From a virus, in IMG/VR virus record IMGVR_UViG_3300030098_007301, positions 1-64,000 of that record: 64,000 bases of DNA, one strand, 5' to 3'. This document shows, in pieces, positions 1 through 64,000 of the stretch (position 1 is its first letter; every line of letters starts with the position of its first letter). The notes under the pieces are model-generated. The model saw only the letters and a program-made list of their open reading frames with translations, ran no database searches and had not been told where the DNA came from. The translations under genes were made by a program, and so were the position numbers.

Positions 1-8605: not shown

Positions 8606-9162
8606 GGAATACCATCATCTTCTTCTGTGGTATTATCTTGGACAGGAGCAGTATTTTCAACTTTTTCCTCAGTTTGAGCAGTTCCCTGTGAGGAATTATT
8701 GTACTGATTAGACTCGATGCTGTCAGTAAAATAATTTTTAAGAACCGTTAGGGCGTACTCTTTCAACATACGTCCTTCAGCAAAATTGAAGCCAATAATG
8801 AAAGACTTCTTGACGTTTTCCTGAGAATTGCTTTGATTCAAAGAAAAACTATAGCCTACTTGGTTCCCTTCTCGCAGGTAGGGAGAAAACTTAAAAGTAG
8901 TATTTCTCTCCTTATTTCCATGGAAGTTTCCATATTCTCCGTTGGTTTCAATTGCATGAACCAACCCAGCAAGTTCAGTCACGCTGAACTTCGAGTAAGC
9001 CTTTTTTTCAGGCGATGCTCCTTTGAAGGTTCCAGTTTTAGTATCGGAATTCCAAGAGGATTGACGGACAAAGTTAACCCATAGGGCTTTGTCTTTTTTA
9101 CTGTAAGAAAAAGAGCAGGCGGAGCCTGTGTTTTTCGCGTTAGGTTTATAGAACTGAATCAT
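8599..9162 (-). CDS. Putative ssDNA-binding protein
   Basis: Beta-rich core, low-complexity linker and acidic tail EEDDGIPW resembling the SSB DDDIPF tail; adjacent to dnaE. Confidence 0.45.
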   Translation of the reverse strand: MIQFYKPNAKNTGSACSFSYSKKDKALWVNFVRQSSWNSDTKTGTFKGASPEKKAYSKFSVTELAGLVHAIETNGEYGNFHGNKERNTTFKFSPYLREGNQVGYSFSLNQSNSQENVKKSFIIGFNFAEGRMLKEYALTVLKNYFTDSIESNQYNNSSQGTAQTEEKVENTAPVQDNTTEEDDGIPW

Positions 9163-9180
9163 GTCAGTGGGAAAATTTTA

Positions 9181-11823
9181 CTAGGACTGGGGTACTGAGT
9201 CAAGCTTTTTTATTTCACTTAATTTCATGTAAATTTTCTGGTCTTGAACTTTAATTAAGTCGGCAAAGATAGTATCTCCATCTTTTAGGGAGCCTCTAAC
9301 AATAACAATGCTCTTTTTTTCGGGGAGTTGGCCTCCGTTCATTTCACGGCATTCCTCAATGTTATCTTTTTGACTATTTGAAAAAATCATAACGGTGCAG
9401 GTAGAGGATTCGTCCTTAACCTGTATTTTGAACCAACCGTTACCCTTTTTACTTTTACCGGTGCCTAGCACCTCTTCGACCGTGCCGATAAAATTGACTC
9501 TAGAGTTAGCTCTCCGTTCAAGGCAGTCTTCTACGCTATCTAAATGAGAATAATCTTGATGAACTTCTTTTAGCTTTCGTCCATGAGTATATCCTAATAA
9601 GGCGTTCTCGTAGTACCAATTAGCAAAATCTTCATTAGCTTTATTCTTATTGTAAATTTCTCTATAGGGCGCGAAATGCTTACGAATAGTAGCCAACCTT
9701 GAGTCTTTGATGATTTGTTTGCCTTTATCATCTTTTAGCTCTTTATTCATCATCCCAACTATTTCCCTTAAATCATATTCTTTAGAAGAACCTACTTCAA
9801 AAGCGTATCGTTTTTCTCTGTCGGTTAAAATGTTCCAAAGTTGAGCTTCGGCTACCATGTAACTGCGTGGTTTATTAAATGTACCTTCTAATGCTCCAGC
9901 TTGAATCAAAGACGACAAAATTCCTATTCCGATACCAGCTTCGTTAGCTCCTTGGAAAACTTCAAATTTGTTAGAGTATTGGTCTTTAAAAGATTGTAGG
10001 GCCTCGATGGATTTTTCAGCGATTCCTTTAATAGACGTTAAGCCAAAGCGAATATCATTTCCCTCAATGCTGAACTCCATATCAGACTTCATTAAGTGAG
10101 GCGCGAGAAGTTTAATATTAAACTTAGGAAGCTCTCTAGCAATTTTTGATATTTCAACCATAGGATCTGGCTCATATCTAGTCATTTGTAGTAATGCTAA
10201 AAAGAATTCCTGTGGATATTTAAATTTTAAATAAACAGTAAGAGCGGCTAGTGATGCGTAAGAAATTGAATGAGACTTGTTAAAAGAATAATTAGCTGAG
10301 TCTTCTAGTACTTGCCACAAGATGTCTCCTATTTCTTTTTCTAGATTATTTTCTTTTACTTTATCTTTAATTTTCTTCTTCCACTTCTTGACTTCATTAA
10401 CCTTTTTCTTGCCAACGATGCGGCGTAGTATTTCCGCTTCATCTAAAGTAAATCCAATTTTGTGAGCCATCTTCATCATCTGTTCTTGGTACAAACAGAC
10501 TCCGCCCGTAGTTCCTAATATGTCGTCAAAAAATGGGTGGATGGCCTCATATACATCATTATTAGTATAATTGGCATACTGGTCAACAAAAGCTAATGCG
10601 CCCGGCCTTGCTAACGCTAGGACAGCGCTAAGTTCTTCTAAGCTTTTAGGTTTAACTTTGCGGCATACCTCGTAGTTAGCGTTTGCCTCTACTTGGAAAA
10701 TGCCGTGGCGGTATTTTAAATCGAAAAGTTTTTGATATATAAAAGGGTCATCTAAATCGATGTCTTCAGGAGTAATATCCATCCCTTTTGTCTTTTTGAG
10801 TATTTTGCAGCATGAATCAACAACCGAGGCGGTTCTTAATCCTAAGACATCGAGCTTTACATTAAACATGGATGACCAATCCATATCGTAAGAAGAAACG
10901 GGCTCTTTACTTGAATCTAATTCGCAAGGGCAGCTATCAACTAAATTACTATGGGACAATAACATAGCTGACGGATGAACTCCTTTATTTTTTACAAGCC
11001 CTCTTATTTTTTGCGCTATCTTGTATACTTTAGGGTTATCGTCACACCATTCCTTAAATTTAGGGACTTCATCGTAAGCTTCAGTTATATCTTTGACCTG
11101 TCCAAAAACTTTAGGTATTAATGCTGTAACGCCCGTCATCTCCGACTCCTCCTTGCCTCCAGCTACCTTGCCGCATTCTTTCATTACGAGCTTCCCGCTT
11201 AAAGTGTTAAGGGTTAGAATCTTGGACGTATTCCCGCTAAATTCTTTTTTAAGGTAGGATAGCACATCTTGGCGCCGATAATAACAAACATCAACATCTA
11301 CATCGCACATTAAAGACCCATCTAAATAGGTAACTCCATCTACTACTTTTTTCTTGGCTCTAGCTTTGGAGACAAACCTCTCAAAAAATAAATCATATTT
11401 AACTGGATCTATTTGCGTTATCCGAAGAAGGTAGAGAACCATACTTCCTGCGGCAGAACCCCTGCCTAGGCCTAGCGGGATATTGTTTTCTCGACAATAA
11501 GTTACTACTTTCCAGACTAATAAAATATATTCGGTGAAATCTAATTCTTTTAATATTGAAAGTTCGTACCTAACTCTATCTATATATAGTTTTTTCTTTC
11601 CGGATTTATCTAAACCTAGTTCAGAGAACCTTATTAAGCAAAGCTCTCTTAAAAAATCATAAGTACTTATATCCTCTTTTAGACCGAATTGTTGGATATA
11701 TTTAGGCTCAATCTCAAATTTAGGAAGTCTAACTCCGTGTAAATCTAAATTTATATTTTTAAAACTGGAAGCGAAACTATTCGCCTTTTTTACGTCGTTT
11801 TTTCTTGGGCTTCTTTTTGACAT
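9181..11823 (-). CDS. dnaE: DNA polymerase III alpha (DnaE-type), lacking the N-terminal PHP domain
   Basis: GRGSAAGS, LFFERF, DVDVD, KLDVLGL, YQEQ, YSFNKSHS, IRFGL, C-terminal OB fold. Confidence 0.92.
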   Translation of the reverse strand: MSKRSPRKNDVKKANSFASSFKNINLDLHGVRLPKFEIEPKYIQQFGLKEDISTYDFLRELCLIRFSELGLDKSGKKKLYIDRVRYELSILKELDFTEYILLVWKVVTYCRENNIPLGLGRGSAAGSMVLYLLRITQIDPVKYDLFFERFVSKARAKKKVVDGVTYLDGSLMCDVDVDVCYYRRQDVLSYLKKEFSGNTSKILTLNTLSGKLVMKECGKVAGGKEESEMTGVTALIPKVFGQVKDITEAYDEVPKFKEWCDDNPKVYKIAQKIRGLVKNKGVHPSAMLLSHSNLVDSCPCELDSSKEPVSSYDMDWSSMFNVKLDVLGLRTASVVDSCCKILKKTKGMDITPEDIDLDDPFIYQKLFDLKYRHGIFQVEANANYEVCRKVKPKSLEELSAVLALARPGALAFVDQYANYTNNDVYEAIHPFFDDILGTTGGVCLYQEQMMKMAHKIGFTLDEAEILRRIVGKKKVNEVKKWKKKIKDKVKENNLEKEIGDILWQVLEDSANYSFNKSHSISYASLAALTVYLKFKYPQEFFLALLQMTRYEPDPMVEISKIARELPKFNIKLLAPHLMKSDMEFSIEGNDIRFGLTSIKGIAEKSIEALQSFKDQYSNKFEVFQGANEAGIGIGILSSLIQAGALEGTFNKPRSYMVAEAQLWNILTDREKRYAFEVGSSKEYDLREIVGMMNKELKDDKGKQIIKDSRLATIRKHFAPYREIYNKNKANEDFANWYYENALLGYTHGRKLKEVHQDYSHLDSVEDCLERRANSRVNFIGTVEEVLGTGKSKKGNGWFKIQVKDESSTCTVMIFSNSQKDNIEECREMNGGQLPEKKSIVIVRGSLKDGDTIFADLIKVQDQKIYMKLSEIKKLDSVPQS

Positions 11824-12022
11824 TGTTCCCCGTCCTCTCTTTTAATATATTTTTTATTTCTTCTATAGAAGCGTAAAAAGCGTTTTCTGAATCTGGCTTT
11901 ATGCTAAAAAACGCGTCGACCTTATCTTCTTCGCGTCCTTCGCGCATTGTAATAACCAAATAATCAAGCTTTTCTTCATCAAACTTCTCTACTAAATCGT
12001 ATACAAAATCTAAACTAGGCAT
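11777..12022 (-). CDS. Hypothetical protein
   Basis: 81 aa with basic tail; TATAAT 6 nt before the ATG. Confidence 0.6.
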   Translation of the reverse strand: MPSLDFVYDLVEKFDEEKLDYLVITMREGREEDKVDAFFSIKPDSENAFYASIEEIKNILKERTGNNVKKKPKKKRRKKGE

Positions 12023-12050
12023 ATCTAAATTATATGCCTCGTTAGATAAA

Positions 12051-12692
12051 TTAAAAATCTATTTGATATTTCAACTTATTCCAAACTTTAATGTTTAACT
12101 CTAGGTCCACTAAAGCGTCATGAAGCTTTTCATAATTATGTTTAATATTATTAGATTTGCCTAACGCACCTAAGCTAGTTCTCATACCTCTTTTCCTTAC
12201 GTTAAGCATTTTTATTTGGAAATCTAATAGGGAGAATTCATTCTCCTTAAAAGGATATTCAGTAGCGATAGATCGGGCTATTGCTAAAGTATCTAAAACT
12301 TTATAGGGTAAATGATTATACTTTTTATTGTGTTTCTTATACCAATTCCTAAGTAGATAAATGTCAAACCCTAAAACATTATGCCCAACAATATAATCAC
12401 AATCCTCAACAAGACGATAAACTGTTTCAAAAGCTTCTTCTTCGGGGACGCATTTTTGCCTGAATGCCGTTTCAGAATAGCCAGTTATACGTTTAGCTTC
12501 TTTGCCTATTTTTAAATCGGTATCCCACTTGAGATATAGGTCATGTTTTTCGGAGGCATTTCCATTTGAATCGGTATAAATCAATGCCGCCTGCCATGGA
12601 AGGTTCAATGATTCGTGGAGAGCTAAATTAAAAGTCTCAAAATCTAAAAACAAAAATTTCTTATCTTGAAATCTTATTAAATGGCTATCCAT
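12051..12692 (-). CDS. DEDDh 3'-5' exonuclease (Pol III epsilon-like)
   Basis: LDFET, GHNVLGFD, DTL, HDALVD. Confidence 0.88.
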   Translation of the reverse strand: MDSHLIRFQDKKFLFLDFETFNLALHESLNLPWQAALIYTDSNGNASEKHDLYLKWDTDLKIGKEAKRITGYSETAFRQKCVPEEEAFETVYRLVEDCDYIVGHNVLGFDIYLLRNWYKKHNKKYNHLPYKVLDTLAIARSIATEYPFKENEFSLLDFQIKMLNVRKRGMRTSLGALGKSNNIKHNYEKLHDALVDLELNIKVWNKLKYQIDF

Positions 12693-13446
12693 TTACAGCC
12701 TCCTTGTAGCTTTCGTAGCAAAAGTTATTTGAACACATCCCGTCAAAGTTAGGTTTTTCTAGCGATGTTCTTTTGTTAATACATCTATGAGTTAAGTAAG
12801 CTGAAAAATCCTCTCTATCTTTATAGTAAATGCTTTTAGTTTTAACTATTTCATATTTACCTTCGCAAAACTTGTCTACTGCCTTCCCCATATCTTCGTC
12901 GAGCAGAGTGTCGTTATCTTCTTTGAAGAAAAACGGGCTCGCAAAAGAAAAATCAGGAATGCATTGAGAGTTATTATATTTATTATTATAAAGAAAAGAA
13001 TCGTAAAAGGGAATAGCTAAAAGCAAATCATTGCTCCACATATTTTTTAAAGTTTTAAAATCCATACGCGGCTCATAATAAAACCCGTCTTGAGCTGCGC
13101 GAGTATAAATCTTAATTAAATCTTGATAACCTTTAGAGTTCTTAATAAAAATTATGTTTTTGAAAGAATTTTTTCTACCCTCGTCTGACTTAACGCTAAG
13201 ATCAGGGCAAAAAGTTAAACGTAATCCAAATATAAGCTTCTTTTTTAGTTCTTTAGCGTTTGTGTAAGCTTCCAGAAACCCAGCTATACTGTCTTCAACT
13301 AAATAAACTTCTTCAAGTTCTGCTTCTTGAGCGATGTCAAAAACTGAATCAGAACTAGAAGGGTCATCTTCTTTGGGTAGATCTAAGGTTAAAATAGACC
13401 TACCTAAGCTATAATGACTTTTAAATAGCGGTACTATGTCCGACAT
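12685..13446 (-). CDS. Stand-alone PHP domain of DNA polymerase III alpha
   Basis: SHYSL, KLIFGL, KNSKGYQDLIKI...GFYYEPRMD, as in the DnaE N-terminus. Confidence 0.82.
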   Translation of the reverse strand: MSDIVPLFKSHYSLGRSILTLDLPKEDDPSSSDSVFDIAQEAELEEVYLVEDSIAGFLEAYTNAKELKKKLIFGLRLTFCPDLSVKSDEGRKNSFKNIIFIKNSKGYQDLIKIYTRAAQDGFYYEPRMDFKTLKNMWSNDLLLAIPFYDSFLYNNKYNNSQCIPDFSFASPFFFKEDNDTLLDEDMGKAVDKFCEGKYEIVKTKSIYYKDREDFSAYLTHRCINKRTSLEKPNFDGMCSNNFCYESYKEAVNG

Positions 13447-13466
13447 GGAAGTTATTGTATATTACT

Positions 13467-14459
13467 TCAGGAAAACAAGTCAAGAATATTTTCGCTAGAT
13501 GAAGCATGTCTTGGGCATCCTGCGTAATTTCTTATTTCTATTTTTTGCCCAGCTTCTAGCTTATTTTGTAATATTTCTTTTTTTAAAGATTTATTAATTT
13601 CTTCCCCTTCTTCGTTGGTTGTTACGAAATAATCATAACTATCAATATAAGGGCATCTCCATTTCCCAATCTTACAAAGCCAAGAATTCTTTTTAGTATC
13701 AGCCGCATAATTTGTTTTAGCTGTCTCTTCAGTAAAATTATTAATTATTTGAAAAGTGTGAGCTAAATAATACTCTAACCCTCTTAGTTGCTCTTGGTTA
13801 AATTGTAATTGCTGCAGTGGCTTGCGAGGGTGTCTTAAGAACTGAAACTCTACAGTAGGTTTGTAATCGGGCCATTCTTTTTGAGCGGCTAAAGTATAAA
13901 CCATGGCTTGAACATTTGAGTGGAGTTCTTCTCCTCTAAATTTATATTTGCTGCTTTTATAATCTACAATCTTAATTTTTTTACCGCGCTTGTAAACAAT
14001 TGGTTTATCGATGAAGCCTCTAATTTTATACTCAGGATCTTTATTTTCTAATAGGAATTCTAACTCAGGTTTGTCAACCTTTCCGCCCCAACCAAAAAAA
14101 TCACAATTTAAACCTACTACAATCATATCATCAACTAACTCAGTATTTTCTTCATTAGTCATAGGTAGGTCAAAGCTGTTCTCCATTTGGGTCAAGTGCT
14201 TCATTACCATTCGATGAACCGCTGGGCTTTTTTTAATTGATCCCCCTTTAAATATTTTATCAAAATGCTTCTTATGCTTTTTCTTAACTAGCATTTCAAA
14301 TACTAAATGGCATACAGTCCCTCTTAAAGCCCCCTCATTTTGTTTTTGGGGAAGTTTTAAATGATAATTGCACCAATAAGACCAAGAGCAAGTCTCTAAA
14401 GTTTTAATTCGTGAAGCGGAAAGAACTTTTTCTTTTACGCTTTTATTTGTTTCTGCCAT
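13467..14459 (-). CDS. PD-(D/E)XK RecB/AddB/Cas4-like exonuclease
   Basis: LSASRIKT..C, GTVCH, RGFID, IVDYKS, QAMVY, C-terminal Cys residues; start taken at MAETNK. Confidence 0.8.
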   Translation of the reverse strand: MAETNKSVKEKVLSASRIKTLETCSWSYWCNYHLKLPQKQNEGALRGTVCHLVFEMLVKKKHKKHFDKIFKGGSIKKSPAVHRMVMKHLTQMENSFDLPMTNEENTELVDDMIVVGLNCDFFGWGGKVDKPELEFLLENKDPEYKIRGFIDKPIVYKRGKKIKIVDYKSSKYKFRGEELHSNVQAMVYTLAAQKEWPDYKPTVEFQFLRHPRKPLQQLQFNQEQLRGLEYYLAHTFQIINNFTEETAKTNYAADTKKNSWLCKIGKWRCPYIDSYDYFVTTNEEGEEINKSLKKEILQNKLEAGQKIEIRNYAGCPRHASSSENILDLFS

Positions 14460-15337
14460 GTTAAAATTTCTGATGTTGTCATGCATCCAAAGTCATTTTT
14501 TGGGGGCAAGTTTATAGACACTTGATGATCGTCAAAGAAGTTAAGAAGTTGTGATTGTATTTTCTCTGCCGCTTGGTTACCAGCGTCCGAGTTGTTAGAG
14601 TCGTTGTTTAAGCAAATATGAATTTTTTTTACTCCCAGAGATATTAAAATTGATTTTATCTTGGAGGAGGCAGTTAAGCCAAATAAAACTAAAGTATTTT
14701 TTATGCCCGCCTCCCATAGGGAAAGCATATCTCCTATACTCTCTATTAAAAATACGGAGCCCTTTTCTTTTATGTGGTGCTTGTTATATTTAAATGGATA
14801 AACCCAATATTTTTTATCACCTAGTAACTTCCATTTCATTTGATGTTTACCAGTTATGTCTCTACCAGCTACTCCGACTAGGTTATCCATTTTGTCAAAT
14901 ATAGGGAAAACGTAACGGTTAGGCATTTTACCTGAAGTCATTACCCCACATTGAAAATTACTAAGAGTTTTAGAGGATATACCTCTATTGTTCCAATAGG
15001 TGTCATCTTTATTTATACTATCTAAGTTCTTTTTGTTAAATAACTTCCTATCTCTAATTTTTTCTTTTACTATTTGCTTATGTTCAAAAGTAAAATTTTT
15101 ACTGATAAAGTCTTTAGCGTCAGATATATCTTTTAGCTTTAGAGTTATTTGAACTAAATCTTCTAGGCTCCCATGTTTGCTTGTTTTGAAATCAAACCAT
15201 ACTCCAGTTTCTTTTTGGATGCATAGTACATTGGGATTATCGGAGTCCCTGTAAAGTGGCTTAGTTCTATATTCTTTACCGCAGTCTCGGAGATTGTATC
15301 CTATCTCGCTTAAAATGTCTCTTACTTCGTCACTCAT
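14435..15337 (-). CDS. dnaG: DNA primase (DnaG-like Toprim)
   Basis: RYVFPIFD, VAGR, LIESIGD, NND..AG; upstream of the helicase. Confidence 0.8.
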   Translation of the reverse strand: MSDEVRDILSEIGYNLRDCGKEYRTKPLYRDSDNPNVLCIQKETGVWFDFKTSKHGSLEDLVQITLKLKDISDAKDFISKNFTFEHKQIVKEKIRDRKLFNKKNLDSINKDDTYWNNRGISSKTLSNFQCGVMTSGKMPNRYVFPIFDKMDNLVGVAGRDITGKHQMKWKLLGDKKYWVYPFKYNKHHIKEKGSVFLIESIGDMLSLWEAGIKNTLVLFGLTASSKIKSILISLGVKKIHICLNNDSNNSDAGNQAAEKIQSQLLNFFDDHQVSINLPPKNDFGCMTTSEILTWQKQIKA

Positions 15338-16836
15338 AAAGCAAAATCGTCGTCTATATTGTCTCCTTGAATATCAAAATTTTGTTCTTCATGTCTAATT
15401 ATATCAGCTAAAGAACCTTGTTCTGAGACTTTGAAATTTTGTACCGAGAAGTTTAAAAAGTTATTTATAAATTTTTCGCTTGTTACTTCCCTGCCATTTA
15501 TAGTTTCTCTAACAGTGCGTCTCATTAGGTCTTGATGGCCAGCGGCATCGCGACCTTGGAACCGAGTTTTAAGAGGGATTAACTTATGAGTACCAAACCT
15601 ATCTCCGTCTAAAGCTATTTCATCAAGCGTCTTGCGGCGAAAGATAGCCACAAAAGTAGCAAACCATTGTAACCTGTCTGAGAGTGATATAGCGGAACTA
15701 TCATCTACCAAGCTAGAAGAATTTCTATTATGCATCTCACCGGATCGGTTCATTTGCATAGCTGTTATTAGTGGAGCTTTTATTTCTTCGGCTACTCTTT
15801 TGAGTTTATCTATTTTTTCACCGATTGCTTGATGCTCTGCCCAGTTTTTATCAACTCTCTCTCCTGTTAATTTAACATAGTCATAAGCTATAACGCATCT
15901 ATTTCCGCGCCCGACATGCTGCATATGCCACCGCCTAATCATGGAACATACTTCATCAACAGTTTTGTTGCGGACATGATAATGGAAGTATTGATATTTC
16001 TTTAAGTTACCAAACCACTCCCTGACCTTTTCGGTCATCTCTTTATTTTTCCTCCATTTACCTGTTTCTAAATACCAAAGTGGAACACCAGTATTGGCCG
16101 CTCCCATTCTAAATTGAATTTCTTCAGTAGTCATTTCTGTATCTAAAACAAGTACTGGGACATTGTTTTTAATAGCTGCTCCTAGGCATAAATCGTTTAT
16201 AAAAGTAGTTTTACCTTGGGCTGGGCGAGAAACAATCGCATAGACGTTTCCGTCTCTTAATCCTCCATAGAGTCTATTGAATTCATTATAGGTAGTAGAT
16301 AGGCCGGTATCATCGACAGGATTGTCTCCTCTATCTTCTATTTTTAATTCTAGATCATCGAATACATTTGCAGGGTCGTCCTCAAAGTCAAAGCTGGATA
16401 TCTTTTCTCCGTATATTGAATCACATTTAGATATTATCTCTCCTAAATCTTCATTCGCACAACTACGAGTATGGTCTTTTATCCTATCTGCTGTCTCAAA
16501 AATTTCACGCCTAATCCTAACTTTAACTAATTCTTTGAAAGCATCTATAGCTGCGGCTTTAGTTATAGGAGTATACGAGATTGATTTTATATAATCATGA
16601 ATGTCTATATCGTCTTTAGTGGCGATTCCTAAGTTTAAAATTTTAGTAGCAATTAAAACTTGATCTATTTTATCTCCAGCTAAAAATGAATCTCTGACAA
16701 CGCAAAATATAGTCTTGTGTACATCGTTATAGAAGTCTCCAGCCGAAACAAAAGAGTCGACTTCTGCAACTACGTCAGGGTGGCGTATGAGGCCGGAAAG
16801 GCAATGCCTCTCCACCTCTTTAGAAAAGATGGGCAT
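15334..16836 (-). CDS. dnaB: Replicative DnaB-like helicase
   Basis: SRPAQGKT, LDTEM, YDY, AMQMNR. Confidence 0.9.
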   Translation of the reverse strand: MPIFSKEVERHCLSGLIRHPDVVAEVDSFVSAGDFYNDVHKTIFCVVRDSFLAGDKIDQVLIATKILNLGIATKDDIDIHDYIKSISYTPITKAAAIDAFKELVKVRIRREIFETADRIKDHTRSCANEDLGEIISKCDSIYGEKISSFDFEDDPANVFDDLELKIEDRGDNPVDDTGLSTTYNEFNRLYGGLRDGNVYAIVSRPAQGKTTFINDLCLGAAIKNNVPVLVLDTEMTTEEIQFRMGAANTGVPLWYLETGKWRKNKEMTEKVREWFGNLKKYQYFHYHVRNKTVDEVCSMIRRWHMQHVGRGNRCVIAYDYVKLTGERVDKNWAEHQAIGEKIDKLKRVAEEIKAPLITAMQMNRSGEMHNRNSSSLVDDSSAISLSDRLQWFATFVAIFRRKTLDEIALDGDRFGTHKLIPLKTRFQGRDAAGHQDLMRRTVRETINGREVTSEKFINNFLNFSVQNFKVSEQGSLADIIRHEEQNFDIQGDNIDDDFAL

Positions 16837-16840
16837 TTAT

Positions 16841-18118
16841 TTATTTGTAAACGCGGTCGACTTTAAAGAAATAATCAAATAGATTATCAGGGGCTTGGAG
16901 TCCGCCGATAGCTGTATATACGGCTAGGCCCTTTTTAGCTCCAGCGTAAATACCTCTATGCACCGTAGAATTAGATCCCATCATCCGACTTAGCTGCTCA
17001 AAGCCGTGTTCCAAACTAGACTGAGGAATACTATCGAGAGACTGCTTGTCTCCTATGATTACGCAGGCAGCGACGTTGCCTGTCGCTGCGTCAACGCCAG
17101 CTAGAATATTTTTACGAAGATTATCTCTTACAGCGTAAGAAATTCCTGTTTCAGAAGTATCTTTAATGGGAGTAGCTCCAAACATTATAATTCCCGAAGA
17201 AAATATAGTATCTAGGTCAGCTTTATCGAAGGTTGTATAGGCAGACTCCTTCGCAGAAATCTTATTAAATAAATGAAACACAGAACAAATACTATTATTG
17301 GCCGTGCCCCAAAACTGATTGACAGTTAACTTTGGATAAAGTTGTTTGATTTTTTCATTGTCTAAGATTATAAGCGGTGAAATTACTCCTGCCTTTTGTA
17401 AGTCAACGACTTTGCTGACAGTTTTCTTTGAGTTCTCTTGAACTTTTATGCCTTCTCCTCTAGTTGGTAGGGCAAGTATGCATCCTACTTTGGCATCAGT
17501 ATCTTTTGTCTCTTTACCGAGAGACTGATTAAGATCATGACATATCTCTAAAACTCTAGCTACTCCTCCTGCTCCAGTCCCACCTCCTGCGCCAGCGCAA
17601 ACCAAAACTCTTTCATACCCAGTGCCAAAAGTTTTCTTAAGAAAATCTAAAATGTCTTCGTAACGAGTGCGGAACACTTCGTCGGCAGCGTCTGGATTTT
17701 TTCCCGCTCCACCGTCGCCAATCAAAAGCTTATTTGATTCTGGCATTTTGATAAGAGATAGGTCTTGTTGAGCTGTATTTATAACTCCTACGCGACGATA
17801 CCCTAGGTTCCAAAAAGACTCGGCTAAGCGGGAGCCTCCTTGGCCGACCCCTACAACGGCAAAATTAAAAGCTGCATCGCTAAATTCATCAGTTACGCCA
17901 TCTTCAATCGGGTCATCATCTGGTAATGGTATGTCGGGCAAATCAATACCTAAATCTTCCACCTCACTATGTACAGCTTCCTGTACAGGTCCTGCCTCAT
18001 TATTTGAGTGGCGTTCTTCGGCTGGCGCGACAGGGACTTCGGGGGCTTCTCCAGCTACTAAACTGGGAGGGGGAGTATCCTGTTGCGGATAATAATCATT
18101 TATACTTGTATCACTCAT
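16841..18118 (-). CDS. Tubulin/FtsZ-family GTPase
   Basis: VGVGQGGSR, INTA, GAGKNP, GGGTGAG signature, LDNE, DKAD; ~80-aa acidic/Pro-rich N-terminus. Confidence 0.88.
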   Translation of the reverse strand: MSDTSINDYYPQQDTPPPSLVAGEAPEVPVAPAEERHSNNEAGPVQEAVHSEVEDLGIDLPDIPLPDDDPIEDGVTDEFSDAAFNFAVVGVGQGGSRLAESFWNLGYRRVGVINTAQQDLSLIKMPESNKLLIGDGGAGKNPDAADEVFRTRYEDILDFLKKTFGTGYERVLVCAGAGGGTGAGGVARVLEICHDLNQSLGKETKDTDAKVGCILALPTRGEGIKVQENSKKTVSKVVDLQKAGVISPLIILDNEKIKQLYPKLTVNQFWGTANNSICSVFHLFNKISAKESAYTTFDKADLDTIFSSGIIMFGATPIKDTSETGISYAVRDNLRKNILAGVDAATGNVAACVIIGDKQSLDSIPQSSLEHGFEQLSRMMGSNSTVHRGIYAGAKKGLAVYTAIGGLQAPDNLFDYFFKVDRVYK

Positions 18119-18377
18119 CTTCTTCGTATCCTTCTTCGTCTTCTTTAAAAGCTTGGTTTAAATTTTGAGTAAAAGTGTCAGAGTTCATGTTTTCCATGGC
18201 GTCTGACCAATGACTAACTAAATACTGCAATGACATGGCATTTCTTTCGTCTTCAGCTTTAGAATAGACTTGCGGGTTACCGTACTCGTCAAAATTAAAA
18301 AGCATGAACCCTCCACAAGACCATTCACTCAACTGGTCTAAAATGCTGTCAGGAATTCTTCTACCTTTAGTTATCAT
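18111..18377 (-). CDS. Hypothetical protein
   Basis: 88 aa; GTGTAAT motif 14 nt upstream of the ATG. Confidence 0.65.
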   Translation of the reverse strand: MITKGRRIPDSILDQLSEWSCGGFMLFNFDEYGNPQVYSKAEDERNAMSLQYLVSHWSDAMENMNSDTFTQNLNQAFKEDEEGYEEDE

Positions 18378-18395
18378 ACTATTTATTACACTATT

Positions 18396-18812
18396 TTATA
18401 TTGAAACCTCGAATTTCTCCATAATATACTTTTTTGATAAAGACGCTAAATCTTCCTCGAAAATCTCTAAAACTTTAAAGTCATTATTTTCTAGCCAGAC
18501 TACTTTATCGTAATCTCTAGTAATTGATCTTAAATAGTTAGCTCTTGAGTTATTATGAAAAAATTTATTAAATGATTCGTGTTGTGCCCCGTGGCTTTCA
18601 ACTGCAATACGTTTTGTCATGTTGATTAAATCTACTTTCATCCGTGTCCCATAAACAGGAAATTCTTCATAACATATTTGGCCATACCAAAAAGTTTTAA
18701 AAAACTGTTTAACTTCATATTGAAATTTAGATCTACAGTCTGCTTCCCAATTAATTCTATATTTGGTAACGCTTTTATTTACTAATCTGCCTTTTATATC
18801 GTAAAGCTTCAC
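18396..18812 (-). CDS. Vsr/DUF559-like endonuclease
   Basis: EEFPV...KVDL...IAVESHGAQH...RDYDK..WLENN. Confidence 0.65.
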   Translation of the reverse strand: MKLYDIKGRLVNKSVTKYRINWEADCRSKFQYEVKQFFKTFWYGQICYEEFPVYGTRMKVDLINMTKRIAVESHGAQHESFNKFFHNNSRANYLRSITRDYDKVVWLENNDFKVLEIFEEDLASLSKKYIMEKFEVSI

Positions 18813-19900
18813 TAGTTAATAGTAAGGTTATCTCTAAATTTATTGAAAAGGAATTTAGTTATATCAGGGTTTTTCTCAAGATATTTTACAAAGTTATCTT
18901 TGCCTTGATGCTTCTGCTCCATTTCTATCCCCTGCTCTGACAATTCTTTTATTATGGAATCAGCTACAATTATCCATGCTCCTTTTGATTCAAGCATTTC
19001 CCATTGAGCCATAAAACCATATACTTCATATTCTACCCAAATGCTTTTGCCGCCTACTCTGCCGTATTTGACAGGATAGCGTACTGTTTCACCGGTTCTT
19101 TCATTTGCGGTTTTACGAAAAGTAATTTTACACATATGTCCTTCCGGTTTGTCTGCTTTTGCGGGGATTAAATCGCCACCGAAGCGAGGCTGAAACTCAA
19201 GAATCCAATCAGAATAATGCAATAAAGCATTACCACCAGAAGCATTTGTTAGTTTAGGGTCAGTTTTTTCGTATTGGTTAACGCTGACCTTACTCCTTAC
19301 TTGAGAAATCATAAAACAAATATGACCTTTTGTTGAAAGGCCTAGGGCCATCTTCTTTAAGAAGTTTGAGCTTAAAACCGAGCCGCCAGCGACTTTATCT
19401 GACTCTTCAAAAGACCGATCTAAATCTTTTTTAGGAACCATTGCGTCCATTGAATCAATAATAAAGAAATAACGACAATCCGTTGGGTTGTTCGTTATCA
19501 GTTCACGCATTAATTGTAGCACGCTCTCAAAAATATTACTTTTATAAACAAACCATTTATCCTCAGAAGTGTTAATCCCGGATCTTTCTATCATCTCCGG
19601 AGACAATCTGCCTTCTGATTTGATGTAAACTACCATACTGTTTTCGACAGTATTTTGAAAATTTCTAGCGAATGATAAAGCGCATGAAGTTTTACCTCCT
19701 TCTGAAACGCCGGAAGCTCTAAGAATTCCGGGTCTAATCCCTCCGGACATTTCAGTATCTAACAATAAACTACCGCTAGAAACAATGTAATGAGGTTCGT
19801 TTTCGAAGTTAAAATGCTCATCCTTGTGGGCATCTAGGTAGCTTTTTATTTGATCTTGAGGATTAAATCCTTCAGTTTCCTTCTTCTTTTTTGCCGCCAT
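18812..19900 (-). CDS. recA: RecA/UvsX-like recombinase
   Basis: SSGSLLLD, GVSEGGKT, IIDS, ISQVR, SGGNALLHYS. Confidence 0.85.
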   Translation of the reverse strand: MAAKKKKETEGFNPQDQIKSYLDAHKDEHFNFENEPHYIVSSGSLLLDTEMSGGIRPGILRASGVSEGGKTSCALSFARNFQNTVENSMVVYIKSEGRLSPEMIERSGINTSEDKWFVYKSNIFESVLQLMRELITNNPTDCRYFFIIDSMDAMVPKKDLDRSFEESDKVAGGSVLSSNFLKKMALGLSTKGHICFMISQVRSKVSVNQYEKTDPKLTNASGGNALLHYSDWILEFQPRFGGDLIPAKADKPEGHMCKITFRKTANERTGETVRYPVKYGRVGGKSIWVEYEVYGFMAQWEMLESKGAWIIVADSIIKELSEQGIEMEQKHQGKDNFVKYLEKNPDITKFLFNKFRDNLTIN

Positions 19901-20252
19901 ATTTAATAAAATCTTTAAGGGTTCTTATTTTTCTAGTAATTTTTTTATCTTCGCCGTGCGAAACATCCCCTATATCGTATTGTTTAGGGGGCTTCAAGTC
20001 AAGAGAAAACTTAGCGAACTCTATCTCAAGGTATGTTTTGCCCTGAGGGCCGATAAACCAAGCCAAGCTGTCCATATCAAATTTAAGCGGTAATGCTTTC
20101 CAAAACGCTTTTAATGGATATTTTTTGATAAGATCTTTGGTAAATTTCATCTCCCTCGAGATAAAAACTTTGTTTTTCCAAATCTCTTTTCCTAAAAATT
20201 TATTAATTATGAATTGGTTTAAGGTTTGCTTGCGCTTCCTTTTCGCCGCCAT
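19872..20252 (-). CDS. Hypothetical protein
   Basis: 126 aa ORF heading the recA operon. Confidence 0.65.
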   Translation of the reverse strand: MAAKRKRKQTLNQFIINKFLGKEIWKNKVFISREMKFTKDLIKKYPLKAFWKALPLKFDMDSLAWFIGPQGKTYLEIEFAKFSLDLKPPKQYDIGDVSHGEDKKITRKIRTLKDFIKYGGKKEEGN

Positions 20253-20258
20253 GAAATA

Positions 20259-20287
20259 ATTATGCCGCTCGCGGGGAGAATAATCAA
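20259..20287 (-). promoter_or_regulatory. Sigma70-like promoter, probably leaderless
   Basis: TTGATT-N17-CATAAT, ATG 6 nt downstream. Confidence 0.55.
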
Positions 20288-20297
20288 CCTTAAAATC

Positions 20298-20347
20298 TAG
20301 TATAGGGTTTATAAAACGCTTTTAAGCGTAGGACTTTTAAAATACTA
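20298..20347 (-). ncRNA. Orphan dual-spacer stem-loop unit G
   Basis: TAGTAT-A-gggttta-TAAA-ACGCTT-tt-AAGCGT-A-ggacttt-TAAA-ATACTA, same architecture as units A-F. Confidence 0.75.
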
Positions 20348-20350
20348 AAA

Positions 20351-21379
20351 TTAAATTGATCTGATATCATTCTCCACCATGCGAGTGACTAAATCTTTAA
20401 AAGAATATTCAGGCTTCCAGCCCAACTCTTCTCTGATTGGGTTAGAGTCTCCGTACAAAATATCTACTTCACAAGGGCGATAAAAATCTTCGTTTATAAC
20501 AACGAGCGGATCTTTATCGAGCGAGCATACGTATTTCTCCTCTAAATCTTCTCCTACCCATTGCCCTTCAATGCCTGCTGCGTTAAAGGCTACTTCGATA
20601 AATTCTTTTATCGTATGAGTCTCATTGCTGGATAAAATATATTCTTTTGGGGTTTCTTGATTCAACATCTTCCAAACTCCATCTACAAAATCTTCAGAGT
20701 CAGACCAATCCCGCTTAGAGTTGATATTTCCAAGCGGGATCGGATCAAACTCCTTCCCTTGGTCCATCGCCCGAGAAATCCGAGCAACTCCCTTGGTAAT
20801 TTTTCTAGTAACAAACTCCTCGCCTCTGCGAATACCTTCATGGTTGTATAAGATGCCATGAATGGCAAAGAGTCCATAAGATTCCCGATAGACTTTTACT
20901 AGGTATCTAGAAGCTACTTTTGAAACGCCATAGGGGCTCCGAGGCTTGGGTGGGTGAGCTTTGTCTTGGGGGCTGTAGTCTACATCTCCCATTTCTTCGG
21001 AACTTCCGGCGCTGTAAAATCTACACTTAGGCTGATATCTCCTAATAGCCTCAAGGCAACGAATTGTGCCTACGGCGTTAGTGTCCATTACATGCTCTGG
21101 CATATCCCAACTACAACCCACAAAAGAATTAGCTGCAAAATTTATAAAATAATCGGGTTGTATTTCTTGAACTAATTTAGCTATTGAGAAACTGTCTGTT
21201 AAATCTCCATATACTAATTGAAATCTTTCGTTATTAACAAAATCCTTACAGTTTTCTAAGTTGATGTTAGAAGAACGGCGAGCCATACCAAAAATTAGAT
21301 AATCAGTTTTCTCTAAAAGATAGTCCACCATATTGGAACCATCCTGACCCGTAATACCCGTAATTAAAACTCTAGACAT
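20351..21379 (-). CDS. gmd: GDP-mannose 4,6-dehydratase
   Basis: ITGITGQDGS, PRSPYGVSK, NHEG.RRGEEFVTRKIT, RDW. Confidence 0.95.
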   Translation of the reverse strand: MSRVLITGITGQDGSNMVDYLLEKTDYLIFGMARRSSNINLENCKDFVNNERFQLVYGDLTDSFSIAKLVQEIQPDYFINFAANSFVGCSWDMPEHVMDTNAVGTIRCLEAIRRYQPKCRFYSAGSSEEMGDVDYSPQDKAHPPKPRSPYGVSKVASRYLVKVYRESYGLFAIHGILYNHEGIRRGEEFVTRKITKGVARISRAMDQGKEFDPIPLGNINSKRDWSDSEDFVDGVWKMLNQETPKEYILSSNETHTIKEFIEVAFNAAGIEGQWVGEDLEEKYVCSLDKDPLVVINEDFYRPCEVDILYGDSNPIREELGWKPEYSFKDLVTRMVENDIRSI

Positions 21380-22304
21380 TTTCTTTGTACCAATTATAGG
21401 TTAAATCAAGGCCCTCTTCTAAAGAATATTTATGGCTCCAGCCTAGTTTATTTATACGCGAATTATCTCCTACTCGCCTTAAGACACCGTCAGGCTTATC
21501 CGTCTGAAAAGTTATATCTCCTTGATAATCAACGACTTCCGCAATTTTTTTAGCTAGATTTTCTATAGACCATTCTTCACCAGTGCCTACGTTTAGGTGT
21601 GTAGCCCCATCTCCATAAACATCGTCCGCTGTGACATTCTCAATAGCAAAAGCGCAAGCGTCTGCTAAGTCGTCGACATATTGAAATTCTCTTTTAGCTT
21701 TACCGGTTCCCCATACTTCAACAGAAGGGGCGTTATCCCGCTTGGCTTCGTGAAATCTACGAAGAAGGGCTGGTAAGACATGAGAATTTTCTGGATGAAA
21801 ATTGTCGTTAGGCCCATATTGGTTCGTCGGCATTAAGGAAAAGAAATCGCATCCATATTGACGATAGTAGCTTTGACACATCTTAATCCCAGCTATTTTG
21901 GCTATAGCATAAGGCTCGTTAGTGGGCTCAAGCGGAGAAGTTAACAAGTATTCTTCCTTGATTGGTTGCTCAGCAAATTTAGGATAAATACATATACTGC
22001 CTAGGAAAATTAATTTTTTTACGCCATGCTTGAAGCAGCTATTAATTAAATTAGCTTGGATTTGTAAATTTTGATAAATAAAATCAGCAGGATATACATT
22101 ATTTGCGTGGATACCGCCAACTTTTGCAGCCGCATCAATAACTACGTCAGGTTTATTTGCTTCGAAAAACAAATCAGTAGCCATTTGATCCAAAAGATCC
22201 AAGCGGTCTCTGCCCACGCAAAGAAGAGAAACATCCTCTTTTTCTAATCTTCTCCTGATGGCTGAGCCAACAAGTCCGTTATGTCCTGCTATAAATATTT
22301 TCAT
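21372..22304 (-). CDS. fcl: GDP-L-fucose synthase
   Basis: AGHNGLVGSA, AAKVGGIHAN, LEPTNEPYAIAKIAG, SHVLPAL. Confidence 0.95.
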   Translation of the reverse strand: MKIFIAGHNGLVGSAIRRRLEKEDVSLLCVGRDRLDLLDQMATDLFFEANKPDVVIDAAAKVGGIHANNVYPADFIYQNLQIQANLINSCFKHGVKKLIFLGSICIYPKFAEQPIKEEYLLTSPLEPTNEPYAIAKIAGIKMCQSYYRQYGCDFFSLMPTNQYGPNDNFHPENSHVLPALLRRFHEAKRDNAPSVEVWGTGKAKREFQYVDDLADACAFAIENVTADDVYGDGATHLNVGTGEEWSIENLAKKIAEVVDYQGDITFQTDKPDGVLRRVGDNSRINKLGWSHKYSLEEGLDLTYNWYKENV

Positions 22305-23145
22305 TTAACCAATCTAGTACTTTAACTGAAGGGGTCCAGTCTAAAAGATCTTTCGCTTTTTTATTATCGCTCAAACTTTGAGAAGGCTCTAATCTTTTTG
22401 GCAGAAAGTCTATCGGGGATTTAAATATGTTTGCTATTTCTTTTACTGTGGTGCTAGCGCCAGTTCCGATATTGATGCATTCCCCTCCTCCAACGTCAAT
22501 GCTTTCGGCGGCGGCCAGATTTGCTTTGGCTACATCTTTAACGTATACAAAATCTCTAGATTGGTTCCCGTTTCCATAAATAGTTAAAGGTTTTTTGTTT
22601 TTCAGCTTCTCCTTAAAAGATCCTATGACACTGCAATAAGAACCTTTAGTGGGCATCCTTTCTCCAAAAACATTAAAATATCTTAAACTAACCGTTTCAA
22701 TATCATATATATCCGCATACAGCTTACAATACTGTTCTCCCATAAGCTTTTGCAGTCCATAGGGACTCATGGGGTTAGGGTCACTGTCTTCTGAAGTGGG
22801 GGTAAAATAAGGATTTCCATATACCGCAGAAGTTGAACTGAATATAAAACGTTTTACCCCTGCGTCCCTGCTAAGCGTCAACATGTTAACAATGCCATTA
22901 ACATTATTGTAGTTATAGCACAAAGGATTCTCTATGGACCTAGGTACTGAAGTTTCCGCCGCTAAGTGAAAAACGTAATCTGCTCCTTGAATTAAATCTA
23001 GTATTTTGTTATTATTTTTACAATCAGCTATATCAATGAAAGACGGACTCTCTCTGTCAAGTATAACTACGTCTCCTTTGTTTTTTAATAATTCAACTAA
23101 GTGAGAACCTATAAATCCGCTTCCTCCTGTGACTACATATTTCAT
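22279..23145 (-). CDS. NAD-dependent nucleotide-sugar epimerase (GalE/WbpP-like)
   Basis: TGGSGFIGS, SPYGLQK, LRYFNVFG, RDFVYV. Confidence 0.9.
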   Translation of the reverse strand: MKYVVTGGSGFIGSHLVELLKNKGDVVILDRESPSFIDIADCKNNNKILDLIQGADYVFHLAAETSVPRSIENPLCYNYNNVNGIVNMLTLSRDAGVKRFIFSSTSAVYGNPYFTPTSEDSDPNPMSPYGLQKLMGEQYCKLYADIYDIETVSLRYFNVFGERMPTKGSYCSVIGSFKEKLKNKKPLTIYGNGNQSRDFVYVKDVAKANLAAAESIDVGGGECINIGTGASTTVKEIANIFKSPIDFLPKRLEPSQSLSDNKKAKDLLDWTPSVKVLDWLNENIYSRT

Positions 23146-23975
23146 TTAAATAAATCTAAAACTTGCTCAAGTCTTTTTTTGTAGGTGTGTTTTTTAGATA
23201 ACTCATAGCCAGCATCAGCGATCTTTTTTATTTCTTCTGGATTATCTTTTAAGTAATTATACTTATTAATAATATCATCCATAGAGTGATAAAAAACACA
23301 ATTCTCAAAATCTTTAAAGCCTAGTTTTTCGTACTGCTTATTGTAATTGGTCATCAGCATTGTGCCGCACCCTATAGTTTCAAAGCTTCTATAATTTATA
23401 TCGTTAGCGATGTTGGCGTTGAAATGTATATGGTAACTATTAATAGCTTCTACCATATCATCTCCTATGACAAATATATCCGTATGAAGGTTTATTTCTT
23501 TTTGGAGGGCGTCCAATAGGGGTTTTCTATTTACGTAGTTCCCGCAAAATCCAATTAAATGTTTTTTGGGGGAGTCTATTTTTTTTATTAATTCATCGTC
23601 AAAAGAATTAGGAACCCATACTTTAAAATCTTCATTACAAAAATCTTCCGTGGCGTGAAACATTAAATCATAATCACCTCTGTTAAATTCATTTAAATAT
23701 CCCTGTTCTCCAGCGCAATGAGCGTCTATTACCCATAATATTTTCTTAGCTTTAGAGGGTGATAAGTCGGGAACCCACCCTGTATTATAGTTTTCTATAT
23801 TAATAATGCAATCGTAGGAACTGAAATGCATGCTTTCATTGTTCTCTACATGCCCTTTGCCCCATACGTCTGATTGTATTCCTAAAGAAGCTAAGCCTCG
23901 TTGAATACAAAGACACTCTCTGAAACTTTTATTTTTTTCGTTTCGGCTGGCTTCTTGAATGATTAATAATTTCAT
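23142..23975 (-). CDS. Glycosyltransferase (CgeB/Glyco_trans_1_2-like)
   Basis: NYRSFETIGCG..., IADAGYE..KHTY. Confidence 0.7.
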   Translation of the reverse strand: MKLLIIQEASRNEKNKSFRECLCIQRGLASLGIQSDVWGKGHVENNESMHFSSYDCIINIENYNTGWVPDLSPSKAKKILWVIDAHCAGEQGYLNEFNRGDYDLMFHATEDFCNEDFKVWVPNSFDDELIKKIDSPKKHLIGFCGNYVNRKPLLDALQKEINLHTDIFVIGDDMVEAINSYHIHFNANIANDINYRSFETIGCGTMLMTNYNKQYEKLGFKDFENCVFYHSMDDIINKYNYLKDNPEEIKKIADAGYELSKKHTYKKRLEQVLDLFK

Positions 23976-23988
23976 GTATAAGCATGCC

Positions 23989-24762
23989 TTACTTGCTTAA
24001 AAGATGTTTATGGTTGGTGCTTATTTGCCAAAACTGATCTATTATATAGTTTATAAGGCCGCTATGGGCGCTGTATGGCCTAGGGCAATGAATATCCACG
24101 TAATGATTATTTCCGACTAAGTCAGGGTCGTAGCTGCATTCAGTCGACCTGCATATTTTTCTCTCGAAAGGCCTGTTAAAGCCTTGGAACTGCTCTATAT
24201 AGTTATTTTTTTTGATTAAGTCTGCGGTGTACCATTCTTCGTAAGCCCATATAGGTTTATTTTCTGATTTAGCCGTTTCTACCATCGTATCAACATGTTC
24301 GGTTAAGGTTTTTTCGCTTAGGTTTAAAGCTTCAGAAAAAACTTTACCTTTAGCTACGTGATAGTGGCCAACTAATCTTTCCCTTGAGAATCTCCAATCT
24401 AAAGTAAATGCGTCTTCAGCTAAGTGAACGTAATAGTCGTCGGGAACATCTTTTACTTGATCTATAAAATGAAATTTTTGAAGTGGTATTTGATCGATAT
24501 CTCCTATAAGCCAAGTGGTTTCTGGTTCCCTTGATGTATATTGCCACTTGTTCCAGACTAATTGAGGTATTTGGTTTTCTGGACTTTCAAATTCGCACTC
24601 TATTACAGTGCCATATTTTTCGCTTAAGTTATAATCTGACTTTTTGCCATAAAAAAGCAAAACGCACTCAACCCCAAGTAATTGATTGTGAACCATGGAG
24701 TTTACATTCCAAAAATCACTGTACTCGGGGGAGGATGCCCATAGAACTTTATCTACTTTCAT
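23989..24762 (-). CDS. Hypothetical GT-A-like protein
   Basis: IGDIDQIPL DxD motif, DIHCPRPY; lies within the sugar island. Confidence 0.5.
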   Translation of the reverse strand: MKVDKVLWASSPEYSDFWNVNSMVHNQLLGVECVLLFYGKKSDYNLSEKYGTVIECEFESPENQIPQLVWNKWQYTSREPETTWLIGDIDQIPLQKFHFIDQVKDVPDDYYVHLAEDAFTLDWRFSRERLVGHYHVAKGKVFSEALNLSEKTLTEHVDTMVETAKSENKPIWAYEEWYTADLIKKNNYIEQFQGFNRPFERKICRSTECSYDPDLVGNNHYVDIHCPRPYSAHSGLINYIIDQFWQISTNHKHLLSK

Positions 24763-25252
24763 TTTTTAAAATATTTACATAGTCTGAGCATATCCCCCAT
24801 ATAGATCTTTTAGGTAGGTTTTCTTTAATGTCTTCTTTGGATAATAGAGGTATAATGCTTTTAGAGTTGAGTTCTTTTAAGTCGTGAGCCCAAATAATCC
24901 CATCAATAATAATACCATGAGAGTTTCTGCAATTATAAACTAAAGTGTATCTTTCTTGTTCGTGAAAAAATACAGCCAGCTCTGAGTCGCGATTTAAATG
25001 TTGATAGGTGAAGTTAGAGAACGCTTTGAAATTTTTAGCGTGAATTACTATTTTATCTCTTCTTTCTTGTAGCCAATTAAACTCTATTTCTAAATCTGGG
25101 CCGTCATGCCCTAAGAAATATTTTTTATCTTGCGCCCAAACATCAACTTCTACAGAGAATCCTGCATTTATAGCTTTATCTATGTAGTCTGGTTTATTTT
25201 CTAGCTCAGGCTGCGGGCCATTTAAGTTTCCTCGGTGTGAATATAAAATCAT
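24749..25252 (-). CDS. GDPD/PLC-like phosphodiesterase-family protein
   Basis: SHRGN, EN, VEVDVW, LGHD, HAKN, GICSDY. Confidence 0.75.
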   Translation of the reverse strand: MILYSHRGNLNGPQPELENKPDYIDKAINAGFSVEVDVWAQDKKYFLGHDGPDLEIEFNWLQERRDKIVIHAKNFKAFSNFTYQHLNRDSELAVFFHEQERYTLVYNCRNSHGIIIDGIIWAHDLKELNSKSIIPLLSKEDIKENLPKRSIWGICSDYVNILKNESR

Positions 25253-25256
25253 GATA

Positions 25257-26075
25257 TTATAATTTATGGTAAGACTTCCAGTAACGGTAACAATTTATCA
25301 AATCTTCTTCGTTGGCGATTTGCCCTTTGGTTAAAATGTTAGCCCATGCTTCAAAATTTTTAACTTCTTCAGGTGTTCCCATGACTGTGGCAAATGGAGT
25401 GTCGTAGTAGCCAACTTTTAAGCCGTCTTTAATCAAAAGATTATATACTAAGGTCACATAAAATTCTCCTGCATAATTAATATTTTTTTCTACAGCTAAG
25501 TCAAAATATTTTTTTACGTATTTGCCTTTGCTAAAATAATAGGTTCCGGTTGAGGCGTGTTCTTCCATGGGGCTGTCTGTGTAACATTCTTTTTCTTTGA
25601 TTTCGTCGACTAGCCCGCCTCTTTCTTTAATGAAAGCCATTTTTGTGTTATTTAGGGTATGCGGATGAAAACCTATATGAGAAAGAATACATCCATCCAG
25701 ATTATTGGTTTTTACGTGTTTATTGAAATCTTCTCTGTCCCATATGTAGGGATTGTCGCAGTAAGAAACAATTACTTCTTCTTCGTCCTCTATGAATTCG
25801 TAAGCTTCTTTTGTTGTGTGTACCGGCCCTAATTTATGATTAGGCATACCGAGCACTTTTGAATTTGGCGCTAAACCTTTTAAAATATCTTTTATGTCAG
25901 TCTCCTGCAAGTGTTTATTATTGCAAATAAAAATTATGTCGTCCTGATTATCGAACATATCTAAAATATACTCTATAATCATCTTGCCGTTAACTTTGAT
26001 AAGGGGTTTAGGAGATTCGTAACCAGCGTTGATAAATCTATCACCATACCCCGCCATTGGGATAACAATTTTCAT
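25257..26075 (-). CDS. Sugar-phosphate nucleotidyltransferase
   Basis: IPMAGYGDRF, PKPLI, YCD, EIKEK, GEFYV, GTPE. Confidence 0.85.
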   Translation of the reverse strand: MKIVIPMAGYGDRFINAGYESPKPLIKVNGKMIIEYILDMFDNQDDIIFICNNKHLQETDIKDILKGLAPNSKVLGMPNHKLGPVHTTKEAYEFIEDEEEVIVSYCDNPYIWDREDFNKHVKTNNLDGCILSHIGFHPHTLNNTKMAFIKERGGLVDEIKEKECYTDSPMEEHASTGTYYFSKGKYVKKYFDLAVEKNINYAGEFYVTLVYNLLIKDGLKVGYYDTPFATVMGTPEEVKNFEAWANILTKGQIANEEDLINCYRYWKSYHKL

Positions 26076-26725
26076 ACTATTAAGCTTCTTAGATTATAAT
26101 TAAAAGCCTCTTTTTCATCAAAAGATTCTCCAACATATTCTTTATTTAATCTAACCGTGGGAAAAGGTTTTTTTTCGAAAAATTCATCATGGGCAAACGA
26201 CCTGTCTCTAATTAAAGGATAAATTTTTTCTTTTAAAAAGTTTTGGTCTACCTGCCAAAAATCGCCTTTTTGGTAATCATTTATAAGGCCTGCAATTCCA
26301 TGTAAAATTCCATTTCTGCATCCCCACATGCCTCCTAATATTTCCGTAGCGTGATACGGATGGTCGCGCATTATGTGAAAATCTTTATCACTATTTAGCC
26401 ATTCATCTACAGCAGCTTTTTCTCTTTTGTTTAGCCTACTATCGGTATCTCGAGATAATACGATGTCACTAAGATGGTCGGCGGCTAGAAACCTCCAAAA
26501 CATGCCAGTCCAATCTCCTTTTTCATTCATGTTTATTATTTCAGAATTAGAAAATTCTTGGAGTTCTTCAGATATATCTAAAGGGACACTTTCCCCCAGA
26601 TAAAATCTACAAATCCATCCGGGGTAGATAGACAAGGCGAGCTCCGCGTTCCTTAAAGCCCCAATTGTGTATTTTTTATCATCTCCCCATAAAGAAAAAG
26701 AAATTATTTTACGAGGAGAGGTCAT
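26072..26725 (-). CDS. Conserved glycosyltransferase-like protein
   Basis: ISFSLWG, MFWRF, SRDTDSR, MRDHPYH, GGMWG, DQNFL. Confidence 0.6.
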   Translation of the reverse strand: MTSPRKIISFSLWGDDKKYTIGALRNAELALSIYPGWICRFYLGESVPLDISEELQEFSNSEIINMNEKGDWTGMFWRFLAADHLSDIVLSRDTDSRLNKREKAAVDEWLNSDKDFHIMRDHPYHATEILGGMWGCRNGILHGIAGLINDYQKGDFWQVDQNFLKEKIYPLIRDRSFAHDEFFEKKPFPTVRLNKEYVGESFDEKEAFNYNLRSLIV

Positions 26726-27446
26726 TTCGTTTGATAAAAGACTCCCTTATCTCAAGTTCTTCTTTTACTTTTTTGTCGTTCGTTTCTGGGCTGGTTGACA
26801 TGCCATTAGGGTTTAAATAGTACAAGCCTAAAGGGGTATTAATTTTGCCAAACTTAGCTCCATTTTCTAAAAACCTAAGCCACATGTCAAGGTCTCCTGC
26901 TGATTTGTATTTTCTACTAAAATAGCCGCTTTTATTGTGCAGTGATTTTCTCCAGAGTGGATTATTATGAGGCGCTCCTCTGTGGAGTATGGCTTCTAGT
27001 GATGCTTGTTCCGGGGAAGGGTAAACTCCTAAAGCGGTATTATTTGCAAAAGTCTCATTGGGTTTTTCTGTTAATAAAATATCGGCGTATACAACATCTG
27101 CTCCTTTATTGTTTTCTAGAGCATGTAGATGTATTTCTAGTGACTTTTCATGTTTCCTGTCGTCTACATTAGCGTTAGTTATAAATTCTCCTCGCGACAT
27201 TTCTATTGCGATGTTCCAGCACTCGTAAATTCCGGGGTCTTCGTCAAGTCTTGCATAAACTATATTGGGGTGGTCTTTTTGATATTCCAATATAATATCT
27301 TTTTCATTATCGGGAGAGTTAGCGTCTATTATAATAAGCTCACACTTATCTTTAAAAATAGTCTGATTAACTATATCCTCAAGGAAGCCTTTTATATATT
27401 CGCCGCCTTTATACAGGGATGTAATTATGGAGATTTTAGGATTCAT
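26709..27446 (-). CDS. Family 2 glycosyltransferase
   Basis: ISIITSLY, IIDANS, NANVDD, AGDLDMWLR. Confidence 0.85.
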   Translation of the reverse strand: MNPKISIITSLYKGGEYIKGFLEDIVNQTIFKDKCELIIIDANSPDNEKDIILEYQKDHPNIVYARLDEDPGIYECWNIAIEMSRGEFITNANVDDRKHEKSLEIHLHALENNKGADVVYADILLTEKPNETFANNTALGVYPSPEQASLEAILHRGAPHNNPLWRKSLHNKSGYFSRKYKSAGDLDMWLRFLENGAKFGKINTPLGLYYLNPNGMSTSPETNDKKVKEELEIRESFIKRNDLSS

Positions 27447-28293
27447 CTTTTATTAAAGTTCTAAAAAAAGCTGAGAAGTCTTCTCTTTTTCTTCTCATAT
27501 AATTTATAAGTTCTTTTGCGGTTAAGTTGTACCATGGCTCATAGGATGCGCCAATTAACTCATTAGTAAAAACTTTTAACCCCATCATTTTCGCCTCTAA
27601 CACTAGCCTGCAAAAAGTTTCAGGGGTGGAAGGATGAAAAGCTAATGAAGAATACATGGATAAAAATTTTAGAAAAGACTTATAATCGGGGTCTTTTATA
27701 GTATCAAAGGGTATATCATTTTGCCTGCAATATTCTTGGGACTGTTGTGTTCCTTTTTGGGGGTAAGGCGAATCTATTACGGCGCATTTATCTAAAGCTC
27801 TACCGTTATCAAGAAGCTCCTCTAATAAATTCAAATGGTCCTCTGACCATAGATTGCCAGAAAAATTTACCGTCTTTAGGGGACGGTGTAAGTTTTTATC
27901 GTATATATCTTTTTGAAATTTAGTTTGGCATACTATTTTATGCGCATCCCAGTGAAAATTGACGTTGATTAAGTTCTGAGGAGGAACAATAAAATTAGGA
28001 TAAACCGCGGGATTCGTATGCCCAACAAATTTATAGTCGTGGCAATAGAGTATGTACTTGCAATTTGATTGGATAAAATCTCTAATCTCTTGACTTATTC
28101 CAAAAAAATTAGAAATAATAAAAGTAGAATTTACATGTTCTTGAACAAAACCTTGATAGAGATATCTACTTTTTATTTTTTTTACGTCATAATTTTTACT
28201 TAGTGATTTGTAAATTTCTTCGTCGTTTAAAGCCGCTCCGCCAACGAAGTCATCAATAAAAAAATCACTAATTATTACAACGGAATCACTCAA
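27436..28293 (-). CDS. GT-B glycosyltransferase-like protein
   Basis: GGAAL, HDY, ETFCRLVLEAKMMG. Confidence 0.65.
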   Translation of the reverse strand: MSDSVVIISDFFIDDFVGGAALNDEEIYKSLSKNYDVKKIKSRYLYQGFVQEHVNSTFIISNFFGISQEIRDFIQSNCKYILYCHDYKFVGHTNPAVYPNFIVPPQNLINVNFHWDAHKIVCQTKFQKDIYDKNLHRPLKTVNFSGNLWSEDHLNLLEELLDNGRALDKCAVIDSPYPQKGTQQSQEYCRQNDIPFDTIKDPDYKSFLKFLSMYSSLAFHPSTPETFCRLVLEAKMMGLKVFTNELIGASYEPWYNLTAKELINYMRRKREDFSAFFRTLIKDES

Positions 28294-28651
28294 TGGAAAA
28301 ATGCTTGGATTGTTTTACGCGAGAAGGGTCGTCTTTGTGTTTGGCGCCGTTTCTTTTATCGGAATATTCCTGATAATATTTTTTCTTCACTGGGTCTTCC
28401 CCGTGTCTGGCCGCTCTTTTTTCAGAGGCCTCTGCGGATTGATCCCATAAATCCCCAACGGTTCCTTTAGCTTTTTCTCTAAAATCTTTAGCTGAATGAG
28501 GGTCAATCTTAGTGTCAATCGAGGCATTGGGGATTGTGTATACTCTATCGTACTGAACACCATCTATAATATAAACATGTTCTTCATGCACACTTTGAAA
28601 AACAGTGACCTGTTCTCCTGTGTCAGGGTGTTCGTAAATGTACTCAGGCAT
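28286..28651 (-). CDS. FmdB-like small protein (Cys-less zinc-ribbon-like N-terminus)
   Basis: MPEYIYEHPDTGE resembles the FmdB MPxYxYxC motif. Confidence 0.5.
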   Translation of the reverse strand: MPEYIYEHPDTGEQVTVFQSVHEEHVYIIDGVQYDRVYTIPNASIDTKIDPHSAKDFREKAKGTVGDLWDQSAEASEKRAARHGEDPVKKKYYQEYSDKRNGAKHKDDPSRVKQSKHFSIE

Positions 28652-36743: not shown

Positions 36744-37504
36744 TGGATTATTCTAAAATAAATATTTTTTATCCCGTTATAGGTTATACGGGCATGGTTC
36801 ATTCTGACTACATGATGAGTACGATAAACCTCATGTCAGTGTGTCGGCAAAAAAATATAAAAATTGGCCTAAGATCTATATGGTTTGAGAGCTTAATTAG
36901 TAGAGCGCGGAACGCTTCGGTTGCTTTCATGCTTAACAAAGATTATACTCATTTATTTTTTGTTGATACTGATACCCAATTTGACCCGCATGACGTTTTA
37001 AAACTTCTAGACGCGGATGAGGACGTGACTGTTGGAGTCTACCCTAAAAAATATTTTAATGGGCAAAAGATAGAGTTGATGGCCTCTACTGGGAAGCTGC
37101 CTGAATACTGGAGGCATCTTGCAACTGATTTTTCCAGCGAAATCGACTTTGAAGAATTTAAAAAAGCAAAGTCTCAGGATAAAATAGAGGCGAAATATGC
37201 AGCCACCGGATTCATGTTGATAAAACGTGAATGTATAGAAAAAATAATTGCGGCTAAACCGGAAATAAAATACACTAACGATATTGACGGATACATGGAA
37301 GCTGGCGATAATTTTTACGATATATTTAGGTGTGAAGTAAACCCGGAGACAAAAAAGTACGAAAGTGAAGATTATGGTTTTTGCAAACTTTGGAAGTCAC
37401 TTGGCGGCAAAATAAATGTAATTACTGACATAAATCTTGGGCACCGAGGATTTAATACTTATTTAGGAAACTTAAAAGCTCAATCTCAATATTATACTAA
37501 ATGA
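36743..37504 (+). CDS. GT-A-fold glycosyltransferase-like protein
   Basis: ESLISRARN, FVDTD, GVYPKK, ATGFMLIKR, SEDYGFC; ATG overlaps the nrdA stop. Confidence 0.7.
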   Translation: MDYSKINIFYPVIGYTGMVHSDYMMSTINLMSVCRQKNIKIGLRSIWFESLISRARNASVAFMLNKDYTHLFFVDTDTQFDPHDVLKLLDADEDVTVGVYPKKYFNGQKIELMASTGKLPEYWRHLATDFSSEIDFEEFKKAKSQDKIEAKYAATGFMLIKRECIEKIIAAKPEIKYTNDIDGYMEAGDNFYDIFRCEVNPETKKYESEDYGFCKLWKSLGGKINVITDINLGHRGFNTYLGNLKAQSQYYTK

Positions 37505-38517
37505 ACGACTCAAAAACTGGAAATATATTAGGAAAAGACGTAGCTGGGGTTAATTGCATTTTACCCCACAAACATAAAACCGCGTGGGACTTGTTTTTAA
37601 AAGGCTGCGCTAATAACTGGATGCCAACGGAGATATCAATGGCAGACGACATCAAACAATGGAAAAATGGAGACATAACAGATGATGAAAAACTTTTGGT
37701 TAAACGTTCGCTTGGCTTTTTTGCTGGCAGTGAATCTCTCGTTGGTAACAACCTTTTGCTTAGCGGCTTTAGGTATATTACTGATGCTGAATGTCGCCAG
37801 TATATTTTACGACAAGCGTTTGAGGAAAGCCTTCATAATCTTACTATTGTTTACGTTTGCGATTCTTTGGATCTTAAAATAGATGAAGTATATCAAGCTT
37901 ATTTAAATATTCCATCTATCAAGGCCAAAGATGACTTTCTAATGAGCATTACTACTGACCTAAGTAGGCCAGACTTTAATCCTTATACTCAAGAAGGCAA
38001 AAAAGAGATTTTAAGAAATTTCATTACCTATTGGATTGTCTGCGAAGGTATCTTTTTCTTTAGTGGATTTGCAATGCTGCTAGCCCTTGGTCGCCAAAAT
38101 AAAATGCAGGGCGTCGCTGACCAAATTAAATATACCCTCCGCGACGAAAGCTCTCATATTCAGTTCGGCACTTATGTTATTAATCAGATTATAGAGCAGA
38201 ATCCTAAAATCTGGACTAAATCGTTCCAGCAAGAAATAACTGAACATATACAAAAGGCTGTACAGCTTGAAATAGCATACGCTAAAGATGTATTACCTAG
38301 GGGGATTCTTGGTCTTAATGCTGAAATGTTTGTAGATTACATGCACTACATTGGCAATCGTAGGTTAGAAGGCGTTGGCCTTGAATATAGGTTTGAATCG
38401 GATAAAAATCCATTCCCTTGGCTCGGAGAAGTAGTTGACGTTCAAGCTATGGGTAACTTTTTTGAGCGCCGAGTAAGAGAATATCAACAATCTGGTTCCC
38501 TTGAGGATGACTTTTAA
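37501..38517 (+). CDS. nrdB: Ribonucleotide reductase beta subunit, class Ic (R2c)-like
   Basis: WMPTE, GFFAGSESLVGNN, RQAFEESLH, EGIFF, RDESSH, NFFERRVREY. Confidence 0.93.
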   Translation: MNDSKTGNILGKDVAGVNCILPHKHKTAWDLFLKGCANNWMPTEISMADDIKQWKNGDITDDEKLLVKRSLGFFAGSESLVGNNLLLSGFRYITDAECRQYILRQAFEESLHNLTIVYVCDSLDLKIDEVYQAYLNIPSIKAKDDFLMSITTDLSRPDFNPYTQEGKKEILRNFITYWIVCEGIFFFSGFAMLLALGRQNKMQGVADQIKYTLRDESSHIQFGTYVINQIIEQNPKIWTKSFQQEITEHIQKAVQLEIAYAKDVLPRGILGLNAEMFVDYMHYIGNRRLEGVGLEYRFESDKNPFPWLGEVVDVQAMGNFFERRVREYQQSGSLEDDF

Positions 38518-38538
38518 TGTAACATCCTATATACAACA

Positions 38539-38733
38539 ATGTCAAGATTCAAATTCTCCAACGAGTCTTTCATGTTGGGCCAAATTTCTTGTGAAATGAT
38601 TGCCCTGTCTCAACATCTAAATGAAAATCACGGACAAAAGCTTAACGGCGAATTAGTTGAATTAGACAAAATAATAAATAGAGTTAATAGAGTTAAAGAG
38701 ATAATGCTAAAAAAGGACAAAGATGATGCCTAA
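38539..38733 (+). CDS. Hypothetical protein
   Basis: 64 aa ORF. Confidence 0.55.
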   Translation: MSRFKFSNESFMLGQISCEMIALSQHLNENHGQKLNGELVELDKIINRVNRVKEIMLKKDKDDA

Positions 38734-38923
38734 TATATCTGAATTTGAAAGAAATAAACCGATAAAAACTCATAAATCTATTATGGAGGCCAAGGAAAAA
38801 TACGAAAAATTAGTAAAATCCACCGTGGTCATGGAAGACACTGACGCGGTACGCGTTGAAATGGCAAACTGTATTCTCAAAGACCTCAAAGAAATTTATA
38901 AAAATTTCATAGCTGGATTATAA
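38723..38923 (+). CDS. Hypothetical protein
   Basis: 66 aa ORF. Confidence 0.55.
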   Translation: MMPNISEFERNKPIKTHKSIMEAKEKYEKLVKSTVVMEDTDAVRVEMANCILKDLKEIYKNFIAGL

Positions 38924-38930
38924 TATTCAT

Positions 38931-39146
38931 ATGAATAATCATATCAAGATTATGCTGGAATCCCAAAGGAGATGCGCCTCTGCCATTCAAGATGCAGCAA
39001 ATGATGCTAGAACAGCGGCCGATGCTTCGGCTCAAGAGGCTAAGGATTTTGAAGAAATGGCTCAAGAAGCAGCAAATAGGGCTGTCGAGGCTAACGAAAG
39101 GGTCAAGAAGCTTGAGGCTAAATTAACTGCTTCTACAATAGAATAA
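38931..39146 (+). CDS. Ala-rich coiled-coil protein
   Basis: 71 aa; TATAAT 6 nt upstream of the ATG. Confidence 0.6.
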   Translation: MNNHIKIMLESQRRCASAIQDAANDARTAADASAQEAKDFEEMAQEAANRAVEANERVKKLEAKLTASTIE

Positions 39147-39459
39147 TCTTATTTTCTATTTTTTCGATTAAGTCTTCTTGGTTTTCAAATCTTATAAATT
39201 TAGTAATTATTGTTGACCTTTGACTCCGTACTTTAATATCAAGACCTAACCCGCTTTCCTCCAATGGGATAACTATATCAGAAATGAAATCAAACATACC
39301 TCTTTTTCGCATAAATTCCCAATATATATCTTTCATTTCTGTCTCGCATTCAAGAAGTACGCTCATACCGCAGTCTAATTTAGCGCAAGAAAGTACGTAC
39401 CTAAACGGAAGAGATTCCGTAGGAGGCTCGCACAAAGGAGCATGAACTAATAAGTTCAT
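39133..39459 (-). CDS. Hypothetical protein
   Basis: Start moved to MNLLVH, which has GTGTAAT 14 nt upstream and avoids overlap with ppa. Confidence 0.6.
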   Translation of the reverse strand: MNLLVHAPLCEPPTESLPFRYVLSCAKLDCGMSVLLECETEMKDIYWEFMRKRGMFDFISDIVIPLEESGLGLDIKVRSQRSTIITKFIRFENQEDLIEKIENKIILL

Positions 39460-39475
39460 ATAAAGTATTACACTT

Positions 39476-40021
39476 ATGACGCAAAGAAATCTAGTAAATG
39501 ACATTCCGATCACAAAAGATGGATTTGCTCATGTAAGCTGCATCGTAGAAATCCCAAAAGGGACTAATACTAAATACGAATATAATGAAAATTATGATAT
39601 TTTTGAATTAGAGAGGTGCTTAGTTTCGTCCTTACAATACCCGATTAACTACGGACTCATAACTCAAACATTTGCCTTGGATAAAGATCCGTTAGACGTT
39701 TTAATATTTAATCACGACCCCATAGACAGGGGAAGTTTGGTCAGATGTAGGGTTTTGGGGGTTCTAGACTTTGTAGATAATGATGAAATAGATTACAAAG
39801 TTATAGCTGTGCCTCATTGGGCTCCAAAAAGCCGCTACCCAAGGCTAAATTCAATAGAGCCAGAACATCTTAAAATATTTAAGCAATTTTTTCGCATTTA
39901 CAAAATAGACAGAGCCAGCACTGTTAAAGTTGGCGAATGGAAAAACGGTAAAAAGGCTACAACGGTAGTTTTGGACGCTCACAATAGATGGCAAGAAAGA
40001 CAAAAAAATGGGAATGTTTGA
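39476..40021 (+). CDS. ppa: Family I inorganic pyrophosphatase
   Basis: VEIPKG..KYE, YPINYG, DKDPLDV, DYKVIAV, FF..YK. Confidence 0.92.
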   Translation: MTQRNLVNDIPITKDGFAHVSCIVEIPKGTNTKYEYNENYDIFELERCLVSSLQYPINYGLITQTFALDKDPLDVLIFNHDPIDRGSLVRCRVLGVLDFVDNDEIDYKVIAVPHWAPKSRYPRLNSIEPEHLKIFKQFFRIYKIDRASTVKVGEWKNGKKATTVVLDAHNRWQERQKNGNV

Positions 40022-40649
40022 TGATATAATTGTACCGAAGTCTTACCTAAAAGGCTTGTTAACAAAAGACCAAGAGAAACTCTTGAAGGGCTCTAGTCGC
40101 TATGGCGGGTCGGTCAGGGGTATCCAGTTTCAAACTAAGTGTTTGGAAAATGCACTCGATCAATACAAAATTTATAAACAGAACCTTTTTATAAATGACA
40201 AGTCTTCATGGAATTGCGAACCCTCAAGCACAGAACAAATAACTGAAGATACCCCCAAAAAATATCCTTACGAAAAAGGCCGCTGGAATAAGGTAGGTCA
40301 TAACGGGGGCGTAAATTTCTATACATCATTTTATGATGAAGATGAAAATGTTTGGTGGGCTGAGTTTAAATTTATTTTTACGAATGGAGTCATAGATAAA
40401 AAAGAATTAATTAAATTCGAAATACAGGAAACTGCTGAAGAAGCAGAGGAGCGAGAAAAAGACTGGGAGGCAGCTAACGCTAAAAAGAGATTATTCCAAC
40501 GAACTTTTAGATATAAATTCTTTTCTAAGCTTACTAAATTGTTAAGAAAACTTTTAAACTGGTCAGAACAAAAGACTTATGTAAACTATATCTCGATGCC
40601 AGCAGAAAAAAGAGAAAAAGAGAAACTTAGCTTCTGGAAGCATTCATGA
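40008..40649 (+). CDS. Phage hypothetical protein
   Basis: MGMFD...FQTK...FTNG pattern. Confidence 0.65.
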   Translation: MGMFDDIIVPKSYLKGLLTKDQEKLLKGSSRYGGSVRGIQFQTKCLENALDQYKIYKQNLFINDKSSWNCEPSSTEQITEDTPKKYPYEKGRWNKVGHNGGVNFYTSFYDEDENVWWAEFKFIFTNGVIDKKELIKFEIQETAEEAEEREKDWEAANAKKRLFQRTFRYKFFSKLTKLLRKLLNWSEQKTYVNYISMPAEKREKEKLSFWKHS

Positions 40650-40870
40650 GCATACCTCAAAAAGGGTATAAGGAACTAAAAGAAGATTGCCCGCCTATTC
40701 CCGGCAACACTTGCCCTCACATAGATAAAGCTCAAAAATACCTAGAAGGCTTAAGAGACCAAAATGAAGCGCTTCGAGACATTGGTAAATACTGGAGAGC
40801 TACGGCTATTAACTTACTTCAAGAGTGCTGCGATTTAAACAAGTGTATAAAAGAATTAGAAGATGAATGA
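40646..40870 (+). CDS. Hypothetical protein
   Basis: TCPHID...LRDQNEALRD.G.YW. Confidence 0.6.
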   Translation: MSIPQKGYKELKEDCPPIPGNTCPHIDKAQKYLEGLRDQNEALRDIGKYWRATAINLLQECCDLNKCIKELEDE

Positions 40871-41142
40871 AAAAAGGGTTTACAGTATTGGAGTTTTTAT
40901 TAGCCATTACTGTTATGTTGTTACTAGTTTCTTTATCTTTACAAAGTTATGCAAATGCGAAGCGCCAAGCCAGAATTGCTGCGTGTAAAGTATATAGAAA
41001 ACAAATAGAAACTTTTCACGAAATGCCAGAATATCGCTTACCAACCATATCGGACTCCGACATTAAAGCTTTAGTGAAGACTTACGATCAATGTTACCAA
41101 TGCCACACAACAGCAAGAATCCCTTATTATTACGCAGAATGA
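40867..41142 (+). CDS. Prepilin-type N-terminal cleavage/methylation protein with CxxCH motif
   Basis: MKKG/FTVLE plus hydrophobic helix plus AKRQARIAAC; CYQCH near the C-terminus. Confidence 0.8.
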   Translation: MKKGFTVLEFLLAITVMLLLVSLSLQSYANAKRQARIAACKVYRKQIETFHEMPEYRLPTISDSDIKALVKTYDQCYQCHTTARIPYYYAE

Positions 41143-41810
41143 AAATATTAATATTTATCCTACTCGCCCCAGCGCTCTACGCACAGACAACTCGATACGA
41201 TAAAATAGTTGAAAGAAACGCTTTCTCTCTCCTAGATAAGCCTCCCGCCAAAGTTGAACTGCCGAAGCTTCTAGAGAAACCGCCTGTTACATTAAATCTT
41301 ACAGGTATTATGACAAGAAGAGGCGTGACTAACGTTTATTTGTTTTCAAAAGATATTCCTAAAAGATTCTTAACTCTTTCTACCAAAAAAAGGACGGATA
41401 GCGGAGTAACTCTTTTAAGCGTAGAGAGAGGTTTAGTGGAGGTAAATAATAACGGCGTAACGGAGCTTCTCTCTTTTGAGACTCATAAGCTGCCCTCTAC
41501 AATTACATTACCCGCCCTCAATACTAAACCGACAGTTGTGAAGAAGAAGGACGATAAAGGTAAATCCACCAAAGTAGCACCGCCAAAACCTAAGGCAAAC
41601 ATAGTTACTGTCCCCTCTAGACGGCCAAAAATAGACCCAAGGATTATTCAAAAAGGGTTGGAGTACATAGACAGAATAGATGATAAAGAAAAAAGAGAAT
41701 ATATCCTTCAAAGATTAGAAAGGCTTCAGAGCGGCCAAGACAAACTGGACAGAAAAATTGACTCTAACGAGAGACGCAGGCAGTATGACGAGCGGCGCCG
41801 AGACAAATGA
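41139..41810 (+). CDS. Secreted protein, GspC/PilP-like (tentative)
   Basis: Signal peptide MKILIFILLAPALYA; YDKIVERNAF..PP..LNLTGI; 4-bp overlap with the pilin-like gene. Confidence 0.5.
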   Translation: MKILIFILLAPALYAQTTRYDKIVERNAFSLLDKPPAKVELPKLLEKPPVTLNLTGIMTRRGVTNVYLFSKDIPKRFLTLSTKKRTDSGVTLLSVERGLVEVNNNGVTELLSFETHKLPSTITLPALNTKPTVVKKKDDKGKSTKVAPPKPKANIVTVPSRRPKIDPRIIQKGLEYIDRIDDKEKREYILQRLERLQSGQDKLDRKIDSNERRRQYDERRRDK

Positions 41811-42016
41811 AAATCCCTAAACATAATTTAATAGAGTTTGTTAACTTAGTTAACGAGTGCTGCGCTGTCATGGATCATGACTATGTAGGTGAGTGGATAA
41901 ATAAACCCAATCCAGATTTAAACATGGATACGCCCATGGATATATTTAATAATGAAGGAGCGGAGCGCATTTACAGGCTCCTTTATTTTATTGATATTGG
42001 AGAAGCAGACCTTTAG
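41807..42016 (+). CDS. MbcA/ParS/Xre antitoxin C-terminal-domain-like protein
   Basis: WINKPNPDL...TPMDIF...GAERIYRLL matches the WLxxPNxAL..TPLELL..G.ERV..LL pattern. Confidence 0.65.
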   Translation: MKIPKHNLIEFVNLVNECCAVMDHDYVGEWINKPNPDLNMDTPMDIFNNEGAERIYRLLYFIDIGEADL

Positions 42017-45000
42017 GGCTTAGGTACGCTATTTATTACCATTGTGCTTCCGTCTGGGAATTTAGTTCTAGTAACTAGGAACACAGTTCCATTCACTGTC
42101 TCTTCTATGGTATAGTTAACAGTTGCATCAGCGGTGGCCCTAGGCTCAGGGATGCCTTCTGGTATAACTTGATAATCTATAGCTTCTGGAGATAACAATA
42201 CTTCAAAAGATTTGTACGGGACTCCACTCTGAGTCAATCTAGGAGCACCCGTAGGACTAAGTCCAGTGTGGTAAACTGAAACCGAAGCTCCTGAACCATT
42301 TAAAGTTATAGAATTCATTCCTAAAACGTCTGGAGCCCCTACCTCCAACTCCGAAGAAGTCCCTGTAAAATTAACTGAAGCGCCCTGTTCTCCATTAGAA
42401 AATGTTATGTCTGTTATTTCGTCTAATTTATGTCCACTTAGACGAATACTAGTTCCCGGCGCCCCTCTTAGAGGGCCGTATCCTGTCACATAAAAACAAT
42501 CACCAGTATTTACGAAATCTCTAGCATAAGACGTTACTTTTTTATTAGTTATTTTATTTGCAAATTCATCTATTCCAGATTCAGGGAATTTAAAGTCATC
42601 ATAACCTAACACATTAAAAGAATTAACTGGCTCTAAATATGAACCTGTGTTTATTAAACTAAAATTCAATTCCGTATCCTTAAACCAAGGGTCTAATATA
42701 TATATCCTTCCCGACCCTAATAAATCAAGAGGAGATGTTAACTCTATTTCAGAATAAAAAGTATTAGCTACCCCTCCTATTGTAGCAAGACCTGTAGAAT
42801 ATTTATCTATAGGAATAGTTGATTGAATGAAACTGTTTTCAGTATTATCCATGCCTGAATCTGGAACATTTAATATAGAAACGCCAGAGAATGCCACGAG
42901 GCCTAACCCCGACCCCGACATTTCAGAATCGATCAACTGCTCGTCAAAAGTATTTATTCCTGTAACAGTAATTTTTGTTCCCTTTTCAACAAAGAAAGTA
43001 TTATCGTCAGACTTAGCCAAACCCCCGTCTATTCCTGTCACTACTCCTATTGGATAAAATCCACTAGCTTCTATTTGGTTTTGCCTCCCTGACAGTTTAA
43101 TATCCCCATGGTAAATACCAGTAGGGACTCGAACTGAAATTTTTTCTACCCCATTAGCTATCAAGCTCTCAACGTGCGGTTGCACAGTAACATGTCCTCC
43201 AGTAGGATAAGGAAAAAGCACGTCCATGCCAGTTATATTAAATCCAGTAACATCAATGCTTTCATTTGGTATCGCAAAATTATTAAATCCAGAAACTGAT
43301 ATTAAATTTATACCTGTTGAATTACTTTCAGTGAGGCGCCCAAAAGAATCTAAAAGCTGAAATTTTCCGCTCTCACCGTTTATCGACCCGGGGACATTAA
43401 ACCTTAAAGAGTTATACCTTTGAGAAGTAAAAGAATTAAAATCAAAATAATCCGATTCTCCCGAGAATCTAACTCCCGTGACTAAATCCATTCCAGCTCC
43501 GGATATAGTTATCTGATCGTTAGATTTAAAAACTTGAGAATAATCAATTATAGCCGGTTTTACTTCCCCGCTATAATATCCACTAATACTCGGCTTACTT
43601 GGGGCTACAGCCAGAAAACCTGTCGTTTCTAGTATGCCGCCACTAGTATTAACACTAATTGTGTTTGTTTGAGTGTTCTCAGGTACAACAAAATTAAAAC
43701 CTGTTGTAGAGTTTTGGTTTATTTGCGAGACTATAGTATCTCCTATTTTTAACCCATTAGAAACAATGTTCTCAAAATGTCCAGACATAGTGACGGTATC
43801 ACCAAACTCAACGGACTCTGGCTCAAATCCACTTAGGAATGGAGGAGTTAACGCTGTAATGTCTGCATCGCTATCGGTAAGATTGCTTCTGCCTCTCCTA
43901 TTCCTAGCCAAAACCTTGAAGTTAACGCCACTAGGAAAAGAGTCGGGGTATTGAAATTTAATTTGACTATGGTTAGTGTTATTATATCCGCTAGAGGGGA
44001 GCTTTTGAAAAAGCGCATAGCTTCCGAGTCCAGCACCCCCTGTCCACAGCTCGGCTCCTGCTCCGGTATACAAACAGGTCCCCAACATCAAACCCGTTCT
44101 TCCGGGTACTACCTCAGTATCGGGATCTATAGATGTTACAGTGGGAATACCAAAAGAAAAGAATCCATTGGTTCCAGTTACTGAGCCAAAATGCCCAGAT
44201 AACACAACGTCATAAGACTCTCCTAAAGTTCCAAGAGTAGCGGCATTCCCTATTTGAAAACTAAGCTCAAATCCCGGTGTAATCTCAGCTATATTTCCTG
44301 CGCTATATGTCCCTGCCCCAACATTAGAAGAAGCATTTAACAACATATTTACCCCAGTGATGCTGTATAAATTCTTACCACTAATAGTAACAAAATCTCC
44401 AACTACCCCAGATGATGGCGATATTCCATCTATAATAGGCAAACCTATAGTAGGCGTAAAATGGACATTAGAAGGATAAGACTCTGGATAATTATCTGAA
44501 AAGAAGCTAACGACTCCAGAAGATATAGTTGGGTCACTTGAAACGTTACCCCCAGACACCTGTATATTTATACCTGTAGGAATTAATCCTGAAGCGACTT
44601 TATCACTTAATAATTTAAACTCACCCGTTTCTCCCATTACCGTTCCAAGATAATTAGAGCCGGTTTCATATAAAATATCCCCAACAAAATTGTCCCCCGA
44701 GACTAATAAGAAAGTTCCTGTTGATCCCGCGGGTTTAGCAGAAGAAACTCCAACCTGAGAGAACCCTACTCCAGTAATCGTAGCTAAAGGAGAGAGCGCA
44801 AATTTTTGATCCATCTGAGTGAATTGCCCGCTCCTTAACAACAAATCAGCTTGACCCCTTATATTTCCAGATGGAATTTTCACGGTCGCTGTGTTAGCAG
44901 TCAATGTTACGCCTGATATCAAATCGTCATTACTAGCAAACCTTACTCCTGTAACGCCGCTTAAAGAAAACCCTGTTATAGACAAATCTTCACCGGAAGA

Positions 45001-45528
45001 TAATTGAAAAGAACTTAATCCTGACACTTCGGGTATAGGAACAAACTCATCCACGCTAAGCCCACTTGCTAGAGACTGGTTATTGTTTAGGCCCGTTCGC
45101 AGGGCAGAAAAAACTGTGACTCCATCGTAATCAGCATCTTGAGGAATTATAGCCTCAACTGTTTCCGAGTCTACCAAATTAAAGCTAGCTTCCACTTCCC
45201 CGAATTTAACATTCGTTATTTGGTAAAAGTTTTCGCCAGTGACTGAATATAGGCTTCCCGCCTTACCACTAATATTAGGAAGTTTTCCTACTGTTACTTG
45301 GTCATTCGAAGTTAAGATGATATATTTTTCACCTAAAGAAAATTGCCCATGAGAAGTAGACGCTATTACATCACTCGTAAAAGCGTTTATAGGAACTGTT
45401 CCTGAAACTCCCGTAGTGCCTACATATTGCAAATCCTCAACAAATATATCTCCAAATCTAAGGTCGTCGATCAAGTTCATGTTTTGACCTGATATTTCAA
45501 ACTTCGTATTTGGAGTTAAATATGCCAT
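42013..45528 (-). CDS. Virion protein with IPT/TIG (Ig-like) repeats
   Basis: Repeated P.I.GI.P.SG..GD.VTISG.NL..ITGV.F units; S/T/G-rich. Confidence 0.7.
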   Translation of the reverse strand: MAYLTPNTKFEISGQNMNLIDDLRFGDIFVEDLQYVGTTGVSGTVPINAFTSDVIASTSHGQFSLGEKYIILTSNDQVTVGKLPNISGKAGSLYSVTGENFYQITNVKFGEVEASFNLVDSETVEAIIPQDADYDGVTVFSALRTGLNNNQSLASGLSVDEFVPIPEVSGLSSFQLSSGEDLSITGFSLSGVTGVRFASNDDLISGVTLTANTATVKIPSGNIRGQADLLLRSGQFTQMDQKFALSPLATITGVGFSQVGVSSAKPAGSTGTFLLVSGDNFVGDILYETGSNYLGTVMGETGEFKLLSDKVASGLIPTGINIQVSGGNVSSDPTISSGVVSFFSDNYPESYPSNVHFTPTIGLPIIDGISPSSGVVGDFVTISGKNLYSITGVNMLLNASSNVGAGTYSAGNIAEITPGFELSFQIGNAATLGTLGESYDVVLSGHFGSVTGTNGFFSFGIPTVTSIDPDTEVVPGRTGLMLGTCLYTGAGAELWTGGAGLGSYALFQKLPSSGYNNTNHSQIKFQYPDSFPSGVNFKVLARNRRGRSNLTDSDADITALTPPFLSGFEPESVEFGDTVTMSGHFENIVSNGLKIGDTIVSQINQNSTTGFNFVVPENTQTNTISVNTSGGILETTGFLAVAPSKPSISGYYSGEVKPAIIDYSQVFKSNDQITISGAGMDLVTGVRFSGESDYFDFNSFTSQRYNSLRFNVPGSINGESGKFQLLDSFGRLTESNSTGINLISVSGFNNFAIPNESIDVTGFNITGMDVLFPYPTGGHVTVQPHVESLIANGVEKISVRVPTGIYHGDIKLSGRQNQIEASGFYPIGVVTGIDGGLAKSDDNTFFVEKGTKITVTGINTFDEQLIDSEMSGSGLGLVAFSGVSILNVPDSGMDNTENSFIQSTIPIDKYSTGLATIGGVANTFYSEIELTSPLDLLGSGRIYILDPWFKDTELNFSLINTGSYLEPVNSFNVLGYDDFKFPESGIDEFANKITNKKVTSYARDFVNTGDCFYVTGYGPLRGAPGTSIRLSGHKLDEITDITFSNGEQGASVNFTGTSSELEVGAPDVLGMNSITLNGSGASVSVYHTGLSPTGAPRLTQSGVPYKSFEVLLSPEAIDYQVIPEGIPEPRATADATVNYTIEETVNGTVFLVTRTKFPDGSTMVINSVPKP

Positions 45529-45531
45529 TTT

Positions 45532-46401
45532 TTATCCTTGAAATTCTGTGCTCCCCATCCCCACGTTACCCGCCCCCACGGAGCCATAGCTAAAAAATCC
45601 TTCTGGTACTACTATTTTAATTTGACTATCGTTTTGTATCACATTAATTGTTTGTTTTATATAATCTCCAGCGGCCGAAGCTAGATTCCTAGATTGCATT
45701 ACTCCGGAGCAGGAAAAAGTATCTAAAACCGCGTCGCTACTATATCCCCTCAAGTTAGCCTCTAGTTTTACGTTGCTCCCATCTACAGGTAAATTACCTG
45801 TAGGGTTATCTATTTCAAAGTTCATGCTAACAGTTTTTTTACCGAAGCTAATACTGCTAGGTTTTGTTTCTTCCGCTAAATAAACTGGAGCTACTTCTGA
45901 ATTATAATTGTAAGAACCGGCTACAAAACTGTCAACTTCATCTGTCTCAAAGGCTGAAATTATATTTATTCTAGATGAATTTAAAACAGTAGCAGGCGAC
46001 ACCTGCTCTTCAGTTCTCTCAAAAACTCCTTGAAGATCATCAAAAAATGCTATACTAACACTAGCGGCTATAGGCTGATTTGGAGAAAAATTTACGCTAT
46101 AAGAAGTTAAATACCCACTGTCAAAATTCAATCCTCCAAAATTACCCGATATTATTTGACTCTCTTCTTGAGGTACTTCTCCTTGACCAGTAATAAAGGT
46201 TTTGAAATAATCATTACCGGTTAAAAAATATGCAAATGTTAATGAGCCCCCAATACCATTAGATGCTATATAAGAATTTGTATTTCTATCCCCTATTACA
46301 TAGTTAGCCTCCAAACTCGCGTTAAGAGACATTTCAGCATTGGAAGCTAAAATTTCGTTTCCGTTGATCTTAAGAAGTGCGTTGTTAGCTGAATAAAACA
46401 C
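45532..46401 (-). CDS. Putative tail tube-like structural protein
   Basis: YLTSYSVN motif; related to the two adjacent ORFs. Confidence 0.45.
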   Translation of the reverse strand: MFYSANNALLKINGNEILASNAEMSLNASLEANYVIGDRNTNSYIASNGIGGSLTFAYFLTGNDYFKTFITGQGEVPQEESQIISGNFGGLNFDSGYLTSYSVNFSPNQPIAASVSIAFFDDLQGVFERTEEQVSPATVLNSSRINIISAFETDEVDSFVAGSYNYNSEVAPVYLAEETKPSSISFGKKTVSMNFEIDNPTGNLPVDGSNVKLEANLRGYSSDAVLDTFSCSGVMQSRNLASAAGDYIKQTINVIQNDSQIKIVVPEGFFSYGSVGAGNVGMGSTEFQG

Positions 46402-46402
46402 A

Positions 46403-47290
46403 TTAATAGGCCGCAGTTAAGGTCTTTTGCGTTCTGATAATATCATCTAGCCCAACGGTAGCAGAAGTATTTACCTGATGGCCGCTAATCATTTTTACCT
46501 CCATTATTTGCTCCGTGGCGTCTACCCCTTTTAAGTTTATTAAATAATCATTAGCGTCCCCTGTGTACGTTAACCCTGAATTGAAAACATCTTCCGCTAC
46601 ATTTATCGATTCGGAAGCGTTGGTATATAGTGTTGTAGTGGGAAATTCTTGGCCAACTTTGTATATAGGATTATGATTAAATGAAATAGAATAATCCGCT
46701 GAATATACAGTGCCCACTTCCGTACCTGCATTTGGGGCGCTAATAGTTGTTTTTAAATTAGTTAAATCCGTAAATCGCCCATGAGCTACTCCTGTTGCGA
46801 CAGCGGTTCCTCCGGGATTTGATATAGCCGGGTCAGTACCTGTGATTCTACCGCTAATAACACTATCAACATTAGTGGGGGTACTAAAACCGCCAAATAA
46901 GCTAAAAGACGCACTTGATGTGGAAACGGAATTGCTAGCAGTGTTAAAAGCATAAGAATTTAAAAATCCCATACCGCTCATTCCTGCGCATTTTATTAAA
47001 ACCCCGGAGCCAGTCGAGCCTATCGAATGCTTCAGGCCGCTAGCTAGATAATTAATAATATTACCGGGGTGAGAGTGAACTTTACCTGTGATGCTAGTTA
47101 AAAAATTAAAAGAAATATCGCCGACTCTTGGGCCGCCGGGAACATGACCCAAGCTACCTTTATTGCCGATAACATACAACGGCTGAAGGGAGTTGCTGTA
47201 ATTTATATTACAATCAGAAGCCAAAAGCGTTTCGGTTACTCCGCCTACGCTTACTTCTACCGCTGCCTTATCGTAAAATACCTGTGCCAT
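46403..47290 (-). CDS. Putative tail tube-like structural protein
   Basis: FLNSYAFN and PIYKVG motifs; internal duplication. Confidence 0.45.
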   Translation of the reverse strand: MAQVFYDKAAVEVSVGGVTETLLASDCNINYSNSLQPLYVIGNKGSLGHVPGGPRVGDISFNFLTSITGKVHSHPGNIINYLASGLKHSIGSTGSGVLIKCAGMSGMGFLNSYAFNTASNSVSTSSASFSLFGGFSTPTNVDSVISGRITGTDPAISNPGGTAVATGVAHGRFTDLTNLKTTISAPNAGTEVGTVYSADYSISFNHNPIYKVGQEFPTTTLYTNASESINVAEDVFNSGLTYTGDANDYLINLKGVDATEQIMEVKMISGHQVNTSATVGLDDIIRTQKTLTAAY

Positions 47291-47320
47291 ATCCTTTAGT
47301 TTTTAATTATTACACATTTT

Positions 47321-48163
47321 TCACCTTAATATGAAAGATCTTAGATTAAAATTAGCCCCAGCATTACCGTCTGCGCTAGCTTGAAAAGACTCAGAAGTTA
47401 ATAGCATATCTTGAAACGAATATTCTATTATTTTATCCTGAGAGTTGTTTTTGTTCAAAGTTATTGTAGTATTTTGAAAAACTGTTTGCTCGGGAACAAA
47501 CCTCATATTTTTAATTTCATAGTCGTCTATGTCTAATACAAAATTAACATTAACCTCAATAGGGGTACCTGCTATAACTCCAGTTGGAGAGTCTAGGCCA
47601 ACAGCATAGAGAGGGACCCTAGGTGTTGCTATCTCGACGCTAAATGATAACATCCTATTAGTATTGAACTCATCTAAATTAACTTCCATTGAACTATAAC
47701 TAGGAATAGATAAATTAGGAGCGGAAGCAGAAGATTGCTCCCAACTCGGGATATTATTACCTGTCCCCATTTGTCCATAAATTACTGAAGTAGTAGATGT
47801 GCTAGGTATTTCACCTATTCCGCAGGAAACGCTATATGTCTCCAAATACGCTTCAGTGAACTCAATTTTCTCATCTCCATAACTAACTATTCCACTAAAG
47901 GGTAAATCCCCAGTAAAATTCAACATATGATCCGACGCTGTAATATCTGCGTAATTTTCAGGAAAATAATGCGTAAGCAGCGTATTTAACTGCAAACTCG
48001 CCGTCTGAGGGCCTTGAGGGGCATACTGAATGCGGTTTATCCCTAAATTAGACAACGGTGAAGATGCTGCAGAGTCATACCCCAGCGTAGCTGACGTGAC
48101 TCCTTGTATTCCCGTACCGTTAATTACGATACTTTCCGCGTCTCTCCTAATTCTTCCTAACAT
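47321..48163 (-). CDS. Putative tail tube-like structural protein
   Basis: YLETYSVS and PLYAVG motifs. Confidence 0.45.
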   Translation of the reverse strand: MLGRIRRDAESIVINGTGIQGVTSATLGYDSAASSPLSNLGINRIQYAPQGPQTASLQLNTLLTHYFPENYADITASDHMLNFTGDLPFSGIVSYGDEKIEFTEAYLETYSVSCGIGEIPSTSTTSVIYGQMGTGNNIPSWEQSSASAPNLSIPSYSSMEVNLDEFNTNRMLSFSVEIATPRVPLYAVGLDSPTGVIAGTPIEVNVNFVLDIDDYEIKNMRFVPEQTVFQNTTITLNKNNSQDKIIEYSFQDMLLTSESFQASADGNAGANFNLRSFILR

Positions 48164-48177
48164 TACCTTATCTTTAT

Positions 48178-48201
48178 TTTACACTCTTTTTTGTGTGTAA
48201 T
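48178..48201. promoter_or_regulatory. Divergent pair of putative phage late promoters (GTGTAAW)
   Basis: GTGTAAA on the minus strand (48178-48184) and GTGTAAT on the plus strand (48195-48201); the motif recurs at 18385, 33497, 39467 and 47309. Confidence 0.6.
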
Positions 48202-48227
48202 ATAATAAATAAAGGATTAAGGGAAAA

Positions 48228-48815
48228 ATGGCGTTTGATAACAGTATTTATAATGTAGAAACATGGGTCGCAAATAAGACTTACGTTAAAAATGACATAG
48301 TGGCTCGTATTGAATACGTAGGAGGAGCGGCTGCTACGAACAAAGTCCCCAAAGACGTGAAATACTACTACAACCTAACAGGTGCAAATACAGGCACGGC
48401 ACCTGAATCCGACTCAACAAATTGGGGAGGCTATGTAACAGTTAATAATCAAAAGATTCCCTTATTCCTGTGGAAGCCCTCTTATAATGTTTCTACTCGC
48501 CATAACCCAAAAGTTAATGTTGTTAAATTTGGCAACGGCTACGAGCAAAGAAATCCTGACGGGGTATTTTCGCAGCTTATTGATATAGAAATATCTTTTG
48601 AGAAAAGAACCGAACGAGAAGCTCGAGCTATTTTACATTTTCTTAAAGCTCGCAAAGCGGTAGAGAGCTTTGCCATTAAAGAGCTGCCTAATTTATATGC
48701 AGATAACACAACAGGTGGATTTCGTAAAAGGTTTGTTTGCCCTAACTTTAATAGCACTTTTATATTTTACAACAACTATACCGTAACTGCTACCTTATCG
48801 CAGGAAAACAATTAA
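48228..48815 (+). CDS. Lambda gpM-like minor tail protein
   Basis: FLWKP...VVKFGNGYEQR..DG, FLKARKAVESF. Confidence 0.8.
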   Translation: MAFDNSIYNVETWVANKTYVKNDIVARIEYVGGAAATNKVPKDVKYYYNLTGANTGTAPESDSTNWGGYVTVNNQKIPLFLWKPSYNVSTRHNPKVNVVKFGNGYEQRNPDGVFSQLIDIEISFEKRTEREARAILHFLKARKAVESFAIKELPNLYADNTTGGFRKRFVCPNFNSTFIFYNNYTVTATLSQENN

Positions 48816-48820
48816 AATAG

Positions 48821-50035
48821 ATGAATAAAGATCAAGCTCAATCATCAATTAAATCTTTAGCTTTTGAGTTATCAAACTTAACTCCATCAGCGATGGTCAC
48901 TTTATTTGAAATAGATTTATCTGATGTCTTAGATGCCAACTCTATTCCAACTTTAGCCGACGAAGCTTCCGCTATAGGCTTTCCTGATGCGGTTGATAGA
49001 GTATTAAGATTTCACAACAATATTAAAGTATTTAATTCTAAAATTACTTGGAATGGCAATGACTATTACCCTGTTCCTATTCAAGCTACGGGCTTTGAGA
49101 CTTCTAGCAAAGGGACGCTTCCCACCCCTGTCCTAACTATTGCAAGTCAAACCGAAGAAGGTGTCACAATGTTGTCTCTCTTAAAACACCACATTTTAAA
49201 GTATGGAGATATAATTGGAAGCAAGGTTACCCGCAGAAGAACTTTTGCTAAATATTTAGACTGGGTGAACTTTGAATTCGCCACGCAGTCTCCAGCTAAA
49301 AGAGCCTTCTCCCCTCGTATTCAAGAACTACCTGCAGGATACGAACCCGACCCTAATGCGGAACTACCAAAAGATGTTTATTTTATAGAGAGAAAAACGG
49401 GCGAAAATAAAAACACTATACAATATCAATTATCTTCTATTTTAGATTTAGAAGGAGTAAAGATTCCTCGTAGGGTAATAGTAGCCGACAAGTGCAATTG
49501 GCAATACCGCGGTCCGGGCTGTTGGTACCAACACATTGATGAAAGTGAAATTAACTCGTCAGGGAACGCTATCGAGCAAGTCCCTGTTCTACAAAAAGCC
49601 GAGTTAACTACAAAAGAATTCACTCTTCCTAAAGACGCCCCACCTGTCGCTAATGACAAAGACGAATCTATAGTTGGCATCATTGATCATAACGAAGCAA
49701 TCCTAACATCTAATAGAACAGAATGGAAAGCAGACACTACTTATAACAAAGGCGACTATGTTTACATTTTAAAAGATAAAATTAAATATTATTTTGTGGC
49801 AAAAGTTAACATAACCGACGAAGAACAAAACAGGAACAATCCCCCACCTAACACTAATTATTGGGTCGCTGATGTTTGCTCTAAAACTTTAGGCGGGTGT
49901 AGGTTAAGATGGGGAGCAGACAACCCCGGGGCTGCTCCGGGGGCATGCCAAATCGGAGGCCCAGTAACTAATGGAAAAGGAGGCCTGCCTTTTGGAGGAT
50001 TTCCGGCCGCTAGAAAAGTAGCAGGAGGCAGATAA
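48821..50035 (+). CDS. Lambda gpL-like minor tail protein
   Basis: LFEID, PIQATGFE, VTRRRTFAKYLD, CNWQYRGPGC, CSKTLGGCRLRW, PFGGFP. Confidence 0.9.
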   Translation: MNKDQAQSSIKSLAFELSNLTPSAMVTLFEIDLSDVLDANSIPTLADEASAIGFPDAVDRVLRFHNNIKVFNSKITWNGNDYYPVPIQATGFETSSKGTLPTPVLTIASQTEEGVTMLSLLKHHILKYGDIIGSKVTRRRTFAKYLDWVNFEFATQSPAKRAFSPRIQELPAGYEPDPNAELPKDVYFIERKTGENKNTIQYQLSSILDLEGVKIPRRVIVADKCNWQYRGPGCWYQHIDESEINSSGNAIEQVPVLQKAELTTKEFTLPKDAPPVANDKDESIVGIIDHNEAILTSNRTEWKADTTYNKGDYVYILKDKIKYYFVAKVNITDEEQNRNNPPPNTNYWVADVCSKTLGGCRLRWGADNPGAAPGACQIGGPVTNGKGGLPFGGFPAARKVAGGR

Positions 50036-50036
50036 T

Positions 50037-50765
50037 ATGATATCAGACTTCATAAAAAAAGAGATAAAAGCTCACGCAGAAGAAAACCAAAAAGAAGAAT
50101 CTTGCGGGTTAATTCTTTCAGAGAGTATTGTGAGATGCGCTAACGCTTCAGAAAATCCTGCAAGTCATTTCACTATATCGCCTTTTGATTACTTAAAAGC
50201 TTCGCGCAAAGAAAAGATAAAAGCCGTATACCATACGCACGTTTCGGAAAATAATTATTTTTCAGAAGAAGATAAAAAAATGAGCAGGGGGCATAATTTG
50301 CCTTTTGTTTTATATCATCTAGGGACTAGAAGTTTTTTATGTTTTGACCCTAAAAAAGAAAGAGTAGTTGATATTGATAAAAAATTTGAACTAGGCAAAA
50401 GAGACTGTTATACGCTTGTTAAAGACCATTATAAAAAGCTAGGAATAAAAATCGGAGGAAACAATGACCTCGGAGCAAATTGGCTGAATGAAAACCCTAA
50501 TTTAATTCAAGATCTTTTTAAATTAAATCAGACTTCTTTAGACATAATAGAGATGGAATGGTCTGGAATAGAAATGTTAAAAAGGCATGACGTCATAGTA
50601 TTTGAAATGATAAAAGGAGACGGCCCTTGTCATGTTGGAGTGTATTTAGGAGATGGAATAATGTACCACCATCCTCGAAATAGATTCCCTACTACTGAAA
50701 TGCTAACTCCAGTAATACAAAGAAAAATTTATAAAGTATATAGACACACCCAAATAAATGAATAG
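50037..50765 (+). CDS. Lambda gpK-like tail assembly protein (JAB plus NlpC/P60)
   Basis: EESCG, YHTH..S..D, DCYTLV, HVGVYLG. Confidence 0.88.
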   Translation: MISDFIKKEIKAHAEENQKEESCGLILSESIVRCANASENPASHFTISPFDYLKASRKEKIKAVYHTHVSENNYFSEEDKKMSRGHNLPFVLYHLGTRSFLCFDPKKERVVDIDKKFELGKRDCYTLVKDHYKKLGIKIGGNNDLGANWLNENPNLIQDLFKLNQTSLDIIEMEWSGIEMLKRHDVIVFEMIKGDGPCHVGVYLGDGIMYHHPRNRFPTTEMLTPVIQRKIYKVYRHTQINE

Positions 50766-51519
50766 AGTTCAAGTCACACTACACGGAGTTCTGGCCGACC
50801 AAATAGGACGCAGCCAATGGAGCCTTGTAGCCTCTAATGTAAAAGAAGCTATTAACGGGGTCCAAGCGAACTGTAAAAAACTTTATTCTTACCTGATAGC
50901 TAACGATAAAGAAAAAATAAAATATAGAGTTTTAATTAACGGCGACGATTTTCTTATAGAAGAAGGAAAAAGCCCTAACACTAAAGAAGGACTACAGTCT
51001 TCTCAATTATGCCTTGACCGAATCTCTAACTTAAAAACTATAGATATAATTCCAGTAGTGGAAGGTTCGGACGACTGGTTTGATTGGTTTACAGTGATAT
51101 TAGGAGTTGCTCTAATTTGGGTTGGCGCACCCATGATAGCTACGGCCGGATGGGGAAGTATGTACGGTATGGCTGTCGTTGCAGGTATCGGCCTTGTGGC
51201 AGCAGGAATAACTAATCTACTAACTCCTGATCCAGAATTTGACGACTTTAGAGAAATAGAAGGAGGAGGAAGGCCGCCTTATACGTTTTCGGGGCCTCAA
51301 AACGTAACCAATGAAGGAGGCCCGGTTTTTGTAGGGTACGGAAGGTTGCTTGTCGGCAGTCAAGTCATTCAGGCCGCTACTGATCATTTTAATGAGGACG
51401 CTGGAGTTCCGAAGAATGACGCATGGGGCGATAACCAATATGGATTAAGATATAACATTAATAATATTAATACTAAAGTTAATAATAGAATAAAAGACAT
51501 GCAAAAGGAGATAGAATAA
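50758..51519 (+). CDS. Lambda gpI-like tail assembly protein
   Basis: LHGVL, IIPVVEG, FSGPQN..EGGPVFVGYGRLLVGS. Confidence 0.88.
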   Translation: MNRVQVTLHGVLADQIGRSQWSLVASNVKEAINGVQANCKKLYSYLIANDKEKIKYRVLINGDDFLIEEGKSPNTKEGLQSSQLCLDRISNLKTIDIIPVVEGSDDWFDWFTVILGVALIWVGAPMIATAGWGSMYGMAVVAGIGLVAAGITNLLTPDPEFDDFREIEGGGRPPYTFSGPQNVTNEGGPVFVGYGRLLVGSQVIQAATDHFNEDAGVPKNDAWGDNQYGLRYNINNINTKVNNRIKDMQKEIE

Positions 51520-51520
51520 A

Positions 51521-54500
51521 ATGGGAGGATTTGGCGGAGGTGACGAAAGACAGGCTCGGCAAGTAGTAACCGACCAAAGAGGCGTACAATCTGGCGACGC
51601 GCCTAATGAATTAGTTGTATTAGATTCCGACGCGGAGATTATAGATCTGCTAGGAGAAGGGCCTATAGAAGGCATAGTAAGCGGTGTCTATAGTTTTAGC
51701 GGGATAGCTGGATATACTGGATATTTTACGGGCGAAACCTTTACTGCTTATACAGCCACTGGACTGGATGGAAATGGGTCTCCAAGCAGCTCCCCCCAAA
51801 CTACGCTTGGATTTTTAAGGTCTATATATTGGAATAATACTCCCATTGTGGATCAAAATGGATATTATAATTTTACTAACATAAATCTAGAATACTCTAA
51901 AGGCCTACCTGAAGGAAATTTAGCTCAATTAAATAGTAGGCTACCAGCAAGCGAGACTCTAGACTTAACGGTAGAGAGGCAAATCGGTGAGAGGCTTTAC
52001 GGGGTATCAATACAAGGTGGAACAGTTCCATCTGCCACTCAAACCGCAGGGGATTTGGCTGACGACTCAAGAATAGACACTGTAGCTAAAACTTATAGCA
52101 TATTAAATAACGAGTGCACTAAAGCTCAGTTAAGAGTAAGAGTTAGTCAATTATTTGAACAAATTAGAAGCGAGGATGCTCCCAAAGACTTCAAAAAAGG
52201 CAAAAATCCTCCAGCTGTGGGGTATGGAGATATCAAAGCTCGTGAGATAACTTACAATATATATTATCAACCTATTTTTGATTTTTATTCTGATGAAATA
52301 AATGGAGAGCATCCGAAAAACAATTCTTGGACTTTTTTCAAAACTGAAACAATACAAGGACATATAGATCAAATTTATGTTAGATCAACTACTATTGATT
52401 TCTCGGCCGACTACGTAGATCAACCCGGATTCGCAGGTTGGAAAATAAAAGTTATAAGGACTACTCCTGAGTCTTTAACGGCTTATTTAAAAAATGTTTC
52501 TTTTATTGATTCTATAGTAGAAATTTATGGCACGAAACTCCGTTATCCTTATAGCGTTATGGTTTATTCCAAGTTTGATGCTGAATTTTTTAGTCGAGTT
52601 CCGGAAAGATCATACGACACAAAACTGATAAAAGTTAAAATTCCCAATAACTATAACCCAATTTTAAAAACATACGGCAGAAGTGATGCTATTGTTGTTG
52701 GTAATTGGCCTACCGTAACTATAAATACCCAATTAAAAAAAGGTCAGTTAGTATATTTTCGAGGAGGGCAAATTTTAGAAATAGGCGTTGACTACCCAGT
52801 AGGAACTGGAACAATTACTAATGCCAGTACATGGATTAGAGATGGTTGGCAAACTGCATGGGGAGGCTCAGCAATTCTAACGAGTCAAAATAAAGGCCAA
52901 AGACGATACCCTGACGTTACAGGGGAAGTAGGAGCTACAACAGAAGGATGGCTTGGAGTAATCAATGGGCAGAATCATATGGGAACTGCTCCGGATAATT
53001 ACTGGGATGGAGGTTTTAAGGAAATTGAGAGTTGGCAAGCCGGAGCAGATGCCCCAATACCCGGGGCGGGCTCTATAATTGAAAAAAGATGGACAGACAA
53101 CCCAGCTTGGTGTTTTTACGATTTAATCACAAACCCTCGTTATGGGTTGGGGGATTTTGTAGATTCTAGTTTTGTAGATAAATGGGCTTTATATGAAATA
53201 GCTCAATATTGCGACGGGTTAGTTCCAGATGGAGCAGGAGGAGTTGAACCGAGGTTCACAATGAATCACATAATTACTTCTCGCGAGGAAGCTTATAAAG
53301 TTATAAATGATTTGTCTTCTATATTTAGAGGCATTGTCTATTATGCTAACGGGCTAGTATATGCTGTCCAAGATGCATTCAAGACCGCTCTTTACCAATT
53401 CAATAATGCTAATGTAGTAAACGGCGATTTTAACTATTCTTCTTCTGCTAAAAAAGCTCGCCATAGCGTCGCTGTTATTCGTTATATTGATAAATTTAAT
53501 CTTTATAACCCAAGCGTAGAGTACGTAGAAAACGAGGAATCCGTAAAAAGATATGGAATTAGACAAATAGAAACTACTGCGCTGGGGTGCACTAGTCGAG
53601 GTCAAGCTAGACGCTTTGGTGAATGGCTATTGGCTAGCGAGGCCCAAGAAACCGAAAGCGTTACCTTTAATGTAGGTCAGGACGGCGCTTACTTACGGCC
53701 CGGAGACATTGTTCAAATTTATGACCAATTTAGAACTCCTTTAAATTTTAGAGGTAGGACTAACGCTGTAACTCCTCTAGCTACGGCTCCTTCTAATATT
53801 ACTTATCCTTACCCAACGGCTGCAGGAACCGCACATCCCGTTACAGGTAATAGCGTTATTATTGATGGCCCAGTTTCTTTTACAAAAGAACAAGTCTATA
53901 AATTCTCATTGCTAACTCCAACTTACAATTATGAGTCTACTGGTATTACAAACTTAAATTCTGATGATGAAATAAGAAGAAGCAGTGTTCAGAATTTATA
54001 TTTCTTAGGTAACCATACTAGAACTATTTCTGGATACTATAACTCAGATTACCAAGAAGGCGGTAGCGGCATAGTTACGCAAATTTATTTTCACACAGGG
54101 CTAAGGCTCTCTGACGGGAATGCAATTGGAACGGGTAACCAACTTGATTTTGATAATTATGTCATCACCGGATATACAAATGAATACGTCAATGGATCAA
54201 CAGTTCAAGATTATTCAGGGGGCTGTTTTTCAGGCGCTAATCTAGTCTGGAGTGCGGAAGTTAATGATCCAGCAAGCGGCGAATACGTTAGCGGTCACTT
54301 TTCTAATTTTAGAATTATTAACGTAACTGAAAATGATGATTCCGCAAGTTATGCTATTTCAGCTTTAGCGTATTCAACAGGCAAATACGATGAAGTAGAA
54401 AATAGACTCGCTTTTGAAAATATAAGTATAGATGACGTCCCATTATGGCCGCATCAAGTGCATACTAGCGCTCCCAAAACTGGAGTTAATGAATTTGCCT

Positions 54501-57500
54501 CTATTATACTTGCTAGCCCTAACGATAACAATAAGGAACAAGAAAAACTGTTTGGACAATATTCAACTTTTGAAGTTAGGGTGCCTCAAGTCTCTACTCA
54601 ATTAAAAATTGGAACCGAACAAAAAGCTGGAGTTACCTCTCATTATATCAACACTAATGAAAAATATACTCTCCCTAAAAGGATGAGTTATCAGGTTTGT
54701 GTTTTTGAACAAGAAACTTTAGGGAACGGATTTGGCGATTCAAATCTAGCTTTAAGCAATACTTTATTTACAGTAGGAGGAGCTAAAGTCAATACTATTT
54801 TCCACGAGGTTTCTGATGCCAATTATAAAGAACTTTATAGGCCATACGCCCTCTATACGATGGATGGAGACCCAAGTAAAAAAGCTTCTAGCGACGGCTT
54901 TGCAAATGATCAAGTTGGATCAGATATAGGAGCCAGATTTTTCCTTGAAAGGCTTTTGACTAAAGATACTAACTATTGGTTTGCAGTTTTTGCATTTAAC
55001 AACTTCACCCGTTCTCGCCATGCTATTGTTGGCTTAATTTTAGGCTCTGACTACGTAGACACTAATAATTATTTTGCAAGTAATCCGAGCCTGTTAGAAA
55101 AAAATAAAATACCCAAAGAAGAAAATTTTAATCTTATTCAAGGTATTGATATAGAGAGTTTGACCTCTCCTGATTTACTTTCAGCAGCCGACAGTAGCAA
55201 AATTAATGACTTAAATGGGACAGAGCCAGTCTTCAATTGGAATACTAGTAACGAATTAGATTTTAGAGATGACTTTAATAAGCCGCTTCCTATGCCTGTT
55301 GGGCAACAATACCGTATTACTATAAGAAATAATGGAGGGGTCGCCCCATCGGACCACAATCCAGCTTCTAACATATTTGTGGAAATAACGGGGTATGACC
55401 AACCAGATACCGCTGCAGGGTTTGCGTTTATACATGAATACAACAGTCCTCATGTTATTTCTAATTTAGCTGACACCTTACTAACCAATAACGATGTAGT
55501 GGGTTATAAATTAGACGGCACTACGACGACTGACGGCAACAAGGCTACATGGTTAAGAGTAGATAAGAGTGGTATAATATTTAGAAATACTCCCAATAAT
55601 TTTCCATTAAGAGAATTTGATCTTGTTGTGGAAGCGCATGATGGGCTAGGCAGGACCAGCGCCGGAAACCAAATATGGAATAATACAATTAGAGGTGAAG
55701 ATACTAGCAACAACTATTCTGAAGACGATAAAGGCAAAGACGGATACGACTTTTTAAGTTGTAGTATAGGAATACCAAGTGGAGTTGTTTTTGCCCAGTA
55801 CGACAGATTCCCCGATCAAAATAGAGTAGATGATTATAGTTTTATAACGCAAGGCCAAGCTCACTTAAGGAAATACCCATATCTTGCAACCGCTGATGTT
55901 TATACTAACGGCGAACTGCATTTAAAGATGACTACTTCTCAAGATGCGGCCGGAAATACAATATTAACTGAAGAAGAATTAAGAAATGCATTTCCAGATG
56001 TCAGAGGCTTGGTCTATTATTATTCTACCGGCGACAATTCGACTAAAGACTCTGAGGCTAAGAACGGGCTTGTTATTTTTGAACCCAATAATAAAGCTCC
56101 ATCCTTCACAATGCAGCCGGATGAAATAGCAGGATCAAAAAATTTCGGATTACAAGGTAATGTTAAATTTACTACAGACAGCTCTAATGGTAAATATCCA
56201 GACGCTTCATCGCCTGCGCTAACAGATGGCAATGCACCGGATAATGTAACAGTCTATAGATACTATCATCTTTTTGATTCCTCTACTAATCCTGCTAATA
56301 TTGTTATTCCGTTTCCTAAAATAGCAGCAAGCAATGTACAAAACATTTATCTTGCAGTTGGATTATTTGATACGCTTTCTTATTTAGAGCATTTTAATTC
56401 AGATAATACGCCAAAAACAAAAACAGTAACTCCGGGCAATACGGCTAAAACTACTACAACTATGGATATACCGGGAGTCACAATAGCTTTTGATGGCAGT
56501 CGACAAGAGGTGAGTCAAGTTGTTCCTACTATACTATTAGAGCAAAAGATTAATTTTTCTACTTATCCTACAAAAATCTGGGATGAAAATGATAACGACA
56601 AACCTGTTGAGTGGACTTATCCTAACTCTAATTTTGCTGCCGCAAAGGGAACCCCAATTTTCCTCAAAGAGAGCAGTCTTCAAACTAAAGGCCAGTCAGC
56701 TTTAGCTTTTAGAGCTTGGTGGGATGTTACTCTCGACCCCGGAGAGGCTGGTCTTTTTATGGATTTCAGCGCTACATCAAATGGTACACCTGTATATAGA
56801 GGGCCTCATAAGAAGTTAGCAGCACCTAATTCTGATGGCGATTTAGTAGTGCAATACGTTAATAAAAATAAATTCAAAGGAATAGCTAAAATAGATTTCG
56901 AAGTCACGGATTCGTGGAAATACGGAAACAGTGGAAAGTTCCGCCAACTTGTCTCAGGGTTTTTAAAGATTTATTTCGCGCAAAAGCAAGAACAGGAAAA
57001 ATATACTGTTGATGTTGAGTTTAAACAAGCTAATAGCGTTACTTCTAAAGGAGAAATAGTTAAATTAACTGATGGCCAAAATGAAACCAACACGAATCCT
57101 AACGAAAGAGATTTCGTGACTAATGATTATCCACTTGAACAATGCAAGTTAGTAGAAAAATCCAGCGAATACGTTAAATTTTACCTGTCTCCCTTCTTTA
57201 TAAAAGGAACAGATAATAAACTTGCAAATAGAATGGACAATGGAGAGCTTTTCTGGCAAGTTAACTGGCAGCTTCTTGATAACGTCACGAAAATAAACAC
57301 AGGGACAGGTAGTACTGCTTATAATGCAGCACTAGCCGCCACAACAAAAGCCGGAACCGGGAAAAGAATATGGTTTAATGAACGTGAAAATGATCACTGT
57401 TGGTCCAACCCCCACAAAATCAAACAATATATACCCTTCCGCGAATTGGCGAATAACGAGTTTGTGAATGTGACACTCGTAGTAGATGCAGGAGACCTTG

Positions 57501-64000: not shown

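Follow-up and report, generated by a model that had tools for sequence, protein, structure and literature searches.

Our question was what a solitary guide-like unit is doing in the short gap between the GDP-mannose 4,6-dehydratase gene (gmd) and the recA operon of a phage, many kilobases away from the gene that most similar units surround. The window that we analyzed is a 64-kb stretch of a large marine tailed phage with genes for a DNA polymerase, RecA, a tubulin-like protein, GDP-mannose dehydratase, ribonucleotide reductase and tail proteins. RNA-guided TIGR-Tas systems, which have arrays of dual-spacer guides, were described in 2025 (Faure et al. 2025, PMC12045711), and their natural targets, the origin of their spacers and the biogenesis of their guides are stated open questions. 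We consider it likely, with a probability of about 0.7, that the lone unit is a solitary stem-loop-type tigRNA gene of a TIGR-TasR-like system of this phage. This reading is supported by four observations: the unit has the anatomy of the array units, it folds on the transcribed strand only, it is conserved among strains, and its fast-changing letters are confined to specific positions.

The lone unit and its surroundings

The lone unit (Table 1) sits in a 98-bp gap that runs from the gmd stop codon (20351) to the start (20252) of a 126-aa ORF heading the recA operon. The minus strand is the coding strand for both of the flanking genes, and on this strand the parts follow each other in the order outer stem, UUUUA-N7-UA, inner hairpin, UUUUA-N7-UA and outer stem. 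This two-stem structure is the minimum-free-energy RNA fold of the unit, with a z-score of -3.2. The first-pass annotation of this DNA had placed a unit with the spacers AAAGUCC and UAAACCC here, on the transcribed strand of a gap of about 100 bp between gmd and the recA operon, at 16 kb from the effector gene, and had noted an inner stem, ACGCTT/AAGCGT, in common with one of the array units. The sequence agrees with all of this. The unit shares its inner stem letter for letter with the one at 2101-2158, and the distance to the 577-aa gene is 16.3 kb.

Given that the unit starts directly after the gmd stop codon, it would form the 3' end of the gmd operon transcript. We rejected the idea that it is an intrinsic terminator, since the terminator scan made no call there. 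On its other side lies the promoter of the 126-aa ORF, whose -10 element ends 6-7 nt before the ATG without a Shine-Dalgarno sequence (window 20252-20290, minus strand; L001:5610-5650; L003:5590-5650). As this is the case in three lineages, the recA operon probably starts with a leaderless mRNA.

Table 1. Positions of the lone unit, its parts and related features in the 64-kb window.
Feature	Position	Strand	Evidence or remarks
Solitary stem-loop tigRNA-like unit	20295-20350	-	sequence, 65.4-bit model score, RNA fold, conservation in L054-L063
Lone unit, outer stem arms (TTAGTA, TACTAG)	20343-20348 and 20297-20302	-	
Lone unit, loop strand A (TTTTA-AAAGTCC-TA)	20329-20342	-	
Lone unit, inner hairpin (CGCTT-AA-AAGCG)	20317-20328	-	
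Lone unit, loop strand B (TTTTA-TAAACCC-TA)	20303-20316	-	
GDP-mannose 4,6-dehydratase gene (gmd)	20351-21379	-	Pfam PF16363, E 1e-107
Sigma-70-like promoter TTGATT-17-CATAAT of 126-aa ORF / recA operon	20259-20287	-	just downstream of lone unit; equivalents in L001 and L003
577-aa TasR-like gene	2217-3950	-	RuvC domain (D128, E218, D277, D280) and helical C-terminal domain
Upstream array, three units	4033-4228	-	4172-4228, 4110-4166, 4033-4089
Downstream array, three units	2039-2218	-	2162-2218, 2101-2158, 2039-2095
Dispersed unit upstream of 270-nt non-coding stretch	32175-32232	-	61.9 bits; spacer-specific differences in L092
Dispersed unit downstream of 270-nt non-coding stretch	31864-31921	-	58.9 bits; A-U to G-C compensatory change in L092

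A family of nine units

The lone unit is one of nine in the window, all on the minus strand, as are all the genes from 1 to 31.7 kb. Three units lie on either side of the 577-aa gene, two more at 31.9-32.2 kb, and all nine are found at gene or operon boundaries. A strict unit pattern has seven matches on the minus strand of the window and none on the plus strand. Dinucleotide shuffles of the whole window contain on average 0.24 strict matches (at most 2 in 300 shuffles), and those of the intergenic DNA 0.03 (at most 1 in 1000). The first-pass annotation had allowed that the pattern might be equally common in shuffled intergenic DNA; we see 7 where 0.03 are expected. The half motif TTTTA-N7-TA on its own is not enriched, with 36 copies on one strand and 35 on the other.

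In an alignment of eight units 93% of the stem cells pair and 9 of the 11 stem pairs have changed on both sides, a level that none of 500 shuffles reached and that slid controls also fell far below. G-U pairs occur four times in the unit stems and A-C pairs never, which assigns the fold to the transcribed minus strand. Each loop strand is exactly 14 nt long (TTT + TA-N7 + TA) in all nine units, and the two halves of each unit match in their boxes save for single degenerate positions in three units (TG, TTTTT and CA). The first box D of the unit at 31864-31921 reads CA in the window and TA in L092. A covariance model built from eight units recovers the ninth (2162-2218), which had been left out of training, and gives its top score to the lone unit (E 2e-11).

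Two other readings of the motif were tried and dropped. TTTTA-N7-TA followed by TAYACT as a -10 element might have been a promoter, which is at odds with the covariation of both stems and with the unenriched half motif, and pairing between the two loop strands proved inconsistent among units when checked by hand. The Rfam scan of the window gave nothing at gathering thresholds and sub-threshold noise alone at 31.65-32.32 kb, no tRNA genes were found in the window, and scaffold pattern scans for units in viral and metagenome contig sets returned no matches. A promoter-like TTGACA-17-TACACT lies between the downstream-array units 2101-2158 and 2039-2095.

The 577-aa protein

The protein encoded between the two arrays has no Pfam match and no PHROG match. 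Its only close relative in a word-indexed search is a single 90%-identity cluster, and we found no close TasR relative in IMG/VR. An exhaustive HMMER search gave 125 remote homologues, mostly of 340-410 aa, with the consensus D..E.AH..KSDxNDPxAI; the motifs of their alignment are V.D.G, E.AH, KSDxNDPxAI and ARSN. Among 81 homologues E218, H221, K275 and S511 never vary, and D128, D277 and D280 hardly do. When the profile was compared to solved structures the best match was TasR 9mty_A at the KxDxND motif, a weak one (E 0.17).

Structural modeling yields a RuvC domain and a helical domain, most similar to IS110 bridge recombinases and TIGR-TasR. The AlphaFold model has a pLDDT of 77 and a pTM of 0.74, and its top 11 Foldseek matches are all bridge recombinases, IS621 or ISCro4 (E from 5e-3). 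In VIA-align it scores Z 8.2 against IS621 across both domains, with 237 residues aligned. The RuvC domain taken by itself aligns to residues 6-112 of 9mty_A with 23% identity and an rmsd of 2.9 A; at Z 7.4 this alignment outranks generic RuvC folds. Tas proteins have a Nop-type RNA-binding domain at the C-terminus. The C-terminal domain of the phage protein modeled alone has no significant Foldseek match, and TasH/TasR reach only Z 3.3-3.4 with it. From the register of the structural alignment we infer that D128 corresponds to the catalytic D11 of TaTasR, and to judge by the sequence the RuvC acidic residues appear intact. Residues 1-115 form a long Pro/Thr-rich extension at the N-terminus, modeled with low confidence; neither this extension nor the insertions of the phage protein occur in homologues of about 350 aa.

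Orthologues that are 41% and 31% identical are found at the same position, between a 171-aa gene and a cupin gene, in related phages, and these too are flanked by units or by single-loop versions of them. It follows that the gene is a resident of this phage group and not an insertion sequence. Two relatives that are 90-100% complete (G001 and G002, 144 and 170 kb) have neither a match to the unit model nor one to the protein, so that protein and units are absent together, an empty result that is weak when taken alone.

Assignment to stem-loop TIGR-Tas

In the stem-loop class of TIGR systems variable palindromes replace the edge repeats and the processed RNA is one hairpin unit; TIGR box motifs may diverge, with the two halves co-varying (Faure 2025, PMC12045711). 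According to Xu et al. 2026 (bioRxiv 10.64898/2026.09.09.750476), stem-loop units are about 54 nt long, a hairpin may occupy the loop that separates the spacers, and arrays can flank tas on either side or on both; the detector of that study takes 14-nt intervals, with 3 nt for box C, 9 nt for the spacer and 2 nt for box D. The phage units resemble those of PlTasA, PateTasR and CsTasR in all of these respects. They are about 52-57 nt long and have two spacers each between box C and box D. The box-spacer-box interval is 14 nt, the palindromic stems are variable and covary, and a hairpin stands in the loop between the spacers. They form arrays on both sides of a gene for a RuvC-plus-helical-domain protein, and systems of this type have been found in phage. 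The system of the lone unit is thus of a known kind, stem-loop TIGR-Tas (Faure 2025; Xu 2026), and given the match in loop-strand length and unit anatomy we file it as a stem-loop TIGR-TasR variant with non-canonical boxes.

There are also differences from the published stem-loop systems. The phage boxes are UUU(UA)/UA and not CNA/YG, which means that the published finder would probably miss these units. Since boxes may diverge and yet co-vary (Faure 2025), we take this as a feature of the variant and not as a disqualifier. Only 7 letters vary in each phage spacer compared to the 8-12 published, the protein is larger (577 aa, with its disordered N-terminus), and its RuvC acidic residues are intact whereas the two characterized stem-loop TasRs are inactive. 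Lastly, three of the phage units lie 16-28 kb from the gene, singly or as a pair, whereas published guides cluster near tas. An array beside the tas gene is what we see for the six units at 2039-4228, but not for the lone unit and the pair at 31.9-32.2 kb. Orphan units are not mentioned in the published TIGR-Tas accounts that we examined, and compared to these accounts three things are new: phage units that stand alone at 16-28 kb from tas, the UUU(UA)/UA boxes, and position-specific spacer turnover.

Other RNA-guided systems share some of these traits. The dual-repeat TaTasR (PDB 9mty) has the RuvC domain closest by sequence (23%) and the KxDxNDxxxI motif in common with the phage protein, but the phage units have neither conserved edge and loop repeats nor a 36-nt unit, and stems take the place of the repeats. 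The IS110 bridge recombinases IS621 and ISCro4 are the best whole-chain structural matches (Z 7.8-8.2), and bridge RNA likewise has a guide on either strand of an internal loop that separates two helices. The phage gene, however, is not mobile and multi-copy, and its RNAs have one loop and are arrayed, in contrast to the single two-loop bridge RNA. The IS110 Pfam domains (DEDD_Tnp_IS110 and Transposase_20) match neither the 577-aa protein nor 10 of its homologues, and PF01548 matches weakly in only 2 of 81 homologues (E 0.005). With archaeal box C/D sRNAs and dispersed or intronic snoRNAs the units share both the layout (terminal stem, box-guide-box, internal loop or stem, box-guide-box, terminal stem) and the scattered placement in UTR-like positions. 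They differ from the sRNAs in having no RUGAUGA/CUGA boxes or K-turns and in a target that is presumed to be DNA, and none of the partners fibrillarin, Nop5 and L7Ae were seen.

This phage lineage bears on three points: the detection of guides, the evolution of spacers and the state of the nuclease. Single TIGR guides can be spread over the 3' ends of operons that are unrelated to one another, much like snoRNAs, and can use box motifs that current array finders do not seek. It is for these two reasons that some Tas proteins described as lacking an array may have guides elsewhere. As to the nuclease, the lineage provides a phage stem-loop TasR with apparently intact nuclease residues.

Conservation across strains and relatives

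The 98-bp gap and its lone unit are kept in 10 contigs from Tara and other marine metagenomes, with three alleles of the unit among them. One allele differs at position 3 of spacer A. Another, in L057, has 7 of the 14 spacer letters changed (3 in spacer A and 4 in spacer B) together with a compensatory change of the inner stem from CGCCT/AAGCG to TGCCT/AGGCA. Further away, the gap also holds a unit in L040 and L004 (RecA 88% identical), and there the two halves both have TTTCA boxes, which is the symmetric co-variation expected for a dimeric binder. In the other relatives (L001, L003 and the remainder of L001-L052) no unit is present in this gap. Taken together, the sequences indicate that the lone unit is evolutionarily maintained.

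Comparing the locus among related phages had been suggested in the first-pass annotation, along with the idea that the units are themselves mobile. The comparison finds the unit retained in the 10 contigs and in L040 and L004 and missing from the other relatives. This patchy presence speaks only weakly for mobility, and there is no sign that the units move autonomously. In L001 (RecA 90% identical) the place where the unit would be, between an upstream 358-aa gene and the small ORF heading the recA operon, holds three copies of YTTACTGAR at a spacing of about 57 nt (L001:5440-5590), a repeat that differs from the unit motif.

Fast-changing spacer letters

In strains that are about 95% identical to the window, the differences within the two intergenic arrays are almost confined to N7. 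We summed the minimum number of changes between strains at each loop position over 14 loop strands. The five positions of TTTTA have 0, 0, 0, 0 and 1 changes, the N7 positions 20, 16, 20, 2, 2, 12 and 7, and the closing TA 1 and 1. The remaining intergenic DNA has 19 changes in 359 columns. Across all 14 loop strands, N7 positions 1-3 and 6-7 thus change about 10-25 times faster than the surrounding intergenic DNA, with positions 1-3 at about 25 times, and positions 4-5 are nearly fixed. The lone unit has the same spacer-specific hypervariability as the array units. A coding explanation of the variable positions (3+1) was rejected, since the two halves are 26 nt apart and would fall in different frames, and there are stop codons as well.

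The number and order of the units are constant across strains and identical alleles are seen in many samples. The change of spacers is a rewriting at the level of lineages and not a constant scrambling. Many environmental strains with units fixed in number and position, and with spacer positions rewritten at 10-25 times the background, are direct comparative evidence on how TIGR spacers evolve. Possible causes of the fast change are diversifying selection on specificity or self-inflicted mutagenesis. In the published 9-nt frame the fast N7 positions 1-3 are spacer bases 3-5, beside the reported cleavage position.

One form of self-inflicted mutagenesis, which we regard as a long shot, is that the TIGR-Tas system itself diversifies the spacers in place. 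TaTasR cuts single-stranded DNA that matches one spacer (PMC12045711). Every tigRNA is fully complementary to the template strand from which it is made, and N7 positions 1-3 lie next to the 'fifth base' at which TasR cuts. Occasional self-nicking of exposed array DNA followed by error-prone repair could then rewrite exactly these letters. If true, this would explain the origin of TIGR spacers without adaptation genes, and lone units in other operons would add guides that evolve on their own.

How the lone unit could work, and alternatives

As a tigRNA gene, the lone unit would be transcribed with the gmd operon, at the 3' end of its mRNA. In the first-pass annotation such guides were proposed to be cut out of mRNA UTRs, as snoRNAs are, and to act in trans. 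A dimer of TasR could bind the two pseudo-symmetric pairs of box C and box D of the unit, and trimming by host RNases could leave a particle of about 55 nt. Its spacers would pair with opposite strands of a DNA target, which TasR, with its RuvC acidic residues intact, may bind or cut. Single guides in different operons could in this way tie the supply of guides to different transcription units.

We found no credible match to a DNA target within the 64-kb window, where the 9+9-nt spacers give none with up to 3 mismatches in 18 nt. The DNA polymerase gene does contain a perfect 14-nt match (window 11500-11513, minus strand) to the unit at 4110-4166, with its spacer B taken as reverse complement and joined to its spacer A. 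Over the configurations tried about 0.06-0.1 such matches are expected. As a self-target it was rejected, because its arrangement is opposite to the one implied by the 3' overhangs of TaTasR and because L090 has the same site with 4 spacer letters different. The match is probably a coincidence.

The alternative that survives best, though we think it unlikely, is that the unit is a cis-acting RNA element of the operon boundary. It could be a processing, 3'-end-stabilizing or insulating signal, possibly bound by TasR, whose variable letters have no role as a guide. This would suit a unit that lies exactly between the gmd stop and the next promoter, the location of all units at gene or operon boundaries and the UUUU that follows the inner hairpin. 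It leaves unexplained, however, why defined loop positions change 10-25-fold faster next to fixed neighbors and why both boxes have changed symmetrically in L040. The lack of a call by the terminator scan and the close relatives with no unit in the same gap are further points against it.

Clearly less probable is an action at the DNA level, with the units as folded single-strand recombination sites or cassette boundaries of an IS110-like recombinase and the lone unit as an empty or solo site. The structural likeness of the whole protein to bridge recombinases, the invariant Ser511 in its C-terminal domain, the patchy presence among relatives and the way that units bracket discrete segments (the 577-aa gene and the 270-nt stretch) could all be read like this. 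An insertion sequence is not what the gene resembles, however, being single-copy and syntenic with orthologues 31-41% identical, and the protein has no Pfam IS110 Tnp domain. The units have one loop compared to two in bridge RNA, and their number and position are stable across strains with only the spacers changing.

It is very improbable that the lone unit arose by duplication of an array unit and is now non-functional and in decay. Such a duplicate might, like the lone unit, occur once and far from the 577-aa gene, with an inner stem identical to that of array unit 2101-2158. A decaying copy, though, would hardly score best of all units or remain intact in 10 contigs, among them L057 with its compensatory double change, nor would it recur at the same site with both boxes changed together in a lineage whose RecA is only 88% identical; purifying selection is already evident. 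A chance match, or an ordinary promoter or terminator, is practically out of the question, since neither the AT-rich genome nor the half motif with its even strand counts can account for a full pattern seen 7 times on a single strand against 0.03-0.24 expected and for the covariation of both stems, and a chance origin of the units is excluded.

Dispersed units elsewhere

That guide units are dispersed, as the first-pass annotation had proposed, is borne out by the pair at 31.9-32.2 kb and by two units in a sister strain. In this strain, L090, the two further units (L090:14458-14577 and 14585-14640) lie 2.7 kb downstream of tasR and directly precede a tRNA-like sequence. The corresponding stretch of L064, which is the window's own strain, has no unit. 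The two extra units beyond tasR suggest that dispersal is a habit of the lineage. For the pair at 31.9-32.2 kb, the spacers of the window and L092 differ at about half of their letters, and both stems change in a pair-preserving way.

This pair brackets a 270-nt non-coding stretch (window 31922-32174, minus strand) with 0 of 270 differences to L092 compared to about 5 expected. A promoter-like TTGACA-17-TAAAAC is found at about 32234-32262, and a strong hairpin with a T-run terminator at about 31740-31775. The stretch has no Rfam match and a fold z-score of only -1.7; by its sequence it is a candidate conserved non-coding RNA. In L078, where the TasR-like protein is 31% identical, single hairpins with a 14-nt loop TTTTA-N7-TA and a GTG/CAC closing stem adjoin a normal two-strand unit (L078:900-1070).
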